Positions 1 through 64,000 of a stretch of 64,000 nt of DNA are shown here, piece by piece. The DNA lies in the NCBI GenBank assembly GCA_003209955.1, contig QCOD01000002.1, positions 603 to 64,602 of the forward strand, read 5' to 3'. Position 1 is the first letter of the stretch, and every line of letters starts with the position of its first letter. The notes beneath the pieces were generated by a model. That model worked only from the letters and a program-made list of their open reading frames with translations. It was not told the origin of the DNA and did not search any database. The stretch is from OCS116 cluster bacterium AG-430-B22. Its GTDB lineage: Bacteria > Pseudomonadota > Alphaproteobacteria > MED-G09. A program made the position numbers and the translations under genes.

Positions 1-2
1 AA

Positions 3-770
3 ACTAGAGCAAAATTAAATGGCAATAACTATGAAGTTACCGGCAATAAAACGTGGATTACACATGGCGCTAGAGCAAATTTAATGACTATGCTCGTCAG
101 AACAAAAAAAGACATAAAAGATCATAATGGTTTATCAATTCTATTAGCCGAAAAAACTTCCGGAACGGAAGATAATCCATTTCCAGATCAGAATATTAAA
201 GGTGGCGAGATAGAAGTAATTGGTTATAGAGGAATGAAAGAATATGATATTGCCTTTGAAAGATATGAAGTACCATCGTCTCATCTTCTTGGTCAAAAAG
301 AAGGTCAAGGATTTAGACAATTGATGTCAACATTTGAGTCTGCAAGGATACAAACTGCTGCTAGAGCATTAGGAGTTTCACAAAATGCCTGTGATTTGGC
401 TCTAAAATACTCACAGGAAAGAGTTCAATTTGGTAAAGAGTTGATAAATTTCTCACGAATTAGTGAAAAAATAGCAGCAATGTTTGCTGAAACTATGATA
501 GCTAGACAACTGACTTTATATGCGGCAAGGATTAAAGACACAGGGCAAAGATGTGATATGGAAGCAGGAATGTCGAAGCTATTAGCTGCAAGGACTGCTT
601 GGGCTTCAGCTGATGGTGCTCTTCAGGTTCATGGTGGGATTGGATTTGCAAGCGAAACACCTATAAGTAGGATACTAGCGGATTCAAGAATCTTAAGTAT
701 TTTTGAAGGTACCGCAGAAATACAAGCACAAGTAATTGCAAAAAGACTTTTTGAAAGTAATAATAGATAA
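3..770 (+). CDS. mcd: Acyl-CoA dehydrogenase, (2S)-methylsuccinyl-CoA dehydrogenase-like; 5' truncated by the window edge
   Basis: The frame is open from base 3 (TRAKLNGNNYEVTGNKTWITHGARANLM...). Motifs GGEIEVIGYRGMKEY, FESARIQTAARA and IFEGTAEIQAQVIA resemble Rhodobacter Mcd of the ethylmalonyl-CoA pathway. Confidence 0.75.
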   Translation, partial: TRAKLNGNNYEVTGNKTWITHGARANLMTMLVRTKKDIKDHNGLSILLAEKTSGTEDNPFPDQNIKGGEIEVIGYRGMKEYDIAFERYEVPSSHLLGQKEGQGFRQLMSTFESARIQTAARALGVSQNACDLALKYSQERVQFGKELINFSRISEKIAAMFAETMIARQLTLYAARIKDTGQRCDMEAGMSKLLAARTAWASADGALQVHGGIGFASETPISRILADSRILSIFEGTAEIQAQVIAKRLFESNNR

Positions 771-827
771 TTATTATAAATTTTTGAAAAATGATTTATG
801 TTTAATATTCTTTTTCGCGAGACAAAA

Positions 828-1340
828 ATGATTACAAAAAAAATATTTAAAATTGCTCTAATTTCCTTATTCCTGCCCATAAGTTTTTTGCAAGGAGCAG
901 AATATCGTATTGGTTTATCAATGCACGATGTTGAGAGAAGAGTTGAGGGAGGCCCTGCTTTATCTATTGAAAAAGTTTTCGATCGGCCAGAATGGTGGCA
1001 CAGATTTGCTGGCAATCCTCACATCGGAACTCAACTAAGTCTTGCAAACCATACTCACTTATTTTACGCAGGCTCAACATGGAATTTATTTAATAAAAAT
1101 AGGTTTTCTGGTGAACTCGCTTTTGGTGCAGCAATACATACAGGTAACAATGAAATAAAAGATGGTGAATTAGGATACGGTTGTAAAGTGAATTTTCGAG
1201 AACTGATAGCACTTGGTTATGATATAAACGATACTCAAAAAATTCAGCTTAGCGCACAACATATGTCTAATGGCAGTTTATGTGATCCCAATCAAGGACT
1301 TACAAGTGTTGGGTTAAGATTTGCCTGGAAACTCAATTAA
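828..1340 (+). CDS. Acyloxyacyl hydrolase / PagL-like outer-membrane beta-barrel (lipid A 3-O-deacylase family)
   Basis: Signal peptide, H-x-S-N-G motif (QHMSNG), C-terminal amphipathic beta strand. An alternative start exists at 798. Confidence 0.7.
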   Translation: MITKKIFKIALISLFLPISFLQGAEYRIGLSMHDVERRVEGGPALSIEKVFDRPEWWHRFAGNPHIGTQLSLANHTHLFYAGSTWNLFNKNRFSGELAFGAAIHTGNNEIKDGELGYGCKVNFRELIALGYDINDTQKIQLSAQHMSNGSLCDPNQGLTSVGLRFAWKLN

Positions 1341-1942
1341 TGATTCGATTAACAAAAATTTACACTAGAACAGGTGATAAAGGTGAAACAAGTCTTGGAG
1401 ATGGTTCTAGGGTTTCTAAAGAGGATAATAGAGTAGAAGCCTATGGAACAGTTGATGAGGCAAATTCAATTATTGGTCTTGTCAGAACAAAAACAAAACA
1501 AGCTGAATTGATATTATTAGATAATATTTTAGCAACAATTCAAAATGAGCTCTTTGATTTAGGAGCTGAATTATCAATTCCTATTAATAATGAAAATATG
1601 GAAATGTTAGAAAGAACTAAGATTACAGAAAAACAAATCGAAAGGTTAGAAAATGAGATTGATCAACTGAATGCTAACCTATCCGATCTTGAATCCTTTA
1701 TACTTCCTGGTGGAACATTAGCGTCTTCATACTTACATTTAGCCAGAACAGTTGTTCGCAAAGCGGAGAGATTAATGGTAAAGATGGATAACTTAGAAAA
1801 AAACTCTGTTTCTGACACAGCCCTAAAATATATTAACAGACTTTCGGATCTTCTTTTTGTAGCCGCCAGATATGCCAATCAATCTGATATTGGTGGAACA
1901 GGAGATGTTTTATGGAAACCGGGAAGCTCAAGAGAGGAGTAG
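1340..1942 (+). CDS. PduO-type ATP:cob(I)alamin adenosyltransferase
   Basis: N-terminal KIYTRTGDKGET, plus RVEAYGTVDEANS and LNRLSD-like INRLSDLLF motifs. Confidence 0.93.
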   Translation: MIRLTKIYTRTGDKGETSLGDGSRVSKEDNRVEAYGTVDEANSIIGLVRTKTKQAELILLDNILATIQNELFDLGAELSIPINNENMEMLERTKITEKQIERLENEIDQLNANLSDLESFILPGGTLASSYLHLARTVVRKAERLMVKMDNLEKNSVSDTALKYINRLSDLLFVAARYANQSDIGGTGDVLWKPGSSREE

Positions 1943-2052
1943 AGCAATACACTTAAAGAAATTACATAAACTTTTAAACTGAGTTATTGACACTTCATGT
2001 TAGGGGTTTTAATTTCCCGTTAATTTATTTTCAAATTTTTTTGGAGTTAATA

Positions 2053-2802
2053 ATGAAAATAATTGTACCTATTAAAAGGGTTGTAGACTACAACGTTAAA
2101 ATAAGAGTCAAATCTGATCAATCAGGTGTCGAACTTGATAATGTTAAGATGTCAATGAATCCATTTGATGAGATTGCTGTTGAAGAAGCAATTAGACTAA
2201 AAGAAGCTGGTACTGCTGAAGAAATTATTGCTCTTTCAATAGGACCTCAGCAAGCACAAGAAACAATTAGAACTGCTCTTGCTATGGGTGCTGATCGTGG
2301 GATTCTTATAAAATCAGATCAAAATGTTTCGCCTTTAAATGTTGCAAAAATTATAAAAGCAATAGCTGAAGAAGAAAATCCTGATTTAATAATTTTAGGA
2401 AAACAAGCAATTGATGATGATTCAAATCAAACAGGTCAAATGTTATCTGCCTTATTGGGCTGGTCTCAAGGTACATTTGCATCTGAAATTAAATTGGAAA
2501 ATGATAAATTATTAGTAACTAGAGAGGTTGATGGAGGACTACAAACAATAAAACTTAGTATGCCATCAATCGTAACTACTGATTTAAGACTTAATGAACC
2601 TAGATATGCATCACTTCCTAATATTATGAAGGCTAAGAAAAAAGAAATTACCGAAAAAAATCCTGAAGATTTAAATATTTCTATTGAACAGAATTTAGAA
2701 ATTATAAAAGTTTCAGAGCCAGTTCAAAGGGAAGCTGGTGTAAAAGTTGAAACAGTTGATGAATTAGTAGACAAATTAAAAAATGAAGCAGGAGTTATTT
2801 AA
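2053..2802 (+). CDS. etfB: Electron transfer flavoprotein beta subunit
   Basis: [43 protein letters not shown] Shine-Dalgarno before ATG 2053. Confidence 0.97.
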
Positions 2803-3731
2803 TGACAACATTATTAATTGCAGAACATGATAATAACAGTATCAGTGACTCAGTAAGGAAAGCTATTACTGCAGCCCATGAAATAGGTGAACAGGTAGAT
2901 ATATTAGTTGCTGGACAGGATTGTAATTCTGCTGCAGAAGAAGCTGCAAAAATTTCTGGAGTAAATAAAGTCTTAACTTGTGACAATGATATTTATGCAA
3001 AACATTTAGCTGAACCATATGCGGATCTAATTGTTTCTCTATCAAGTAAATATAATACTTTTATAGCCCCAGCAACAACGACGAGCAAAAATTTCATGCC
3101 AAGAGTTGCTGCTCTCCTTGATGTTCCTCAGGTTTCAGACATAATATCAGTTATTGATAGTCAGACATTTGAACATCCAATTTATGCAGGAAATGCTATT
3201 GAAACAGTAAAATTATTAGCAGAAAAAAAGGTTATTACAGTAAGAGCAACTGCTTTTCAGGCTGCTGGAGATCAAGAAGCTGTTAATATTGATGTAATCG
3301 ACTCAGCATCTAGTCCAGAATTATCTGAGTATATATCTGAAGAATTGACTGAATCAGATAGACCTGAGCTTACATCAGCTAAAATTATCATATCTGGTGG
3401 AAGAGGAATGCAATCAGGCGATAATTTTGTATTATTAGAAACTATAGCGGATAAATTAGGTGCTGCAGTTGGTGCATCGCGTGCGGCTGTTGATGCTGGA
3501 TTTGTTCCAAATGATTATCAAGTTGGTCAAACTGGCAAAGTTGTTGCCCCTGAATTATATATTGCAGTAGGAATTTCTGGAGCCATTCAACATTTAGCTG
3601 GCATGAAAGACTCGAAAATTATTGTTGCTATTAATAAAGATGAAGAAGCGCCAATTTTTCAGGTAGCAGACTATGGTTTAGTTGCAGATTTATTTAAAGC
3701 AATACCAGAGTTGGAAACAGCATTGGGTTAG
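2802..3731 (+). CDS. etfA: Electron transfer flavoprotein alpha subunit
   Basis: GASRAAVDAG, QVGQTGK, GISGAIQHLAGM. Coupled to etfB. Confidence 0.97.
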   Translation: MTTLLIAEHDNNSISDSVRKAITAAHEIGEQVDILVAGQDCNSAAEEAAKISGVNKVLTCDNDIYAKHLAEPYADLIVSLSSKYNTFIAPATTTSKNFMPRVAALLDVPQVSDIISVIDSQTFEHPIYAGNAIETVKLLAEKKVITVRATAFQAAGDQEAVNIDVIDSASSPELSEYISEELTESDRPELTSAKIIISGGRGMQSGDNFVLLETIADKLGAAVGASRAAVDAGFVPNDYQVGQTGKVVAPELYIAVGISGAIQHLAGMKDSKIIVAINKDEEAPIFQVADYGLVADLFKAIPELETALG

Positions 3732-3738
3732 TTTAAAT

Positions 3739-4296
3739 TTAAGAATTCTTTAATTTAGTAATAAATTTTATTACCTCTTTAGAATCCCATTCAAAGTCAC
3801 CATTATATCTTCCAATTTCTTTTCCATTCTTGTCAAAGAGAATTGTTATTGGTAATCCCTTTGCATTAATATGTTTTCCAACTATAGTTGTTGGATCATG
3901 GTAGTTACTTAAATTCTTTATATTAATTTCTTTAAGGAAATCATCAACTTTAGAAAAATCTGTTCTTTCAACTGATACAATAATAACCTGAAAATTTTCA
4001 TCACCCATTTCTTCCTGTAAATTATCAAGTGAAGGCATCTCTACTCTGCATGGCAAACACCATGTGGCCCAAAAATTCATCAAGATAAACTTTCCACTGA
4101 AATCGGATATGTTATACTTGTTACCTTCTGAGTCGTTAAATTCAACAATATCAAATTTTGATAATGGATCGGGCTCAGAAAGTTTAAAATGTTCTGAGTC
4201 ATTATTGAACAAACCAGTAGAATAAGAAACTATTAATAGTAAGCTGCAGGAGATGATTAACAAAAATATAATTAATTTCTTTTTTGACTTAAACAT
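3739..4296 (-). CDS. tlpA: TlpA-family thiol:disulfide oxidoreductase
   Basis: NFWATWCLPC thioredoxin motif, N-terminal membrane anchor, divergent from argH as in other Alphaproteobacteria. Confidence 0.85.
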   Translation of the reverse strand: MFKSKKKLIIFLLIISCSLLLIVSYSTGLFNNDSEHFKLSEPDPLSKFDIVEFNDSEGNKYNISDFSGKFILMNFWATWCLPCRVEMPSLDNLQEEMGDENFQVIIVSVERTDFSKVDDFLKEINIKNLSNYHDPTTIVGKHINAKGLPITILFDKNGKEIGRYNGDFEWDSKEVIKFITKLKNS

Positions 4297-4337
4297 GAGA
4301 GTTCTATAGAGAGGTTTTTTTTAAATTAAAAGTAAAT

Positions 4338-5744
4338 ATGGCAAGAAAAATACAAAAAAATAAAATGTGGGGGGGCAGATTCAATACCGATCAAGATAAA
4401 ATAATGCTTGAAATGAACTCTTCTATTGAATTCGACTATAGGCTTTATCTTGAAGATATTATTGCCTCGATTGCGCATGCAAAAATGCTGGGAAAAAAGA
4501 AGATAATTTCTTCGGTAGAATCACAAAAAATTATATCTGGTTTAAAGAAGATCAAAATTGAGTTCGAGAAGGGTATTTTTAATTTAGATCCACTTCTAGA
4601 AGATATACATATGAATATTGAAGCAAATCTTCAAAAAAAAATTGGCAATGTAGCTAAGAAACTTCATACCGGTAGATCAAGAAATGATCAGGTAGCAACT
4701 GATATGAGATTATATATGAGGAAACAATGCCAAGAAATTATAAAAAAAATTACAATGATTCAAAAAGAATTAAGTAAAAAAGCTAATAAATACTATGATT
4801 TTATTATGCCAGGATTTACTCATATGCAAATTGCTCAACCTGTTACATTTGGTCACCATCTCCTTGCTTATGTAGAAATGCTCGAGAGAGATAAAAATAG
4901 ATTTCATGATGCTTTAAAAAGGATTAATCAGAGCCCTCTTGGCGCTGCAGCATTAGCGGGTACTACCTTTCCAATTGACAGAGAAATGACATCCAAAGCT
5001 CTAGGTTTCACAAATCCTATGGCTAATTCGATTGATGCAGTTTCATCAAGAGATTTTATTATTGAACCTTTAGCCGCCGCATCAATACTTGCTTCTCATC
5101 TTTCAAGGTTTTCTGAAGAAATTATACTTTGGGTCTCTGAAGGTTTTGATTTCATTGAATTACCCGATAGCCTTGCGACAGGATCATCAATAATGCCTCA
5201 AAAGAAGAACCCTGATATTGCAGAATTAGTTAGAGGAAAGAATGGAAGAGTTATCGGCGCATTAATGTCAATTCTTGTTGTTATGAAAGGATTACCATTA
5301 GCATATTCAAAAGATCTTCAAGAAGATAAAGAATTAACATTTGATGCTATAGATAATATTTTGAATTCTCTTGAAGCAATAAATGCCATCATAAAAAAAT
5401 TAAAACCTAAAAAAGAAAATTTATCCTCTGCTGCACAGAAGAGTTACTCTACAGCTACTGATTTAGCAGATTGGCTTGTTTCTAACTTAAATATTCCTTT
5501 TAGAGAAGCTCATAAAATAACTGGAAATATAGTCAGATATTGTGAAAAAAGGAAAATTAAACTATCTGAACTAACAATAAAAGAGCTTAAAAGTTTTAAT
5601 AAAAAGATTAATGATGATATTTTTAATGTGCTGGATGCCGAACAATCTGTTAATCAAAAAAAGTCTTTTGGTAGCACATCTCCATTAATGGTAAAAAAAT
5701 CAGCAGCAAAATGGATAAAAAAACTACAGAATGAAAAAAAATAG
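4338..5744 (+). CDS. argH: Argininosuccinate lyase
   Basis: MWGGRF, LHTGRSRNDQVATD, GSSIMPQKKNPD. Confidence 0.98.
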   Translation: MARKIQKNKMWGGRFNTDQDKIMLEMNSSIEFDYRLYLEDIIASIAHAKMLGKKKIISSVESQKIISGLKKIKIEFEKGIFNLDPLLEDIHMNIEANLQKKIGNVAKKLHTGRSRNDQVATDMRLYMRKQCQEIIKKITMIQKELSKKANKYYDFIMPGFTHMQIAQPVTFGHHLLAYVEMLERDKNRFHDALKRINQSPLGAAALAGTTFPIDREMTSKALGFTNPMANSIDAVSSRDFIIEPLAAASILASHLSRFSEEIILWVSEGFDFIELPDSLATGSSIMPQKKNPDIAELVRGKNGRVIGALMSILVVMKGLPLAYSKDLQEDKELTFDAIDNILNSLEAINAIIKKLKPKKENLSSAAQKSYSTATDLADWLVSNLNIPFREAHKITGNIVRYCEKRKIKLSELTIKELKSFNKKINDDIFNVLDAEQSVNQKKSFGSTSPLMVKKSAAKWIKKLQNEKK

Positions 5745-5859
5745 CATCATAATTATCATGTTTATAATTCTATTATCTGGATGTGGCAGAAAAGGAGATT
5801 TATTGCCACCTCCGTCAAACAATATTAATCCTGTTGGAATATTCCTCGAAGGTAAGTAA
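5731..5859 (+). CDS. lptM: Small lipoprotein, LptM/YifL-like (42 aa, absent from the ORF track)
   Basis: Translated by hand: MKKNSIIIIMFIILLSG-CGRKGDLLPPP... Lipobox plus CGxKGxL motif, in the conserved position between argH and lysA. Confidence 0.8.
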   Translation: MKKNSIIIIMFIILLSGCGRKGDLLPPPSNNINPVGIFLEGK

Positions 5860-5861
5860 TT

Positions 5862-7121
5862 ATGTATTCTTACAAAAATAAAAATCTTCATTGTGAAAAT
5901 ATAAATTTAATTGAGTTGTCAAAAAAAGTTGGTTCACCATTCTATTGTTATTCTTCTAAAATACTTGAAAGTAAATATAGTGAACTTACTGATGCTTTTA
6001 AAGATGAAGACCTCCTTGTTTGTTTTTCATTAAAAGCTAATTCAAACCAATCAATTATAAAAACATTCTCTTCATTGGGCTCTGGAGCAGATGTGGTTTC
6101 AATTGGAGAGCTTAAAAGAGCTTTAAAGGCAAAAATACCGCCCAATAAAATTGTTTTTTCTGGCGTCGGTAAGAATACTGATGAAATCATATTTGCAATT
6201 AAAAATAAGATATTAATGATTAATATTGAATCTATTTCTGAGCTCAAACAAATTTCAACACAAGCAGCAAATCTAAATATGATTGCTCCAATATCACTAA
6301 GAGTTAATCCTGATATCGAAGCTGGTGGAAATGAAAAAATTTCTACCGGAAAGAAGCAAGACAAATTTGGTATTTCCATTAAAGAAGCGATTGATGTTTA
6401 TGAACTTGCGTCAAATCTAGATAATATTGAAATTAAAGGTATTGATGTGCACATTGGAAGTCAAATTAATGATTTAGAACCCTTCGAAAAAACTTTTAAT
6501 AGTATTGTTGAAACTATAACTAAATTAAAAGATAAAAATATTGATATTGATATAATCGATATAGGAGGAGGTATAGGAATTAATTATACTGATGAAAAAG
6601 CCCTTAATATTAAAGATTATGCAGCATTAGTTTCAAAAAAATTAGGATCATTAAACAAGAAGATCATAATTGAACCTGGACGATTTTTAACAGCTGAGTC
6701 AGGTATACTCGTAACAAAAATAATTTATATTAAAGAGAATGAGTCTAAAAAATTTATCATCGTTGATGCAGCTATGAATGATTTTATAAGGCCATCTTTA
6801 TATGGATCAGTGCACAATGCTCTTCCAATAATTGAAAATGATAAAGAAAGACCTATAGAAAGTTATGATGTAGTTGGACCTATCTGTGAAACAGGAGATT
6901 TTTTTATAAAAGACTTCAAAACTTCACAACTTTTAGAAAGGGATCTTTTAGCTATTACAAATGTTGGAGCTTATGGTTCTGTTTTATCATCAAATTATAA
7001 TTCGAGGCCTTCAATCGCAGAAATAATTATTAAAGATGATAGTTATTCTGTAATAAAGAAGAGGCAAGATATAGAAGAAATGATTGATCAGGATAGCTTA
7101 GCTGATTGGCAAGAGAATTAA
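5862..7121 (+). CDS. lysA: Diaminopimelate decarboxylase
   Basis: FSLKANSN (PLP lysine), HIGSQ, EPGR, VVGPICETGD. Confidence 0.97.
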   Translation: MYSYKNKNLHCENINLIELSKKVGSPFYCYSSKILESKYSELTDAFKDEDLLVCFSLKANSNQSIIKTFSSLGSGADVVSIGELKRALKAKIPPNKIVFSGVGKNTDEIIFAIKNKILMINIESISELKQISTQAANLNMIAPISLRVNPDIEAGGNEKISTGKKQDKFGISIKEAIDVYELASNLDNIEIKGIDVHIGSQINDLEPFEKTFNSIVETITKLKDKNIDIDIIDIGGGIGINYTDEKALNIKDYAALVSKKLGSLNKKIIIEPGRFLTAESGILVTKIIYIKENESKKFIIVDAAMNDFIRPSLYGSVHNALPIIENDKERPIESYDVVGPICETGDFFIKDFKTSQLLERDLLAITNVGAYGSVLSSNYNSRPSIAEIIIKDDSYSVIKKRQDIEEMIDQDSLADWQEN

Positions 7122-7801
7122 GGAATAATCTCGATCAGAACCTTATTGGCCTTCTTTGGGTAATTTATAAAATTTGTTGAAAATGGTTTTTGTTCATTCA
7201 TTTTAAAATACTCATTATTTAAAACAATAATCTCTTGCATGATAACTTTTTCATCTGGCCCTACTATTTTAACAATTATATTAGGTACAATTCTCATATA
7301 ATTTGATTGATTAATTAAAGAACCCGAAACAATTAAAGACTCTTTATTATTAATAATTGTGGCACGAGATTCTAAATTATAAATATCTATACCTCTAATA
7401 TTTATTGAGGGATCAACAAACTCTAAAACAGGTCTTAGTATAGGAAAATTTTCCAATAAGAAAATTCTATTGTACCAAACCGCCCCAAGCGATAAGAAAA
7501 AAACCAGTATTAGAATAATAGATAAAAAACTACCTTTCTCATTATCATTTTCTTTAACTGGAACAGGTAATGGATGATCTGGCTTTATATTTGGATCCAA
7601 TTTCTCATTTTTATTTTCTTTAATTACCCCTCCTTGAGAATTAATGGATTCATAAAGAGGAGGAATTTCAATAGCTTTACCTTGCGAGTTTGCTGTCCAA
7701 ATAAAATAACATTTAGAGCACTTAACTTTTCTATTTTTAGTTCCAAATTTTTCTGTGCTTACAGAAAAACTTGTATTACATGCTGGACATTGAATAATCA
7801 T
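7118..7801 (-). CDS. MJ0042-type zinc-ribbon / DUF3426 membrane protein
   Basis: N-terminal CPAC...CSKC zinc ribbon, one TM helix, periplasmic C-terminal domain, next to lysA. Confidence 0.85.
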   Translation of the reverse strand: MIIQCPACNTSFSVSTEKFGTKNRKVKCSKCYFIWTANSQGKAIEIPPLYESINSQGGVIKENKNEKLDPNIKPDHPLPVPVKENDNEKGSFLSIILILVFFLSLGAVWYNRIFLLENFPILRPVLEFVDPSINIRGIDIYNLESRATIINNKESLIVSGSLINQSNYMRIVPNIIVKIVGPDEKVIMQEIIVLNNEYFKMNEQKPFSTNFINYPKKANKVLIEIIP

Positions 7802-7825
7802 AATTTCTATATACTTCAGAAGGTA

Positions 7826-8947
7826 TTATCTATTAATTATATAGGCCTCCCCTTTTGGTCCATCCGATAATACAACCAAAGCACCATTTGTTGATGATTT
7901 TATGCTTCTAATTCTGCCTTTGATTTCATCAAAAATAATTTCTTCTTTTAATGCATTATTATCAAGAGAAATCTTTCTTATTTCACCGGGAACAAGAGAG
8001 CTTATAATTAAGTTATTATTAAATTCAGGAAACATTTCTCCATCATAAAAAATCATATCAGAGGGTGCTATTGAAGGTACCCAGTATGTTAAGGGCTGCT
8101 CCATACCAATCTTTTCCTTAAATGGAGAAATTATACTACCATTATAATCTATACCGTAAGTAATGGCTGGCCAGCCATAATTTTTACCAGCAGTAATTAA
8201 GTTAAGCTCATCACCGCCACGTGGGCCATGCTCATTAGAATATAATATATCATTTTTTGAGTCGTATGCTATTCCCTGCTGATTTCTATGACCATATGAA
8301 AAAATTTCTGGCAAAGCATTTTGTGTATTAATGTAAGGATTATCTTTTGGAATAGAGCCATCAGCATTAATACGAATAATTTTACCAAAATGATTATCAA
8401 GGTTTTGTGCATCTTCACGATAATTAAAACCATCTCCAGATGTTATTATTAATGAATTATCATTCAAAAAAACTAGCCGTGCGCCATAGTGATTTGATGA
8501 TTTTCTGTATGGCGTTGCCTCAAAAATTATTTTTTTATTTATGAGTTCGTTTCTGATTAACTCTGCACTAATAACTTTAAGGGTATTTTTATTTTTTTCA
8601 CCATATGAAAAAGAGATTAGAACAATATTATTTTTTTCAAATTCAGGATGAAGAATAATATCTGATAAACCACCTTGGCCTCTAAACAAAACATTTGGAA
8701 TTCCGTTAATATCAATAACCTCTCTAGTTTTGATATCTATTCTCTTTATTTTACCAATAAGTTCAGTAACAAGGATATCTCCATTAGGAAGTGTGGCCGA
8801 GCTCCATGGATGGTTAAAATTATGTTCAACTCTCTCAACATTATATTCTAAATTAGTTGCAATTAGAGGTCTTGCAAGAACGATAGTTACAAGAGAGATC
8901 AATATTAATATTCTATATTTATAATTTAATTTGTTTTCAATTCTCAT
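7826..8947 (-). CDS. PQQ-dependent sugar dehydrogenase (soluble GDH-B/YliI family)
   Basis: PWS...GDILVTE, GQGGLSD, YGHRNQQG, EHGPRGGDELN, NYGWP. Confidence 0.9.
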   Translation of the reverse strand: MRIENKLNYKYRILILISLVTIVLARPLIATNLEYNVERVEHNFNHPWSSATLPNGDILVTELIGKIKRIDIKTREVIDINGIPNVLFRGQGGLSDIILHPEFEKNNIVLISFSYGEKNKNTLKVISAELIRNELINKKIIFEATPYRKSSNHYGARLVFLNDNSLIITSGDGFNYREDAQNLDNHFGKIIRINADGSIPKDNPYINTQNALPEIFSYGHRNQQGIAYDSKNDILYSNEHGPRGGDELNLITAGKNYGWPAITYGIDYNGSIISPFKEKIGMEQPLTYWVPSIAPSDMIFYDGEMFPEFNNNLIISSLVPGEIRKISLDNNALKEEIIFDEIKGRIRSIKSSTNGALVVLSDGPKGEAYIINR

Positions 8948-9386
8948 TTTTAAATACCTTATTTAAGAGTAGTCCATATAAATATCCACCCAAAAGGCCG
9001 GATAAACAAAAAAGAAAAAGTCCAAGAAAAGATCTCATTCCAGCAATTAAAATAGCCCCTGTAAATACCAATGTTGTCAACTTTAGCATCACAAAAACGC
9101 TAACAAATCCTGAAATTGAATAGGATAAAGTACGTTTAATTGGAAAAAAATATCTAACAATCATAGTTATTAAAAAAGCTAAAAAAAATGTTATTAGAAT
9201 TATGACTAAAAATAAAAGGCCATTTGAAATATCTTTTAAAAGTAACTCAAAGAACATTTTGATTGAAATATCAAAACCTTGCGATATTAACCAAATTAAG
9301 TTGGCGGATAAATTAATTAATATTATAAGTGATGCCGTCAAGAGCGAAGATATTAAATAAAATATTGGTAAATAAAGAAATTTCAT
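8937..9386 (-). CDS. Hypothetical membrane protein (about 4 TM helices)
   Basis: Hydrophobic 149-aa ORF overlapping the start of the PQQ dehydrogenase gene. Confidence 0.7.
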   Translation of the reverse strand: MKFLYLPIFYLISSLLTASLIILINLSANLIWLISQGFDISIKMFFELLLKDISNGLLFLVIILITFFLAFLITMIVRYFFPIKRTLSYSISGFVSVFVMLKLTTLVFTGAILIAGMRSFLGLFLFCLSGLLGGYLYGLLLNKVFKNEN

Positions 9387-10271
9387 TTATTTTTTCCCTT
9401 GAATAAGCCAGATACCACTAAAAATAAAAGCTAATCCAATAATAATAGCAAAATTTATAGATTCATCTAACAAATAAATTCCTAAAACTAGTGCCCATAC
9501 TGGTATCAAATAATTGACCATAGACATAAATATAGGCCCTTCTAAATCAACTATTTTAAACCATACAAACGTTGCAACTCCTGTTGAAACAGCACCCAAG
9601 AGAAAAAGTAAAAGAATAGTTTTAATATCCAATGAGGCTAAATCAGGAAAAGGTTCAAAAAGAATTGCTGTGATAAAGCCAATCAAAGATGCGCTAAGTA
9701 AAGAGCCTATTGCTCTATCAGTAGGAGGTATATGAGAAATTTTTTTTGTCAATACAGTTGCTAAAGCATATGAGGAAGTTCCTAATAAAACTGCAATTTG
9801 TCCATACATAAACATAGAATTTAAATCATAAATTTCTGAATTATTTAAACCAATTAATAATATTAGGCCTAAAAAACCTAATGTTATACCTAATATTTTG
9901 ACAGAAGTAATTTCTTCATCTTTTAGAAGAAGATAAGAAAGTATAAGCGTTAATATGGGATTAATACCCATCAATATTGCTGTAAGGGAAGAAGGAATAT
10001 ACTGCTGTCCCCAGGCTATTATACTAAATGGGAAATTAAATCCCAAAAATCCAATAATAAAACTCCAGAACCAAAATTCTTTATCAAAAGTAAGAGATTT
10101 ATTTTGTAGATATAGCCAAATTATTAGAACTAATGAACCTAGTGCTATTCTACTAAACATTATCCATAATGGGCCAATAGAGATAAGAATAATCTTAATT
10201 ATCGCAAATCCTGAACCCCATACAATACCCAAAAAGAATAGCAATGATAGTGGAAGTAATTTCTTTTTCAT
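9387..10271 (-). CDS. DMT/EamA family transporter
   Basis: About 10 TM helices, IVWGSGF start motif, two EamA repeats. Confidence 0.88.
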   Translation of the reverse strand: MKKKLLPLSLLFFLGIVWGSGFAIIKIILISIGPLWIMFSRIALGSLVLIIWLYLQNKSLTFDKEFWFWSFIIGFLGFNFPFSIIAWGQQYIPSSLTAILMGINPILTLILSYLLLKDEEITSVKILGITLGFLGLILLIGLNNSEIYDLNSMFMYGQIAVLLGTSSYALATVLTKKISHIPPTDRAIGSLLSASLIGFITAILFEPFPDLASLDIKTILLLFLLGAVSTGVATFVWFKIVDLEGPIFMSMVNYLIPVWALVLGIYLLDESINFAIIIGLAFIFSGIWLIQGKK

Positions 10272-10369
10272 TTTCTACAATACAAAATTATTAACAAAAT
10301 ATTTTAAGAAAAAATTTATGATTAAAAAACTCTATGCATATATTCTTAAAAAAGTAATATTAAAGTATA

Positions 10370-10939
10370 ATGCAACTTAAGACACTTTTAATCACTATTA
10401 TTTTAGCAATAATTTTTCTATTTTTTTTACTACTAAATGAATTTAATTTGTTATCCAAAAAGAATGGTTGGGAACTAAAAAATAATACGAATTTTGATTC
10501 AATAGTGGTTTTAACTGGGAAATTTGATCGAATAAAAAAAGGATTTGAATTGCTGGAAGCTAATTATTCCAAAAAAATGTTCATTTCTGGAGTTAATCCC
10601 ATCGTGAAAAAAAATGAATTAAGAAAAATCATTATCCCTAACAATTCAACTGAGAAAATTAGTTTATTTGATTGTTGTGTTTTTATTGGAAAAGAAGCAA
10701 AAAATACAAAAACTAATGCTGTTGAAGTAATAAAATGGATGAAAAAAAATAATTTGATTTCTGCAATTCTTGTTACTTCAGATATCCACCTTCCTAGAAG
10801 CATTTTAGAATTTCAAAATAACACCAATCATATTAAAATCACATCATGGCCTGTTAAAACTAATAACAATAATTTTATTAATTTTTTAAAGGAATTTTTA
10901 AGATTTAGTTTTGTTCGTATTAAATACTTAATTATATGA
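10370..10939 (+). CDS. YdcF/DUF218 family protein
   Basis: IVVLTG...RI..G..L, ISGV, NT..NA, LVTSDIHLPRS. Confidence 0.85.
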   Translation: MQLKTLLITIILAIIFLFFLLLNEFNLLSKKNGWELKNNTNFDSIVVLTGKFDRIKKGFELLEANYSKKMFISGVNPIVKKNELRKIIIPNNSTEKISLFDCCVFIGKEAKNTKTNAVEVIKWMKKNNLISAILVTSDIHLPRSILEFQNNTNHIKITSWPVKTNNNNFINFLKEFLRFSFVRIKYLII

Positions 10940-11674
10940 GGTATAATTATAAATAAAATTTTATCATATATATCAGTTACAATTTTTTTTACAATCACTG
11001 CTATTATAGCTTTAGTAGGCCTTCCTTTATTATTTTTCCCAAGAAAATATACCGCTCTGTTAATCCACTCTTGGTCTAAATTAATGCTTTTTTTATTTAA
11101 AAGATTTGATGGCTTAAATTGGGTAGTGATCGGAGAAGAGAATATTCCTAACACACCATTTATTATTGCATCAAAGCATCAGTCAATCTGGGATACAATT
11201 TTTTTTACAGCTTATTTTAGTGATGCAGCTATGGTTCTAAAAAAAATATTGATTTATTTACCTGCCTATGGATGGCACGCAGTTAAAGCTAAGATGATTT
11301 GGGTTGATAGAAAAGCTAAAGGTAAAGCATTGAAACAATTACTTAAAATGGCAAAAGAATGTTCTAGCAATAATAGACCAATTGTTATCTTTCCAGAGGG
11401 AACAAGGGTAAATGTTGGTGAAAAAGGAGACTATAAATCTGGTTGTTTTGCTTTATATAAATATCTTGATATCCCATGTGTTCCTGTAGCGTTAAACTCT
11501 GGTCTATATTGGCAAACAAAAGGATATGGAAGAGAAGAAGGCACTATAAAAGTAAAATTTCTAAAAGGAATAGAGCCCGGGCTTCCAAAAAAAAATTTTC
11601 AATCATTGTTGGAGGATAGAATTGAAACAGCCTCAGAGGAACTTTTAATAAATAAAAATAATGAAAAAAAATAG
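10940..11674 (+). CDS. plsC: 1-acyl-sn-glycerol-3-phosphate acyltransferase (start codon uncertain)
   Basis: KHQSIWDT (HxxxxD) and IFPEGTR motifs. The frame is open from 10940 and encodes the N-terminal TM segment, but the first ATG is at 11084. Confidence 0.85.
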   Translation, partial: GIIINKILSYISVTIFFTITAIIALVGLPLLFFPRKYTALLIHSWSKLMLFLFKRFDGLNWVVIGEENIPNTPFIIASKHQSIWDTIFFTAYFSDAAMVLKKILIYLPAYGWHAVKAKMIWVDRKAKGKALKQLLKMAKECSSNNRPIVIFPEGTRVNVGEKGDYKSGCFALYKYLDIPCVPVALNSGLYWQTKGYGREEGTIKVKFLKGIEPGLPKKNFQSLLEDRIETASEELLINKNNEKK

Positions 11675-12422
11675 AAATTTATACGGGTATATAAAGTTAC
11701 CTATTTATATATTCATTTTCACCATAATTATATGGTCAACCTATTGGTTTTTAGGAACCATATATATTGATAATAGAGTTTTAAAGGATAATTCTTTAGG
11801 GTATGAAAAATCTACAATTTCTGGTTATCCATTTCATTTTGATATAAATCTAAAACAATTAAAATATAATCTCTTTAAACAAACCACGCTAAAAGAAATT
11901 AATTTAAAAACATTTGCATGGCGCTTTGATCAAATTAGACTATTAATAAATGATCAAATTTCTTACCAGATATCAAATTCAATAAAAATTATAGCCCTTC
12001 CATCAAATTTGATTATTGATTTTTATAATTATAATAAAAATCATAAAGAATTTAAGATTTTTGGAAATGATATAGTTTTTTCTGAAAATTATAGTAACAA
12101 ATCATTTTCAATTGACGGTATTTCAGGAACTATCAAACATGAAGGTATATATAATATTGATATTGTAACAAATAAAGGTAGATCATCACTTACTGCACAA
12201 GGTTATGTTGATACTCAAAATGAATATTTAGAGGGTAATATTGAATTTTCTTTTTCTGACCCCAACGATATAAAAAGATTGTTTCAAATTTTTGGAATAA
12301 ACATTGAAGAGAATCCTATTACTAACTTATTAATATATAGAGGTAAAATTGATTTAACCTTCGAAGATGGAATGTCACTTTTAGGACCTCTTCCAATTGG
12401 AAGGGCACCGAAATTAAAATAA
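11661..12422 (+). CDS. DUF2125-like membrane-anchored protein
   Basis: WSTYWF N-terminal helix, ISGYPFHF motif, C-terminal LGPLPIGRAP. Conserved position between plsC and tyrC. Confidence 0.65.
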   Translation: MKKNRNLYGYIKLPIYIFIFTIIIWSTYWFLGTIYIDNRVLKDNSLGYEKSTISGYPFHFDINLKQLKYNLFKQTTLKEINLKTFAWRFDQIRLLINDQISYQISNSIKIIALPSNLIIDFYNYNKNHKEFKIFGNDIVFSENYSNKSFSIDGISGTIKHEGIYNIDIVTNKGRSSLTAQGYVDTQNEYLEGNIEFSFSDPNDIKRLFQIFGINIEENPITNLLIYRGKIDLTFEDGMSLLGPLPIGRAPKLK

Positions 12423-12423
12423 A

Positions 12424-13335
12424 TTAATCCCCTCTTCCAAAATCAACTTTTTGTGTATCTTGGCCAGCCTCAATAATATTTTTTCTTACATTCCTTGTTT
12501 TCTTAAAAAAATTTTCAAGATATTCATAGTCATTATCTTTAATCGCTGATTTCAATTTATCTAAATCATTAGAAAAATAATCCAGCATTTCTAAAACTGC
12601 ATCACTGTTATTAATAAAGATATCTCTCCACATAATGGGATCAGAGGCAGCAATTCTAGTAAAATCTCTAAATCCTCCAGCAGAATACTTAACGACTTCT
12701 TTTTTATTAACATTTGCTAAATCGTTTGCCGTACCAACAATATTGTAAGCTATCAAATGGGGAATATGGCTGGTTATAGCAAGAACTTTGTCATGATATT
12801 CTGGATCCATAATCTCAACCATGGCACCTAAATTTTCCCAAAATGCCTTAACATCGTTAAGTTTATCTAAATTTGTTATTTTTGAAGGAGTAAGAACACA
12901 CCATCGATTATCAAATAAATCTGCGAAACCTGCCTCTGGACCTGACATTTCTGTACCAGCTATTGGATGACCTGGAACAAAATGAATCGATTCAGGTAGA
13001 ATATTTTCAATCTCAATTATTACTTTAGATTTTGCTGAACCAGTATCAGTAATTACGCATCCATCTTTAAGGTTAGGCGAGATTTCTTTAACTATACTCG
13101 CAAATGAAGATAATGGTGTCGCTAAAATTACTAGATCAATATCACGATTAATTTGGCTCAAATCTATATAAGCCTCAGACACCAATTCTCTTGATAATGC
13201 AGTTTTAACTGTTAAGTCACTTTTTGCAAAACCTTGTAAATAAATTTCATTACTAAACCTTTTAACGGCTAATCCGATTGATCCACCAATAAGCCCTAAG
13301 CCAATAATTGCTATTTTTTTGAAAGGATTCTCCAT
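12424..13335 (-). CDS. tyrC: Prephenate/arogenate (cyclohexadienyl) dehydrogenase
   Basis: GLGLIGGS, GHPIAGTEMSGP, SHIPHL, GGFRDFTRIAASDP. Confidence 0.95.
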   Translation of the reverse strand: MENPFKKIAIIGLGLIGGSIGLAVKRFSNEIYLQGFAKSDLTVKTALSRELVSEAYIDLSQINRDIDLVILATPLSSFASIVKEISPNLKDGCVITDTGSAKSKVIIEIENILPESIHFVPGHPIAGTEMSGPEAGFADLFDNRWCVLTPSKITNLDKLNDVKAFWENLGAMVEIMDPEYHDKVLAITSHIPHLIAYNIVGTANDLANVNKKEVVKYSAGGFRDFTRIAASDPIMWRDIFINNSDAVLEMLDYFSNDLDKLKSAIKDNDYEYLENFFKKTRNVRKNIIEAGQDTQKVDFGRGD

Positions 13336-13336
13336 A

Positions 13337-14425
13337 TTATTTTTTAAAAGCATTAACTGTTTCTATAAGTAACAGATTAGCTTCCTCTTTTCCGATGGTT
13401 ATTCTTAAGCAGTTTGGTAAATTATATTCTTCCATCTCTCTTACAATTATTCCTTTAGAACTTAATAGATGATAAGCCTCTTTCGCAGAAAATTTAGAAG
13501 ATTCTAAAAATTCAACAAGTATAAAATTACATTGACTCGGATACACAATTAAACCAACTTCAGCAAAACAATCATTTAATATTTTTTTCCATTTACTGTT
13601 ATGCTCTACAGAAAAATTAATGTGATCATCGTCTTCTAGAGCACTTATCGCAGCCATTTGTGCAGCCGTATTTACTGAGAATGGAACTTTTAGAATATCT
13701 AGTTTTTCAGCAATTTTTTTTGGGCAATATGCCCAACCAACTCTCAAGCCAGCTAGCCCAAAAGCCTTTGAAAAAGTTTTTGTAATCACAATATTTTCAC
13801 TGTCTTTTGCTAATTCAAAACCTATTGAATAGTCTTTCTCTTCTACATATTCTGAGTATGCTGCATCTATTACAAACAATACATCATTAGGAACAGATCT
13901 ATTTAATCTCTCAATTTCATCAAATTTTATATAGCTTCCAGTAGGATTATTTGGATTCGCAATATAAATAATCTTTGTCTCATCGGTTAATGATGAAATA
14001 AAATTATCGATATTTGGCTGAAAGTTCTCTTCTTTCGCACGAACGACTGTTGCACCAGAGCTTTGAATGGCAAGCGGGTAAACTGCAAATGCATTTTCTG
14101 AAACTAGACCTTGATTTCCTTCATCTAAATAAACTCTTGCAAGCAAATGAAGGATTTCATCTGAACCACAACCGCACACTATTCTATCGCTATCTATTGA
14201 ATATTTACTTGATATAGCCAATTTGAGTGCTGCATTTGATGAGTCTGGATATAGCCCTAAATCACTTGAAACTTTCGCATACTCAGCAATTGCATTAGAG
14301 CTTGGCCCAAAGGGGTTCTCATTTGAAGATAATTTATAAATTTTATCAACACCTTCAATCTTACTTAGGCCGCCTTTATATCCTTTAATGGCATTTAAAT
14401 ATTTTTTTGGTTCTGGTTTTTTCAT
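13337..14425 (-). CDS. hisC: Histidinol-phosphate aminotransferase
   Basis: KLSSNENPFGP, ANPNNPTG, KTFSKAFGLAGLRVGW. Confidence 0.95.
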   Translation of the reverse strand: MKKPEPKKYLNAIKGYKGGLSKIEGVDKIYKLSSNENPFGPSSNAIAEYAKVSSDLGLYPDSSNAALKLAISSKYSIDSDRIVCGCGSDEILHLLARVYLDEGNQGLVSENAFAVYPLAIQSSGATVVRAKEENFQPNIDNFISSLTDETKIIYIANPNNPTGSYIKFDEIERLNRSVPNDVLFVIDAAYSEYVEEKDYSIGFELAKDSENIVITKTFSKAFGLAGLRVGWAYCPKKIAEKLDILKVPFSVNTAAQMAAISALEDDDHINFSVEHNSKWKKILNDCFAEVGLIVYPSQCNFILVEFLESSKFSAKEAYHLLSSKGIIVREMEEYNLPNCLRITIGKEEANLLLIETVNAFKK

Positions 14426-14432
14426 AACTTTA

Positions 14433-15155
14433 CTATCCAGTCTTTATATATCCAAAACTTCCCAAGATAGAAACATCTTTAATTTCAATATCTTCATAAT
14501 ATTCATCAACTGATATCATAAACTTATCTTGAATATTATATAGAACTGTAAAATTATATTTCTGTGATATCCAATTTTTACTTTCTTCATTGCATACTAG
14601 AATGGTTTTATTGTTTCGAGCCCTTTCGGGGTTAACTTGGCCTAATAAAAATCCAAGACAATCATTTTCAAATACAGGTAAACAACCAAATATATATATA
14701 TTCTTTGGTAAAGAATTTAACCACCAATCATTTTCTATTGGAAGAACTGCGATGAGATTTTTACTTTCTGAAATTTCTTTTATAACTTTAGAGCTTTCAT
14801 GATCAAAAGTTTGTTTTGCTTTTGATCCATAATAATTTCTTACCTCTTTGCTTAACTCACTACCTTGATTATCAGCTACAACAATTTCAAAAGAAGATTG
14901 AACAGAATTTGTTATAGTGCTTATAATTTCTCTCCAGATATACAAAATAGATTTACCATCAAGATGATTATTAGCCTTACTGTATAAATTCTCTAATAAA
15001 TCTATTTCTCTTCCAGGCTTAAGAATATCAACTCCTTCTGTTGCCTTTATTGAGGAAATTGATTTTACAATTTCCGCTCTTTGCAATATCGAAGATAATA
15101 TCCTATCATCTATTAAATCTATCTTTTCTCTAAGTTTATTTAATTCTTCTTTCAA
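14433..15155 (-). CDS. Chorismate mutase (AroQ domain plus C-terminal extension)
   Basis: LNKLREKIDLIDDRIL...R, PGRE. A GGAGG Shine-Dalgarno precedes an in-frame TTG at 15155, the likely start. Confidence 0.85.
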   Translation of the reverse strand: MKEELNKLREKIDLIDDRILSSILQRAEIVKSISSIKATEGVDILKPGREIDLLENLYSKANNHLDGKSILYIWREIISTITNSVQSSFEIVVADNQGSELSKEVRNYYGSKAKQTFDHESSKVIKEISESKNLIAVLPIENDWWLNSLPKNIYIFGCLPVFENDCLGFLLGQVNPERARNNKTILVCNEESKNWISQKYNFTVLYNIQDKFMISVDEYYEDIEIKDVSILGSFGYIKTG

Positions 15156-15251
15156 AAAAACCTCCACTGAAGAATAACTAACATAATAATGGTAATTATT
15201 TCTATTCATAATTTGTTTGCTTTTATTTTATTCATAATATAAATATCAAGG

Positions 15252-15335
15252 TGCATTAAGAAAGGGATTATCCCTGCCAACCTGCATACCGTGCGAAGGT
15301 GGTAATATATGTGGCCAAAAGGCAAAAATTAGGTC
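15252..15335 (+). ncRNA. SAM-I/IV (SAM-I clan variant) riboswitch aptamer
   Basis: P1 GCAT(15253-56)/ATGT(15309-12); J1/2 TAAGA; P2 AGGGA-TTA-TCCCT; P3 GCC-AA-CC...GG-T-GGT with a distal TGCAT/GTGCG stem; 3' hairpin GCC-AAAA-GGC. The SAM-contacting core of the SAM-I clan (A6-U88, U7-A87, G11, C44, A45, A46, U57, G58 equivalents) is present. Matched by eye. Confidence 0.8.
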
Positions 15336-15377
15336 TCATTTATTTTCTTAATTTTAACAGAGTTGGCCGCTTAAGGC

Positions 15378-15434
15378 TGGGTATTTGATTTTCAGATTGT
15401 GCACCCAAGATTTACTTAAAGCACTAAAGAGAGG
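15378..15434 (+). ncRNA. SAM-V riboswitch (H-type pseudoknot abutting the ompW RBS)
   Basis: P1 TGGGT/ACCCA flanks ATTTGA-N8-TTGTGC. The pseudoknot partner GCACTAAA (15421-28) runs straight into GAGAGG and ATG 15440. This follows the Pelagibacter SAM-V pattern (AUUUGA..UUGUAC..GUACUAAA) with a compensatory A-U to G-C change. Confidence 0.85.
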
Positions 15435-15439
15435 AAAAA

Positions 15440-16102
15440 ATGAAAAAATTAAATTTTATTAAAATCTTTTTTATATTTTGTTTATTAACATTTATTGGAT
15501 TGACAAATAATCCAGTATTTTCACAAGAAAGTACTTCTTTTAAAAGCGCAGGTAAATGGCTTGTTGGACTCAAGGTACTCAATCTTGATCCAGATGTTGA
15601 TTCCAATGTTTCAATTGGTGGAGAGGCAAAAGTGGATGATGATACTGTTCCTGAATTAGATATCAGGTATTTTATCACTGACAATATTGCTATAGAGGCT
15701 ATTTTTGGAACAACAGAGCATAATGTTTCTGTTGCTGGTTCAGCATTAGGTAATGTTAATTTAGGTACTGTAAAAGTTCTACCACCTACTTTTACTTTAC
15801 AATACCATTTTAATAGCGAAAGTAATTTTCTTCCATATATTGGCGCTGGAGTAAATTACACCTTTTTCTATGATGATAATCCTGGTGATGCTGTCGGCAT
15901 TAGCTATAAAGATGAAGTTGGCTTTGCATTAAATATTGGTTTTGATTATATATTAAGTGAAAATAATTATTTTAATATTGATATAAAAAAGTATGACCTT
16001 TCTACAGATGTAGTTGTAGATGCAGGTGCTGCAGGAATTGCAACAGCAGATGTCGATCTTGACCCATTAGCAATTAGTATAGGCTATGGATGGAGATTCT
16101 AG
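15440..16102 (+). CDS. ompW: OmpW-family outer-membrane beta-barrel
   Basis: Signal peptide, PELDIRYF, VLPPTFTLQYHF, PYIGAGVNYT, C-terminal GYGWRF. Confidence 0.92.
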   Translation: MKKLNFIKIFFIFCLLTFIGLTNNPVFSQESTSFKSAGKWLVGLKVLNLDPDVDSNVSIGGEAKVDDDTVPELDIRYFITDNIAIEAIFGTTEHNVSVAGSALGNVNLGTVKVLPPTFTLQYHFNSESNFLPYIGAGVNYTFFYDDNPGDAVGISYKDEVGFALNIGFDYILSENNYFNIDIKKYDLSTDVVVDAGAAGIATADVDLDPLAISIGYGWRF

Positions 16103-16153
16103 TAAATGTAATTCCTTAAATTACAAGAATCTATTATTTTATTCGGGATTATT

Positions 16154-17269
16154 ATGAATGAAGAACATAAAAAAAATGATTGTTTATTTTATAATGATCC
16201 CGAATCATTATTGCTAGAAAGTGGACAAATAATTAATGGTCACGATATAGCATATAAAACCTACGGGACATTAAATTCAAAAAAAGATAACGCAATACTA
16301 ATTTGTCATGCCCTATCAGGCGACCAATATGTTGCTAGTTCACACCCAATCACCAAGAAAGAGGGCTGGTGGGAAAGAATGGTTGGTAAAGATAAACCAA
16401 TAAATACTAGTCAATTTTTTGTTATATGCATAAATGTCTTAGGGGGATGTATGGGATCGACAGGGCCAGCATCCATTAATCCTGAAACCAATAAAGTATT
16501 TGCAGTAAATTTTCCGATAATAACAATAGCTGATATGGTTAAAGCTCAAGTTAGGTTAATAGATAACCTTGGAATAGAAAAATTAGTTTCTGTAATTGGT
16601 GGTTCTATGGGTGGTATGCAAGCTCTTGAATGGGCTGCTTCCTACCCTGAAAGATTGAAATCAGCAATTCCAATAGCTACTTCCTCCAGACATACTGCAC
16701 AAAATATTGCCTTTCATGAATTAGGTCGTCAGGCAATAATGGCTGATGTAAATTGGAATTCTGGAAATTATAAAGACAAAAATACTAATCCTTCAAAAGG
16801 CCTTTCAATTGCGAGGATGACAGCTCATGTTACTTATTTATCTGAAGCTTCACTAACAAAGAAATTTGGTAGAAAATTACAGGATAAAACAGATCTTGGT
16901 TTTGGTTTCGATGCTGATTTTCAAATTGAGAGTTACCTAAGACATCAAGGTCATACATTTGTTGATAGATTTGATGCTAACTCCTATCTATACATAACAA
17001 GGGCAATGGATTACTTTGACTTGGAAAAAACTCATAAAAAATCTCTTACAGAGATATATACTAACATTAATTTAAAATTCCTAATTGTATCATTTACCGG
17101 AGATTGGCTTTATCCAACATCTGAAAACTTATTGATTGTTAGGGCTCTCAGCGCCGGCGGGGTTGATGTAAGTTTTGTTGAAATTGACTCCGATAAAGGT
17201 CATGATGCATTTTTATTAGATGAGCCAGAATTTGATGTTTGTCTGGATGGATTTCTTAAATCATTATGA
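16154..17269 (+). CDS. metX: Homoserine O-acyltransferase (MetX family)
   Basis: CHALSGD, GGSMGGMQ nucleophile motif, RFDANSY, KGHDAFL. Confidence 0.96.
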   Translation: MNEEHKKNDCLFYNDPESLLLESGQIINGHDIAYKTYGTLNSKKDNAILICHALSGDQYVASSHPITKKEGWWERMVGKDKPINTSQFFVICINVLGGCMGSTGPASINPETNKVFAVNFPIITIADMVKAQVRLIDNLGIEKLVSVIGGSMGGMQALEWAASYPERLKSAIPIATSSRHTAQNIAFHELGRQAIMADVNWNSGNYKDKNTNPSKGLSIARMTAHVTYLSEASLTKKFGRKLQDKTDLGFGFDADFQIESYLRHQGHTFVDRFDANSYLYITRAMDYFDLEKTHKKSLTEIYTNINLKFLIVSFTGDWLYPTSENLLIVRALSAGGVDVSFVEIDSDKGHDAFLLDEPEFDVCLDGFLKSL

Positions 17270-17285
17270 TTAAAAAGCTACAATT

Positions 17286-17891
17286 ATGATTACATTAAGA
17301 AAAGACTTAGACCTTATAGCTAATCTTGTAGAAGATAACTCTAAAGTTATCGATATAGGTTGTGGTAATGGTGAATTACTTAATTTTTTGAGTAAAAATA
17401 AGAACTCAAAAATTCAAGGGCTAGAAATTAATCAGAAAAAAGTAAACAAATGTGTTTCAAAAGGCTTATCAGTTATTCAAGGAGATGCTGATAAGGATCT
17501 AGGCTTATATCCTGAAAAATCCTTTGATTATGTTATTCTTAGTCAAACTATTCAGGCAACACTTGAGCCTAAAAAAATTCTTACTGAACTAACAAGAATA
17601 GGTAAAAGAGCTATTGTTTCAATTCCCAATTTTGGATTCTGGAAAGTAAGACTCGGTCTTTTAGTAAAAGGCAAAATGCCAATAACTTCAAAATTAAACT
17701 CAACATGGTTTGAAACAGAAAATATTCACTTATGCACAATATCTGATTTTATAAATTTATGTGATGAATTGAATCTAAAAATTAAACAAACTGTTACCAT
17801 TGCATCCAACAAACAGAAAAGGTTTTCTGGAAAACCAAATAAATCAGCAAATATATTTGCTGAGGAAGCTATTTTTCTTATTCAAAATTAG
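17286..17891 (+). CDS. metW: Methionine biosynthesis protein MetW (SAM-binding fold)
   Basis: IDIGCGNG, FDYVILSQT, VSIPNFGFW, NIHLCT. Directly follows metX. Confidence 0.93.
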   Translation: MITLRKDLDLIANLVEDNSKVIDIGCGNGELLNFLSKNKNSKIQGLEINQKKVNKCVSKGLSVIQGDADKDLGLYPEKSFDYVILSQTIQATLEPKKILTELTRIGKRAIVSIPNFGFWKVRLGLLVKGKMPITSKLNSTWFETENIHLCTISDFINLCDELNLKIKQTVTIASNKQKRFSGKPNKSANIFAEEAIFLIQN

Positions 17892-18804
17892 ATTTTTTGA
17901 TTTTTTCTATTGGATAAATTTGTGAAATTATTATTCCAATGAAAATTAAAGAAGAACCTGTTAAAATTCTAGCATTAAAGAATTCTGATAAAATTAGCCA
18001 TCCAAAAAAAGCTGCAAATATAGCTTCAGTACTCATTATTATTGCTGCTTCATTTGGAGGAGAATACCTTTGTCCAATCATTTGCAACACAAAAGCAATA
18101 CATACAGATCCAATTGAACAATATAGCAAAGTGATTAAAACTAGAGGATTTCCAAAAAGATTTGGGAAATTAAATAATTCTTTTGGAGAAAATAAAAAAC
18201 CAAAAATTATTAAAACTATAGATGCGAATAAAAATTGTAATATAGCTAATAACATAATTGGATTTTTTTTAACGCCATATGAAAGCACTTGAACATGTAA
18301 TGCCCATAGCAATGAGCCAAGTATTACCCATATGTCGCCTTTATTAATTTTTTCTACCATAAAACTTCCCTCAGGTACGGCCAAAAGTACTGAACCAATG
18401 ATACATATAAGAACTGCTAACCATAATGAAAAATGTGGTACTGAACCTAAAAGAATTCCTATAATTGGAACCAATAAAACATACAAACTAGTAAAAAAAC
18501 CAGCATTAGTGGCAGTTGTAGTAACAAGACCAATCTGTTGGAATAACGCAGCAAATCCTAGTAAAGTTCCTAGGGTCAAACCATAAATTATCAAAGATTT
18601 TGAATCTATTTTTTGAGGTAAACCAAAAATTGGTAGGATTGTTAATAATAAAAATGCACCAATCAGGAATCTTATTGCCGTAAATTGAATAGGGGACCAA
18701 AAGTCCATGGCAATTTTTTGTGGTATAAAAGTTGAACCCCAAATTAATGAAGCAATTAAAAGTATTACAGCTCCTTTTAAATTGTCAGGGTATGTTTTTA
18801 ACAA
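17878..18804 (-). CDS. DMT/EamA family transporter
   Basis: LIWGSTF, QQIGL..TTATNAGF..L, about 10 TM helices. Confidence 0.88.
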   Translation of the reverse strand: MLKTYPDNLKGAVILLIASLIWGSTFIPQKIAMDFWSPIQFTAIRFLIGAFLLLTILPIFGLPQKIDSKSLIIYGLTLGTLLGFAALFQQIGLVTTTATNAGFFTSLYVLLVPIIGILLGSVPHFSLWLAVLICIIGSVLLAVPEGSFMVEKINKGDIWVILGSLLWALHVQVLSYGVKKNPIMLLAILQFLFASIVLIIFGFLFSPKELFNFPNLFGNPLVLITLLYCSIGSVCIAFVLQMIGQRYSPPNEAAIIMSTEAIFAAFFGWLILSEFFNARILTGSSLIFIGIIISQIYPIEKIKKSNFE

Positions 18805-18809
18805 AATAT

Positions 18810-18995
18810 TTACTCAGAATCCTTTTGAGCAAGTATTTGTTTTCCATTATACATTCCAGTCTTAAGATCGATATGATGAGGTCTATGTAGCTCACCAGAG
18901 TCTTTATTTTCTACAAAAGTTGGTGCCTTAGTTTTATGACCTAGCCTTCTTTTGCCTCTTCTAGAGGGACTAACTTTTCTTTTTGGGACAGCCAT
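18810..18995 (-). CDS. rpmF: 50S ribosomal protein L32
   Basis: [17 protein letters not shown]...[13 protein letters not shown] (zinc-free C- type). Confidence 0.96.
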
Positions 18996-19061
18996 TTTTA
19001 TATCTCCAAATTATTAATGTGGTTTTATAAATGTATAATTCTATGCAGGCAAGTGGAAAGA

Positions 19062-20894
19062 TTAATTAATAAATAAACATGTACCACAAAGATAATACAA
19101 TGCCTTAGGGTCATTATAGTTACTTATATTAGTAAAAAGATCTTCAAACTTGTATTCAATATCTAGATTCTTATTAATAATTTCGTTTTTCATACCGATT
19201 TCATTCATTAGAAATGGTAAAAAATTAGAAAAGCGACTTTTTTTCTTATAAATTCTTTTAACATTATATTCATCTATTTCTGCTAAATTTGCTGCTTTTT
19301 CTATTGCATCATCCAAAGACCCTATTTCATCAATTAAATTGAATTTAAGAGCATCTTTACCGATCCATACTTGTCCTTTTGCCAATTTGTTAACATCCTC
19401 AATCGATATATTTCTTCCTTCAGAAACTAAGTTAATAAATTTATCATATATATTTTGAATAATAATTTTATTTAAATTAATTAATCTTTCGTCAGGTCTT
19501 TTTGAGTAAATACCCCTGTAAGTATCAGAAAATACTGATGATGATACTCCATCCTCATTTAATCCAATTTTGTTAAAGGTCCCTTCAGCATTAAATATTA
19601 CTGAAGCTACTCCGATAGAGCCTGTAATAGTTAAATCTTCTGCAAAAATATAATCTGTTGAAGCAGCTACCCAATAGCCACCTGAAGCGGCAACGCCACC
19701 CATAGATGTTACAATAGGAATATTTTTTTCTTTTACACGAATTAATGCATCTCTTATTAATTCTGAAGCAAATACTGAGCCACCAGGAGTATTAACCCTT
19801 ACTACCATTGCTTTTATTTGATCATTTTTTATAGCTTTATCAAATAAAGCAGAAATATTATCTCCACTTGCTGCACCAGAAGTTTGATAACCATCAATAA
19901 TTGGGCCTAAAATATTTACAACTGCAACAGTATTTTCTTCATCATTATTTTCTTTAGATTTAAAATAATTTCTATAATCAACATACTTCCATTCATTTTC
20001 ATCACTAGAGTATTCTTCTTTGAAATATTTTTCTAAATCTCCCCTTTTTACTAAACTATCAATCAATTTATACTCAACTGAAGCTTTGCCCCAATCACCT
20101 CCATTTTGTTCAAGTATCTTATCAATATTATTTAAATAATAATCAATTGAACCTAGTTTAAGTTCTCTATTTCTTTCAATTACATCAGTAATCTCTTTCC
20201 ATATATTGCTAAAAAGATTTAGGCGCTGATTCTTATCGTCATCACTCATTGATGAAAGAGTTAGATTTTCAAATGCTGTTTTAAACTGACCCTCAGAAAG
20301 ATTAATTACTTCCAAACCAATTTTGTCAAAAAGGTCTTTAAAAAAGAGTCTTTTTGAGGAAAAGCCTTGAAACAAAACTCCTCCTGATGGATAAGAGATA
20401 ATTTCTGTAGATGGAGAGGCTATAATATATGCGCTCTGTGAAAAGAAGTCTGAATAAGCAATTATAAATTTACCTGAAAGTTTAAAATCTTCTAATTGAT
20501 TGGTAATCTTAAGTAATTCTGCAGGATAGCCACCTAAAAAATCACTTAAATCAATAAAGATTCCTAAAATCTTATCATCATTTTTGGCACCCTCAATCGT
20601 ATTAAGTAGTTGATGTAAATCAATTTGCGGCGTATTTGTTTCTTGAAAAAAAATATCCCCTAAATCTGTATTTGATGTCTTCTCCTCAACTATTAAACCT
20701 TCCATAGGAATATATAACGCTGAACCATCCTCGACATCTATTGGCCCTTCTAATGAAGAAAATCGGATGAAAAATACTATACCTGCAATAATTATCAGAC
20801 CAGCCAATAATTTTGGTAAAAATAAAATGAAACTTATTAAATTTTTAAAGAAAATTTTTGAGATATGTAATATTTTTTTCAAAAAATCGATCAT
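19062..20894 (-). CDS. sppA: Signal peptide peptidase SppA, 67K type
   Basis: Two S49 domains, FKTAFE (catalytic Lys), RVNTPGGS, AASGGYW, TGSIGV. Confidence 0.93.
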   Translation of the reverse strand: MIDFLKKILHISKIFFKNLISFILFLPKLLAGLIIIAGIVFFIRFSSLEGPIDVEDGSALYIPMEGLIVEEKTSNTDLGDIFFQETNTPQIDLHQLLNTIEGAKNDDKILGIFIDLSDFLGGYPAELLKITNQLEDFKLSGKFIIAYSDFFSQSAYIIASPSTEIISYPSGGVLFQGFSSKRLFFKDLFDKIGLEVINLSEGQFKTAFENLTLSSMSDDDKNQRLNLFSNIWKEITDVIERNRELKLGSIDYYLNNIDKILEQNGGDWGKASVEYKLIDSLVKRGDLEKYFKEEYSSDENEWKYVDYRNYFKSKENNDEENTVAVVNILGPIIDGYQTSGAASGDNISALFDKAIKNDQIKAMVVRVNTPGGSVFASELIRDALIRVKEKNIPIVTSMGGVAASGGYWVAASTDYIFAEDLTITGSIGVASVIFNAEGTFNKIGLNEDGVSSSVFSDTYRGIYSKRPDERLINLNKIIIQNIYDKFINLVSEGRNISIEDVNKLAKGQVWIGKDALKFNLIDEIGSLDDAIEKAANLAEIDEYNVKRIYKKKSRFSNFLPFLMNEIGMKNEIINKNLDIEYKFEDLFTNISNYNDPKALYYLCGTCLFIN

Positions 20895-20903
20895 TATTAT
20901 AGA

Positions 20904-21302
20904 TTAATATTTGTAATTATTTTCCTTCACATCACCTTTTAATGAATAGAAATAAATCAAAGGAATTATCCCTACTATAGTAAAAGTCAATAAATACCAG
21001 AGACCACTCTTATTTATATCATGCAATCTTCTTATTGATAATGAAATTTCAGGTATCAGAAGAAATAAATTAAAGGTAAAATTAAGTCCAGAAAATAAAA
21101 CTGTTTCAAGAAATGTTAGTGATAGGAATAATAATACCCTAAATAATTGCCAGTGCCAAAACTCTGCTCTTGAAGATCTACCTTCAAAATCAAAATACCT
21201 AACAAAGCAAAATTTAACAGAATTTATGACATCATCAACAAACTTCACAACAAAATTATATAGAGAATCTATCTCCGAGATAAACCTTTCTGACATCTTC
21301 AT
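20904..21302 (-). CDS. DUF805 family membrane protein
   Basis: YFDFEGRSSRAEFW, RRLHDINKSGLW. The exact start is uncertain because it overlaps the lptB end. Confidence 0.88.
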   Translation of the reverse strand: MKMSERFISEIDSLYNFVVKFVDDVINSVKFCFVRYFDFEGRSSRAEFWHWQLFRVLLFLSLTFLETVLFSGLNFTFNLFLLIPEISLSIRRLHDINKSGLWYLLTFTIVGIIPLIYFYSLKGDVKENNYKY

Positions 21303-22020
21303 TACCTACAATGTCATTAGGTTCACCTTCAATAAGAACTGAGCCCTCATGAATAAGGACAGCCCGATCTATTAGAGTAAGGGTTTCTCTGACATTATGG
21401 TCAGTAATAAGAACACCGACACCTCTTTCTTTCAAATGTGAAACTAACTCTCTAATTTCACCAACTGCAATGGGATCTATACCTGCAAATGGCTCATCTA
21501 AAAGTATATATTTTGGATGTGAGGCTAAACATCTAGCAATCTCTACTCTTCGTCTTTCTCCACCTGAAAGTGATAAAGCAGGAGTCCTTCTTAAATGATT
21601 AATATCAAATTCCTTTAATAAGTGATCTATTTCTTCTTCTATTTTTTGTTTGTCTTCTTCTAAGATTTCTAAAATCGCTTTAATATTTTCTTCGACAGTC
21701 AATCCTCGGAATATAGATGCCTCTTGAGGTAAATAACCAATACCATTCTTAGATCTTTTATAAATCGGTAGATCGGTAATATCTTCACCATCTAAAATAA
21801 TTGAACCTGAGTCAGGTTTTATTAAGCCTATAATGGTATAAAAAAGAGTTGTCTTACCCGATCCATTTGGACCCAATAAACCTATAGCCTCACCACATTT
21901 AAATTGGAATTCTACCTCTCTTACAACTGGTCTTCCAGAAAATGATTTACTTATTTTATTTATAATAAGTCCTTCATCATTATTTTTAACTAGAATAGGC
22001 TTTTGATCTTCAGTGGCCAT
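21256..22020 (-). CDS. lptB: LPS export ABC transporter ATP-binding protein
   Basis: GPNGSGKT, GYLPQEASIF, LSGGERRRVEIAR, LLDEPFAGIDP. Confidence 0.96.
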   Translation of the reverse strand: MATEDQKPILVKNNDEGLIINKISKSFSGRPVVREVEFQFKCGEAIGLLGPNGSGKTTLFYTIIGLIKPDSGSIILDGEDITDLPIYKRSKNGIGYLPQEASIFRGLTVEENIKAILEILEEDKQKIEEEIDHLLKEFDINHLRRTPALSLSGGERRRVEIARCLASHPKYILLDEPFAGIDPIAVGEIRELVSHLKERGVGVLITDHNVRETLTLIDRAVLIHEGSVLIEGEPNDIVGNEDVRKVYLGDRFSI

Positions 22021-22021
22021 T

Positions 22022-22543
22022 TCATTCTTCCTCTTTATTACTTTGATCTACCAATACCCCTTTGACTCTCTCTTGGTCAAGTTTATCATCAAAAATCTCA
22101 ATTTTTCCTGAATTTATATCTAAAATAAGTTTGTTTCCTTTAATCATAGACATTTGGTTTTTTAGCACAACATTTTCAGTCATAATGATCTTCTCATCAT
22201 TCACATTATAAGTTGCTAAATTACCAGTTATAGAGGTTGAATCATTATTTTTAATTAAAATATTTCCAGAGGCTAACATTTTATAAAAACCTTTCTCATT
22301 AAAATTATTATTAAAAAAAAGTTCAATTTGGTCAGCAGTTAAATAGGCAGAACCTTGTTTTAGAATAACATTTCCTGAAAAACCGATAGTTTTTTGTTCT
22401 CTTTCAATGAACATATTTTCTGAAGTAATTTCATAAGGCTCATCTCTCTCTAAAGAAAAATTATCACCTTCTTCAGATAGTCCAATATCTGTGAATAAAA
22501 AAGAAAAAAGCATTAATATTCCTATAATGTTTTTCCTAATCAT
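22022..22543 (-). CDS. lptA: LptA/OstA-family periplasmic protein
   Basis: Signal peptide, beta-jellyroll-like pattern, position upstream of lptB. Confidence 0.85.
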   Translation of the reverse strand: MIRKNIIGILMLFSFLFTDIGLSEEGDNFSLERDEPYEITSENMFIEREQKTIGFSGNVILKQGSAYLTADQIELFFNNNFNEKGFYKMLASGNILIKNNDSTSITGNLATYNVNDEKIIMTENVVLKNQMSMIKGNKLILDINSGKIEIFDDKLDQERVKGVLVDQSNKEEE

Positions 22544-23165
22544 CTTTTAACTCACTTGTTGATTTTGAAATTTTTAACCTAATACCTGATGAAAAGAAAA
22601 TTTTTGACCCTTTATCATGAACTTCGATTTTTCCTGCATCAAAATTTATATTGTCTTTGCCCCCAATAACTGGGCCATCAATGAAAATAAAAGATGAATC
22701 AAGATTCATTGATACAGAATTCGCAACAAATGAATATCCATCAAATGTTTTTCCCTGAAGATTATCAAATAAAATAGCTGAGTTAGTTGATGCAAGATAT
22801 TTTGCAAAATTAGATGATAAATTAATGGTAAGTAAATCTTTATTGTAAAATTCTAAATTTACTTTTTCTAACTCTATATCTTTAAGTTCGGGTCCTAGTG
22901 GACTAGCTCTATTTGCAGTTAATTTATAAAAACTTCCATCAGATGTATTTCCTGTTAATAGTGGTTTAATAACACCAGAAGTAGAATCAAAAGTTAATCT
23001 GGAGTAATTATCAATGTCAGTATCATCTACAACAAAAACCTTTTTGGTGCTGATATATTGAAAAATAATAAATAAGATAAAAATAAATATAAAAATCGGT
23101 AAAATAAGCTTTAGCCTTTTTATTTTAATCTTATCTATCTGATTTTTAGATCTAATTTCATTCAT
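22536..23165 (-). CDS. lptC: LptC-like LPS export protein
   Basis: Single N-terminal TM helix, position before lptA and lptB. Confidence 0.75.
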   Translation of the reverse strand: MNEIRSKNQIDKIKIKRLKLILPIFIFIFILFIIFQYISTKKVFVVDDTDIDNYSRLTFDSTSGVIKPLLTGNTSDGSFYKLTANRASPLGPELKDIELEKVNLEFYNKDLLTINLSSNFAKYLASTNSAILFDNLQGKTFDGYSFVANSVSMNLDSSFIFIDGPVIGGKDNINFDAGKIEVHDKGSKIFFSSGIRLKISKSTSELKDD

Positions 23166-23167
23166 AA

Positions 23168-23779
23168 CTAATGTCTAAAAATGTCGATTTCAGACCATCC
23201 ATTTAAATCTAAATACGCTCTTGTAGAAATAAAATTGAAACAATCTTGCGCTAACTCTTTTCTGTTTACTTTCTGTAATTTATCTTCAAGTATTGATTTT
23301 AATTTATGTAAATGTAGAACATCAGAAGCTGCATAAGTTTTTTGCTCCTCACTAAGTTCTTCTAAACTCCAGTCAGATGTCTGCTCATTTTTTGATATCT
23401 CAATTCCCAGTAACTCTTTACATATATCTTTTAAGCCATGCTTATCAGTATATGTTCTTGCTAATTTTGAGGCTATCTTTGTACAGTAAATTGGAGCACA
23501 ATCAATGTCTAAATAATGTTTAATAACGGCAACATCAAAGCGTGCAAAGTGAAAGATTTTTTCACAATTTGGATCACTTAGTATTTTTTTTAAATTAGGT
23601 GCATCATAATTACTTCTATCAAATTGTAATAAATGAGCTGTCCCATCACCTGAAGAAAGTTGTATTAGGCACAAAGGATCTCTCTCTGGAATTAATCCAA
23701 GGGTTTCAGTATCGATGGCAACGCTATCTCCAAAATCAAGGTTTTTGGGTAAATCACCTTTATACATAGTAATAGTCAT
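23168..23779 (-). CDS. rnd: Ribonuclease D (short alphaproteobacterial 3'-5' exonuclease)
   Basis: DEDDy motifs: AIDTET, FHFARFD, YAASDV. Confidence 0.92.
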   Translation of the reverse strand: MTITMYKGDLPKNLDFGDSVAIDTETLGLIPERDPLCLIQLSSGDGTAHLLQFDRSNYDAPNLKKILSDPNCEKIFHFARFDVAVIKHYLDIDCAPIYCTKIASKLARTYTDKHGLKDICKELLGIEISKNEQTSDWSLEELSEEQKTYAASDVLHLHKLKSILEDKLQKVNRKELAQDCFNFISTRAYLDLNGWSEIDIFRH

Positions 23780-23881
23780 ACGATCATTCTTTGGTAATTA
23801 AATAAAATAAGTTAAAATAATATATAGAACTATACAGCATATATTTATTATAAAAAATAATATTTCAAAAGAGTGCTACCT

Positions 23882-24553
23882 ATGGCGACATTATATCATT
23901 ATCCTTTATGCCCTTTCAGTAGGAAAATAAGATTATTATTGAGAGAAAGAAATATTGATCCTGACCTTATAACAGAAGCATTTTGGCAAAAAAGAAAAGA
24001 ATTCATTAGAACTAATCCTTCTGGTGATGTACCAGTCTTGATCATCGAAAGAATTAAGATTTGCGGTCATTATGCCATAACTGAATTTTTGGAAGAAAAA
24101 TTTGAAACCACTTTTCCTGAAGATATTAATGAAAAAAATGAATGTCGAAGAATTATGGATTGGTTCGACAGCAAATTTCATTCAGAAGTATTAAAAATTA
24201 TTCTTCACGAAAAAGTTGAAAGACAATTTCTTAATTTAGAACAAGGTGGGGGTTTGCCGAGATTAGATAGAATTAAGGTTGGGATTCATAATCTAAATTA
24301 CCATCTTAAATATATTGAAAATTTATTAAATGATAGATTTTGCCTAGTTTCAGAAAAAGTAAATAATGCTGACTTTACTGCTGCAGCTCATATTTCTTGT
24401 TTAGATTATCTAGGAGATATTCCTTGGAAAAAGTATCCAAGATTGAAAGAGTGGTATACTAAAATTAAAAGTAGACCAAGCTTTAGGTCACTATTAACTG
24501 ATCAAATCATGAGCATCCCTCCAAGAGGAAAATATGTCTCACTCGATTTCTAA
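23882..24553 (+). CDS. fzlA: GST-fold protein, FtsZ-binding FzlA-like
   Basis: LYHYPLCPFSRK, NPSGDVPVL, KSRPSFRSLL and C-terminal LDF, directly upstream of queG. Confidence 0.72.
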   Translation: MATLYHYPLCPFSRKIRLLLRERNIDPDLITEAFWQKRKEFIRTNPSGDVPVLIIERIKICGHYAITEFLEEKFETTFPEDINEKNECRRIMDWFDSKFHSEVLKIILHEKVERQFLNLEQGGGLPRLDRIKVGIHNLNYHLKYIENLLNDRFCLVSEKVNNADFTAAAHISCLDYLGDIPWKKYPRLKEWYTKIKSRPSFRSLLTDQIMSIPPRGKYVSLDF

Positions 24554-25682
24554 TAAAGATGAAATAACTAAGAAAAGAAAACTTATAATTGAGAAATCTC
24601 AAGATTTAGGATTTGATGTTATTGGTTTTGCAAATCCAAAATTACCAAAAAGTGTAAAAAAAAATTTAGATAGTTTTCTCAAATCAAATTTTCATGGGGA
24701 AATGGATTGGTTAGCTAAAAACAAGCATAGGAGAGAATCTCCTGAAAATTTATGGTCGGATGTAAAAACTGTTATTTCTTTAGGATCCAATTATGGTCCT
24801 CATAAAAATCCATTAGAAAATTTAATTAACAAGGATTACGGAAATATTTCTGTGTATGCTAGAGGTGAAGATTATCATAAGATAATTAAAAAAAATTTAA
24901 AAAAATTTGGAGGTTGGTTAGCAAAAGAATTAAACTGCAATTTAAAAGTTTTTGTCGATACTGCTCCAGTTATGGAAAAAAATATTGCTGAAGTAGCAGG
25001 AATAGGATGGCAAGGAAAACATTCAAACATAGTTAGTAAGAATTATGGTTCATGGTTATTTTTATCAGAGATTTTTTTAGATGTATTTATAAGTGAGGAT
25101 AACAAGGAAGAAGATAACTGTGGAACCTGTAAAAAATGTCTAAAAATTTGTCCGACAGATGCCTTTATAGATAAATACAAAATGGACGCTAGAAAGTGCA
25201 TATCCTATTTAACCATAGAACATAAAAGTCAGATTCCACTAGAGTATAGAAGTAAAATAGGTAATAGAATATATGGCTGTGATGATTGCCTAGCTATATG
25301 TCCTTGGAATAAATTTGCTTCAAAATCTAAGGAAATAAAGTTTCTAACTAACAAAAATGAAGAAGATCTAAAATTATCAAAACTATCAAAATTAAGTGAT
25401 CAAGAATTTAGAAATTTTTTCTCATCATCACCAATTAAAAGAATTGGCAGAGACCGTTTTATAAGAAACGTTTTAATCGCTATAGGTAATTCTGATAATA
25501 GATCTTTGTCAAAAGATGCATTAGATAATTTAAAAGATGAGTCACCATTGGTTAGGGGTGCAGCCATTTGGGCTGTTAGGAAGCTGCTTAACAATGAAGA
25601 AATAAGTAACATCAAAAAGAAATATATAATTAATGAAAAAGACAGGTCAGTAATTAGTGAATGGGAAAATGATATTTCTTAG
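24534..25682 (+). CDS. queG: Epoxyqueuosine reductase
   Basis: YARGEDYH, FVDTAPVMEK, two 4Fe-4S cysteine clusters (CGTCKKC..CPT; C...GCDDCLAICPWN). Confidence 0.95.
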   Translation: MSHSISNKDEITKKRKLIIEKSQDLGFDVIGFANPKLPKSVKKNLDSFLKSNFHGEMDWLAKNKHRRESPENLWSDVKTVISLGSNYGPHKNPLENLINKDYGNISVYARGEDYHKIIKKNLKKFGGWLAKELNCNLKVFVDTAPVMEKNIAEVAGIGWQGKHSNIVSKNYGSWLFLSEIFLDVFISEDNKEEDNCGTCKKCLKICPTDAFIDKYKMDARKCISYLTIEHKSQIPLEYRSKIGNRIYGCDDCLAICPWNKFASKSKEIKFLTNKNEEDLKLSKLSKLSDQEFRNFFSSSPIKRIGRDRFIRNVLIAIGNSDNRSLSKDALDNLKDESPLVRGAAIWAVRKLLNNEEISNIKKKYIINEKDRSVISEWENDIS

Positions 25683-26441
25683 TTAGTTATTGTAAACATC
25701 AAGGATTGCTTCGCCTAAACTCTTTAGATCACCATCACTGGATAAACTATGATCACCATTTTTATTAAAACTTACATTGATATCATCTGATAAAAAACTA
25801 GACATTAAGTCTAGAGATAATTTCCAGGGAACAGAATTATCTTTAATACCATGAAAAATTCTTATTGGAATATTTAAATTTATTTTATCTTTCAAAATAA
25901 GATGTTTTTTTCCATCATCGATAAGTTTTTTTGTAATTCTATAACTAGAATCGTAATCCTCCACATATCTCTCAATGTAACCTTGTGATTTAATTAATTT
26001 TTTTTCTTTCAATGAAAATTTTTTCCACATTAAGTTTTCTGTCATATCCAATGCTGGTGCAATTAGAATTAAACCTTTTACTTTTTTTCGTCTTTTCAAT
26101 GAAACTAAAGTAGATATCCAACCTCCCATCGAAGAGCCAATCAAAATAACTTCATTATTTATTATTTGATCCATAATTTTGATACCGTTATTTAGCCAGT
26201 CTGATATGACACAATTATTAAATTCCTTTGAGGATCTTCCATGACCAAAATAGTCAAACCTAAAAAAGTTAATCCTATTTTTTTTAGAAAAATTTGAAAG
26301 ATATTGAGCTTTAGTACCACTCATATCGGAATTTAAACCTCCAAACCATAACAGACTCTTTTTATTTTTATGATAAATTTGCTCTTTATAGGCTATAAAG
26401 TCTCTCTTGTTAGTATATAATTTTTTGAAGGATTGACCCAT
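25683..26441 (-). CDS. Alpha/beta hydrolase
   Basis: GLNSDMSGTKA, FDYFGHG, GSSMGG, HG..D, GDH. Confidence 0.88.
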   Translation of the reverse strand: MGQSFKKLYTNKRDFIAYKEQIYHKNKKSLLWFGGLNSDMSGTKAQYLSNFSKKNRINFFRFDYFGHGRSSKEFNNCVISDWLNNGIKIMDQIINNEVILIGSSMGGWISTLVSLKRRKKVKGLILIAPALDMTENLMWKKFSLKEKKLIKSQGYIERYVEDYDSSYRITKKLIDDGKKHLILKDKINLNIPIRIFHGIKDNSVPWKLSLDLMSSFLSDDINVSFNKNGDHSLSSDGDLKSLGEAILDVYNN

Positions 26442-26450
26442 AGGATTTAA

Positions 26451-27620
26451 ATGCCTCAGATTGATATTAAAAATATAATACAGATTATACCTAATATGGA
26501 AATAGGTGGAGCAGAAAAGACAGTCCTAGAAATTGGAGCTTATTTAAAAAATACTCATTATGAACCTATTGTTTTGACAAGCGGTGGAGGAATGATTGAG
26601 AATTTAAAAGAAAATAAAATTAAGGTATTAACAAGAAAAATAGATCAAAAAAATCCATATAAAATATTTACAAATATTGAGAAATTTAAAAATATTTTTC
26701 TAGAAAACAAAATTTCTCTAGTTCATGTAAGATCAAGAGCTCCAGCATGGTCAGCTTATTATGCTTCAAAAAAATTAAATATTCCTCTCATAACTACATG
26801 GCATGGTCATGCAGAAAACTCGTCTTTCTTTAAGAGAAAATATAATTCAATTATGCTTAAGGGTAATGCTGTTATAGCTAATTCAAAATATACTGCTAAA
26901 AAAATAAGTGAAAATTACAGTTATGATATCTCAAATATAGATATAATACCTCGAGGAGTAAGTTCTTCAGATTACACTTCAAATAATTTTTCAGAAAAAG
27001 AAATAATAGATTTAAAAAGAAAATGGATTATTAAAGATGATCAAAAGGTTATACTCCTTCCTGCAAGATATTCACGGTGGAAAGGCCATGAACTTGCAAT
27101 AAGAGCTTGTTCAAAAATTGTTGAAGAAAATCCCAAATTAAATATTTCTATAATTTTTATTGGTAATAAGGATGGCAATGAAAAATATATCAGTAATTTA
27201 GAAAAATTATCTAATACCCTAGGGCTTTCAAATTATATAAAAATACTAGGGAATTTCGAAAATATGCCGCTTGCTTATCATGTATCTGACATAATATTAT
27301 ACCCATCAATAATCCCTGAGCCATTTGGAAGAGTGCCAATAGAAGCACAGGCAGCTGGCAAAATAATTATAGCATCTAATAATGGAGGCATGACTGAAAC
27401 AATAAAAGAAGGTGAAGATAATACAGGCTTTAGGATTAAAAATAATGACATGGAAGATTTAAAAAATAAAATTAATTTAGCCTTAAATCTTAATAGTGAT
27501 GAGATTAATAATTTAAGAAAAAGAGCGATAGAATATGTTGATAAAAATTTTTCACTTGAAAATATGTGTAAAAAAACACTTGATGTTTACGATAGAATAT
27601 TAAATGTTTCTAAAAAGTAA
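26451..27620 (+). CDS. Glycosyltransferase family 4
   Basis: GGAEK, HVRSRAPAWS, EPFGRVPIEAQA. Confidence 0.9.
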   Translation: MPQIDIKNIIQIIPNMEIGGAEKTVLEIGAYLKNTHYEPIVLTSGGGMIENLKENKIKVLTRKIDQKNPYKIFTNIEKFKNIFLENKISLVHVRSRAPAWSAYYASKKLNIPLITTWHGHAENSSFFKRKYNSIMLKGNAVIANSKYTAKKISENYSYDISNIDIIPRGVSSSDYTSNNFSEKEIIDLKRKWIIKDDQKVILLPARYSRWKGHELAIRACSKIVEENPKLNISIIFIGNKDGNEKYISNLEKLSNTLGLSNYIKILGNFENMPLAYHVSDIILYPSIIPEPFGRVPIEAQAAGKIIIASNNGGMTETIKEGEDNTGFRIKNNDMEDLKNKINLALNLNSDEINNLRKRAIEYVDKNFSLENMCKKTLDVYDRILNVSKK

Positions 27621-27653
27621 TTTATTAAGAAAATAAAAAATGGAGATAAATCT

Positions 27654-28190
27654 ATAACTAGAAATTTTAGGAGTAACTCGTCTAGCTCAAAAGAGCCAAG
27701 AGTTAATAGACAAATAGAGGCAAATGAAGTTCTTTTAATTGACTCTAAAGGTGGAAAAAAAGGTATCACTTCAATAGATGAAGCATTAAGCTTTGCAAAG
27801 CAAGAGGGCTTAGATTTGGTTGAAATATCTCCTAAGGCAAACCCTCCTGTATGCAAAGTTATTGATTATGGAAAATATAAATATCAAGCCCAAAAGAGAG
27901 CTAACGAGGCTAAAAAGAAACAAAAAAATATTGATGTAAAAGAAATCAAATTTAGACCAAATATCGACACACATGATTATAATGTAAAAATGAAAAGTGT
28001 TGAAAAATTTATTGGTGAGGGAGATAAAGTCAAGGTTACTCTTAGGTTTAGGGGTAGAGAAATGGCCCATCAAGACAGGGGAACAGATTTACTAGAAAAA
28101 ATTAAAGTTGAAACAGACGAATTTGCTAAAGTTGAACTACTTCCTAAATTTGAAGGAAGGCAAATGGTAATGGTATTAGCACCAAAATAA
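27654..28190 (+). CDS. infC: Translation initiation factor IF-3 with a non-canonical ATA start
   Basis: LVEISPKANPPVCKVIDYGK, KEIKFRPNID. The frame is open upstream of the ORF-track start, and GGAG (27642-45) is followed 8 nt later by in-frame ATA at 27654, giving 178 aa. Confidence 0.92.
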   Translation: MTRNFRSNSSSSKEPRVNRQIEANEVLLIDSKGGKKGITSIDEALSFAKQEGLDLVEISPKANPPVCKVIDYGKYKYQAQKRANEAKKKQKNIDVKEIKFRPNIDTHDYNVKMKSVEKFIGEGDKVKVTLRFRGREMAHQDRGTDLLEKIKVETDEFAKVELLPKFEGRQMVMVLAPK

Positions 28191-28239
28191 ATTTCTTTAG
28201 TTGAATTAATTAAAAAAATATTATAAACCAATTTAACTA

Positions 28240-28320
28240 ATCTTCCGGCAGGGCATGCCGTGTTTGATTATTGAATGCCAAACTATAATTTTATTAAAAA
28301 ATAGGAGATGCAAAATGCCC
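28240..28320 (+). promoter_or_regulatory. Candidate structured leader of rpmI-rplT (possible L20 autoregulatory element)
   Basis: GC-rich hairpin CGGCA-GGGCA-TGCCG (28246-60) in an AT-rich spacer. GGGCAT (28251-56) is the exact complement of the rpmI start ATGCCC (28315-20). Confidence 0.45.
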
Positions 28321-28512
28321 AAATTAAAAACCAAAAGCGGTGTAAAAAAACGCTTCAAAGTTACTAGCTCAGGAAAAATTATATCAGCTAAAACCGGTAA
28401 AAGACACGGTATGATAAAGCGCACACCTAAGCAAATCCGTAATAAGCGCGGAACATCTCTTCTTTCTAAACCAGATAGCAGGATTATAAAAAAATTCCTG
28501 CCATATTCATAA
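28315..28512 (+). CDS. rpmI: 50S ribosomal protein L35
   Basis: [22 protein letters not shown] Shine-Dalgarno. Confidence 0.97.
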
Positions 28513-28524
28513 AGGAAGAAAATA

Positions 28525-28881
28525 ATGACAAGAGTAACAAGCGGAGCATCGAGCCATTCTAAACATAGAAAGATTATTAAAAGTGCAAAAGGTTATTTTG
28601 GAAGAAGAAAAAATACCTTTCGAGCAGCTAATCAAGCTGTAGAGAAAGCAGGTCAATATTCCTATAGAGATAGAAAAAAAAGAAAAAGAAATTTCAGATC
28701 ATTATGGATACAAAGAATTAATGCTGCTGCTAGATTAAATGGCATTAATTATGCAAATTTTATGAATGGTCTTTCAAAAGCTAATATTGAAATAGATAGA
28801 AAAGTTTTATCTGATATCGCAATTTCAGATCCTGAGACATTTAAAGATTTAGTGAATAAAGCTACATCCGCATTAAAATAA
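28525..28881 (+). CDS. rplT: 50S ribosomal protein L20
   Basis: MTRV..., [21 protein letters not shown]. Confidence 0.98.
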
Positions 28882-28937
28882 ATCTTAATTTATGTTAATG
28901 TAATTATTGATGCAATTTAGAGCATCAGGAAATAATT

Positions 28938-30023
28938 ATGGAAAATTTAAATTCTATTAAAAAAGAAATACTTCAAAAAATTAAATCAGCTGAAAGCGAT
29001 GATAATGTTGAAGAAATTCGTATCAGAGAGTTAGGAAAAAAAGGAAGAATTACAAAGCTCCTTAGTGAACTAAGTAAATTAGATCAGGATGAAAGAAAAA
29101 AATTAGGACCTGAAATAAATGGCCTCAAAAACAAAGTCCTCGAAGAAATACAAGAAAAGAAAGAGTTTTTTTTAGACCAAGTACTCAACAAAAAACTCTT
29201 AGAGGAAAAAATTGATGTAACTTTGCCTGTAAAATCCAGCCAAAATACGAATGGAAGAATACATCCAGTTTCTCAAGTTTTAGATGAAATAACAGAAATT
29301 TTTGGTTCACTTGGTTATGAGATTGCTGATGGACCAGATATTGAAACAGAATATTACAATTTTAATGCTCTCAATATTCCTGAATCACATCCAGCAAGAC
29401 AAATGCATGATACTTTTTATTTTGATGAATTTGATAAGGACCAAGGACAATCAGTTTTAAGAACACATACTAGTCCAGTTCAAGTTAGAACCATGGAAAA
29501 AGGAAAACCTCCTTTTAGATTTATATCCCCTGGAAGGACTTATAGATGTGACTCAGATCAAACACATACACCAATGTTTCATCAAATTGAGGGTTTGTCA
29601 GTTGATAAAAAAACTAACCTCGGTCACCTGAAGTGGACGCTAGAAACTTTTTTATCCTCTTTCTTTGAGATTAAAAATACAAAAATTCAGATGAGACCAA
29701 GTTATTTTCCTTTTACTGAACCATCACTAGAAATAGATGTTTTATGTGATAGAAGTGGACCTATTTTGAAAATTGGTGAAGGTTCAGACTGGCTAGAAGT
29801 CGCTGGCGCTGGTATGGTTCACCCTAATGTCTTGAAATCAGCAAATATAGATCCTGACATTTATCAAGGATTTGCTTTTGGTTTTGGTTTAGATCGTTTA
29901 GCACAATTAAAATATGGTATCCCAGATTTAAGAACTTTCTTTAGTGGAGATATCAGATGGCTTAGGCATTACGGTTTCTCAGCCTTAGATATTCCGACAT
30001 TATCTAGAGGATTAAAGAAATGA
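28938..30023 (+). CDS. pheS: Phenylalanyl-tRNA synthetase alpha subunit
   Basis: HPARQMHDTF, LRTHTSPVQ, FHQIEG, YFPFTEPS. Confidence 0.98.
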   Translation: MENLNSIKKEILQKIKSAESDDNVEEIRIRELGKKGRITKLLSELSKLDQDERKKLGPEINGLKNKVLEEIQEKKEFFLDQVLNKKLLEEKIDVTLPVKSSQNTNGRIHPVSQVLDEITEIFGSLGYEIADGPDIETEYYNFNALNIPESHPARQMHDTFYFDEFDKDQGQSVLRTHTSPVQVRTMEKGKPPFRFISPGRTYRCDSDQTHTPMFHQIEGLSVDKKTNLGHLKWTLETFLSSFFEIKNTKIQMRPSYFPFTEPSLEIDVLCDRSGPILKIGEGSDWLEVAGAGMVHPNVLKSANIDPDIYQGFAFGFGLDRLAQLKYGIPDLRTFFSGDIRWLRHYGFSALDIPTLSRGLKK

Positions 30024-32404
30024 AGTTTACTTTATCTTGGCTTAAAGAGCATTTGGAAACTAATTCCTCACTAGATGAAATCACTGAGAATCTAACTGAA
30101 ATTGGCTTGGAAGTGGAAGACATCATCAATCCAGAAAAAGATTTAGAAGATTTTATAGTTGGAAAAATATTAACCTCAGAAAAACACCCTAACGCTGATC
30201 GTCTTCGCATTTGTAAAGTTGATATAGGAAATGAAACAAAAGAAGTAGTTTGTGGCGCTCCAAATGCAAAGGAGGGTTTATTAACAATATATGCTCCTTT
30301 AGGAAGTATAATACCAAAATCTAAGATGGTTATTCAAAAAACTAAAATTAGAGATATCGTATCATACGGAATGCTTTGTTCGGGAGATGAATTAAATATT
30401 GATAATGAAAACGAAGGTATAATTGAGATAAAAAAAGGCAAGGCAGGGGATAAAGCCTCAAAAGTATTAGAGGATCTTGATCCTATAATCGAAATTGCAA
30501 TTACACCAAATAGACCTGATTGTCTTGGTGTTGTTGGTATCGCCAGAGATTTAGCCGCTAAGGGGCTTGGAAAACTTAAAGCAACAAAAATAAATACTTT
30601 TAAAAGTCATGAGGGAAGTATTACTGTTTACACAAAATCTACTAAAAAGAATAACTTCTGTAACATCTTTACAGGTAGACTGATTGAAGGTATTGAAAAT
30701 AAAAAAAGCCCAGACTGGCTGAAAAACCGTTTAGAAAAAATAGGTCTTAGAAGCATTAATACTGTCGTAGATATAACAAATTTTCTGACATATGATCGAG
30801 GAAGACCTCTTCACGCATATAATTCGGATCTGATATCAAAAAATATAGGAGCAAGGCTTGCAAGAGTAGGTGAAAAAATTAAAGCTCTTGATGGTAAAGA
30901 ATATATCTTAGATGAAGAAACATGTGTAATTGCAGACAATGAAAAAGCTCTTGGCATTGGAGGTATAATTGGTGGAGAAGAATTTGGTTCAGAACTAGAC
31001 ACAAAAAATATATTTTTAGAATCTGCGTACTTTGATCCGATTCACATTGCACGAACGGGAAGAAAATTAAATATTAATTCTGATGCAAGATACAGATTTG
31101 AAAGAGGTACCGACCCAAATTTTGTTTTAGAAGGACTGGATATAGCTACAGAAATGATTCTAGATATATGTGGTGGAAAAGCTGGTAAGACAAGTGTTGC
31201 TTTACATGAAGATTTTAAGAATAACGAAATAAATTTCGATATAAAATTAATTGAAAAAATTTCTGGAATAAAAATTTCCTCAAAAGATATAAAAAAAATA
31301 CTTTTGTCGCTTGGTTTTGAGATTGATAAAAATTTTAAGATAACAGTTCCCTCCTGGAGGCCCGATGTTAGTTTACCAATAGATATTGTAGAGGAAGTAA
31401 TCCGAATCTATGGATTAAATAATGTTGAGTCTATTCCACTTAAAAATTCTGACCAACCCTCAAAAGCTATACTTACTAATTCGCAAAAAAATACAAATTT
31501 AATTAGAAGAAACCTTGCTTCAAGAGGATTAATAGAAAATATTTCTTATTCATTTGTTAGTTCTGAGTTTTCTGATTTATCACCTAAGGATAGAAAGCCC
31601 ATACAACTATTAAATCCAATATCTGAAGACTTATCAGATATGAGGGCATCACCATTAATTTCTTTGATAAGTAATTTTCGTGAAAATAAAAATAGAGGAT
31701 TTAATGATTTAGGAATTTATGAAATTGGACCAGGTTTTAATGGACCAAAACCCGGCCAACAAACTTCAATTGCCGCTGGTTTAAGAACCGGAATATATAA
31801 ATCAACGGGCACAGAGAGACATTGGCAAGGTAATGAAAAAGTAGATGTTTTTGATGTGAAAAGTGATGTATTTTCTTATTTTGATCTAATTAATATTACA
31901 AATGATTTAATCACACATAATATTCCTGGGTTAGATTGGTATCATCCCGGAAGATCAGCAAATATAGTTTCTGGAAAAGGAGAAATTTTGGCTTCCTTTG
32001 GTGAAATTCATCCAAAAATCATATCGAACCTTAATATTCCTTCATGTGTAGGGTTCGAAATATACTTAGATACGATGCTAAAATTTATGGATACTCAAAA
32101 TGATATCAAAGAATTTACTTTCTATAATTTACAGGCTGTAAAAAGAGATTTTTCTTTTGATATACCAATTAATATAAACTCATCAACATTAATTGATGCT
32201 ATAAATTCATGTAATATTGATCTTATTGATGATATCAAACTTTTTGATCAATTTATCATAGAAAACTCAAAAAAATCCCTCGCAGTAGAAGTTACTATTC
32301 AACCAAAAAAACAGACTTTAAAGGATAGTGAAATAGACACTATTTGTGAAAAAATAATTAAAGCTATTGAAAAAGCCACAAGTGGAAAACTAAGAAGCTT
32401 ATAG
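30020..32404 (+). CDS. pheT: Phenylalanyl-tRNA synthetase beta subunit
   Basis: MKFTLSWLKEHL, HPNADRL, ITPNRPDC, RFERG. Confidence 0.97.
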   Translation: MKFTLSWLKEHLETNSSLDEITENLTEIGLEVEDIINPEKDLEDFIVGKILTSEKHPNADRLRICKVDIGNETKEVVCGAPNAKEGLLTIYAPLGSIIPKSKMVIQKTKIRDIVSYGMLCSGDELNIDNENEGIIEIKKGKAGDKASKVLEDLDPIIEIAITPNRPDCLGVVGIARDLAAKGLGKLKATKINTFKSHEGSITVYTKSTKKNNFCNIFTGRLIEGIENKKSPDWLKNRLEKIGLRSINTVVDITNFLTYDRGRPLHAYNSDLISKNIGARLARVGEKIKALDGKEYILDEETCVIADNEKALGIGGIIGGEEFGSELDTKNIFLESAYFDPIHIARTGRKLNINSDARYRFERGTDPNFVLEGLDIATEMILDICGGKAGKTSVALHEDFKNNEINFDIKLIEKISGIKISSKDIKKILLSLGFEIDKNFKITVPSWRPDVSLPIDIVEEVIRIYGLNNVESIPLKNSDQPSKAILTNSQKNTNLIRRNLASRGLIENISYSFVSSEFSDLSPKDRKPIQLLNPISEDLSDMRASPLISLISNFRENKNRGFNDLGIYEIGPGFNGPKPGQQTSIAAGLRTGIYKSTGTERHWQGNEKVDVFDVKSDVFSYFDLINITNDLITHNIPGLDWYHPGRSANIVSGKGEILASFGEIHPKIISNLNIPSCVGFEIYLDTMLKFMDTQNDIKEFTFYNLQAVKRDFSFDIPININSSTLIDAINSCNIDLIDDIKLFDQFIIENSKKSLAVEVTIQPKKQTLKDSEIDTICEKIIKAIEKATSGKLRSL

Positions 32405-32417
32405 GGGATAAATAAAA

Positions 32418-34220
32418 GTGCAAAATACTAAGAATATAAGAAATTTTGCAATTATTGCACATATTGATCACGGTAAATCAACCCTCGCTGATAGATTAAT
32501 ACAATTCTGCGGTGGTTTGTCCGAAAGAGAAATGAAAGATCAGGTCTTAGACTCCATGGATATTGAGAGAGAAAGAGGCATTACAATCAAAGCTCAAACA
32601 GTTAGGTTAAATTATAAAGATAATAATTCTAACGAGTATCAATTGAATCTTATCGATACACCTGGCCATGTTGATTTTTCATATGAAGTTAATAGATCTT
32701 TATCGGCTTGTGAAGGCTCAATTCTTGTAGTGGATGCTGCTCAAGGTGTAGAGGCTCAAACATTAGCAAATGTTTATCAAGCTATTGACCTAAATCATGA
32801 AATTATTCCTGTAATCAATAAAATAGATCTACCTGCTGCTGAACCAGATAGAGTTTGCCGCCAAATTGAGGAAGTAATAGGACTTGATGCTAGTGATGCA
32901 ATTAAAGTTTCTGCTAAAACTGGTGAGGGTATAGAAGATATATTTGATGCTCTAATTGAAAGACTGCCTCAACCAAAAGAAGATACATCGGAAACTTCTA
33001 AGGCATTGCTTGTTGATAGCTGGTATGATTCTTATCTTGGAGTTGTAGTTCTTGTGAGAGTTATTGCAGGGGCATTATCAAAAGGACAAAAAATAAAAAT
33101 GCTGGGAACTAATAGCTCCTATACAATTGATGAAGTTGGTATTTTTACACCTAAAAAAGTTCCTCTTAAAACAATACAAGCAGGTGAGATTGGATATATA
33201 ATTGCAGGAATAAAAAATGTTTCTGATACACAAATTGGAGACACAATTACTGATTTTCAAAAGCCATGTAAAGATGCTCTTAAAGGCTTCAGACCATCTC
33301 AACCATCAGTTTTTTGCGGCTTATTTCCTACTGATAGTGGAGACTTTGAGGATCTTAGGGACTCCATAGAAAAACTTAGCCTTAATGATTCAAGCTTCCA
33401 GTATGAAACAGAAAATTCTGCAGCTTTAGGGTTTGGATTCCGATGTGGTTTTCTCGGTCTACTACATCTGGAAATAGTTAGAGAAAGAATAGAAAGGGAA
33501 TTTAATATAGATTTAATAACGACTGCTCCATCAGTTATATATAAAATTCATTTAACTAACGGTGATGTAATTGAACTTCATAATCCAGCAGATATGCCCG
33601 AAGTAACTAACATTAAGACTATTGAAGAACCTTGGATAAAAGCGACTATATTAGTTCCTGATGAGTACTTAGGTGCAGTTCTAAAATTATGCGAAGAACG
33701 TAGAGGTCATCAAGTTGACCTAACATATGCAGGCACAAGAGCAATGGTCGTTTATGATTTACCTCTAAATGAAGTTGTTTTCGACTTTTATGATAGACTA
33801 AAATCAGTATCAAGTGGTTACGCAAGCTTTGATTGGCAAATGGAAGATTATAAACCAGAAAAGCTAGTTAAAATGTCAGTTTTAGTTAATGAGGAGTCTG
33901 TTGATGCTTTATCTGTAATAGTTCATGCGGATAGGTCATTTAACAGAGGCAGAACAATGTGTAAAAAATTAAAAGATCTTATACCTCGTCATCAATTTAA
34001 AATTCCAGTGCAGGCAGCTATTGGTGGTAAAATAATAGCGAGAGAAACAATACCTCCTTTTAGAAAGGATGTGACCGCCAAATTATATGGTGGAGATGTA
34101 ACACGAAAGATGAAATTACTAGAGAAACAAAAAAAAGGTAAAAAGAAAATGCGAGAATTTGGCCAGGTTAATATTCCGCAAGAAGCATTTATTTCAGCTC
34201 TAAAGTTTGATGATGAATAA
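32418..34220 (+). CDS. lepA: Elongation factor 4 (LepA)
   Basis: [35 protein letters not shown] start. Confidence 0.98.
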
Positions 34221-34234
34221 ACATATAAATTATT

Positions 34235-34324
34235 GGAGAGGTGGCCGAGCGGTCGAAGGCGCACGCTTGGAAAGCGTGTAGGCGAGTAATCGTCTCGCGG
34301 GTTCGAATCCCGCTCTCTCCGCCA
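34235..34324 (+). tRNA. tRNA-Ser(GGA)
   Basis: Acceptor stem GGAGAGG/CTCTCC-G-CCA, anticodon arm CACGC-TTGGAAA-GCGTG, long variable arm, GTTCGAATCC T-loop, encoded CCA. Confidence 0.97.
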
Positions 34325-34407
34325 ATTTTTACTTGATATAGGTGAATTTTTAAGTAATATTCTCGAAACAATATTAATTGATTCTATTTTCTCTGGGGAG
34401 GACAAAT

Positions 34408-36675
34408 ATGAAAAAAATATCTAGTTTATTAATAGCAATATTAATTTTTAATACACAACTTTTTGGTCAAGAAATTGAAAATTCAAGTATTGAAGAAATT
34501 ATTGTTACATCACAAAAGCGTGCAAATGCAATTGCTGCACAAGACTTACCTGTTAGTGTTACAGCAATAAGTGAACAACTAATTATAGATTCTGAGTCTT
34601 TAGATTTAACAGATATTGGTCGAATGGTTCCGAATGCAACACTTCATCCTTCAGCGACTTTTGCTGGAACGCCTAATTTTTTAATCAGAGGTATTGGTGT
34701 AAGTGGTACAACAAGATCACTTGATCCAACAGTAGGTATTATTGTAGATGGAGTTTATTTGGGTTTCCCAGTTGGTGCTAATTTAGATATGTTCGATAGA
34801 GAATCTATTGAAATTTTAAGAGGCCCACAAGGTACTCTTCTTGGAAGAAATGTAACTGGTGGCGCAATAGTTGTAAGAACAAAAAGACCTACTGGCGAAT
34901 TTGGAGCCAAAGTAGATGTAACTGTTGGAGATTATAGTAGAAGAGATCTATCATTAAGTGTTGAAGGTCCTATTAGTGACACAGTTTCTGCAAAAATTGC
35001 TGTTATGTCTAGAGAGAGAGATGGATATTGGAAAGACAATAATGGTGGTTCTATGGTTCCTACAGTAGGCGCTATAGCAAGAGGATATGATGAAACTGGC
35101 CAAGGTGAGTCAGGTACAAAACCTGATGTTGATCTAACAATCATAAGACCAATGTTATTAATTCAGCCTTCAGAGAATTTAGATATAACTTTTATTGGTG
35201 AATTCTTATCTGATAAGAGTGGTACAGCAAATAGTAGAAATTTTGTCAATAATGATGCCCTTAGAAGAACACAACTATTTGGATATACTCCTCCAGAAGA
35301 TCGATATGAAATTAATCATAATTTAATGGGTGGTAATGACCTTGAAATTGATACTTTTATTGGTGAGTTTAATTTACAAACTGACTCAGGTATATTGACT
35401 GGTATTGCCTCATATCGTGAATTAACATACGACTCAAGTACAGATTTTGATGGATCACCAATTACTCTTTTCCATTTCCCTAATAACCATGAAGAGCAAG
35501 AACAACAGACATTTGAGTTAAGATATGCTGGTTCATACTCAGAAAATATAGATTATGTTTTAGGGGTTAGTTATTTTGAACAAGAAATGTTCGTTGGAGA
35601 AAGAAGAGATTTTGGTGTAGCAGATATTGCAGGTGTTACTGAGCTATCCCACGATAGTATTGGTATATTCGCTGAACTAGACTACTTAATTAACGATAAA
35701 ACAAAAATTACTCTTGGGGCAAGATGGACAGAAGAATCAAAAGATGTAATTTTTAATGCTATTGGCTCATGTGAAAAAGACTTTAGTTCGTGTTCTGGAC
35801 CATCTTCAGGTTTAATGAGAAGCGGAACATACGATGACACAACGCCAAAAATAGCAGTCACTCACTCATTGAATGAAGATGTAAATATTTATGCTAGCTA
35901 TACACAAGGATTCAGAAGTGGTTCTTTTGACGCTAGAGCAAGAACTATTGACTCTTTCTTGAACAGTCAGCCCGGTCCCGAAGAAGTTACTAGCATTGAA
36001 TTAGGTTTAAAATCGACATTTAATGATGGTAAAGTTCTTTTCAATGTTGCTTTATTTCAAGCAGATTATGATGATATTCAAAAATTAGCACTTGAAGAGT
36101 GTGATGTTAACATTGATACCTGTCCAAGTGGTCGCATACAGAGACTAATAAATGCTGCTAAAGCGACAATTGAAGGCATCGAAATTGAAACTAAATTAAG
36201 TGTAACAGACCAATTCAGCATTGAAGGATCATTAGGTTATACAGATGCGGGTTTTGATGAATTTCTTGGCTTTGATGCTGATGGTGTTAGGGGATACGAT
36301 CCTGTTACCGATCCAATAGCAGCAGCAGCACTTAAATTTGAGAGAGTTCCTGAATTGACATACAATATTATGGCAAATTATTTTCAACCTCTTGCAAATG
36401 GTGCTGAGTTAGATTTCAGAATTTCTTATTCGTATACAGATGACTTCTATAACAATGCGCTTATGACAGAGGCAATTAAAACTGACTCATATGGATTACT
36501 TGATGCAAGTGTTTCATATACCTTTGCACAAAGTGGGCTTAAGTTAACTGTTTTTGGTAAGAATATCACTGATGAAGATTATCATGATTTTGCTTTAGAC
36601 AATGTATTAACCAGCCTTACATGGGGTGGAGTTCCTGATACTTATGGTCTTCGTCTAACATATTCTTTTGATTAA
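34408..36675 (+). CDS. TonB-dependent receptor
   Basis: Signal peptide, TonB box EEIIVTSQKR, IEILRGPQGTLLGRN plug motif, C-terminal YSFD. GGAGG Shine-Dalgarno before ATG 34408. Confidence 0.93.
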   Translation: MKKISSLLIAILIFNTQLFGQEIENSSIEEIIVTSQKRANAIAAQDLPVSVTAISEQLIIDSESLDLTDIGRMVPNATLHPSATFAGTPNFLIRGIGVSGTTRSLDPTVGIIVDGVYLGFPVGANLDMFDRESIEILRGPQGTLLGRNVTGGAIVVRTKRPTGEFGAKVDVTVGDYSRRDLSLSVEGPISDTVSAKIAVMSRERDGYWKDNNGGSMVPTVGAIARGYDETGQGESGTKPDVDLTIIRPMLLIQPSENLDITFIGEFLSDKSGTANSRNFVNNDALRRTQLFGYTPPEDRYEINHNLMGGNDLEIDTFIGEFNLQTDSGILTGIASYRELTYDSSTDFDGSPITLFHFPNNHEEQEQQTFELRYAGSYSENIDYVLGVSYFEQEMFVGERRDFGVADIAGVTELSHDSIGIFAELDYLINDKTKITLGARWTEESKDVIFNAIGSCEKDFSSCSGPSSGLMRSGTYDDTTPKIAVTHSLNEDVNIYASYTQGFRSGSFDARARTIDSFLNSQPGPEEVTSIELGLKSTFNDGKVLFNVALFQADYDDIQKLALEECDVNIDTCPSGRIQRLINAAKATIEGIEIETKLSVTDQFSIEGSLGYTDAGFDEFLGFDADGVRGYDPVTDPIAAAALKFERVPELTYNIMANYFQPLANGAELDFRISYSYTDDFYNNALMTEAIKTDSYGLLDASVSYTFAQSGLKLTVFGKNITDEDYHDFALDNVLTSLTWGGVPDTYGLRLTYSFD

Positions 36676-36681
36676 AAAATT

Positions 36682-36716
36682 TGGATCACCTAATATTTCT
36701 TAGGTGATCCACTTTT
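36682..36716 (+). terminator. Intrinsic terminator after the TBDR gene
   Basis: 12-bp stem TGGATCACCTAA/TTAGGTGATCCA, 6-nt loop, followed by CTTTT. Confidence 0.8.
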
Positions 36717-36815
36717 ACCAATTCTATAAATTTATAATTTAAAAAAATTATTAAATTATTAATTGTTATAACTTCAATTATTAAATAAGATTTAAGATCT
36801 CTAAAGGCCCTAATA

Positions 36816-37472
36816 ATGAGTTTTCTAAAAATACATGATATAGAGAAAATATCAGAATTTTCTAAGCAAGAGTATCAATTGATCGAACTAGAAAGAAAAA
36901 ATATGAGTAATTCTGATTCATTTTTTCGAGAGATAATGCATGAACCTTTTAGAGTTATAGGTAAAATTTCTAAAAAAAATAGTAGCGAAGATATAAAAAA
37001 GATTCTTAGAGATATTATACCTTTAAATTCACAAACAAACTCTTTTTACAAAACATGGGTTTCTGATATGTCAGAAATTTGCCAAATATTTTGTGATACT
37101 CTAAATAGTAAATCAATTAGTTTTTGTCTAGGGACAGAAAGAGGCTGTAGTCGATATCATATTGATAATGTTCCAATGCGTTTACTTGTAACTTACATGG
37201 GTCAAGGCACAGAATGGCTTCCTAATGAAATCGCTAACCGAGTTGCATTTGAAGAAGGGCTTCCTAATGAAAAAATTGTTAAAGATAGTTCAAAAATTAA
37301 ATCAATAAAAACATTTAATGTTGCTATTTTTCGTGGTGGAGCCGCGGGATTATTGCATCGTACTCCAGATTCAGCATTAAAAAATCCATCAATTCTGTTG
37401 CGACTTGATCATGAAAGTTTTTGGGATAATATCCTTAAACAACAAGACAGTAATTTAGCTTTTCAAGTTTAA
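36816..37472 (+). CDS. DUF1826 family protein
   Basis: CSRYHIDNVPMRLLVTYMGQGTEWL, GLLHRTP, RL-type ending. Confidence 0.8.
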   Translation: MSFLKIHDIEKISEFSKQEYQLIELERKNMSNSDSFFREIMHEPFRVIGKISKKNSSEDIKKILRDIIPLNSQTNSFYKTWVSDMSEICQIFCDTLNSKSISFCLGTERGCSRYHIDNVPMRLLVTYMGQGTEWLPNEIANRVAFEEGLPNEKIVKDSSKIKSIKTFNVAIFRGGAAGLLHRTPDSALKNPSILLRLDHESFWDNILKQQDSNLAFQV

Positions 37473-38923
37473 GTACCACAAAAAGTTTGTAATACTTTTT
37501 CATTATCATTTGGTGGCATAAAGTATTCATCAGCTATATTTATTTGAGAGTCGTAAGGATTTTTCAAAATTTTTATATATTCTTTAATTGTTCTTAAATC
37601 ACCCTCTTCAGCCTTTTTTAAAGCTCTTTCAACTAAATGATTTCTAGGAATAATTTTTGGATTATTAGTCTCCATAATCTTTCTCATATCTTCAAAACTT
37701 TTTGACTCTTTTTCTAATCTTACTTTCCATTTTTTATACCAAAACAAAAATTCATCAGTTTTAAATAATTCTACATCTGGCAAAGTATTTTCACTTAATA
37801 AACTAAATGTATTTGTAAAATCAGCTTTATGTTTTTGCATAATATCTAACAATTCACTTATTAAACTTTTATCTTCATTTTCTTTAGCTATTAATCCTAT
37901 TTTCAATCTCATCATATTAAGCCATTTACTTTGGTATAAATCTGCAAAGGTATTTATAGCCTCTTCAGCCAATTTCAGAGAATTTTCATGTTTATCACTT
38001 AATAAAGGTAATATTGTTTCAGCTAATCTAGCTAAATTCCATTGAGTAATTATAGGTTGATTGGCAAAAGAATATCTTCCTTGATGATCAATAGAACTAA
38101 ATACGGTCAAAGGATCATAATGATCCATAAATGCACAAGGACCATAATCAATTGTCTCGCCAGATAATGCAACATTATCAGTATTCATTACCCCGTGAAT
38201 AAAGCCTACTCTCATCCAATTAGTAATCAAATCTGCCTGCTGCTCAATTATTGCATACAAAAAATCAAGTGCTTTATTTTTAGACTCTATAAGATTTGGA
38301 AAATGTCTTTCTATTGTGTAATTAAAAAGTTTATTTACCAAATCTTTATCTTCTTGAATAACAGCAAACTGAAATGTTCCAACACGAATATGTGATTTCG
38401 AAATCCTAGTTAATATTGCGCCTGGATATTTTTGTTCTCGGACAACATTTTCTCCAGTTTCAACTACTGCAAGACTTCTACATGTGGAAATATTAAGATA
38501 ATGCATAGCTTCACTAATAATATACTCTCTCATCATTGGTCCAATTGCAGCTAATCCATCACCACTTCGAGAGTAAGGTGTTGGACCTGATCCTTTGAAC
38601 TGAATATCAAATCTTTTATCGCCTAACACATGCTCGCCTAATAGAATTGCTCTTCCATCTCCCAAAATTGTAAAATGGCCAAATTGGTGGCCAGCATAAG
38701 CTTGTGCAATAAGGGAGGATCCTTCTGGAATTATATTTCCACTGAGTAAGTTTGATATTTCTTCAGGTTTAAGTGTCGAAAAATTAAATCCTAACTCAGT
38801 ACAAAGGTCATCGTTGAAAATTGCTAATTTTGGTGATATTACTTTTCTTGGCTTCACATATGAATGAAATTCATCAGGCAAATTCATATAAGTGTTCTCA
38901 AAGTTAAATATATTATTCAGCAA
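37469..38923 (-). CDS. selO: SelO/YdiU protein adenylyltransferase
   Basis: AYAGHQFG, LGDGRA, KGSGPTPYSR, HGVMNTDN, IDYGP, C-terminal FCGT. TTG start. Confidence 0.93.
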   Translation of the reverse strand: MLNNIFNFENTYMNLPDEFHSYVKPRKVISPKLAIFNDDLCTELGFNFSTLKPEEISNLLSGNIIPEGSSLIAQAYAGHQFGHFTILGDGRAILLGEHVLGDKRFDIQFKGSGPTPYSRSGDGLAAIGPMMREYIISEAMHYLNISTCRSLAVVETGENVVREQKYPGAILTRISKSHIRVGTFQFAVIQEDKDLVNKLFNYTIERHFPNLIESKNKALDFLYAIIEQQADLITNWMRVGFIHGVMNTDNVALSGETIDYGPCAFMDHYDPLTVFSSIDHQGRYSFANQPIITQWNLARLAETILPLLSDKHENSLKLAEEAINTFADLYQSKWLNMMRLKIGLIAKENEDKSLISELLDIMQKHKADFTNTFSLLSENTLPDVELFKTDEFLFWYKKWKVRLEKESKSFEDMRKIMETNNPKIIPRNHLVERALKKAEEGDLRTIKEYIKILKNPYDSQINIADEYFMPPNDNEKVLQTFCGT

Positions 38924-39071
38924 ATTTAATCCTTTTTTTTAGTTGATACCTTTTACTTCTACATGCCTGTGAACAATAGCGTACCTCATCCCAATTCTTT
39001 TTCCACTTTTTTCTCCAATCAAAAGAAAGATTGCAAATTGGACAAGTTTTATTTGGTAGAGATTTTCTCAT
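38913..39071 (-). CDS. DUF2256 small cysteine-rich protein (52 aa, absent from the ORF track)
   Basis: Translated by hand: MRKSLPNKTCPICNLSFDWRKKWKKNWDEVRYCSQACRSKRYQLKKRIKFAE. Confidence 0.88.
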   Translation of the reverse strand: MRKSLPNKTCPICNLSFDWRKKWKKNWDEVRYCSQACRSKRYQLKKRIKFAE

Positions 39072-40561
39072 TTCACTGTATGTTGTTCAATAAATTTATT
39101 AGCTGATTTATATATTTTTTCTTTTCTTTCAGATTTTATTTTATCTAACGATCTTACTACTAATGACAATCTTGGGTTAGAGCTAAAAAACTGTCTATGG
39201 TCATCAATAAATTTCCAGTAAAGCCCATCTAATGTGTCACACCATTCGTCTTTCTTAAAATTACTCATTTTAAGTATATAATTTGATCCGCAAATATATG
39301 GTTTTGTTGACATTAATCCTCCATCCGAAAAAGTACTCATACCATATACATTAGGACCCATTACCCAATCAGAAGAATCAACGGACATTTCCATAAACCA
39401 ATTATATATTTCTTTAGGATTTACTCTGCACAAATTCATTATATTTGAAATTACCATTAATCTATTGATGTGATGGGTGTATCCATAATTGATACAATCA
39501 CTAATTGCTTTATCTAAAGGGACGATACCAGTTGAACCATCATACCAAGAAGATTTGAGCTTTCTCTCATTTGAAAAAAAATTTGAATTCTCTTGCTCAT
39601 CACTCTTCAACTCATAGACAACTTTGATGAATTCTCTCCAGCCTAAAATTTGCCTAACAAAACCTTCAAGGGAATTTAATGGTATTGATTTATCTTTTGC
39701 ATATTTTATAGCCTCATTTAGAATTTCATTAGGTAGTAAAAGACCGATATTCATTAAAGGGCTTATAACTGAGTGAAATAAAAAAATCTCATCTGAATCT
39801 ATAGCGTCTTCATAATCTCCAAATTTTGAAAATCTTAATTTCAAAAAGTTTTTGAACCATTTTTGTGCTTCTTTTCTATTTGTGGGAAGCCATATTGTTT
39901 GTAATTTACCAGGGTGATTACTAAAAAGATTATTTACTAATCTCTGAATGTATTCAAAGTTATTAGATGCATCTACTTTTGGTAAATCAATAATTTTAGT
40001 ATCTTTAGGGAGTTTCTTTCTATTCTCTTCATCAAAAGACCACTTACCTCCTATTGGTTTACCTTCATTATCAATAAGAATATTAAATTTTCTTCTCATT
40101 TTTTGATAAAATGATGCCATGAACAATCTTTTATTAGATATTACATCTTCATAATCTTCATGATTTATCAAAAACATTGGACTCCTTAAGATCGAGTATT
40201 TGATTTTATTTTTTTCTAAATAATTTAATAATTCATTTCGAAATAATTTATCTGGAATTTCATAAAACTTAACTTCATTAATATCTTGTTCATGAATTAC
40301 TTTATCTAGTTTTTCTATGTATGTTAATTTTTTGTATTTGCTATCAATTTCTTGATAAAAAACATTATATTGGTTTGCAGATAATTCATCTCTGTAATCT
40401 CGCATTGCTGTTAGAAAGAAAGCAATTTTCTGCTTATGATGCTTAATATATGTACATAAACCGATATCTTCAGCCATAAAAATATTGTCACAACCTATTG
40501 TTTTCAATTTGTTCATAGGAAATAGTTGATTTCCTAAAATAATCAAAAGTTCCTTTTTCAT
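39068..40561 (-). CDS. Bacterial (6-4) photolyase / PhrB-CryB family protein, apparently lacking the 4Fe-4S cluster
   Basis: IILGNQLF, HKQKIAFF..AMR, GWREF, YTHHINRLMV, TKPY. The PhrB-type cysteine cluster is mostly absent. Confidence 0.88.
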   Translation of the reverse strand: MKKELLIILGNQLFPMNKLKTIGCDNIFMAEDIGLCTYIKHHKQKIAFFLTAMRDYRDELSANQYNVFYQEIDSKYKKLTYIEKLDKVIHEQDINEVKFYEIPDKLFRNELLNYLEKNKIKYSILRSPMFLINHEDYEDVISNKRLFMASFYQKMRRKFNILIDNEGKPIGGKWSFDEENRKKLPKDTKIIDLPKVDASNNFEYIQRLVNNLFSNHPGKLQTIWLPTNRKEAQKWFKNFLKLRFSKFGDYEDAIDSDEIFLFHSVISPLMNIGLLLPNEILNEAIKYAKDKSIPLNSLEGFVRQILGWREFIKVVYELKSDEQENSNFFSNERKLKSSWYDGSTGIVPLDKAISDCINYGYTHHINRLMVISNIMNLCRVNPKEIYNWFMEMSVDSSDWVMGPNVYGMSTFSDGGLMSTKPYICGSNYILKMSNFKKDEWCDTLDGLYWKFIDDHRQFFSSNPRLSLVVRSLDKIKSERKEKIYKSANKFIEQHTVK

Positions 40562-41964
40562 GACTTATTTTTTATTGTTTCAAAAGCTTTTAAAGCAATA
40601 CTTCTGGATTCCTTGATATCAACAATTGGCAAAGGGTAATCTTTTCCTAATTCTAAATCGGCCTCATTTAAAATATCCGAAGATGCCTCCCATGGATTAA
40701 AAAGATATTTATTTGGTAATTTTGACAATTCTGGAATCCATTTTTTTGTATAAATGCCATCTTCGTCAAAATTTTGTCCTTGGGTTATGGGGTTAAAGAT
40801 ACGAAAGTATGGTGCAGCATCAGCTCCGCTTCCAGCAATCCACTGCCAGCCAGCAGTGTTATTAGCCTTATCTGCATCAACGAGACAGTTGTTAAACCAA
40901 GCATGTCCATAATGCCAATGAATTAATAAATTTTTAACTAAGAAAGATCCGACAACCATTCTTACCCTATTATGCATATAACCTGTTTCCCACAACTCTC
41001 TCATGCCAGCGTCAATAATTGGATATCCTGTAGAACCTCTCTGCCAAGCCTGTAAATATTCCAAATTATTTGTCCACGGAAAATTATCAAATTTCTTATT
41101 AAGGTTTTCTTTTTCAATAAACGGGAAGTGATAAAGTAAATAATAAGAGAACTCTCTCCATCCTAATTCACTACAAAAATGATCTATATTCCTATCTTCT
41201 TTTAGTGACCTAGCGGCATACCAGATCTGATTAGGAGATATCTCTCCAAACCTAATATGAGGTGATAACCTAGAGACATTTTTTTTAGAAGGAAAATTTC
41301 TTCCATCTTTATAATCATCGATGCCATCTTCGAGAAATAAAGATAGTTTTTTTTGAGCTGCTTTTTCGCCAATATCCCAATGTTCATTAAGTTTATCATA
41401 CCAGTTAAAACCATTTATAAGATTTAAGGATTTAATATCCTTTGAACCATTAATTTTAAAATAATTAATCTGATTTGGTTGGGGTAATGGAAATCTTGGT
41501 TCCTTTTGATTCAAGCAACCCTTTCTATAAAATGGAGAAAATACTCTATAAGGGGATCCGTCTGGCTTTGCAACTTGCCACGGCTCCCATAAAAGTAATG
41601 AATTAAATGTTTTAACTTCAATATTATTTTCTTCTAAATATAATTTTAGATCTTTATCTCTTTGAATAGAATATGGGTCATACGATCGATTCCAATAAAC
41701 ACCTTGAATGTCATTTTTTGAAATAATTGAAGTAATAATGTCTTTATAATCGCCCTTAAAAAAATAAAGGTTGTTATCTAAAGATTTTTTTAATTTTTCT
41801 AATGATTTTTGTAACCACCAGTTTTGAGCAGAATCAGTATGTAAGTCAGTCTCATCAACAATATAAATTGGAATAATATTACCAGCCTTAGATGCTTCTG
41901 TAAGTGATGGATTATCAGATAAGCGAAGATCATTCTTAAATATGTGAATAATTCTCTTTGTCAT
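40558..41964 (-). CDS. phr: Deoxyribodipyrimidine (CPD) photolyase
   Basis: DLRLSDNPSL, SRLSPHIRFGEIS, WREF, TGYPIIDAGMRELWETGYMHNRVRM, GWQW. Confidence 0.93.
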   Translation of the reverse strand: MTKRIIHIFKNDLRLSDNPSLTEASKAGNIIPIYIVDETDLHTDSAQNWWLQKSLEKLKKSLDNNLYFFKGDYKDIITSIISKNDIQGVYWNRSYDPYSIQRDKDLKLYLEENNIEVKTFNSLLLWEPWQVAKPDGSPYRVFSPFYRKGCLNQKEPRFPLPQPNQINYFKINGSKDIKSLNLINGFNWYDKLNEHWDIGEKAAQKKLSLFLEDGIDDYKDGRNFPSKKNVSRLSPHIRFGEISPNQIWYAARSLKEDRNIDHFCSELGWREFSYYLLYHFPFIEKENLNKKFDNFPWTNNLEYLQAWQRGSTGYPIIDAGMRELWETGYMHNRVRMVVGSFLVKNLLIHWHYGHAWFNNCLVDADKANNTAGWQWIAGSGADAAPYFRIFNPITQGQNFDEDGIYTKKWIPELSKLPNKYLFNPWEASSDILNEADLELGKDYPLPIVDIKESRSIALKAFETIKNKS

Positions 41965-42674
41965 GCAGTAATTTCCTTACCCTCCCAATCAAAAATCTTA
42001 CCGGTGTCTTGAGGAGTTGTGCTATCTATAACCTTTGTTAAGTAATTAATGGACTGGGATGGTGTAAAAATCTTTCCTTTAGGCGTTCCTCCTTGAAAAG
42101 GTTTAGATAAATTTGTGTCGACAGTCCCAGGGTGAAGGCCTATTAATTTTGCAGTCTTATCCTTTCTTGCCAATTCAATTGCTGCAGTCTTAATTATCAT
42201 ATTGAGAGCCGCCTTTGAGGCTCTATAGGCATACCAACCTCCAATTCTATTATCAGATATACTACCTACTCTTGCAGATAAAATACCAATTAAGGCATTT
42301 TCATTCCTTCTAATAAGAGGAAAAAAAATCTTGAGGAGTAAAGCTGGTGCAAAAGCATTTACACTAAATATTTTTTGAAAATTATCTAAGTCTAAGGATG
42401 ATATTGTTTTTTCAGGCTGTAGATCATCATCATGAAGAATTCCAGATGCAATAATAACTTTATCTAAACTATTTTTTGGAATAAAGGATGAAAGCTTCGC
42501 ATAATCATTTTTATTAGTGAGATTTAGATCTAGATTGACAATTTTTTTATCTTCAACATTATTTTTAGATCTAGAAATAGAATACACTTTATCTGTAGTA
42601 TTATCAGATACATAGTATTCTAAGAAAGCTTTTCCGATAGAGCCAGTTGTTCCAATTATTGCTACATTTTGCAT
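41961..42674 (-). CDS. Short-chain dehydrogenase/reductase (C-factor-like)
   Basis: GTTGSIG, SARVGSISDNRIGGWYAYRASKAALNM, HPGTVDT. Confidence 0.9.
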   Translation of the reverse strand: MQNVAIIGTTGSIGKAFLEYYVSDNTTDKVYSISRSKNNVEDKKIVNLDLNLTNKNDYAKLSSFIPKNSLDKVIIASGILHDDDLQPEKTISSLDLDNFQKIFSVNAFAPALLLKIFFPLIRRNENALIGILSARVGSISDNRIGGWYAYRASKAALNMIIKTAAIELARKDKTAKLIGLHPGTVDTNLSKPFQGGTPKGKIFTPSQSINYLTKVIDSTTPQDTGKIFDWEGKEITA

Positions 42675-42721
42675 TGAAGGACCTTGAATAATCTATTTAT
42701 ATGGTAGTAAAAATTATTAAA

Positions 42722-43909
42722 TCAAGTATCTTGTTTATTCTCTAAAAGTAAGAGCATCATAGAGTCAGCAAGGTTTTTTGAGGAGTTAATTATAGTTTCT
42801 CTATCAGTGTTATCGCCAACCTCAAATGTAATTGCAGGTATGCCATATAAAGAATTAAAATAATTTTTTGCTACTCCATTATTGACATTTTTTGTAGGCT
42901 TAATTGTAAATTTATAATTACTTTTATCTGATAAATTTTTCAAAAGCCAAGCTTGAGCAAAATTATATCCGGCAGTCTCTGATTCATCCTGAATATAAAA
43001 AATATTTTTAAATGTAGAGTGAAAATCAATCATAAGAACAATTTTATTATCGTTTAAAATTTTTCTTATATCATCATAGATTATTGAAGTTTCTATTTGT
43101 GAAAAAAAACCCCAGTCTCTATTCAAATCTTTCTTTCTTAAATTATGCCTCCAATGACCTAAATCTACTCCATCTGGATTCACTAAAGGATAGCTTATAA
43201 TATTATAATTACTCAAAAAATCATTCGATAGAGCATTATCATCCAATATTTGCTCGATAAAAGCTTTTAAAGCAAATGCACCAGTAATTTCTGGAGGATG
43301 TTGTCTGCCAATTAATAAAATATATGGATTTTCTAAATCATTTCCTATTAAGATTTTATTAATTGAACGACCTACTGAAGTACTACCTAATTCAGATATA
43401 GTAACATTCTTAATATCTCTTATCATTTTATACCAAGTCTCATACCACACAGATGATAATATTTCCTGAGCAGAAATATATGTATAATCACTATTAGCCT
43501 TAAAAGTTAGAATAACTTTTTTGCCATTATCCTCTATCTTAATATTATCCATGTCGATTTTTTTCCAATTAATAAGGTCATTGCTTACCTTAGGATGGTA
43601 TCTGTGCTCAAATTTCTCATATAATAATTCTACATGAATTGCTTCCTTATGAGCTGACTTTCTAAAGGCAAACCAAGGGCTTGGATTAATAACAGAGTTA
43701 TCTTCTGGGCTTAAATATAATCTAATTGAATTTTCTTTTAAAACTTCACATTTTGAAAAATTTGATGATAAGAATTCGCGATCAATTTTGAAAATTTCTG
43801 TTTCACAATTCGATGGAGTTGCATTTAATGCGGTAAATAAAAGTATTACCAAAATAGGTAAAATGTTAACAAAATATTTAAGTACTGAATAATTTTGAAC
43901 TATTTTCAT
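42722..43909 (-). CDS. Secreted M14-family zinc carboxypeptidase
   Basis: Signal peptide, GRQHPPE, NPDG, DLNRDW, DFHST, TFEVGD. Confidence 0.85.
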   Translation of the reverse strand: MKIVQNYSVLKYFVNILPILVILLFTALNATPSNCETEIFKIDREFLSSNFSKCEVLKENSIRLYLSPEDNSVINPSPWFAFRKSAHKEAIHVELLYEKFEHRYHPKVSNDLINWKKIDMDNIKIEDNGKKVILTFKANSDYTYISAQEILSSVWYETWYKMIRDIKNVTISELGSTSVGRSINKILIGNDLENPYILLIGRQHPPEITGAFALKAFIEQILDDNALSNDFLSNYNIISYPLVNPDGVDLGHWRHNLRKKDLNRDWGFFSQIETSIIYDDIRKILNDNKIVLMIDFHSTFKNIFYIQDESETAGYNFAQAWLLKNLSDKSNYKFTIKPTKNVNNGVAKNYFNSLYGIPAITFEVGDNTDRETIINSSKNLADSMMLLLLENKQDT

Positions 43910-43911
43910 CT

Positions 43912-46900
43912 CTAGAAGTTATATTTGATATCAAAATAATAGTATCTACCTAAATTATCATGTAAATCAAAATAGTAACCAAAGATATCAGATGAAAGAG
44001 GTGCTCTTTCATCAAAAATATTATTAATACCAAATCTCAATCTTGTCTGATTTGAATTTCTGTTAATTGTATAATCTAAATATCCGCTGACTTTATTATA
44101 TTCATCAATTGTCCAGTACTCGCCATCTTTGGCTCTAACACGAGTTTGAACAAAATCGCCAGTATGTTTTAAAAATAAGCCAGCACCCCAATTATTTAAT
44201 TGCCATAAAAGTTTTAAATTGGCTTGAATTTCAGGAGATCCATCTTTTTTTAATAAATCAGAAAAGCCTTGAATTGATAATTCTGAAGGAACAATTCCTT
44301 GCTGCTGAGCTTCTAATAACTCAGATACATCTGGACCAGCTTTTTGAATAAATTTGTCAATCTTAGTAGCATTAACAGATATATTAAAGAATCCAAATCT
44401 AGATGAAAAATTATAATCAATACCCAAATCAAAGCCACTAATAATTCTTGTATCTAAGTTTCGATAAAAATCTTCTACCCTTGTTATCGCTCCAACTGGA
44501 CACAAACCCACATTCAAGAAAGATTCTGCCTCAGATGGATCAATACTTTCTCTAATTATATTTTCATTAAATTTAACATTTGAGCAGTTATTTATATCAT
44601 TACTATTTAAGCGTAAGATCAGGTCTGATAAGATTAAATTATTTTCTCCAAATAAACCTATAGTATCTTCTTTTTCAATTTCCCACCAATCAAGGGAGAA
44701 ATTCAAATTTTTTACAAAACTAGGGTTATAAATCAATCCTATTGAAGTATTTGTCGAATTCTCAGGCTTAAGTTTCTTACTGCCTTGGGCTACTCTTTGA
44801 ATAGAATAATCGCAGTCATCAATTTGACCTTGGGATCTTATCTGTTGAAGACATAAATATGCGTCATCTCTAGATAACTGTCTTGATACAATACTTTCAT
44901 TTATTTGTATTAAATTAGGAACTCTAAAACCCTTTGATAAACTGCCTCTTATAAATAAATCCTTAGTAACTTCCCATCCAATGGCTATTTTTGGTACTGA
45001 TTTTGAACCTATATCTGAGAAATCCTCATACCTACCAGCAATTTGTAAATTTAATGACCTTATTAAGGATATATTCATTTCCTCAGATACAAGAGGTACT
45101 AAAAATTCTGCATAAACAGAAAATACATCCCTTTTTCCAGAATTATCAGGTGTAGGACTAGAATTCATTACATCACTGACAAAAGGAAATGTATCGCCAT
45201 CTTTATCTGTATATTTTATAGTGCCATCTAATCTTGGATCCCTGTCATCTTCAAATTTATCTGATCTAAATTCTAAACCACCCGCAAAAGAAACCTTCCC
45301 TGATCTCAAAGAAAAAATAGAATTATTTATAATTTTAAAATCAACACTACTAAGTTCTCTTTCCCCTTTTCTATAAACATCAATAATTGCACTTTCTATT
45401 GCAGAATCTCTATTTGGGGTTCCGTCTTTTCCAGTTGAAATATAATTTATATAATTACCACCTCCGTTGAATGGGTTATAAGCATTCGGACTAGATAAAG
45501 CTAATGCTCTTTCAACAAGTGTATTTGATAACCTATTTGAAGTAATATCATCTGTATTAGCTTTTGAACTAAATATTGCAGTTTCCCAATTCCAATTTCT
45601 AAATTTACCCTTTAGTCCGAAAAGAATTCTATATGTATCCTTTTCAACATTTACTACTCTAGGACCTATATCAACATATCTATACCAATCAATAAGAATT
45701 GGTAAACCTTCATCGGGTATGCTCTGAGAAATATCCTGACCAGAAATATCATATGCGATACGATTTGGATTATTAGTGCCATCAGGAAAAGTAAGTGGAC
45801 CAAAAGGATTCCAATAGTTATTCGCTGGAACAATTATTCTAGATGTAGAAAAAGCTGCTGATGGACTGTTATTCTGGGTTGTATCAGATTTATAATAAAG
45901 AAAATCTGAAAAAAAACTTAGATTTTCATTTAAATCATAATCAAATGATATAGAAAGATTGTCTCTTTTAAGTTTAGAATAAATCCATCTTTCTGAATTC
46001 ATATTATATCTTTTTGTGGCTGTATCAGATGCAATACAAGATTCATCGCTAAGTTTAACTTTACATTTTGCATCGCCTGCGGGAAAAATTTCAAATTCAC
46101 CTGCACTATCAGTCAGGTTGTAAAGGTTGAAAAATTCATAATTGCTCACATTTGGTATGACATCAAACTGACCATAGGGTGAGTTCGTTGAATCTCTTCG
46201 AAATCTTGTGCTATCCCATTTTGTTCCAGAAATTTCGGGAAAATTACGCCAATCCGAGACACCCATTCTTTCGTCTTCACTGGCTATTATGGGATCTCTA
46301 TCATAAAAACTATAAAAAAGAGTAAGGTGACCTCTTCCTCCATTTACTTCTGAACCGTATTTGAATATGAACCTGTTGTCAGATCGAGCAAAATTTTCAA
46401 ACTCTGAATATTTAGCGCTTACAGAAAAACCTTCATAGTCTCTATCGAGAACAGTATTTACTACTCCGGCAACAGCATCAGCTCCATATATCGCAGATGC
46501 ACCATCCCTCAAAATCTCAAGTCTTTCAATACCACCTATTGGAAGAGTATTTGTGTTTACTGAATTTACTGGAATAAAACTTCCGCCTACAGATTCTGAT
46601 TGAAAACCTGGAGAGTTAATCATTCTTCTTCCATTTAATAATACCAAGGTATTACCGGTCCCTAAATTTCTAAGGTTATACGCACCAATATCTCCTCTTG
46701 CACTATTTACTCCGGCAATAGCATTTCCTGCATCGTTAAATTTATTCGTACCTTGCTGAATTATACTTCTAAGTAATTCATCGCCAGAATCAATTCCCAA
46801 AAGATCAATTGTCTCAGAATCGATATATGTCGCTGGCAATAGATTATTTATATTTTTATCAGATAACCTTGAACCAATAACAATAACTTCTTCAATTTCT

Positions 46901-46983
46901 TCAGTTTGGTTATTCTGTGATAAAGCATTGTCTTGAGATAAGACGAGAATGAAAGCTATTATTATATATCTATGTATGAGCAT
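43912..46983 (-). CDS. Large TonB-dependent receptor (1023 aa)
   Basis: EEVIVIGSR, NLRNLGTGNTLVLLNGRR, LEILRDGASAIYGADAVAGVVN, C-terminal F. Confidence 0.93.
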   Translation of the reverse strand: MLIHRYIIIAFILVLSQDNALSQNNQTEEIEEVIVIGSRLSDKNINNLLPATYIDSETIDLLGIDSGDELLRSIIQQGTNKFNDAGNAIAGVNSARGDIGAYNLRNLGTGNTLVLLNGRRMINSPGFQSESVGGSFIPVNSVNTNTLPIGGIERLEILRDGASAIYGADAVAGVVNTVLDRDYEGFSVSAKYSEFENFARSDNRFIFKYGSEVNGGRGHLTLFYSFYDRDPIIASEDERMGVSDWRNFPEISGTKWDSTRFRRDSTNSPYGQFDVIPNVSNYEFFNLYNLTDSAGEFEIFPAGDAKCKVKLSDESCIASDTATKRYNMNSERWIYSKLKRDNLSISFDYDLNENLSFFSDFLYYKSDTTQNNSPSAAFSTSRIIVPANNYWNPFGPLTFPDGTNNPNRIAYDISGQDISQSIPDEGLPILIDWYRYVDIGPRVVNVEKDTYRILFGLKGKFRNWNWETAIFSSKANTDDITSNRLSNTLVERALALSSPNAYNPFNGGGNYINYISTGKDGTPNRDSAIESAIIDVYRKGERELSSVDFKIINNSIFSLRSGKVSFAGGLEFRSDKFEDDRDPRLDGTIKYTDKDGDTFPFVSDVMNSSPTPDNSGKRDVFSVYAEFLVPLVSEEMNISLIRSLNLQIAGRYEDFSDIGSKSVPKIAIGWEVTKDLFIRGSLSKGFRVPNLIQINESIVSRQLSRDDAYLCLQQIRSQGQIDDCDYSIQRVAQGSKKLKPENSTNTSIGLIYNPSFVKNLNFSLDWWEIEKEDTIGLFGENNLILSDLILRLNSNDINNCSNVKFNENIIRESIDPSEAESFLNVGLCPVGAITRVEDFYRNLDTRIISGFDLGIDYNFSSRFGFFNISVNATKIDKFIQKAGPDVSELLEAQQQGIVPSELSIQGFSDLLKKDGSPEIQANLKLLWQLNNWGAGLFLKHTGDFVQTRVRAKDGEYWTIDEYNKVSGYLDYTINRNSNQTRLRFGINNIFDERAPLSSDIFGYYFDLHDNLGRYYYFDIKYNF

Positions 46984-47105
46984 ATTCTCTTTAATTAAGT
47001 GAAGTAAAAGTTTAACAATTAAATAAAGTAAATTTAAAAATAAAACTAGTCATATTAGATAATTTTTTAAGTGTATATTTGATATTATTATTTTATAAAA
47101 AAATT

Positions 47106-48240
47106 ATGAAATTTGAAGATTATCTGAACAAAATTAAGACTTTTACTGATGACATTCTCATTCCTAATGAAGAACAATTAGAAAATGATGGAGAAGTATC
47201 AACCTCAATCATGGAAAAGATTATAGAAAATGATCTTTTTGGTATTTCTATTCCAAAAAATTATGGTGGCCTAGGTTTAAGCATGAAAGAGCAAATTTTA
47301 CTTACATTCGAATTTACAAGAGCCTCAGCAGTCTACAGATCACGTTTTTCTACAACAATAGGTCTTTGCTCACAGGCTTTACTTGATTTTGGAACTGATA
47401 AACAAAAAGATAAATATTTACCCTTAATGGCATCTGGAAAGACAGTTGGATCATTTGCTCTAACAGAGCCTAATGCCGGGAGCGATGCTTTATCGCTCGA
47501 AACATCTGCAAAAAAAAGATGGGGAAGAATATATTATTAATGGAACAAAAAAATATATAACCAATGCTCCTTATGCTGATGTTTTTCTAGTAATGGCAAA
47601 AACTAATCCTGATATTGATGGCTCTAAAGGAATATCTTCATTTCTTGTAGATTCAAATTTAAGCGGGATTGAAATAGGTGAAACTCCTAAAATGCTGGGA
47701 CAAAAAGGTTCAGTATCTCCTGAAGTGTACTTTAAGAATTGTAGGGTAAATAAAGATGCATTACTTGGAGAAAAGGAAGGCGAAGGCCTCAAACCTGCTC
47801 TTAGAGGTATTAATCATGCTAGATTACATGTAGCAGGAACATGTGTTGGACAGGCAAAAAGACTCATTAAAGAGTCTATTTTATTTGCAAATAATAGAAT
47901 TCAATTTAATAAACCAATTTCTCAAATGGCATCTGTACAAAATCTAATTTCTGACAGTTATTCAGAAATGTTAGCTGCCGAGGCACTAACTCTTAGTGCA
48001 GCAAAAAAATTTGATAAAGGGATTATTCCCGAAACCGAAATATCATCAGCAAAATATTATGCTTCTGAAATGGTTTCTAAAGTTGCAGATCGATCATTGC
48101 AAATTATGGGTGGCGCAGGTTATTTAGAGGATAATGTTATTACAAGGTTTTATAGAGATACGAGATTGTTTAGACTTTACGAAGGAACTTCTCAAATTCA
48201 ACAAAGAAATATAGCCAGAAAGATTATTAAAGAAATATGA
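47106..48240 (+). pseudogene. Acyl-CoA dehydrogenase split by a +1 frameshift in an A8 run (or a sequencing error)
   Basis: The N-terminal half (FALTEPNAGSDA) and C-terminal half (INGTKKYITNAP...RLYEGTSQIQ) are in different frames. Removing one A at 47510-47517 joins them as ...SAKK-DGEEYII... Confidence 0.75.
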
Positions 48241-49235
48241 AAAAAATTAAAGATATTCAGGATTTAGTTGGTGATACTCCTTTGATAAGGCTAAAAGGGC
48301 CTTCCGAAGAAACTGGTTGTGAAATTTTTGGTAAAGCTGAGTTTTTCAATCCTGGACAATCTATTAAGGATAGAGCTGCTCTTCATATAATTAAAGATGC
48401 TGAAAGAAATGGTTTATTAAAAAAAGGCGGAACGATAGTAGAGGGAACTGCAGGCAATACTGGTATCGGATTATCTATAATTGGTAATGCCCTTGGATAT
48501 AAAACAGTAATCGTTATTCCTGAAACTCAAACGCAAGAAAAAAAAGATGCAATCCGATTTACTGGAGCTGAATTAATTGAAGTTCCAGCTGTACCATATA
48601 CAGATGAAAATAATTATATTAAATACTCAGGTAGATTAGCAAAAGATCTAGATAAAAAACTTAAAAATGGAGCATATTGGGCAAATCAATTTGATAATGT
48701 AGCAAATAAAGAAGCCCATATTAAAACAACAGGTCCAGAAATATGGAAACAAACTAATGGAAATGTCGATGGGTTTGTTTGCGCTATTGGAACTGGAGGT
48801 ACTTTATCGGGAATAAGTCAGTACCTTAAATCTAAAAATCCAGAAATTTCTATCGGTTTAGCAGATCCTCATGGTGCAAGTATGTATAATTATTTCAAAA
48901 ATGGTGAACTTAAAGCAGAGGGAAGCTCCATAACTGAGGGAATAGGTCAGGGGCGGATTACAAAAAATGTTGAAGGAAGTATTATTGATTTTCCTTATTT
49001 GATCGATGATGCTGAAGCATTAGAGATTGTATTTACATTAATAGAAAAGGAAGGACTATTTTTAGGTTTATCATCCGGTATAAATATAGCTGGAGCAAAA
49101 CGATTAGCAAAAGACTTAGGAAAAGGTAGCACAATAGTAACTATCCTATGTGATCTAGCAGATAGATACAAAGGGAAGATGTTTAATATTAAATTCTTAA
49201 AAGAGAATGATCTACCAATTCCAGAATGGTTATGA
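48237..49235 (+). CDS. cysK: Cysteine synthase A
   Basis: KAEFFNPGQSIKDR (PLP lysine), EGTAGNTGIG, GTGGT, EGIG. Confidence 0.93.
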   Translation: MKKIKDIQDLVGDTPLIRLKGPSEETGCEIFGKAEFFNPGQSIKDRAALHIIKDAERNGLLKKGGTIVEGTAGNTGIGLSIIGNALGYKTVIVIPETQTQEKKDAIRFTGAELIEVPAVPYTDENNYIKYSGRLAKDLDKKLKNGAYWANQFDNVANKEAHIKTTGPEIWKQTNGNVDGFVCAIGTGGTLSGISQYLKSKNPEISIGLADPHGASMYNYFKNGELKAEGSSITEGIGQGRITKNVEGSIIDFPYLIDDAEALEIVFTLIEKEGLFLGLSSGINIAGAKRLAKDLGKGSTIVTILCDLADRYKGKMFNIKFLKENDLPIPEWL

Positions 49236-49236
49236 G

Positions 49237-49365
49237 ATGATAGCAACTATTAGAGATTTTTGTAGAAGATACTTTTGGCTATGGATTATTTACCAAGCTA
49301 TAAAAGGATTTATTACAACATCGTTAATATGGGTTCCTTTACTATTTGTATGGTTATCAAATTGA
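49237..49365 (+). CDS. Small hydrophobic protein (42 aa, absent from the ORF track)
   Basis: MIATIRDFCRRYFWLWIIYQAIKGFITTSLIWVPLLFVWLSN. It fills the gap between cysK and the next gene, starting 1 nt after the cysK stop. Confidence 0.7.
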   Translation: MIATIRDFCRRYFWLWIIYQAIKGFITTSLIWVPLLFVWLSN

Positions 49366-49375
49366 TGGTTGAAAA

Positions 49376-50179
49376 ATGTTAGAACAAGCAATACATTTCA
49401 AAGAAGAAAGCGATGCATTATATAATTTGCTAATAAATGCTGATAACGATTCATTCAAATTAAATACACAATTTAAATCTTGGACAATAAACGATGTACT
49501 TTATCATCTGCATGTATGGAATATTGCTGCCCTTTTATCTTTAAAAAATGAAAAAGAATTTAAAGAATTTATGCAAAATTTTATGGAAGCTATAAAATCT
49601 GGAAATTCTGCAAGAGAATATGAGAAAATATTATCAAATAATGCTGAGGGGTTAGATCTTCTCTATTTATGGAAAGAAAAATATGAAAAAGTTTCTGATG
49701 AGTTTGCTGAATCTGATCCTAAAAAAAGAGTAAAATGGGCTGGTCCAGATATGAGTGTAAGATCCAGTATAACAGCAAGACATATGGAAACATGGGCTCA
49801 TGGTCAAGAAATTTTCGATCAACTAGGTTTTGAGAGAATTGATACGGATAGAATAAAAAATATAGTAGTCATCGGCGTTAATACTTTTGGATGGACCTTT
49901 ATTAATAGAAATTTAGCAGTACCTGAAAAAATGCCAAAATTATCTTTATTATCACCTTCAAACAAATTATGGGAATGGAATGAAGATAATGAGGAAAATG
50001 TAATATCGGGATCTGCTACTGAATTTGGTCAAGTAGTTACACAAGTGAGACACATTGATGATACATCATTAGAGGTTTCAGGAAAAATAGCTAATGAATG
50101 GATGTCCATTGCACAATGCTTTGCGGGACCACCTGAAAATCCTCCAGATAAGGGAACAAGGTTTACTAGGAAAATTTAA
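49376..50179 (+). CDS. TIGR03084-family metal-binding protein (DinB/MDMPI-like fold)
   Basis: WTINDVLYHL, WAGPDMS..S.ITAR.METWAHGQ, A.EWM.IAQCFAGPP. Confidence 0.82.
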   Translation: MLEQAIHFKEESDALYNLLINADNDSFKLNTQFKSWTINDVLYHLHVWNIAALLSLKNEKEFKEFMQNFMEAIKSGNSAREYEKILSNNAEGLDLLYLWKEKYEKVSDEFAESDPKKRVKWAGPDMSVRSSITARHMETWAHGQEIFDQLGFERIDTDRIKNIVVIGVNTFGWTFINRNLAVPEKMPKLSLLSPSNKLWEWNEDNEENVISGSATEFGQVVTQVRHIDDTSLEVSGKIANEWMSIAQCFAGPPENPPDKGTRFTRKI

Positions 50180-50665
50180 ATGGAAAAATTATTAAGTATT
50201 GCCAAAGAAGTATCAATAGCACTTATTAAAAGAGAAGAAACAATATTTGTGATTGAGTCGTCCTCAGGAGGCTTAATTTCAAGCTCTTTATTGGCACAAC
50301 CTGGGGCTTCCGCCTATTACATAGGTGGACAAGTTGTTTATACTGCAAAATCTATAAGAGGCGTTACTGGTTTAAGGTTAAGAGATCTTAAAGAAAAAAA
50401 TATAAGATCCAGTAGTGAGCCTTTTGCATTGTTGCTTGGGGAAAAAGGAGTTGAAATGTATTCAACGGATTGGTGCATTACTGAAACTGGGGCAGCAGGA
50501 CCAACTGGAAATGGATATGGTGATCCTGCAGGATATTCATGTTTTGCTATATCTGGAAAAAAAAATATTTCATCACATATTAATACTAATTCAGATAATA
50601 GGTTTGAAAATATGGTTAATTTTTCATCTGCAGCTTTAGAACTTTTTCTATCTAATCTTAATTAA
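50180..50665 (+). CDS. CinA C-terminal domain family protein
   Basis: ESSSGGLISS, PGASAYYIGG, ETGAAGPTG. Confidence 0.85.
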   Translation: MEKLLSIAKEVSIALIKREETIFVIESSSGGLISSSLLAQPGASAYYIGGQVVYTAKSIRGVTGLRLRDLKEKNIRSSSEPFALLLGEKGVEMYSTDWCITETGAAGPTGNGYGDPAGYSCFAISGKKNISSHINTNSDNRFENMVNFSSAALELFLSNLN

Positions 50666-51205
50666 TTATTTTGGCGCTCTTTTAGATAGTATTCTTTGAA
50701 GGGTTCTTCTGTGCATTTTTAAACGGCGTGCAGTTTCAGAAACATTTTTGTTACATAATTCATAGACTCTTTGGATATGCTCCCATCTAACTCTATTAGC
50801 ACTCATAGGTTCGTCGGGAGGAGGCGCTTTTTCATCCTTACTAACCAAAAGAGAAGATATAATATCTTCAATATTTGCTGGTTTAGACAAATAATCTACT
50901 GCTCCAAGTTTAATTGCTGAAACAGCATTAGCGATATTACCAAATCCAGTAAGAATAATAGATTTAGATTTTGGATTTAATCTATTCAACTCTGTGATGA
51001 TTTCTAATCCATCACCATCATCTAATCGTAGATCAATAACACCATAATCAAATTTCTCTTCTTTAAGTATACTTAGACCTTCCTTAACAGATTGGGCTTC
51101 AAATACGATTAGTCCTCTTCTTGACATTGCTCTTGAAAGTTGATTTAGCCATACACGATCATCATCAACAATTAGTAGTTTTTGATTTTCAAATTCATTA
51201 TTCAT
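50666..51205 (-). CDS. regA: RegA/PrrA/ActR response regulator
   Basis: DLRL receiver aspartate, MSANRVRWEHIQRVYELC..NVSETARRLKMHRRTLQRIL.KRAP. Confidence 0.96.
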   Translation of the reverse strand: MNNEFENQKLLIVDDDRVWLNQLSRAMSRRGLIVFEAQSVKEGLSILKEEKFDYGVIDLRLDDGDGLEIITELNRLNPKSKSIILTGFGNIANAVSAIKLGAVDYLSKPANIEDIISSLLVSKDEKAPPPDEPMSANRVRWEHIQRVYELCNKNVSETARRLKMHRRTLQRILSKRAPK

Positions 51206-51209
51206 AAAA

Positions 51210-52502
51210 TTATACCCATCCTTGCTTAGGAATTAAAATAGATACTACAGCTCCACTTTCTGGTTTATTCTTATTATATATTTCCATCTTAATACCTAAT
51301 CTTTCAAATAAAGTTTTAGAAATAAAAAAGCCAAGACCTAGCCCGTCCTTGAGACCATCATCTTTATGTCTACTAGTAACATATGGATCACCAAGTCTAT
51401 GTAAAATTTCAGTAGAAAAACCATCTCCGTCATCTTCTATAAGTAATTGAATATTATTATCAATTTTAGCAATTTTCATAAATACATTTTCTTTTGCAAA
51501 TTCACCCGCATTTTCAATAATATTTGATAGGCCTAATAATAATTCAGATCGCCTTTCTATCATAAAACTTGCTAAATCCTGATTATTTGAATCAAAAATA
51601 ATATTAGTTTTTATGCCTTTAACTTTTACAAGTTCGCTCAATTCTTCTAGTAAGGCATGAAGTTCAATTTTATTAACGATATCATCATCAATTGATGATT
51701 TTTCTCCAAGGGATCCAAGAATATTTTTACATCTTTGAATCTCTTTAGTAAGTGTTTTTAAATCTTCTTTTCCTTGGGCACTTAATGACTCGTTATCAAA
51801 TAATTCACTTGCAATTAAATTTATCGATCCCAATGGAGTACCTAGTTGGTGAGCTGCAGCTGCGGCCAATCCATCTAAAGAAGATAAATTTTGTTCATTA
51901 GATAATAATTCTTCTGTCACCTTAAGAGCCCTAGATACCTCTCTAGATTCATTAGCCAACCTCCCAACATATAGGGATAAAAATAGAATAGTTACCAACA
52001 AGGAAAACCAAATTCCAATAGTTATTATAGGAGGGTTTGCTAAATAAGAGAGATCGCTCTGGATTAAAGGATAATTATAAAGACCAATTAGAGATACGGA
52101 TACAAGTGTTAATATAATTAGTATAAATGAAGATCTAATTGGAAGATTATCAATAGAAATCGCTATTGGTACAATGAAAAGCATCACAAATGGATTTGAT
52201 AACCCACCCGTGAAAAAAACTAAAAGTGCTAATTGAATTATATCACCACCTATAACAAAGGTAGTTGTTGTTTCACTCAACCTTTTATTCCAAGAGTATA
52301 AAAGAAATAAAATTAGGTTAGATAAAGCCAAAGCACCAATGGTCATATAGACTTCAAAATATGGTAATTTAAAAAGTAGAATGCTGCCTACTACTAAACA
52401 AGTTAATAGTTGCCCAATGACAGCCACAGACCTAAGAAGAATTAGAGTTTTTAGTCTGATTCCAAGCCTTAAGTTAGGAGTATATTTACTTTCTTCTACC
52501 AT
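51210..52502 (-). CDS. regB: RegB/PrrB/ActS redox sensor histidine kinase
   Basis: GGLSNPF quinone-binding motif, H-box AAAAAHQLGTPL, redox cysteine RCKNIL, G-boxes. Confidence 0.93.
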   Translation of the reverse strand: MVEESKYTPNLRLGIRLKTLILLRSVAVIGQLLTCLVVGSILLFKLPYFEVYMTIGALALSNLILFLLYSWNKRLSETTTTFVIGGDIIQLALLVFFTGGLSNPFVMLFIVPIAISIDNLPIRSSFILIILTLVSVSLIGLYNYPLIQSDLSYLANPPIITIGIWFSLLVTILFLSLYVGRLANESREVSRALKVTEELLSNEQNLSSLDGLAAAAAHQLGTPLGSINLIASELFDNESLSAQGKEDLKTLTKEIQRCKNILGSLGEKSSIDDDIVNKIELHALLEELSELVKVKGIKTNIIFDSNNQDLASFMIERRSELLLGLSNIIENAGEFAKENVFMKIAKIDNNIQLLIEDDGDGFSTEILHRLGDPYVTSRHKDDGLKDGLGLGFFISKTLFERLGIKMEIYNKNKPESGAVVSILIPKQGWV

Positions 52503-52512
52503 AAGTGAACTT

Positions 52513-53148
52513 TTATTTTAAAAGATTTCTTACTTCTTGGATAGCATCTTCAGGTTGTATTACTTTGAGAGTCGTCATGCCTAACTCTCTTGCGGGTTTT
52601 AAATTAATGCCTAAATCATCTAAATATATACATTGATCAGGGCTTACATTTAATGCATCGCATGACATCATATAAATTTCAGGATTAGGTTTTCTTATAC
52701 CTACTATAGAAGATTCAATTACATGATCAAATATAGACATTGCCTCTTTTGTTTCATTATCAGTATTTTCTTCTGAAGAAGGCTTAACATTATTAGTAAT
52801 ACAACCAAGCTTAAAATCTGCTTTAAGCTCTCTAAGGAAACTCACCATATTTTCTCTAATACTGCCTTTTAAAAGTTTTATAATATCTCTTCCTTTAATA
52901 TCAAAACCTTTTGCTTTTGCCTCTTTTAAAAATAAATCATCAAATTGATCGATTGTAATGCTATTACTTTCAAACTGAGCCCAAGCGTTCATGTCGGGAT
53001 TTTCAGAATTAATAGTCCTAATAATATCTTTAGGTAAGCCATTTACTTCCTCAAACTCATTAAAAGCATCAAAAGGGCTTGAGGTAATAACGCCGCCAAA
53101 ATCCCATATAATTGCTTTATATTTCATACTATTATATCCTTGGCTCAA
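52513..53148 (-). CDS. HAD-IA family hydrolase
   Basis: WDFGGV, GIRKPNPEIY, YLDDLG. The start may be the downstream ATG at 53127. Confidence 0.88.
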   Translation of the reverse strand: MSQGYNSMKYKAIIWDFGGVITSSPFDAFNEFEEVNGLPKDIIRTINSENPDMNAWAQFESNSITIDQFDDLFLKEAKAKGFDIKGRDIIKLLKGSIRENMVSFLRELKADFKLGCITNNVKPSSEENTDNETKEAMSIFDHVIESSIVGIRKPNPEIYMMSCDALNVSPDQCIYLDDLGINLKPARELGMTTLKVIQPEDAIQEVRNLLK

Positions 53149-53187
53149 GTTTTAACATTTAATTTATTCTAATTAATGGAGCATTAA

Positions 53188-54045
53188 ATGAAAAGTGAAC
53201 CTATAAATTCTTTAAACTCAGATGTTTTATATTCTGAAATAGATAATATTGCCATATTAACTTTAAACCGACCCGAAAAATTAAATGCTTACAATGCTAA
53301 TATTTTTAATGGCCTTAAAGAAGGTATAAAGAAAATCGAAAATAGAGAAAATATTAATGCAATAATAATAACAGGCGCTGGTAGAGGTTTTTGTGCTGGA
53401 GCGGATATGGATGGCTTAAAAAAAACCACTAAGTCAAATAATAAGATTACTCCTGAAGATGATATAGATGAAAAACTTCCAAATGAAATTATAGGTCCAA
53501 AAATTGCAGAACATTTTCAAACAAGATTCGGATTTTTGGCTACCTGTAGAAAACCTATTATAGCTGCAATTAATGGCCCATGTGCTGGAATTGGTCTAGT
53601 TATGACTTTATTTTGTGATCTAAGATTTGCTTCAGAAGACGCAAAATTTACAACTGCTTTTTCTAGAAGGGGTTTAATTGCTGAGCATGGTATTAGCTGG
53701 ATATTACCAAAACTAATTGGGCATGCCCATGCTATGGATATATTATTTACAGGAAGGGTCTTCCTTGCTGAAGAAGCTTTTAAAATTGGTTTAATTAATA
53801 ATTGCTTCCCTAAAGATGATTTTATGGAATCAACTCTTGAATATGTTAAAGATCTAGCAAATATGTCGTCTCCAAGATCTATTGCTGTGATGAAATCTCA
53901 AATATATAAAGCTTTCTTCCAAAATTTAAATGATGCTGCTTCAATTGGAGATTTAGAAATGGAAAAAAGTTTCCTATCAGAAGATTTTAAAGAAGGTGTT
54001 AATCATTTTATGGAAAAAAGAGCACCAAAATTTACTGGTAAATAA
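53188..54045 (+). CDS. Enoyl-CoA hydratase/isomerase family protein
   Basis: LNRPEKLNA, FCAGADM, AAINGPCAGIG, DFKEGV..F.EKR.P.F. Confidence 0.92.
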   Translation: MKSEPINSLNSDVLYSEIDNIAILTLNRPEKLNAYNANIFNGLKEGIKKIENRENINAIIITGAGRGFCAGADMDGLKKTTKSNNKITPEDDIDEKLPNEIIGPKIAEHFQTRFGFLATCRKPIIAAINGPCAGIGLVMTLFCDLRFASEDAKFTTAFSRRGLIAEHGISWILPKLIGHAHAMDILFTGRVFLAEEAFKIGLINNCFPKDDFMESTLEYVKDLANMSSPRSIAVMKSQIYKAFFQNLNDAASIGDLEMEKSFLSEDFKEGVNHFMEKRAPKFTGK

Positions 54046-54058
54046 ATCGGAAAAATAA

Positions 54059-54814
54059 ATGAAATATATTCAAGTCGTTTTTTTATTAATTTTTTCCTGC
54101 TCCTTGCTGGCCGAAACAAGAATAGATTATTATGTAAATCTTGGAGGAATTAAAATTGCTGATGCAAACTTCATAATTAAAAGTGATAAAAAAAACTGGT
54201 CACTTAAAACTGAGGTAGAAGCAGCAGGAATTGTAGATGTGTTAGTTAAGTTCATCTCAACAACTGAAAGTGAAGGAATTATAAATAATAATAAATTAGT
54301 TCCTGAACTATATAAATTCTCATACTTGACTGGGAGAGGAAGCTCAAGAAAAGGTTCAATAACATATAAGGATAATATTCCTATTAGATTAACCGCAGAA
54401 CCAAATTACGATGATAACGAAATACCATCATTAGAATTTTTAGAAGAATATGGTTCTACTAGTAATGATCCTTATAGCGCACTTTTGGTTCATGGGTCAT
54501 ATTCAGACCCATGTAAATTTATTGCACAGGGCTTTGATGGCTTAAGATCTTTTAGAACAATATTTGTCAGAGCGGCAAGAGAAGAGAAAATTATGATAGG
54601 TGACCAGGAAGTTATGACATCAAAATGTATTGGTTATTTTGATCCAATAGTCGGTTACAAAGAAAGTGACTTTCTTGATGAAATTTCTAAACCTGGATCT
54701 GTGAGATATTGGTTTAAATATTTTGATTCGATAGATCTATGGGTACCCGTTAAGGTAATAATTGACACACCTTTAGGTGGTTTTGTTCTAAAGGGAACGG
54801 CTTTGAAAAATTAG
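54059..54814 (+). CDS. DUF3108-like exported protein
   Basis: Signal peptide, Y..GIKIA pattern, DPYSALL, FDG.R, VPVKV.IDT..G. Confidence 0.65.
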   Translation: MKYIQVVFLLIFSCSLLAETRIDYYVNLGGIKIADANFIIKSDKKNWSLKTEVEAAGIVDVLVKFISTTESEGIINNNKLVPELYKFSYLTGRGSSRKGSITYKDNIPIRLTAEPNYDDNEIPSLEFLEEYGSTSNDPYSALLVHGSYSDPCKFIAQGFDGLRSFRTIFVRAAREEKIMIGDQEVMTSKCIGYFDPIVGYKESDFLDEISKPGSVRYWFKYFDSIDLWVPVKVIIDTPLGGFVLKGTALKN

Positions 54815-54819
54815 AAAAA

Positions 54820-55749
54820 ATGGAAAAAATTCCTACAATCTCAATTAAAAATTCAAATGAAAGAAAAGCTATTATCAGCAAAGATATACTTAAAGCATGT
54901 CAAGATGTTGGTTTCTTCACAATTATTGATCATGATCTTGATATTAATTTAATTAAAAAGGTTCTCAATTTATCCGCTGAATTTTTCAATCAATCTGAAG
55001 AAATAAAAAATAAATATTATATAAAAGATGGCGCAGGACAAAGAGGTTACACTCCCTTAGGAATTGAAACAGCAAAAAACTCGAAAATCCCTGATCAAAA
55101 AGAATTTTGGCATCATGGGAGATCTAATTGGAGTCAAAAATATAAAAAAGATATGCCTGAAAACTTATTAATCAAAGAAGTTGAAGAAATAAATAATGAA
55201 TTGATAAGTCTATTTGATAGTTTTGAAAAAGTTGGAAAAAAAATACTATCCTTAATAGCTATTGGGTTAAATTTAGAAGAAAATTGGTTTGAAGATAAAA
55301 TTAACCAAGGTAATTCAATTTTGAGGATGATACATTATCCAGAATTAAAAAATAATTCTGCAGGATTAAGGGCTGAAGCTCATGAAGATATTAATCTGAT
55401 AACCTTATTAATAGGAACAGAACAAGAAGGCTTAGAAGTTCTAAATAAAGAAAAAAGGTGGATACCAATTAATGTAGGATCAAATAAAATTGTATGTAAT
55501 GTAGGTGACATGCTTCAAAGACTTACAAATGACAATTTAAAATCAACTACACATCGAGTTTGTAATCCTAGAGGCCTGAAAAAAAATCAACCAAGATACT
55601 CTATACCCTTTTTTCTTCATCTAAATCCTGACTATATGATCGAAACACTATCAAACTGTATTGATAAAGTTTCTCCAAATAAATACAATGATGCAATCTC
55701 AGCAAATGAATTCCTAAAAATTAGACTGGAAGAAATTAATTTAAAGTAA
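54820..55749 (+). CDS. 2-oxoglutarate/Fe(II)-dependent oxygenase (isopenicillin N synthase-like)
   Basis: HEDINLITLL, NVGDMLQRLTN, THRV, RYS. Confidence 0.9.
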   Translation: MEKIPTISIKNSNERKAIISKDILKACQDVGFFTIIDHDLDINLIKKVLNLSAEFFNQSEEIKNKYYIKDGAGQRGYTPLGIETAKNSKIPDQKEFWHHGRSNWSQKYKKDMPENLLIKEVEEINNELISLFDSFEKVGKKILSLIAIGLNLEENWFEDKINQGNSILRMIHYPELKNNSAGLRAEAHEDINLITLLIGTEQEGLEVLNKEKRWIPINVGSNKIVCNVGDMLQRLTNDNLKSTTHRVCNPRGLKKNQPRYSIPFFLHLNPDYMIETLSNCIDKVSPNKYNDAISANEFLKIRLEEINLK

Positions 55750-55761
55750 TATTGAGCTTAA

Positions 55762-56184
55762 TTATATAAGTGAGAGTATCTCTTCAAGCTTTCTCTTGCT
55801 TTTACCAAATACTCTTACACTTTTTACCTGATCAAGATTTGATAAGTCGTCCCCAACAATAACTAGGGCTATCATTCCCATACTTTTATGGGGTGTACAC
55901 TGATAGAAATAAACACCTGGTTTTTCAAATGTATAAGCAAATTCTTGATTAATTCTACTTTTCTTTGGTAGCTCTAAAGCATCCGGGCCTATAATAAACT
56001 CAACATTATGACCTTTATCTTTTGGTTTCCAAACAACAGTATCACCGATCGCAACCTTAAGAACATCTTCTGAATAGACCATACTTTGACCATCAGATCT
56101 TACATTTAACATATCAATTGAAAATGTATTTGAAAGAATAGGTGAAGTGAAAAAGATTATAAAAATAAAAAATATTCTAAGCAT
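55762..56184 (-). CDS. Pseudoazurin/plastocyanin-type blue copper protein
   Basis: Signal peptide, GHNVEF and YQCTPHKSMGM supply the His/Cys/His/Met type-1 copper ligands. Confidence 0.9.
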   Translation of the reverse strand: MLRIFFIFIIFFTSPILSNTFSIDMLNVRSDGQSMVYSEDVLKVAIGDTVVWKPKDKGHNVEFIIGPDALELPKKSRINQEFAYTFEKPGVYFYQCTPHKSMGMIALVIVGDDLSNLDQVKSVRVFGKSKRKLEEILSLI

Positions 56185-56447
56185 TATATTATCCTATTAA
56201 GTGATTGTTAGTGTACACGGGAACATATATGTAATTAGGCTATATTAATAAATGCGACACTTTAACCAAAAACAAGTATTTTAAGTTTATATTTGATAAA
56301 TAACTTCCTTGAAAGCCATATGAAGCTTAAATTATCATGTTGAATGATAGATTTATCTTATACTATTAATATTATAAATATAGTTAATTAATAAATTGAA
56401 CAAATAGTACAATTTTTTTAAAATAAGGCATTCATTAACTAACAATC

Positions 56448-56467
56448 AATAATAATAATAATAATAA
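56448..56467 (+). repeat. (AAT)6 tandem repeat in the TBDR 5' leader
   Basis: aataataataataataataa, about 28 nt upstream of ATG 56495. Confidence 0.85.
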
Positions 56468-56494
56468 AGTATTGTTGCGTGGAGGAGAAAACTT

Positions 56495-59371
56495 ATGCGT
56501 TTGCAAAAAAGCTTATCAATTCTATTTATAGGGTTGTTTATAATTACTAATTCAAATTTTTTGAAAGCACAAACAAATACTGGGATTGAAGAAATTCTTG
56601 TTACAGCACAAAGAGCTGAAGAAAATATCCAAGATGTACCTGTTGCTGTTACTGCTTTCACAAGTGATAGTTTAGAACTTCAACAAATTGATACATTTGG
56701 TGATTTACAATTTAATGCACCAAACATTACATTCACTCGAGGTAACTTTACTGGATCAAGTATGTCTATTAGAGGTGTCTCTTCAGCTGCAGTTGCTGCA
56801 TCTGGTGACGGTGCTGTTGGATATCATTTAGATGGTGTTCCTTTACCTACTAGTGTTTTTGAAACTGAATATTATGATATAGAAGGTGTTGAAATATTGA
56901 GAGGACCCCAAGGTACGCTTTATGGAGCAAACTCTTCAGCTGGTACAGTTAATTTAATCTTTGGAAAGCCATCTGATGAATTTGAAGGTAGTCTTGATGT
57001 TGAAATTGCTGATTACAATCATCAAAAATTAACTGCTATGGTTAATATACCTCTTACTGATGGTTTAAGACTTAGAGCTTCTGGAATGTCTTTACAAAGA
57101 GATGGTTTCTCTACAAATATGTTTCCTGGAAAAGAAGGTGAAGATATAGATGGAAGAGATATTAATTCTTGGAGATTTGTTTTAGAGGCTGATCTTAGTG
57201 AAAATACAACTGCCCGTTTAACTTACATGGATTTTGAAGAAGATGATAACCGTGCAAGAGCTGGTAGACAAATGTGTAAGCCAACTGAGGTACCTGCTTA
57301 CGGTTGTTATCCAGATGAATTTGGTTATGGAGTTCCTACTGGAGGATCAACTATTGGTGGAATATTTGCTGCAATTGGTGGATTAGGTAGTTTTAGTCCT
57401 TTAGATAGCGCTAATAATAATCCTTTGACAGGCGCGAGACAGACTTATCAAGCTATGGACCCTGTTTATAAAGCTGATGAAAAATTATATCTCTTAACAG
57501 TTGAAACAAAAGCCATAGAAAATATTACAATAAAAGCAAACTTTGCTCATCACGAAACACTTATCTTTACTCAGCAGGACTATAATAATACTGATGGAAG
57601 AACTAAGTTTCTGAAAAATAATCCTGCTTTTCCTCAAGGGATTGTCCCAATATCAAATTACACAGATGATGCTAGCGGTATATTTAGTGGTGCCGTAAAG
57701 GGTTACTATGATTTTAATTTTGCTTATGATACCTCAAGGGGGAGTAATGAATTAAAATATGGTGATATTACAATATCCTCTGAATTTGACGGTGCATTTA
57801 ACTTTGCTGCTGGTGTAAGTGCTCTAGAATCTGAAACTGTTAATAATTATGATGTCTATTTTGCTTCAGGTGATGCTGCTGGTTTAGCTGCAATGTTGGC
57901 TCCTTTCAGATTATATCCAACACATTATAGAAACCTTACTAATCCATATGAGCTAGAGAGAAAAGCTGTATTTGGTCAAGTATATTATGATATAAATGAA
58001 GATGTAAAACTGACACTTGGCGCAAGATGGTCAGAATCTGAAAAAGCTATTCAAGATGTTCAGATGTTCTTAAACTCCGCAATCCTTGCAGGAGGAACAG
58101 CTATAGGTGATCCAGTTTCTGCTGCAGTCCAAACTACTGATCCAAATTTCATGCTAGTTCTTGGTGGCATTGCTCCGCCTGCTTTGAGTCCAATTCCATC
58201 CCCAGGTCAAGCTAGAGCTTTAGTTGGTGCTCCATCAAGTTTCACCGAAGATGAGATAACATATAAAGCTTCTGTAGATTGGACTCCTGATTTAGCTGGA
58301 ACTGACTCAACACTTTTATACGCAAGTTTCTCCAGGGGATATAGACCTGGCGCTTTTAACCCACCTGTTGACCCAACATTATTCTCAGGTGTTGCGCCTC
58401 AAACTGAACCAGAATTCATTGATGCTATTGAAATTGGTATGAAAAATGTTCTTTTTGATAATACAATGATAGCAAACTTAACTGCTTTCTATTATGATTA
58501 TCAGGGATTACAAGTTTCCAAAATTATAGCGCGTACATCAGTAAATGAAAATATTGATGCTGAGATGAATGGGCTAGAAGCAGAAATATTCTGGTCACCT
58601 TCATCAGTACCTGGACTTAGACTTGATGCTCAAGTCTCATTACTTGAAACTGAAGTCGCAAATGGAACTACATCTTTAAACCCTCATGATTTAACAAGTA
58701 GAAATCTTGGCAATAATGAAGGATGGGTTCTTAAGGATGTTACAAATGGTTCAACATGTGGATTTAAAAAATCACAATTACTTGCTGGCTTAGCTGGTGG
58801 AGTATTAAATCCTGCTGCTGACCTTCTTGCTTTACCTAAAACTTTATCAGTTGATGGTGTGACATCTGCAGACCCAACAGGAACAGTTGACCCTGTTGCA
58901 CAAATATTTGGTCTAGGCGCTTTACCAACCATAGGTAGATGTGCGGATGTGGCTAGTAAATTAACTGCAGCTGGATTAGGTGGTTTTTATGAAGTTCCTT
59001 ACGATTTATCAGGAAAAGAACTTACTAATGCTCCTGCAGCAACAGCACATGTTGGTATAGAATATACTGCTGATTTAACTCAGGCTGATCTTCAAATTGT
59101 TTCAAGATTAGATTACTATTGGCAGGATAAGATGTACACACGTCTATACAATACACCAAGAGATGTTATTGACTCATGGGACGTATTAAATGCGCAAATC
59201 ATTTTCCAATCTACGGTTAACCCATGGTATATAAGAATTTGGGGTAAAAACCTTATGGATGATGATAACCAAACAGGTGCTTATTTTACTGATCCTTCTT
59301 CTGGTCAATTTAGAAATGATTTCTTTATGGACCCAAGAATGGTTGGAATTACTTTTGGTGCAAGTTTCTAA
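56495..59371 (+). CDS. TonB-dependent receptor, paralog A
   Basis: EEILVTAQR, VEILRGPQGTLYG, C-terminal F. GGAGG Shine-Dalgarno. Confidence 0.94.
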   Translation: MRLQKSLSILFIGLFIITNSNFLKAQTNTGIEEILVTAQRAEENIQDVPVAVTAFTSDSLELQQIDTFGDLQFNAPNITFTRGNFTGSSMSIRGVSSAAVAASGDGAVGYHLDGVPLPTSVFETEYYDIEGVEILRGPQGTLYGANSSAGTVNLIFGKPSDEFEGSLDVEIADYNHQKLTAMVNIPLTDGLRLRASGMSLQRDGFSTNMFPGKEGEDIDGRDINSWRFVLEADLSENTTARLTYMDFEEDDNRARAGRQMCKPTEVPAYGCYPDEFGYGVPTGGSTIGGIFAAIGGLGSFSPLDSANNNPLTGARQTYQAMDPVYKADEKLYLLTVETKAIENITIKANFAHHETLIFTQQDYNNTDGRTKFLKNNPAFPQGIVPISNYTDDASGIFSGAVKGYYDFNFAYDTSRGSNELKYGDITISSEFDGAFNFAAGVSALESETVNNYDVYFASGDAAGLAAMLAPFRLYPTHYRNLTNPYELERKAVFGQVYYDINEDVKLTLGARWSESEKAIQDVQMFLNSAILAGGTAIGDPVSAAVQTTDPNFMLVLGGIAPPALSPIPSPGQARALVGAPSSFTEDEITYKASVDWTPDLAGTDSTLLYASFSRGYRPGAFNPPVDPTLFSGVAPQTEPEFIDAIEIGMKNVLFDNTMIANLTAFYYDYQGLQVSKIIARTSVNENIDAEMNGLEAEIFWSPSSVPGLRLDAQVSLLETEVANGTTSLNPHDLTSRNLGNNEGWVLKDVTNGSTCGFKKSQLLAGLAGGVLNPAADLLALPKTLSVDGVTSADPTGTVDPVAQIFGLGALPTIGRCADVASKLTAAGLGGFYEVPYDLSGKELTNAPAATAHVGIEYTADLTQADLQIVSRLDYYWQDKMYTRLYNTPRDVIDSWDVLNAQIIFQSTVNPWYIRIWGKNLMDDDNQTGAYFTDPSSGQFRNDFFMDPRMVGITFGASF

Positions 59372-59391
59372 AAAAAATAATATTTAGAATC

Positions 59392-59428
59392 AAAAAAGCG
59401 CGACCAAGTTGTCGCGCTTTTTTTTATT
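59392..59428 (+). terminator. Intrinsic terminator between the tandem TBDR genes
   Basis: AAAAAAGCGCGAC-caagtt-GTCGCGCTTTTTTTT. Confidence 0.88.
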
Positions 59429-59559
59429 GATTAAAAAAATATAAAAAAATAGCATTTCTTATTAAAATTCTGTTGTATTAAAATTTCTTCCATGTATTCT
59501 ATTAAAACCTAAATAAAAAAAATAATAATTGCGGTAAAGCGTAAATGTGGGGGATATTA

Positions 59560-62490
59560 ATGTTTAAAAAAACTATTAAGTTAGCCATTTTGGCTATTAT
59601 TACGCCTATATTAGTTATAGGTATTACAAAAGCCCAAGTTATTGAAAGAGAAGGACTTGAGGAAATTATTGTTACCGCTCAAAAAACAGAGCAAAATATA
59701 CAAGAAGTTCCAATAGCAGTGACTGCCTTTGATACTGGAAGCTTAGAATTACAACAAATTGAAACTTTTGGTGATATTCAATTTAATGCACCAAATATTA
59801 CCTTTACAAAGGGTAATTTTACTGGATCAAATTTTGTTATCCGTGGTGTAAACTCTTATACTGTTGCCGCTTCAGGTGATAGCGGTGTTGCATTCCATAT
59901 AAATAATGTTCCTGTTCCAACAAGAATTTTTGAAACTGAATATTATGATCTTGAAAGAGTTGAAATACTTAGAGGTCCGCAAGGTACTTTATATGGAGCT
60001 AGTTCTACTGGTGGGTCTGTAAATATGCTTTTTGCCAGTCCTTCTGATGATTTCGAAAGCTCTGTAGAATTGGAAGTTGGTGATTATGATCACAGAAAAA
60101 TCAAAGCAATGATAAATGCTCCTATATCCGATGGATTGTCTATGCGAATTGCTGGATTGATGCTTGAAAGAAATGGTTTCTCTGAAAATTTATTCCCTGG
60201 TAGGGAAGGTGAAGATCTTGATGGACGAGATATAACATCCTGGAGATTTACTCTAAGAAGTGAACTTAGTGAAAACACTACTGCAAATCTAACTTATTGG
60301 AATTTTGAAGAAGATGATAATCGTTCTAGAATTGGTAGACAAATGTGTAAATCAACTGAGGTACCTTCATATGGTTGTCACCCAAGTGAATTTGGAAGAG
60401 GAGGTCCTGCAGGATCTTCAACCTTTGGTGGTGATGTATCTGCAATAGCAGGCTTGATGACTTGGTCTCCGCTTGATTATATGAATAAAATTCCAAGAAA
60501 TCAGTCAGCACGTTCAACATATCAAAATATGGATCCTGTTTATAAAGCATCTGAAGATGGGTATTTACTGAATGTAGAAACTGAGGCGATAGAGAATTTT
60601 ACAATCAAAGCTAATGTTCTTTATCATAAAACAAGTGTTTTCTCTCAACAGGATTACAACAATAATGATGGTACAGCTAAATTTGCTACATATAATCCAA
60701 ACAATACAAATCCCTTAGTTGCATCAGGAAATCCAGCATTTCCTCAGGGAATAGTTCCAGTTTCTCAATATACAGATTCAGCTTGCGGTATCTTCTGTGG
60801 GGCAGTTCAAGGCTATTATGATTATGCATTTGCTTATGATACATCCTCAGGAGCAGCAGAAAGCAAGTACGCTGATCTTGTTGTCCAATCAAACTTCGAC
60901 GGACCAATAAATTTTGTTGCAGGTATTAATGTTTCTGAATATGAGTCTAACGGCGTTTATGATGTTTACTTCTCTGGTGCTGATGCAGCAGCTATTGCAC
61001 CTATATTAGCTGGATTAAAGCTTTATCCTTCTCATTATAGAAATGAAACAAGTCCATATGAATTAGAGAGAAAAGGCTTGTTTACTGAAGTTTATTATCA
61101 AGCTAATGAGGACTTAAAATTAACAATTGGCGCAAGATGGAATGAATCTGAAAAATCTGTAGCCGATAGACAATTGCTATTTAATTCAGCAATTCTTGCT
61201 GGCGGTACAGGTGTTGGTGATCCTGTTACTTTAGCAGTTCAAACAGCTGATCCTAATTTAATACCTGTTATAATTGGTGCTGCTTCTTCTGGTCTTTATG
61301 AGCCAATTCCAGGAAAAGGTGAACAAAGACGATTACAAGGTATTGCTACCTCATTTACTGAAGAAGAAGTTTCAGGAAAAGTTGGTATTGATTGGACTCC
61401 TGATCTAGCTGGTACAGACTCAACATTAGTTTATGCAACTTACTCAAGAGGTTATAGACCAGGTGCATTTAATCCGCCTGTTGACCCAACATTATTCTCA
61501 GGTGTTGCACAGACAACTGATCCTGAGTTTCTTGATGCTTATGAAATTGGAATGAAAAATGTTCTTTTTGATAATACATTAATAGCTAACTTAACTGCTT
61601 TTTATTACGATTATCAGGGACTTCAAGTTTCAAAAATTATAGCTCGTACATCAGTTAATGAGAATATCGATGCAGAAATGCAAGGTTTAGAAGTCGAGCT
61701 ATTCTGGAGCCCGTCAAGCGTACCTGGCTTAAGATTAGACGCGCAAGTATCGCTACTTGAAACTGAAGTGGCAAATGGAACCTTTTCACTTAACCCTCTA
61801 GATAAAGTAAAAAGAAACCTTGGTGATACATCAGGATGGTTAGTTAAAGATTATACTAATGGTGCTACATGCGGATTTAAAAGAAACTCTGTTCTGGCAG
61901 GTGTGGCAGGTGGAGTTCTTAATCTTAATCCTGCTGCAGGCGCACTCGACATGATTGCTGCACCAAAAACACTATCAGTTGATAATATTAATTCTTCTGA
62001 CCCAACAGGTTTGGTTAATCCGCTTGTTCAAATAGGAGGAGGAGCGTTACCAACTTTAGGTAATTGTGCAACTATGAATGCAAAACTAACTGCTGCAGGT
62101 CTTGGAGGTTTCTATGAGCCTGAGTATGATATTAGTGGGAATGAATTGGTCCAAGCACCAGCAGTTACAATTCATGTTGGCGCAGAATACACAACTCAAC
62201 TTTCAAATATCTCAATAACATCACGTATAGATTATTACTGGCAAGATGATTTTTATTCTCGCCTTTATAATGTTCCAAGAGATGTTGTTGAAGCATGGGA
62301 TGTACTAAACGCTCAAATTATTTTTCAATCAACTGATGCACCTTGGTATGTGAGATTGTGGGGACAAAATTTGATGGATGATGATAATATTACAGGCCAT
62401 TATTTTACAGCCGAAGCATCTGGTGGATTTAGAAACGATTTTATGATTGATCCAAGAATGATTGGAATAACTTTTGGTGCAAAATTCTAA
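59560..62490 (+). CDS. TonB-dependent receptor, paralog B
   Basis: EEIIVTAQK, VEILRGPQGTLYG, C-terminal F. Strongly similar to paralog A. Confidence 0.94.
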   Translation: MFKKTIKLAILAIITPILVIGITKAQVIEREGLEEIIVTAQKTEQNIQEVPIAVTAFDTGSLELQQIETFGDIQFNAPNITFTKGNFTGSNFVIRGVNSYTVAASGDSGVAFHINNVPVPTRIFETEYYDLERVEILRGPQGTLYGASSTGGSVNMLFASPSDDFESSVELEVGDYDHRKIKAMINAPISDGLSMRIAGLMLERNGFSENLFPGREGEDLDGRDITSWRFTLRSELSENTTANLTYWNFEEDDNRSRIGRQMCKSTEVPSYGCHPSEFGRGGPAGSSTFGGDVSAIAGLMTWSPLDYMNKIPRNQSARSTYQNMDPVYKASEDGYLLNVETEAIENFTIKANVLYHKTSVFSQQDYNNNDGTAKFATYNPNNTNPLVASGNPAFPQGIVPVSQYTDSACGIFCGAVQGYYDYAFAYDTSSGAAESKYADLVVQSNFDGPINFVAGINVSEYESNGVYDVYFSGADAAAIAPILAGLKLYPSHYRNETSPYELERKGLFTEVYYQANEDLKLTIGARWNESEKSVADRQLLFNSAILAGGTGVGDPVTLAVQTADPNLIPVIIGAASSGLYEPIPGKGEQRRLQGIATSFTEEEVSGKVGIDWTPDLAGTDSTLVYATYSRGYRPGAFNPPVDPTLFSGVAQTTDPEFLDAYEIGMKNVLFDNTLIANLTAFYYDYQGLQVSKIIARTSVNENIDAEMQGLEVELFWSPSSVPGLRLDAQVSLLETEVANGTFSLNPLDKVKRNLGDTSGWLVKDYTNGATCGFKRNSVLAGVAGGVLNLNPAAGALDMIAAPKTLSVDNINSSDPTGLVNPLVQIGGGALPTLGNCATMNAKLTAAGLGGFYEPEYDISGNELVQAPAVTIHVGAEYTTQLSNISITSRIDYYWQDDFYSRLYNVPRDVVEAWDVLNAQIIFQSTDAPWYVRLWGQNLMDDDNITGHYFTAEASGGFRNDFMIDPRMIGITFGAKF

Positions 62491-62510
62491 TATATTAACA
62501 ATGATTAAAG

Positions 62511-62539
62511 AAAAGGCGTGATTATTCGCGCCTTTTTTT
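62511..62539. terminator. Bidirectional intrinsic terminator
   Basis: AAAAGGCGTGA-ttat-TCGCGCCTTTTTTT between the convergent TBDR and ABC ATPase genes. Confidence 0.85.
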
Positions 62540-63485
62540 ATTTTTTTTGTGTAATTGATAGGAAAACAGTTTCTAAAGAAGCACCTGTAACATCAAAGTC
62601 AAAAGGCATCACCCCAGCTTCCTCAATTTTAGATAATATTTCTCTTGAATTAATAATTTTTGGATTAAAGTTAACTGTTAATTCATTTTTATTATTAATG
62701 TTAGCGCCAAGTTCTAACAGAATAGGATGATTAAGATCAGGTATTTCTTTCACTTTTACAGAAATAGTTTTAGATTCTGCATCCTCTAACAAATCCTGTT
62801 TTGAAGCAGATTTGACTATTTTGCCTTTATCTAAAATAGCAATTTTATCGCATAATTCCTCTGCTTCTTCGAGATAATGAGTTGTTAAAATGATTGTTGT
62901 TCCATTCTCGTTAAGTTTACGAACATACTCCCATAGCTGAACTCGTAATTCAATATCAACGCCCGCAGTAGGCTCATCAAGTATCAGTATTGGTGGTCTA
63001 TGAACCATTGCTTTGGCAACTAATAATCTTCTTCGCATTCCTCCTGATAAAGTCCTAGAATATGCTTCAGCTTTATCCTCTAAATCAAGCATACGAAGAA
63101 TATAGTCAATATTTCTATCCTTTGGTCTAACACCATATAATCCGGCTTGTTGTTCAAGGGATTCTTTTGGAGTAAAAAATGGATCAATTGTTAGTTCTTG
63201 AGGAACAACTCCTAAAGAAGATCTAGAAGCCTTTGGATGTTGATCAATATTATTACCCCAAACAACAGCCTCTCCTGAAGTCTTGATTGTTAATCCTGCC
63301 AGGATATTAATGAAAGTTGATTTTCCAGCCCCATTTGGACCAAGTAAACCAAATATTGATCCTCTTGGTATAGATAAAGACACATTATCAAGAGCATAAA
63401 AAAAACCCTTTCCGTTTGGATTCTTAAACTTTTTTGATAGGTTAAGTATGCTTATCGCATCATCTGGTAAATTATTTATCGACAT
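62538..63485 (-). CDS. ABC transporter ATP-binding protein (YadG-like)
   Basis: GPNGAGKST, LSGGMRRR, ILDEPTAGVD, TTHYLEEAE. No permease gene adjacent in this window. Confidence 0.92.
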   Translation of the reverse strand: MSINNLPDDAISILNLSKKFKNPNGKGFFYALDNVSLSIPRGSIFGLLGPNGAGKSTFINILAGLTIKTSGEAVVWGNNIDQHPKASRSSLGVVPQELTIDPFFTPKESLEQQAGLYGVRPKDRNIDYILRMLDLEDKAEAYSRTLSGGMRRRLLVAKAMVHRPPILILDEPTAGVDIELRVQLWEYVRKLNENGTTIILTTHYLEEAEELCDKIAILDKGKIVKSASKQDLLEDAESKTISVKVKEIPDLNHPILLELGANINNKNELTVNFNPKIINSREILSKIEEAGVMPFDFDVTGASLETVFLSITQKK

Positions 63486-63559
63486 ATTAAATTAAATAAA
63501 AAGTATATTCTCTTTTACCACATTAAAGTTAATGTCATAATAGTAATTAAAGAATACCA

Positions 63560-64000
63560 ATGAAAAACCAAAAACAACACATATGTCTCGTTGATGGATC
63601 GACTTATATATTTAGGGCTTATCATGCTCTACCACCATTAACTAGGAAGTCCGATGGTTTTCCCGTTGGGGCAATATCAGGTTTTTGTAATATGCTAGAT
63701 AAGTTGGTAAGAGAAGAAAAAGAAAAAAAAGGTATAACTCATCTCGTCGTTGTATTTGATGCTTCAGGTAAAACATTTAGAAATGAAATTTATCCAGAGT
63801 ATAAAGCCAATCGTTCAGAAGCTCCTGAAGATCTGATACCACAATTTCCAGTAATTAGAAAAGCAACCTCAGCCTTCAGCATACCCGCCGTAGAGCTACT
63901 CGGTTATGAAGCAGATGATTTAATCGCAAGTTATGCAGAAGAAGCCCAGAAGCATAATATGAAAGTGACAATAGTGTCATCAGATAAAGACTTAATGCAG
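63560..64000 (+). CDS. polA: DNA polymerase I, 5'-3' exonuclease N-terminus; 3' truncated by the window edge
   Basis: Translated by hand: LVDGSTYIFRAYHALPPLTRKSDGFPVGA...FRNEIYPEYKANR...GYEADDLIASYA...SSDKDLMQ. Confidence 0.96.
   Translation, partial: MKNQKQHICLVDGSTYIFRAYHALPPLTRKSDGFPVGAISGFCNMLDKLVREEKEKKGITHLVVVFDASGKTFRNEIYPEYKANRSEAPEDLIPQFPVIRKATSAFSIPAVELLGYEADDLIASYAEEAQKHNMKVTIVSSDKDLMQ

What the first reader, a model, noticed from the sequence alone, without database searches (positions are those of the whole stretch)
15252..15442. Tandem riboswitch of two unrelated SAM classes: SAM-I/IV followed by SAM-V
Seen: a GC-enriched 190-nt leader containing two separate folds. The first has the SAM-I clan core (P1 GCAT/ATGT, AAGA junction, P3 GCC-AA-CC/GG-T-GGT with compensatory changes) and the 3' GCC-AAAA-GGC hairpin typical of SAM-I/IV. 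The second is a SAM-V pseudoknot (TGGGT-ATTTGA...TTGTGC-ACCCA...GCACTAAA) that abuts the GAGAGG RBS. Established: the described mixed SAM tandem in Pelagibacter is SAM-II plus SAM-V, both of the pseudoknot clan. Inference: this pairs a SAM-I clan aptamer with a SAM-II clan aptamer on one mRNA. I do not recall that combination being described. It could give a steeper or two-threshold SAM response, or combined transcriptional and translational control. The downstream metX-metW genes fit SAM as the ligand.
Basis: partly seen in the sequence, partly recalled or inferred. Interest (0 to 1): 0.85.

Follow-up and report, generated by a model that had tools for sequence, protein, structure and literature searches.

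The report
Tandem SAM-I/IV plus SAM-V riboswitch
One mRNA leader in a marine PS1/OCS116-clade alphaproteobacterium carries two structurally unrelated SAM-sensing RNA switches in series (SAM-I/IV, then SAM-V) ahead of an ompW-metX-metW operon; I did not find this pairing in the papers searched, but it is a new combination of known parts, not a new kind of switch.

Summary
Rfam covariance models place SAM-I/IV at 15248-15339 (59.5 bits, cut-off 41.1) and SAM-V at 15370-15437 (42.0 bits, cut-off 41). Both are on the + strand, do not overlap, and end 2 nt before the ATG of an OmpW-family gene followed by metX and metW.

The same tandem ahead of the same operon occurs in 22 loci from three genera of the same family (PS1/OCS116 clade) and in 38 marine metagenome contigs, including a GOS read. 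A 23-sequence alignment pairs in 98.6% of cells, with compensatory changes in both aptamers and in a conserved hairpin that abuts SAM-V.

Among 20 Pelagibacteraceae SAM-V loci, none has SAM-I/IV. There SAM-V follows SAM-II, usually with a canonical terminator.

The 2022 systematic survey of tandem riboswitches lists SAM-II/SAM-V, SAM-II→SAM-I/IV and two cases of SAM-I/IV→SAM-II, but not this pairing.

SAM-V very likely blocks the ribosome-binding site, as described for the class. How SAM-I/IV signals is unresolved:
- There is no canonical terminator.
- A strand-exchange helix between the linker and the aptamer's 5' part is significant only in a sister genus.
- The anti-SD reading did not beat shuffled controls.

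Verdict: real, conserved, a new variant of a known kind, of moderate interest.

The parts
15216..15243 (+). Promoter-like element: TTTGCT (15216-15221), 16-nt spacer, TATAAA (15238-15243). This would put the transcription start about 15249-15252, just 5' of P1 of the first aptamer.
   Evidence: Read from the sequence. The (T)TTGC(A/T) box with an A/T-rich -10-like hexamer 16-17 nt downstream recurs in all three genera, in otherwise variable AT-rich DNA. The strict sigma-70 scan did not call it. Inferred, not shown.
15248..15339 (+). SAM-I/IV aptamer. P1 15253-15256/15309-15312; P2 GGGA/TCCC hairpin 15266-15276; P3 15277-15304 with loop TACCG 15287-15291; 3' hairpin GCC-AAAA-GGC 15314-15323; A-rich tail; pseudoknot PK-2 between loop ACC(G) 15288-15291 and tail AGGT 15331-15334.
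   Evidence: RF01725 59.5 bits, GA 41.1. Counts on alignment A1: P1 outer pair AU 11 / GC 9 / GU 3; P2 has three pairs with double changes; PK-2 has CG 13 / AU 7 / UG 3 and CG 7 / GC 7 / UA 3; the 3' hairpin has UA 13 / CG 9.
15335..15362 (+). Pyrimidine/U-rich linker (CTCATTTATTTTCTTAATTTTAACAGAG). TTTTCTTAAT (15343-15352) is complementary to ATTAAGAAAG (15255-15264: inner P1, J1/2 and the 5' side of P2). TCATTT-A-TTTTCTT (15336-15349) is complementary to GAGGAAAA-AAATGA (SD to start codon).
   Evidence: RNAduplex: -7.3 kcal/mol with the aptamer 5' part and -9.4 with SD/AUG, neither beyond shuffles (z 0.1 and -1.1). In sister genus g2-b the equivalent helix is significant (z -3.8 to -5.3) and shows one U-A to C-G compensatory change (L003/L131/L145 against L007). 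Candidate switching strand; function inferred.
15363..15380 (+). Conserved hairpin HP (TTGGCC-GCTTAA-GGCTGG). Its core is GGCC 15365-15368 / GGCT 15375-15378. It abuts SAM-V P1 with zero spacing and can extend by U·G pairs into the first Gs of P1.
   Evidence: 100% of cells pair, with double changes at two of four pairs (UA 16 / CG 7; GC 22 / AU 1). Stability is -4 to -11.5 kcal/mol across lineages. It is absent from stand-alone SAM-V leaders of the same family and from Pelagibacteraceae SAM-II/SAM-V leaders. A similar small hairpin sits 2 nt before a SAM-V-like aptamer in L113, in addition to a canonical terminator. It was flagged as terminator-like only by a loose pattern scan.
15370..15437 (+). 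SAM-V aptamer (H-type pseudoknot). P1 GGGT 15379-15382 / ACCC 15403-15406; third strand ATTTGAT 15383-15389; P2 TTGTGC 15397-15402 / GCAC-T-AA 15421-15427; P3 AAG/CTT 15407-15417; A-minor AAA 15418-15420. A possible P2a forms between TTTC 15390-15393 and GAGA 15429-15432.
   Evidence: RF01826 42.0 bits, GA 41. The consensus strings of the binding site are identical. P3 covaries (AU 21 / GC 2). P1 changes from GGGU/ACCC to AGGU/ACCU in stand-alone copies of the same family. The anatomy was compared with the metY SAM-V crystal structure paper (PMC6061858).
15429..15442 (+). Shine-Dalgarno GAGAGG (15429-15434) and start codon ATG (15440-15442) of ompW. The SD begins 2 nt after the SAM-V P2 3' strand.
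   Evidence: Sequence. AAAGAGAGG plus the A-rich spacer is invariant or nearly so in 46 unique leaders.
15440..17891 (+). Regulated operon: ompW-family porin (15440-16102), homoserine O-acetyltransferase metX (16154-17269) and metW (17286-17891).
   Evidence: Pfam OmpW 1.1e-47 and MetW 2.9e-75. NCBIfam MetX NF001209 521 bits, above its cut-off of 331, and metW TIGR02081 240.6 bits. The same three genes follow the tandem in genera g2 (L044) and g3 (L049).

Best explanation
The 190-nt leader of the ompW-metX-metW operon holds two separate SAM-binding aptamers of unrelated folds on one transcript. The first is a SAM-I/IV junction-type aptamer; the second is a SAM-V H-type pseudoknot. Together they most likely act as a double OFF switch when SAM is plentiful.

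Shown:
- Both aptamers match their families.
- They are kept together, in this order and ahead of this operon, throughout the PS1/OCS116 family.
- Their helices covary.

Inferred from the family (Huang and Lilley 2018):
- SAM binding locks the SAM-V triplex.
- A short helix (TTTC/GAGA) then forms that covers the Shine-Dalgarno sequence, which starts 2 nt after the pseudoknot.

Inferred, weaker:
- SAM-I/IV signals by strand exchange. Without SAM, the U/C-rich linker invades the 5' side of the aptamer (P1, J1/2 and P2, a purine tract that resembles the SD).
- With SAM, the linker is released and can pair with the real SD/AUG about 90 nt downstream, closing a helix around the hairpin HP and SAM-V.
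- On this reading both sensors act on the same ribosome-binding site at the level of translation.
- HP is a structural arm or insulator that stacks on SAM-V P1, not a terminator.

The confidence given (0.75) is for the core claim: two real, co-transcribed SAM aptamers repressing this operon. For the strand-exchange/anti-SD output of SAM-I/IV taken alone I would give about 0.4.
For: Family matches. Single copy of each family in the genome.

Conservation:
- 22 related loci in three genera carry both aptamers, 33-55 nt apart.
- 38 true metagenome hits carry the tandem, including GOS AACY020436349.1 and TARA contigs.
- ompW-metX-metW follows the tandem in all three genera.

Structure: 98.6% of cells pair, 10 pairs have double changes, 0 of 500 shuffles reach this, and slid controls pair at only 37-46%.

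SAM-V to SD logic:
- The SD starts 2 nt after P2, and a P2a-like TTTC/GAGA can form, matching the published mechanism.
- Stand-alone SAM-V copies in the same family have the same SD placement.

Strand exchange:
- In genus g2-b the aptamer-5'/linker duplex is -16 to -22 kcal/mol against -7 to -9.5 for shuffles (z -3.8 to -5.3).
- One U-A to C-G compensatory change supports it.
- Every lineage has its own 7-15 bp complement to P1-5'/J1/2 in the linker.
- A stand-alone SAM-I/IV in another alphaproteobacterium (L112) uses this design, with an anti-SD strand CAGCCUCCUC matching both the aptamer's GAGAGGGCUG and the SD GGAGG.
- In the window's own sequence, blocking the SAM-I/IV residues lowers predicted SD accessibility from 0.90 to 0.23 and AUG accessibility from 0.74 to 0.01.

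Against a terminator role for HP:
- The stems are weak.
- There is no U run.
- Pelagibacteraceae SAM-II/SAM-V leaders have canonical GC stems followed by U8-10 instead.
Against: - No binding, probing or transcript data exist.
- The SAM-V hit is 1 bit above the cut-off in this genome and below it in 7 related tandem loci.
- In the window's own genus the linker/aptamer helix (z about 0, p 0.14) and the linker/SD helix (z -1.1) are no better than composition-matched shuffles.
- With dinucleotide-shuffled linkers, SD occlusion is as good as native in most lineages: the fraction at or below native is 0.07-0.09 in g1-a and 0.4-0.9 in g2. The anti-SD step is therefore compatible with the data but not demonstrated.
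- The SD region is invariant, so covariation cannot test it.
- HP can pair into the first Gs of SAM-V P1 and is followed by UAUUUGAUUUU, so a pause or weak terminator role is not excluded.
Confidence: 0.75

Rival explanations
1. Bi-mechanism tandem like SAM-II/SAM-V. SAM-I/IV controls transcription through HP acting as an intrinsic terminator whose U-tract is the U-rich third strand of SAM-V (UAUUUGAUUUU). SAM-V controls translation of the transcripts that read through.
For: - HP plus GTATTTGATT is called terminator-like by the pattern scan.
- HP is present only in the tandem context, not before stand-alone SAM-V.
- HP abuts the U-rich tract with zero spacing in every lineage.
- It would be analogous to the published SAM-II/terminator/SAM-V design.
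- g3 leaders carry an extra hairpin followed by UGUUUC in the linker.
- The third strand is slightly more U-rich in tandem copies than in stand-alone copies.
Against: - No SAM-dependent antiterminator could be found. The one candidate (P1-3'/P4 GUGGCCAA with HP 5' strand UUGGCCGC) varies against pairing: U·G in two lineages and C·A in five.
- The strand-exchange helix seen in g2 does not overlap HP, so HP would form in both states.
- The stems are only -4 to -11.5 kcal/mol and the U-tract is interrupted.
- Terminator-like sites in the window are at chance level, 10 against 8.9 ± 3.3.
- Real riboswitch terminators in comparable streamlined genomes are GC stems followed by U8-10.
- L113 has both a canonical terminator and an HP-like hairpin, which shows they are different elements.
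Confidence: 0.15
2. Only SAM-V is a working switch. [quoted passage not shown] It might act only as a folding or stability element of the 5' end.
For: - In the bhmT SAM-II/SAM-V RNA, the upstream aptamer does not respond to SAM in the full-length context because of the linker (PMC11508383).
- No statistically supported expression platform for SAM-I/IV exists in the window's genus.
Against: - The SAM-I/IV core, P1 and PK-2 are under clear purifying and compensatory selection across three genera and 46 unique sequences. That is hard to explain without ligand-dependent function.
- The g2-b strand-exchange helix and its compensatory change indicate an actual switch.
Confidence: 0.12
3. SAM-I/IV controls mRNA fate rather than initiation. 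SAM binding frees the U/C-rich, G-poor linker as a single strand that recruits RNase E or Rho, lowering transcript level. SAM-V blocks translation independently.
For: - The linker is U/C-rich and poor in G in all lineages.
- Shuffled linkers do as well as native ones in pairing tests. This is expected if composition rather than exact sequence is what is selected.
Against: - There is no direct evidence.
- The linker is short (about 28 nt), well below typical rut sites.
- Lineage-specific complementarity to P1-5'/J1/2 shows that sequence, not only composition, matters for at least one partner.
Confidence: 0.08

Closest known systems
[quoted passage not shown] 2009, as summarised in Sherlock et al. 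2022, PMC9481103; Feng et al. 2024, PMC11508383)
   Same: - Two different SAM aptamer classes sit in series on one leader.
- SAM-V is always the downstream partner, next to the SD.
- The hosts are marine, streamlined Alphaproteobacteria.
- The regulated genes belong to methionine and sulfur metabolism.
- Both switches are expected to be OFF switches.
   Different: - The upstream partner here is a SAM-I-clan junction aptamer, not a pseudoknot related to SAM-V.
- There is no canonical terminator between the aptamers, whereas Pelagibacteraceae leaders show a GC stem followed by U8-10.
- A covarying hairpin abuts SAM-V P1.
- The host is the PS1/OCS116 family, not Pelagibacteraceae.
- The first gene is an OmpW porin.
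- None of 20 Pelagibacteraceae SAM-V loci had SAM-I/IV.
SAM-I/IV followed by SAM-II, and SAM-II followed by SAM-I/IV (Sherlock et al. 2022, PMC9481103: 2 and 7 examples)
   Same: A SAM-I/IV aptamer is combined with an H-type pseudoknot SAM aptamer on one leader. In the two-example case the order is the same as here.
   Different: - The published partner is SAM-II, not SAM-V.
- Those cases are few and are described in two sentences, without anatomy.
- The authors suggest they may be merely pseudo-cooperative.
- I could not see their sequences because no supplements are held. I therefore cannot exclude that they resemble this leader, although RF00521 gave no hit here at E ≤ 0.1.
Stand-alone SAM-I/IV riboswitches (Weinberg et al. 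2010, RF01725), for example the one in locus L112
   Same: The aptamer core, the lack of an internal loop in P2, the 3' hairpin and the A-rich tail are the same. So is a purine tract in J1/2-P2 (GAGAGGG) that resembles an SD and is complementary to a downstream pyrimidine strand.
   Different: In L112 the anti-SD strand and the SD are about 20 nt apart and form one hairpin. Here about 90 nt, holding HP and a whole second aptamer, lie between the candidate anti-SD strand and the SD.
Stand-alone SAM-V riboswitches (metY, bhmT, mmuM of Pelagibacter; structure 2018, PMC6061858)
   Same: P1, the P2 triplex strings, the 3-bp P3, the AAA A-minor stretch, and an SD immediately 3' with a potential short P2a.
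   Different: - P1 is GGGU/ACCC rather than GGC/GCC.
- The linker between the third strand and P2 is 2 nt longer.
- The score is near the Rfam cut-off (42 bits against 45-85 in Pelagibacteraceae).
- There is a 5' hairpin.

Membership tests
SAM-I/IV riboswitch aptamer (RF01725) | Covariance-model score above the curated gathering threshold over the full model | tested here: met
   59.5 bits against 41.1, model positions 1-99 of 99. Related loci score 53.5-66 bits.
SAM-I/IV riboswitch aptamer (RF01725) | SAM-I-type core: P1, the J1/2 purines, and P3 with the CCAACC / AGGUG internal loop | tested here: met
   All upper-case consensus positions are matched in the cmscan alignment. CCAACCUGC and GCGAAGGUGG are invariant in 23 sequences. 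P1 and P2 covary.
SAM-I/IV riboswitch aptamer (RF01725) | P2 without an internal loop or kink-turn, plus a 3' hairpin after P1 (the features that set it apart from SAM-I and SAM-IV, Weinberg 2010) | tested here: met
   P2 is a plain 4-5 bp hairpin (GGGA-UUA-UCCC). The 3' hairpin GCC-AAAA-GGC covaries, UA 13 / CG 9.
SAM-I/IV riboswitch aptamer (RF01725) | Pseudoknot between the P3 loop and the 3' tail (recalled from the env87 structure paper, Trausch et al. 2014, which I did not read here) | tested here: met
   Loop ACC(G/UU) pairs with tail (C/AA)GGU. Two of four pairs show double changes and 91% of cells pair.
SAM-I/IV riboswitch aptamer (RF01725) | Selective binding of SAM | not testable with these tools
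   Needs in-line probing or ITC. The gene context (metX, metW) fits SAM.
SAM-V riboswitch aptamer (RF01826) | Covariance-model score above the curated gathering threshold | tested here: met
   42.0 bits against 41 in the window, a narrow margin. In related tandem loci, 15 of 22 are at or above 41 and 7 are below, at 33.6-40.6.
SAM-V riboswitch aptamer (RF01826) | H-type pseudoknot with P1 and P2, and a U-rich third strand forming the major-groove triplex that holds SAM (U:A.U triples around the sulfonium; PMC6061858) | tested here: met
   P1 is GGGU/ACCC (100% paired; AGGU/ACCU in stand-alone copies). P2 is UUGUGC/GCAC-U-AA. The third strand AUUUGA and the strand AAAGCACUAAA are identical to the family consensus. 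The triplex itself cannot be computed.
SAM-V riboswitch aptamer (RF01826) | A short P3 hairpin between P1 and P2, which is absent in SAM-II, followed by conserved adenines | tested here: met
   AAG-AUUUA-CUU followed by AAA. One pair changes from A-U to G-C in g3.
SAM-V riboswitch aptamer (RF01826) | Shine-Dalgarno sequence immediately 3' of P2, able to form a short P2a with the nucleotides after the third strand | tested here: met
   GAGAGG starts 2 nt after P2. UUUC (15390-15393) can pair with GAGA (15429-15432). That it functions as an OFF switch is inferred.
Bi-mechanism tandem riboswitch (transcription terminator after aptamer 1, SD occlusion by aptamer 2; Sherlock 2022) | An intrinsic terminator (a strong stem plus a U run) between the two aptamers | tested here: not met
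   Only HP lies there, at -4 to -11.5 kcal/mol with an interrupted U tract. No antiterminator was found. Canonical terminators are present in Pelagibacteraceae and L113 leaders for comparison.
Tandem riboswitch on one transcript | Both aptamers are transcribed on the same mRNA from a start upstream of the first | tested here: inconclusive
   A conserved promoter-like box lies at 15216-15243 and there is no room or signal for a promoter in the 30-nt gap.

The most novel reading that the evidence does not exclude
The two unrelated aptamers do not act as two independent switches. They converge on one ribosome-binding site in a nested architecture. The SAM-I/IV anti-SD strand pairs with the SD/AUG across the whole SAM-V domain, forming a three-way junction whose arms are the anti-SD:SD helix, HP and the SAM-V pseudoknot. 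SAM binding at either aptamer would then stabilise the closed state of the other. This would be a structurally coupled, truly cooperative sensor built from two different folds for the same ligand.
Probability: 0.2. Interest if true: 0.75.

Novelty: new variant of a known kind. Interest (0 to 1): 0.5.

Why it matters
Heterologous tandems for one ligand are rare. Until now the SAM-V class had one known upstream partner (SAM-II) and essentially one host group (SAR11). This leader shows three things:
- SAM-V also exists in the abundant PS1/OCS116 clade.
- It has been combined there with an aptamer of a completely different fold.
- The tandem was built without the terminator that defines the published 'bi-mechanism' design.

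It therefore offers a natural test of what a second sensor for the same ligand adds when both probably act on translation: a steeper response, two thresholds, or coupling through RNA structure.

It also places an outer-membrane OmpW channel at the head of a SAM-repressed methionine operon. That points to uptake of a methionine or sulfur precursor in a lineage with a very small genome.

A practical point for surveys: the PS1 SAM-V copies score at or just below the Rfam threshold (33-45 bits), so threshold-based searches for tandems would miss them. That may be why the arrangement is absent from the 2022 survey, even though it is present in GOS data.

Tried and rejected
1. HP as the SAM-I/IV terminator. 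Considered seriously and down-weighted; the reasons are given under the rival explanations.

2. Antiterminator between P1-3'/P4 (GUGGCCAA) and the HP 5' strand. It gives 8 bp in the window, but the natural variants change against pairing.

3. AAAAAUUAG/CUUAAUUUU hairpin in the window's MFE. It is broken in the abundant L016 lineage, so it is not conserved.

4. Extension of HP into the SAM-V third strand (AGUUAA/UUUGAU). It is present in some g2-b and g1-a sequences and absent in g1-b and g2-a.

5. A conserved upstream ORF after the PK-2 tail, which sits where SAM-I/IV consensus RNAs have AGGAG. No shared start codon or reading frame exists.

6. Statistical support for the anti-SD step. The contiguous-helix test and the SD-accessibility test with dinucleotide-shuffled linkers were both not significant. 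One script timed out first.

7. OmpW under SAM control outside the family. Twenty OmpW loci from Parvibaculum, Thalassospira, Azospirillum and others have no SAM riboswitch.

8. Whether the tandem travels with the AlkB-like oxygenase cassette seen behind locus L025. Four homologues at 66-73% identity have no riboswitch upstream.

10. Literature. Poiata et al. 2009 is not held. The supplements of the 2022 tandem survey are not held.
Full report
**What is there**

The 230-bp gap lies between a divergently transcribed chorismate-mutase-domain gene (14433-15209, minus strand) and an OmpW-family gene (15440-16102). It gives two of the three gathering-threshold Rfam hits in the 64-kb window:
- SAM-I/IV (RF01725) at 15248-15339: 59.5 bits against a cut-off of 41.1.
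- SAM-V (RF01826) at 15370-15437: 42.0 bits against 41.

Both are on the + strand, both match their full models, and they are 30 nt apart.

The leader has 38% G+C in a 31% window. Each family has exactly one hit in the 1.24-Mb, 34-contig genome.

Behind the leader come three genes:
- ompW;
- metX (NCBIfam NF001209, 521 bits);
- metW (TIGR02081, 241 bits).

**Is it more than chance?**

The SAM-V score alone would be marginal, but the comparative evidence is not.

Among 61 relatives, SAM-V hits occur only in the window's own family. In 22 loci from all three of its genera, a SAM-I/IV hit of 53-66 bits lies 33-55 nt upstream of SAM-V on the same strand.

Record titles identify the family as the marine PS1/OCS116 clade: 'Rhodobiaceae bacterium' MAGs, MED-G09, and PS1 and OCS116 single-cell genomes.

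An exact-pattern scan of metagenome contigs found 39 matches. One is a chance hit in GC-rich coding DNA; the other 38 are this leader. They include a Global Ocean Sampling read and TARA contigs.

On a MAFFT alignment of 23 leaders, a hand-written structure covering both aptamers, both pseudoknots and the hairpin between them gave:
- 98.6% of 943 cells paired;
- 10 pairs with changes on both sides;
- 0 of 500 shuffles reaching any of the main measures;
- only 37-46% pairing when partners are slid.

Compensatory changes are seen in SAM-I/IV P1, P2, the 3' hairpin and the loop-tail pseudoknot, in the intervening hairpin, and in SAM-V P3. SAM-V P1 and P2 are invariant in the tandem. Stand-alone SAM-V copies in genus g2 have AGGU/ACCU instead of GGGU/ACCC.

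**Anatomy beyond the two aptamers**

1. A TTTGC(A/T) box followed 16-17 nt later by an A/T-rich hexamer is kept upstream of P1 in all three genera. This would start transcription a few nucleotides before the first aptamer. The strict promoter scan did not call it.

2. After the pseudoknot tail comes a U/C-rich linker whose sequence differs between lineages.

3. A 4-9 bp hairpin (HP, 15363-15380) always ends exactly where SAM-V P1 begins. It covaries and can extend by U·G pairs into the first Gs of P1. Three comparisons bear on what HP is:
   - It is missing from stand-alone SAM-V leaders of the same family.
   - It is missing from Pelagibacteraceae leaders.
   - One unrelated alphaproteobacterial leader (L113) has a similar small hairpin before a SAM-V-like aptamer, in addition to a textbook terminator.

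**Mechanism**

*SAM-V.* The published model applies directly. The SD (GAGAGG, 15429-15434) begins 2 nt after P2. The nucleotides following the third strand (UUUC) can form the short P2a helix with GAGA that SAM binding is proposed to stabilise (PMC6061858).

*SAM-I/IV.* I looked for an expression platform in three ways.

First, as a terminator. HP followed by GUAUUUGAUU is picked up by a loose pattern scan. Several points count against it:
- The stems are weak, -4 to -11.5 kcal/mol.
- The U tract is interrupted.
- Such sites are at chance frequency in this window.
- I found no antiterminator that survives natural variation.
- SAM-II/SAM-V leaders of Pelagibacteraceae show what a real terminator looks like in this setting: a GC stem followed by U8-10.

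Second, as strand exchange. Unconstrained folds of most g2 leaders pair the linker with the 5' side of the aptamer: upstream flank, P1 5' strand, J1/2 and P2 5' strand.
- In g2-b this duplex is far better than shuffles (z -3.8 to -5.3).
- A U-to-C change in the aptamer of one lineage is matched by A-to-G in its linker.
- Every lineage has its own 7-15 bp complement.
- In the window's genus, however, the 10-bp helix AUUAAGAAAG/UUUUCUUAAU is not beyond what U-rich and A/G-rich sequences give by chance.

Third, as an anti-SD. The aptamer's purine tract resembles the SD, so the same linker can pair with the SD/AUG.
- In the window this is UCAUUU-A-UUUUCUU with GAGGAAAA-AAAUGA, at -9.4 kcal/mol.
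- Removing the SAM-I/IV residues from the fold lowers predicted SD accessibility from 0.90 to 0.23.
- A stand-alone SAM-I/IV in a GC-rich alphaproteobacterium uses exactly this logic over a short distance.
- With dinucleotide-shuffled linkers, however, SD occlusion is about as good.

I therefore rank the options as follows. Strand exchange with an anti-SD output is the best available reading. A terminator is unlikely. The question stays open.

**Comparison with what is known**

The 2022 systematic survey of tandem riboswitches (PMC9481103) lists the following 'bi-mechanism' or mixed SAM tandems, and nothing for SAM-I/IV with SAM-V:
- SAM-II/SAM-V: 149 examples;
- SAM-II then SAM-I/IV: 7 examples;
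- SAM-I/IV then SAM-II: 2 examples.

The paper that described SAM-I/IV and its supplement mention no tandem. Other papers naming both Rfam families do not describe one.

In my own survey of 401 alphaproteobacterial species genomes, SAM-V hits fell into four groups:
- the PS1 family;
- a Pelagibacter-type genome;
- a weak hit forming a SAM-II-type tandem (L113);
- a weak hit in locus L112, where SAM-I/IV and a SAM-V-like element control two successive small ORFs rather than sharing one leader.

Twenty Pelagibacteraceae SAM-V loci have no SAM-I/IV at gathering threshold.

The pairing is therefore new as far as I can see, and it is confined to one family. The principle, a SAM-I-clan aptamer plus a pseudoknot SAM aptamer, is already in print. 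PS1 SAM-V copies score at or below the Rfam threshold, which may be why surveys missed them.

**Verdict**

- ompW is the first regulated gene.
- There is no evidence for a transcriptional arm.
- A closely related pairing has been published.

This is a new variant of a known kind, of moderate interest. The open point that could raise its value is whether the two aptamers are structurally coupled through a shared ribosome-binding site.

Noticed in passing
window 15440-16102: The gene directly under the double switch is an OmpW-family outer-membrane barrel with a signal peptide, not a methionine enzyme. ompW-metX-metW is conserved behind the tandem in all three genera. OmpW homologues outside the family (Parvibaculum, Thalassospira, Azospirillum and others) have no SAM riboswitch.
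   Followed up: partly
L025:1-1722 (genome G011, same genus): A second, more diverged SAM-I/IV + SAM-V tandem in a relative's genome. Its linker is longer and carries an extra 7-bp hairpin. It precedes a 382-aa FA_desaturase/AlkB-like membrane oxygenase and a 2Fe-2S ferredoxin, the cassette that earlier notes of this scan describe as SAM-controlled in other marine bacteria. Four homologues at 66-73% identity had no riboswitch upstream.
   Followed up: partly
L024, L026-L030 (genus g2), e.g. L026:1501-2854: Stand-alone SAM-V copies (P1 AGGU/ACCU, no upstream hairpin, promoter-like sequence directly upstream) precede a 428-aa protein starting MTTLNLTANDD. It has no Pfam or NCBIfam match.
   Followed up: partly
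L112:1055-1842 (genome G402, 5.1 Mb, GC-rich alphaproteobacterium): A SAM-I/IV aptamer (71 bits) with an anti-SD/terminator-like hairpin controls an 85-aa ORF. A SAM-V-like element (38.6 bits) directly after it controls an 89-aa ORF. Both small proteins lack any Pfam match. This is a 'switch, small gene, switch, small gene' layout.
   Followed up: partly
L113:1348-1531 (genome G192, 2.5 Mb): A SAM-II-like aptamer (28.5 bits), a canonical terminator, a small hairpin with a CUUAAC loop, and a SAM-V-like aptamer (34.9 bits) lie in series in a genome that is not Pelagibacter-sized. This suggests the SAM-II/SAM-V tandem is not confined to SAR11.
   Followed up: no
L111, L159-L187 (Pelagibacteraceae): The SAM-II-like aptamers visible by eye upstream of SAM-V (GCCGAUUU...UUGCGGGC...CAGCUAAA) do not reach the RF00521 gathering score in these loci. 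Some leaders (L111, L159, L181, L182) have no terminator between the two aptamers.
   Followed up: no
L021, L022, L137 (genus g3), linker region: g3 leaders carry an extra hairpin (AGGCU-UUUA-AGUCU followed by UGUUUC) inserted in the linker. Their HP 5' strand plus loop (CUCUCUUU) is an 8-nt perfect complement of the SD region AAAGAGAG.
   Followed up: no
window 14433-15209 (minus strand): The divergent neighbour is a 258-aa protein with a chorismate mutase type II domain in its N-terminal part, followed upstream by a class I/II aminotransferase. It shares the 230-bp intergenic region with the riboswitch leader.
   Followed up: no

What the first reader, a model, noticed from the sequence alone, without database searches (positions are those of the whole stretch)
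15440..17891. SAM-riboswitch-controlled OmpW channel heading a metX-metW unit: candidate organosulfur uptake system
Seen: the gene directly under the SAM-V RBS-sequestering element is not a methionine enzyme but an OmpW barrel (LPPT motif, signal peptide). metX follows after 51 nt and metW after a further 16 nt, with only a weak AU-rich hairpin (16107-25) in between. Established: OmpW/AlkL-type barrels pass small hydrophobic molecules. O-acyl-homoserine made by MetX can be sulfhydrylated with sulfide or methanethiol, and marine bacteria assimilate DMSP-derived methanethiol into methionine this way. metXW commonly sit divergent from chorismate mutase-hisC-tyrC, so ompW looks inserted between the riboswitch and metX. 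Inference: when SAM is low, the cell makes an outer-membrane channel for a reduced-sulfur or methyl-sulfur compound (methanethiol, DMS, methionine or similar) together with the acceptor-generating enzyme. I know of no characterized SAM-regulated OmpW.
Basis: partly seen in the sequence, partly recalled or inferred. Interest (0 to 1): 0.85.

Follow-up and report, generated by a model that had tools for sequence, protein, structure and literature searches.

The report
SAM-riboswitch-controlled OmpW channel with metXW
In an abundant small-genome marine bacterium that cannot reduce sulfate, an OmpW-type outer-membrane channel is switched off by S-adenosylmethionine together with the first methionine-synthesis enzyme, and its relatives elsewhere point to uptake of volatile methyl-sulfur compounds such as methanethiol or dimethylsulfide.

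Summary
Window 15440-16102 encodes an OmpW-family 8-stranded barrel. metX follows after 51 nt and metW after a further 16 nt.

All 19 relatives examined, from the three genera of this small order, keep the whole arrangement. These are the only SAM-I/IV and SAM-V copies in the genome. The only other SAM riboswitch found, a SAM-II, precedes metY. The order lacks CysH/CysD.

The closest OmpWs outside the order (60-70% identical) keep a homologous SAM-V but follow an AlkB-like oxygenase-ferredoxin-67-aa cassette. That cassette carries its own SAM riboswitch: SAM-II in 18 of 20 marine loci tested, SAM-I/IV with or without SAM-V in this order. Published data show matching gene products strongly induced by dimethylsulfide in Methylophaga thiooxydans; M. 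sulfidovorans has an operon with the same gene set, but orthology was not checked directly.

Best reading: at low SAM the cell makes an outer-membrane conduit for a small hydrophobic sulfur donor (methanethiol, possibly DMS) alongside MetX/MetW and MetY. Regulation is well supported. The cargo is inferred. I found no earlier description.

The parts
15217..15244 (+). Promoter-like TTGCTT-N15/16-TATAAAT just 5' of the SAM-I/IV aptamer. It would put the transcript start near 15250. Weak inference in AT-rich DNA.
   Evidence: Read from the sequence. The consensus scan did not list it, so there is no statistical support.
15248..15339 (+). SAM-I/IV (RF01725) aptamer, first element of the tandem leader.
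   Evidence: 59.5 bits against a cut-off of 41.1. Present in 19 of 19 related loci at 57-66 bits. It is the only copy in the genome. The P2 and P4 stems show compensatory changes.
15363..15393 (+). Conserved hairpin (UUGGCC-GCUUAA-GGCUGG) followed by GUAUUUGAUUUUC. It is terminator-like and is a candidate expression platform for SAM-I/IV. It overlaps the 5' part of SAM-V.
   Evidence: Found by the terminator scan. Compensatory changes across 13 leaders: columns 164/174 UA 11, CG 2; columns 165/173 UA 5, CG 5, AU 1; columns 161/177 GU 6, AU 6, GC 1. The hairpin is also present in front of SAM-V in non-met loci.
15370..15437 (+). SAM-V (RF01826) aptamer. Its 3' strand includes the ompW Shine-Dalgarno GAGAGG (15429-15434).
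   Evidence: 42.0 bits against a cut-off of 41. In 19 related loci it scores 33.6-44.8 bits, always abutting the ompW start. It is the only SAM-V in the genome. The mechanism of the class is described in PMC6061858.
15440..16102 (+). ompW: OmpW/OprG/AlkL-family 8-stranded outer-membrane barrel with a signal peptide, 220 aa.
   Evidence: PF03922 at 163 bits. PDB profile hits to OprG, OmpW and AlkL. AF2 model plus Foldseek. Single copy in the genome. Belongs to a distinct marine clade.
16094..16143 (+). Two-tier AU-rich hairpin spanning the ompW stop codon, followed by a U-rich tail. Candidate partial terminator or 3' stabiliser between ompW and metX.
   Evidence: Local fold of -8.9 kcal/mol. 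An equivalent hairpin plus U-rich tail is present in all three genera with different sequences. Function not tested.
16154..17269 (+). metX, homoserine O-acyltransferase (probably acetyl).
   Evidence: NF001209 at 521 bits against a cut-off of 331. No riboswitch or promoter-like site of its own in the 51-nt gap.
17286..17891 (+). metW, the MetX partner protein.
   Evidence: PF07021 at 253 bits and TIGR02081 at 241 bits.

Best explanation
ompW-metX-metW is one SAM-repressed unit.

Shown:
- A tandem leader of SAM-I/IV, a conserved terminator-like hairpin and SAM-V precedes ompW in every genome of the order examined.
- SAM-V contains the ompW ribosome-binding site.
- metX has no control element of its own.
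- The only other SAM riboswitch found in this genome precedes metY.
- The lineage lacks CysH/CysD.

Inferred mechanism:
- When SAM is plentiful, the SAM-I/IV aptamer favours the downstream hairpin and U-tract. This attenuates transcription of the whole unit.
- SAM-V folds into its triplex pseudoknot and hides the ompW Shine-Dalgarno, giving a second, translation-level brake on the channel alone.
- When SAM falls, the cell makes three things together. MetX/MetW produce O-acylhomoserine, the sulfur acceptor. MetY joins a thiol to it. OmpW is a small hydrophobic-solute channel in the outer membrane.

Inferred cargo: a small, poorly water-soluble reduced-sulfur donor. Methanethiol is the best candidate in this genome, because MetY could turn it directly into methionine. 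Dimethylsulfide is the candidate in relatives that also carry the SAM-controlled AlkB-like oxygenase-ferredoxin-67-aa cassette. That cassette is proposed to convert DMS to methanethiol plus formaldehyde.
For: Anatomy and conservation
- OmpW, MetX and MetW are identified; both aptamers.
- 19 of 19 related loci in three genera are colinear and carry both aptamers.
- The hairpin before SAM-V has compensatory changes.

Regulon
- The genome has one SAM-V and one SAM-I/IV.
- It has one SAM-II (62.9 bits), directly before metY.

Metabolism
- PAPS_reduct (CysH/CysD) is absent in the order, while all 14 control genomes have it.
- MetY, CBS plus a cystathionine lyase, and MetH are present.

OmpW's own tie to SAM
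- The window's OmpW lies in a well-supported 26-member clade (SH-aLRT 99).
- Outside the order, its nearest members (L105, L224-226, L103, L021, L228-230) keep a homologous hairpin plus SAM-V before OmpW. It scores 38.4 bits in L105 and L225.
- Those OmpWs lie directly after an AlkB-like-Fer2-67-aa cassette.

The cassette is SAM-controlled by three riboswitch classes
- SAM-I/IV at 51-55 bits in genus g3.
- SAM-I/IV plus SAM-V in G011.
- SAM-II-like at 31-33 bits in genus g2.
- SAM-II hits ending about 30 nt before the start codon in 18 of 20 marine loci, with P1 covariation.
- No such hits in 64 kb of control loci.
- Two separate enzyme lineages occur in the same order.

DMS link
- In M. thiooxydans, DMS raises a fatty-acid-desaturase-domain protein about 136-fold, a TodX-type porin about 80-fold, a reductase about 50-fold and glbN about 29-fold (PMC6548844, supplementary file 7).
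- M. sulfidovorans has a 66%-identical AlkB-like gene in an operon with exactly these partners.

Fold: OprG/OmpW barrel with a conserved LPPT.

The SAM-V mechanism is taken from PMC6061858.
Against: - There are no expression data.
- SAM-V scores only just above Rfam's cut-off and shows little covariation within this order.
- The terminator-like hairpin is weak (about -7 kcal/mol, interrupted U-tract). A specific antiterminator pairing is not consistently supported across genera.
- The window's genome and its 95%-complete congener G008 lack the AlkB-like cassette, so the DMS argument reaches this OmpW only through homology.
- Methanethiol and H2S cross membranes readily, so the need for a channel is not self-evident.
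- Other members of the same OmpW clade have no riboswitch and sit beside AhpC or a Rieske oxygenase.
- I did not verify by sequence that MDMS009_226 is the ortholog of the cassette enzyme.
Confidence: 0.55

Rival explanations
1. OmpW is a SAM-repressed outer-membrane entry route for methionine or other small amino acids, as reported for its closest solved relative OprG. It feeds salvage, not synthesis.
For: OprG is the best structural and sequence match. From my own knowledge, SAM riboswitches commonly control methionine importers in other bacteria. Low SAM is the condition under which importing methionine would pay.
Against: This does not explain why the nearest OmpW relatives are built into an AlkB-like oxygenase/ferredoxin cassette. 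It also does not explain why Methylophaga places a hydrophobic-solute TodX channel at the equivalent position. No inner-membrane methionine transporter is part of the SAM regulon found here. Amino-acid transport by OprG is itself disputed (own knowledge).
Confidence: 0.15
2. OmpW is a general hydrophobic-solute or stress-related porin. It landed in the metX leader by chance and is SAM-regulated only as a passenger, with no role in sulfur or methionine metabolism.
For: Several members of the same OmpW clade have no riboswitch and lie next to AhpC, DUF4396/SDF or a Rieske oxygenase plus DoxX. OmpW-family proteins have many proposed roles (own knowledge). The genome has only this one OmpW.
Against: SAM-V sits on the ompW ribosome-binding site itself, not on metX. 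The SAM-V+OmpW pairing is kept in a second, unrelated gene context. The arrangement is fixed across three genera of streamlined genomes. A passenger would not need a dedicated translational switch.
Confidence: 0.12
3. OmpW works outward. At low SAM, when MetX and MetY are induced, it releases a volatile or hydrophobic by-product or excess intermediate across the outer membrane.
For: OmpW-family channels are passive, so direction follows the gradient. An EamA-family exporter-type gene lies convergent to metW (17878-18804) and is conserved in L107.
Against: Losing reduced sulfur during sulfur and methionine limitation would be counter-productive in an organism that cannot reduce sulfate. The relatives couple the channel to a substrate-consuming oxygenase.
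Confidence: 0.05

Closest known systems
OmpW / OprG / AlkL family of small outer-membrane barrels (E. coli OmpW 2f1t, P. aeruginosa OprG 2x27, P. putida AlkL 6qam)
   Same: Pfam OmpW domain, 8-stranded barrel, conserved LPPT region at the lateral opening and similar size. AlkL is likewise encoded with an AlkB-type oxygenase, as are this protein's nearest relatives.
   Different: About 30% identity to the solved proteins. It fails NCBI's OmpW equivalog cut-off (104.6 against 287 bits). It belongs to a separate marine clade. It is controlled by SAM riboswitches and co-located with methionine genes, which the papers I could search do not report for any OmpW.
[quoted passage not shown] 2009, as cited in PMC5069961 and PMC11508383)
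   Same: Two different SAM aptamers in one leader. The first is thought to act on transcription. The second, SAM-V, acts on the ribosome-binding site. Both occur in streamlined marine Alphaproteobacteria that lack sulfate assimilation.
   Different: The first aptamer here is SAM-I/IV, not SAM-II. The gene under SAM-V is an outer-membrane channel, not a methionine enzyme. In HTCC1062, metX has a single SAM-II directly in front of it (PMC2704228).
Riboswitch-controlled outer-membrane transporters (B12 riboswitch with BtuB, TPP riboswitch with TonB-dependent receptors; PMC2211319)
   Same: A metabolite-sensing leader represses an outer-membrane entry route for a compound related to that metabolite.
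   Different: Those are energised TonB-dependent receptors for the cofactor itself. Here the channel is a passive hydrophobic-solute barrel, and the presumed cargo is a precursor (a sulfur donor), not SAM.
DMS-induced AlkB-like/XylM-like operon of Methylophaga (M. thiooxydans expression data, PMC6548844; M. sulfidovorans locus L304)
   Same: The same AlkB-like enzyme family (66% identity to the copy in this order), with a ferredoxin-type electron donor, a roughly 70-aa membrane protein, a truncated globin, and a dedicated outer-membrane channel for hydrophobic solutes.
   Different: The Methylophaga channel is TodX/FadL type, not OmpW. No SAM riboswitch is present there, and its use is presumably catabolic. 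The window's own genome lacks the oxygenase cassette altogether.

Membership tests
OmpW family (Pfam PF03922) | Match to the family profile above the curated cut-off | tested here: met
   163 bits against a cut-off of 24, residues 55-220.
OmpW family (Pfam PF03922) | Eight-stranded beta-barrel fold like solved OmpW and OprG | tested here: met
   AF2 pLDDT 86.7. Foldseek: OprG 2x27 TM 0.78/0.82, rmsd 1.9 A; OmpW 2f1t TM 0.71/0.85.
OmpW family (Pfam PF03922) | Conserved proline-containing LPPT segment at the lateral opening | tested here: met
   VLPPT at 113-117. P115 and T117 are invariant in 45 homologs, and the segment aligns with OprG QLPPT.
OmpW family (Pfam PF03922) | Passage of small hydrophobic molecules | not testable with these tools
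   Needs liposome or whole-cell flux assays.
E. coli-type OmpW ortholog (NCBIfam NF008202 equivalog) | Score above the equivalog cut-off | tested here: not met
   104.6 bits against a cut-off of 287. It is a family member, not an ortholog of enterobacterial OmpW.
SAM-V riboswitch (Rfam RF01826) | Covariance-model score at or above the gathering score | tested here: met
   42.0 against 41 in the window. 14 of 19 related loci are at or above 41 and the rest score 33.6-39.6, all at the same position.
SAM-V riboswitch (Rfam RF01826) | Shine-Dalgarno lies in or next to the 3' strand, so ligand binding can occlude it | tested here: met
   GAGAGG at 15429-15434 lies inside the match and the ATG is at 15440. 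The model of the class is in PMC6061858.
SAM-V riboswitch (Rfam RF01826) | Pseudoknot and triplex supported by covariation, and selective SAM binding | tested here: inconclusive
   The core is almost invariant in the 13 aligned leaders, so it says little either way. Binding needs in-line probing or ITC.
SAM-I/IV riboswitch (Rfam RF01725) | Covariance-model score above the gathering score, with stems kept by compensatory change | tested here: met
   59.5 against 41.1. 19 of 19 relatives score 57-66 bits. P4 pair 84/89 is UA 8, CG 4, and P2 differs compensatorily among genera.
SAM-I/IV riboswitch (Rfam RF01725) | Defined expression platform (terminator and antiterminator) | tested here: inconclusive
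   A conserved, covarying hairpin plus U-rich tract follows. The stem is weak, and a consistent antiterminator was not found across genera.
MetX/MetW homoserine O-acyltransferase pair | Matches to the MetX and MetW equivalog models | tested here: met
   NF001209 at 521 against 331; TIGR02081 at 241 against 189.5. Acetyl versus succinyl specificity is not resolved: TIGR01392 scores 470 (cut-off 500) and NF047916 scores 464 (cut-off 560).
Single SAM-controlled operon ompW-metX-metW | One transcript spanning the three genes, repressed by SAM | not testable with these tools
Support is indirect: gaps of 51 and 16 nt, no riboswitch or promoter-like site before metX, and fixed gene order.

The most novel reading that the evidence does not exclude
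OmpW, MetX/MetW and MetY, plus the AlkB-like oxygenase-ferredoxin-67-aa cassette where present, form a SAM-riboswitch regulon. Through it, abundant marine oligotrophs that cannot assimilate sulfate would take volatile methanethiol and dimethylsulfide from seawater and build methionine from them. This OmpW clade would be the first dedicated outer-membrane channel for volatile organosulfur. The SAM-controlled AlkB-like enzyme would be a widespread, unrecognised DMS monooxygenase (DMS to methanethiol plus formaldehyde) used for assimilation, not catabolism.
Probability: 0.4. Interest if true: 0.9.

Novelty: new variant of a known kind. Interest (0 to 1): 0.8.

Why it matters
Bacteria of this streamlined type resemble SAR11 in depending on reduced sulfur from seawater. 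How volatile sulfur gases enter such cells and reach methionine is unknown.

A SAM-repressed channel placed in front of the acceptor-making enzyme gives a concrete, testable entry point. The OmpW's relatives also lead to a very widespread marine gene cassette: at least 446 metagenome hits in one capped scan. Three different SAM riboswitch classes control this cassette. Genes annotated with the same functions as a Methylophaga sulfidovorans operon built around its homolog are strongly induced by DMS in M. thiooxydans.

If the cassette oxidises DMS to methanethiol, a large and so far uncounted biological sink would exist for the main climate-active sulfur gas, coupled to methionine demand. The case also adds a new pairing of SAM riboswitch classes. 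It shows a riboswitch regulon used as a guide to the function of unknown membrane proteins.

Tried and rejected
- **RNA evidence.** No read-level test of co-transcription or termination was possible.
- **Antiterminator for SAM-I/IV.** In the window, GGCCAA (15312-15317) can pair with UUGGCC (15363-15368), and the MFE fold uses this pairing. The equivalent pairing is not kept in genus g3, where P4 and the hairpin vary independently. I do not claim it.
- **met or riboswitch linkage in the wider OmpW family.** None of 80 OmpW loci from named genomes (60% identity or less) has metX or metW within 2.5 kb. The 20 closest have no SAM riboswitch at Rfam's cut-off. The linkage is therefore specific to one clade, not a general OmpW property.
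- **Riboswitch in other members of the clade.** L109 (Rieske-DoxX-OmpW), L111 (AhpC-OmpW-AlkB-like) and L101 (AhpC-OmpW-DUF4396) have none.
- **The AlkB-like cassette in the window's genome.** Absent by tblastn. It is also absent in the 95%-complete congener G008, so incompleteness of the assembly is probably not the reason.
- **Canonical alkane hydroxylase reading of the cassette.** There is no NCBIfam match at all. SAM control makes alkane catabolism an unlikely role.
- **Literature.** Searches for SAM-regulated OmpW or AlkB/desaturase found nothing. Poiata et al. 2009 is not held.
- **Taxon name.** Only MAG labels could be recovered ('Rhodobiaceae bacterium', 'Hyphomicrobiales bacterium'). 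That this is the HIMB59/AEGEAN-169 lineage is my unverified inference. The paper on that clade does not discuss sulfur.
Full report
**What is in the window**

The plus strand of 15210-17891 carries, in order:
- a 230-nt leader;
- a 220-aa ORF (15440-16102);
- a 51-nt gap;
- metX (16154-17269);
- a 16-nt gap;
- metW (17286-17891).

The first ORF is an OmpW-family protein: Pfam PF03922 at 163 bits, OMP_b-brl at 54 bits. A profile of 45 homologs finds OprG, OmpW and AlkL among solved structures. An AF2 model (pLDDT 86.7) superposes on OprG 2x27 (TM 0.78/0.82, rmsd 1.9 A) and on OmpW 2f1t and 8qxp. The protein misses NCBI's E. coli-type OmpW equivalog cut-off (104.6 against 287 bits), so it is a family member and not an ortholog. 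MetX and MetW are clear (NF001209 at 521 bits, TIGR02081 at 241 bits). A chorismate mutase-hisC-tyrC set lies divergently upstream, and an EamA gene converges downstream.

**The leader**

Rfam finds two aptamers, not one:
- SAM-I/IV at 15248-15339 (59.5 bits, cut-off 41.1);
- SAM-V at 15370-15437 (42.0 bits, cut-off 41).

The SAM-V match ends 2 nt before the ATG and contains GAGAGG (15429-15434). In this class, SAM binding stabilises a triplex pseudoknot and a short helix that occludes the Shine-Dalgarno, giving an OFF switch (PMC6061858).

Between the aptamers lies a hairpin (15363-15380) followed by GUAUUUGAUUUUC, which the terminator scan picks up. In an alignment of 13 leaders from three genera the hairpin keeps pairing through compensatory changes (columns 164/174 and 165/173). 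It is a plausible attenuator for SAM-I/IV. The stem is weak, and I could not find an antiterminator that holds in all genera. This step is inferred.

The layout parallels the known SAM-II/SAM-V tandem of Pelagibacter bhmT (PMC5069961), but with a different first aptamer.

**Conservation**

The window's genome is 1.24 Mb at about 30% G+C. It belongs to an order represented by 25 species genomes in one family and three genera.
- All 19 related loci fetched carry OmpW, MetX and MetW in the same order.
- All 19 carry both aptamers at the same positions.
- The ompW-metX gap keeps an AU-rich hairpin plus U-rich tail in each genus although the sequence differs. This suggests partial termination or 3' stabilisation that would let OmpW exceed MetX.

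Nothing resembling a riboswitch or promoter precedes metX. Any SAM control of metX, which is the rule in Alphaproteobacteria, must therefore come through the ompW leader. In a sample of 401 alphaproteobacterial genomes, SAM-I/IV occurs in 22 genomes outside the family, most often directly before metA.

**The regulon and sulfur metabolism**

The genome has exactly one SAM-V and one SAM-I/IV. It has one SAM-II (62.9 bits), which lies immediately upstream of a 430-aa MetY-type O-acetylhomoserine sulfhydrylase.

CysH/CysD-type PAPS reductase domains are missing from the order: two weak hits in 25 genomes, against all 14 control genomes. MetH, cystathionine beta-synthase and a cystathionine lyase are present.

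The detectable SAM regulon is therefore MetX/MetW, MetY and OmpW, in an organism that must obtain reduced sulfur from outside. MetX makes the acceptor and MetY adds the thiol. The channel is the obvious candidate for supplying the thiol.

**Is OmpW itself tied to SAM, or a passenger?**

A tree of 103 OmpWs puts the window's protein in a well-separated 26-member clade (SH-aLRT 99). Within it, the 19 metX-linked proteins are monophyletic. None of the 77 proteins outside the clade shows a met link.

Inside the clade, the nearest outsiders are 60-70% identical and come from marine metagenome contigs and one MAG. They lie directly after a three-gene cassette: an AlkB-like membrane di-iron oxygenase (PF00487 only, no NCBIfam match), a [2Fe-2S] ferredoxin and a 67-aa two-helix protein.

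In front of these OmpWs is the same hairpin plus SAM-V. It is almost base-for-base identical in L105 and L224-226 (38.4 bits) and more degenerate in L103 and L021. The SAM-V+OmpW pairing therefore exists in two unrelated gene contexts, which argues against a passenger.

Other clade members lack any riboswitch: AhpC-OmpW-AlkB-like, AhpC-OmpW-DUF4396 and Rieske-DoxX-OmpW. SAM control is frequent in the clade but not universal.

**The cassette**

The cassette is outside the window and absent from this genome and from its congener G008. It bears on function.

Other members of the same order have it, always behind a SAM riboswitch:

| Lineage | Riboswitch before the AlkB-like gene | Score |
|---|---|---|
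| Genus g3 | SAM-I/IV | 51-55 bits |
| G011 | SAM-I/IV plus SAM-V | 53.5 and 40.6 bits |
| Genus g2 | SAM-II-like | 31-33 bits |

A metagenome scan returned at least 446 marine homologs. Of 20 short loci scanned, 18 have a SAM-II hit (23-36 bits) on the coding strand ending about 30 nt before the start codon, and three have two in tandem. The aligned elements share the SAM-II core and show P1 covariation. As a control, 64 kb of other loci gave no SAM hit.

The enzyme tree has three groups:
- group I: g3 plus G011, with SAM-I/IV and a globin;
- group II: the Methylophaga type, with a globin and no riboswitch;
- group III: a large SAM-II group that contains genus g2 and the OmpW-linked loci.

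Two enzyme lineages in one order, each under a different SAM riboswitch class, is strong evidence that the cassette serves methionine or SAM supply.

**Link to dimethylsulfide**

Earlier notes of this scan had proposed, from other genomes, that this Gln-box AlkB-like family is a DMS oxygenase. I checked the sources behind that proposal.

In M. thiooxydans, growth on DMS versus methanol changes expression as follows (PMC6548844, text and supplementary file 7):

| Gene product | DMS | Methanol |
|---|---|---|
| Aromatic-hydrocarbon-type outer-membrane protein | 1469 | 18 |
| NAD-binding oxidoreductase | 618 | 12 |
| glbN | 601 | 21 |

The authors state that the primary DMS-degrading enzyme there is unknown.

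M. sulfidovorans carries a gene 66% identical to the order's AlkB-like gene. It sits in an operon with a globin, a Fer2/FAD/NAD reductase, a 71-aa protein and a TodX-type channel. That is the same set of functions as the DMS-induced genes. I did not confirm by sequence that MDMS009_226 is the ortholog.

If the cassette converts DMS to methanethiol, its outer-membrane partner admits DMS. That partner is TodX in Methylophaga and OmpW in the oligotroph contigs. In the window's genome, which has no oxygenase, the simplest cargo is methanethiol itself, which MetY can condense with O-acetylhomoserine to give methionine.

**Verdict**

- SAM-dependent control of ompW is well supported by comparative evidence, at roughly 0.9 in my estimate.
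- That the channel serves sulfur or methionine acquisition is likely.
- The specific cargo is an inference.
- I found no published SAM-regulated OmpW and no published SAM-regulated AlkB-like cassette.

Noticed in passing
window 15248-15437: The leader is a tandem of two unrelated SAM riboswitch classes, SAM-I/IV then SAM-V. This combination differs from the published SAM-II/SAM-V tandem. One relative (G011) has a second copy of the same tandem in front of an AlkB-like gene (L190, 4625-4841).
   Followed up: partly
L189 4608-6972, L190 2899-4841, L191 4637-6425, L105 2057-3866; marine loci L224-L291: A widespread marine cassette of AlkB-like oxygenase, [2Fe-2S] ferredoxin and a 67-aa membrane protein, with a truncated globin in some. 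A SAM riboswitch precedes it in almost every lineage tested (SAM-II, SAM-I/IV, or SAM-I/IV plus SAM-V). It is a candidate assimilatory DMS monooxygenase.
   Followed up: partly
L244 201-382, L239 924-1098, L261 9-181: Three AlkB-like loci carry two SAM-II-like aptamers in tandem before the gene.
   Followed up: no
L156 1501-1621 (G023:C5) and L158 1501-1622 (G016:C2): Longer SAM-I/IV matches (121 nt, 49-51 bits) lie next to DNA cytosine-5 methyltransferase-like genes and not next to methionine genes. In L156 the methyltransferase ORF starts about 320 nt downstream on the same strand.
   Followed up: no
window 17878-18804 (-): An EamA/DMT-family transporter gene converges on metW and overlaps its last 14 nt. 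The same neighbour is kept in L107 and L108. Members of this family export amino-acid derivatives or carry SAM in other bacteria (own knowledge).
   Followed up: no
L010, L013, L019 (genus g2), gap between ompW and metX: In genus g2 a second hairpin (CAAUAAGAGGUUAUCUUAUUG) encloses the metX Shine-Dalgarno. This suggests extra translational control of metX in that genus.
   Followed up: no
G001:C25:14319-14393, G003:C57:10208-10282, G009:C41:1276-1350: Sub-threshold SAM-II-like hits (about 32 bits) lie beside metH on the opposite strand, pointing towards an unexamined divergent gene.
   Followed up: no
L109 and L110, 2261-4648: A member of the same OmpW clade follows a Rieske ring-hydroxylating-type oxygenase and a DoxX protein, without a riboswitch. 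This is another oxygenase-channel pairing.
   Followed up: no
L304 2802-5700: In Methylophaga sulfidovorans a CbbQ/NorQ-type AAA+ protein and a VWA protein lie divergently next to the AlkB-like operon, as earlier notes of this scan also reported.
   Followed up: no
G000:C4:67377-77168: The metY gene with its SAM-II lies 6 kb from a cystathionine beta-synthase plus cystathionine lyase pair. This points to cysteine being made from methionine-derived homocysteine, consistent with the lack of sulfate assimilation.
   Followed up: partly
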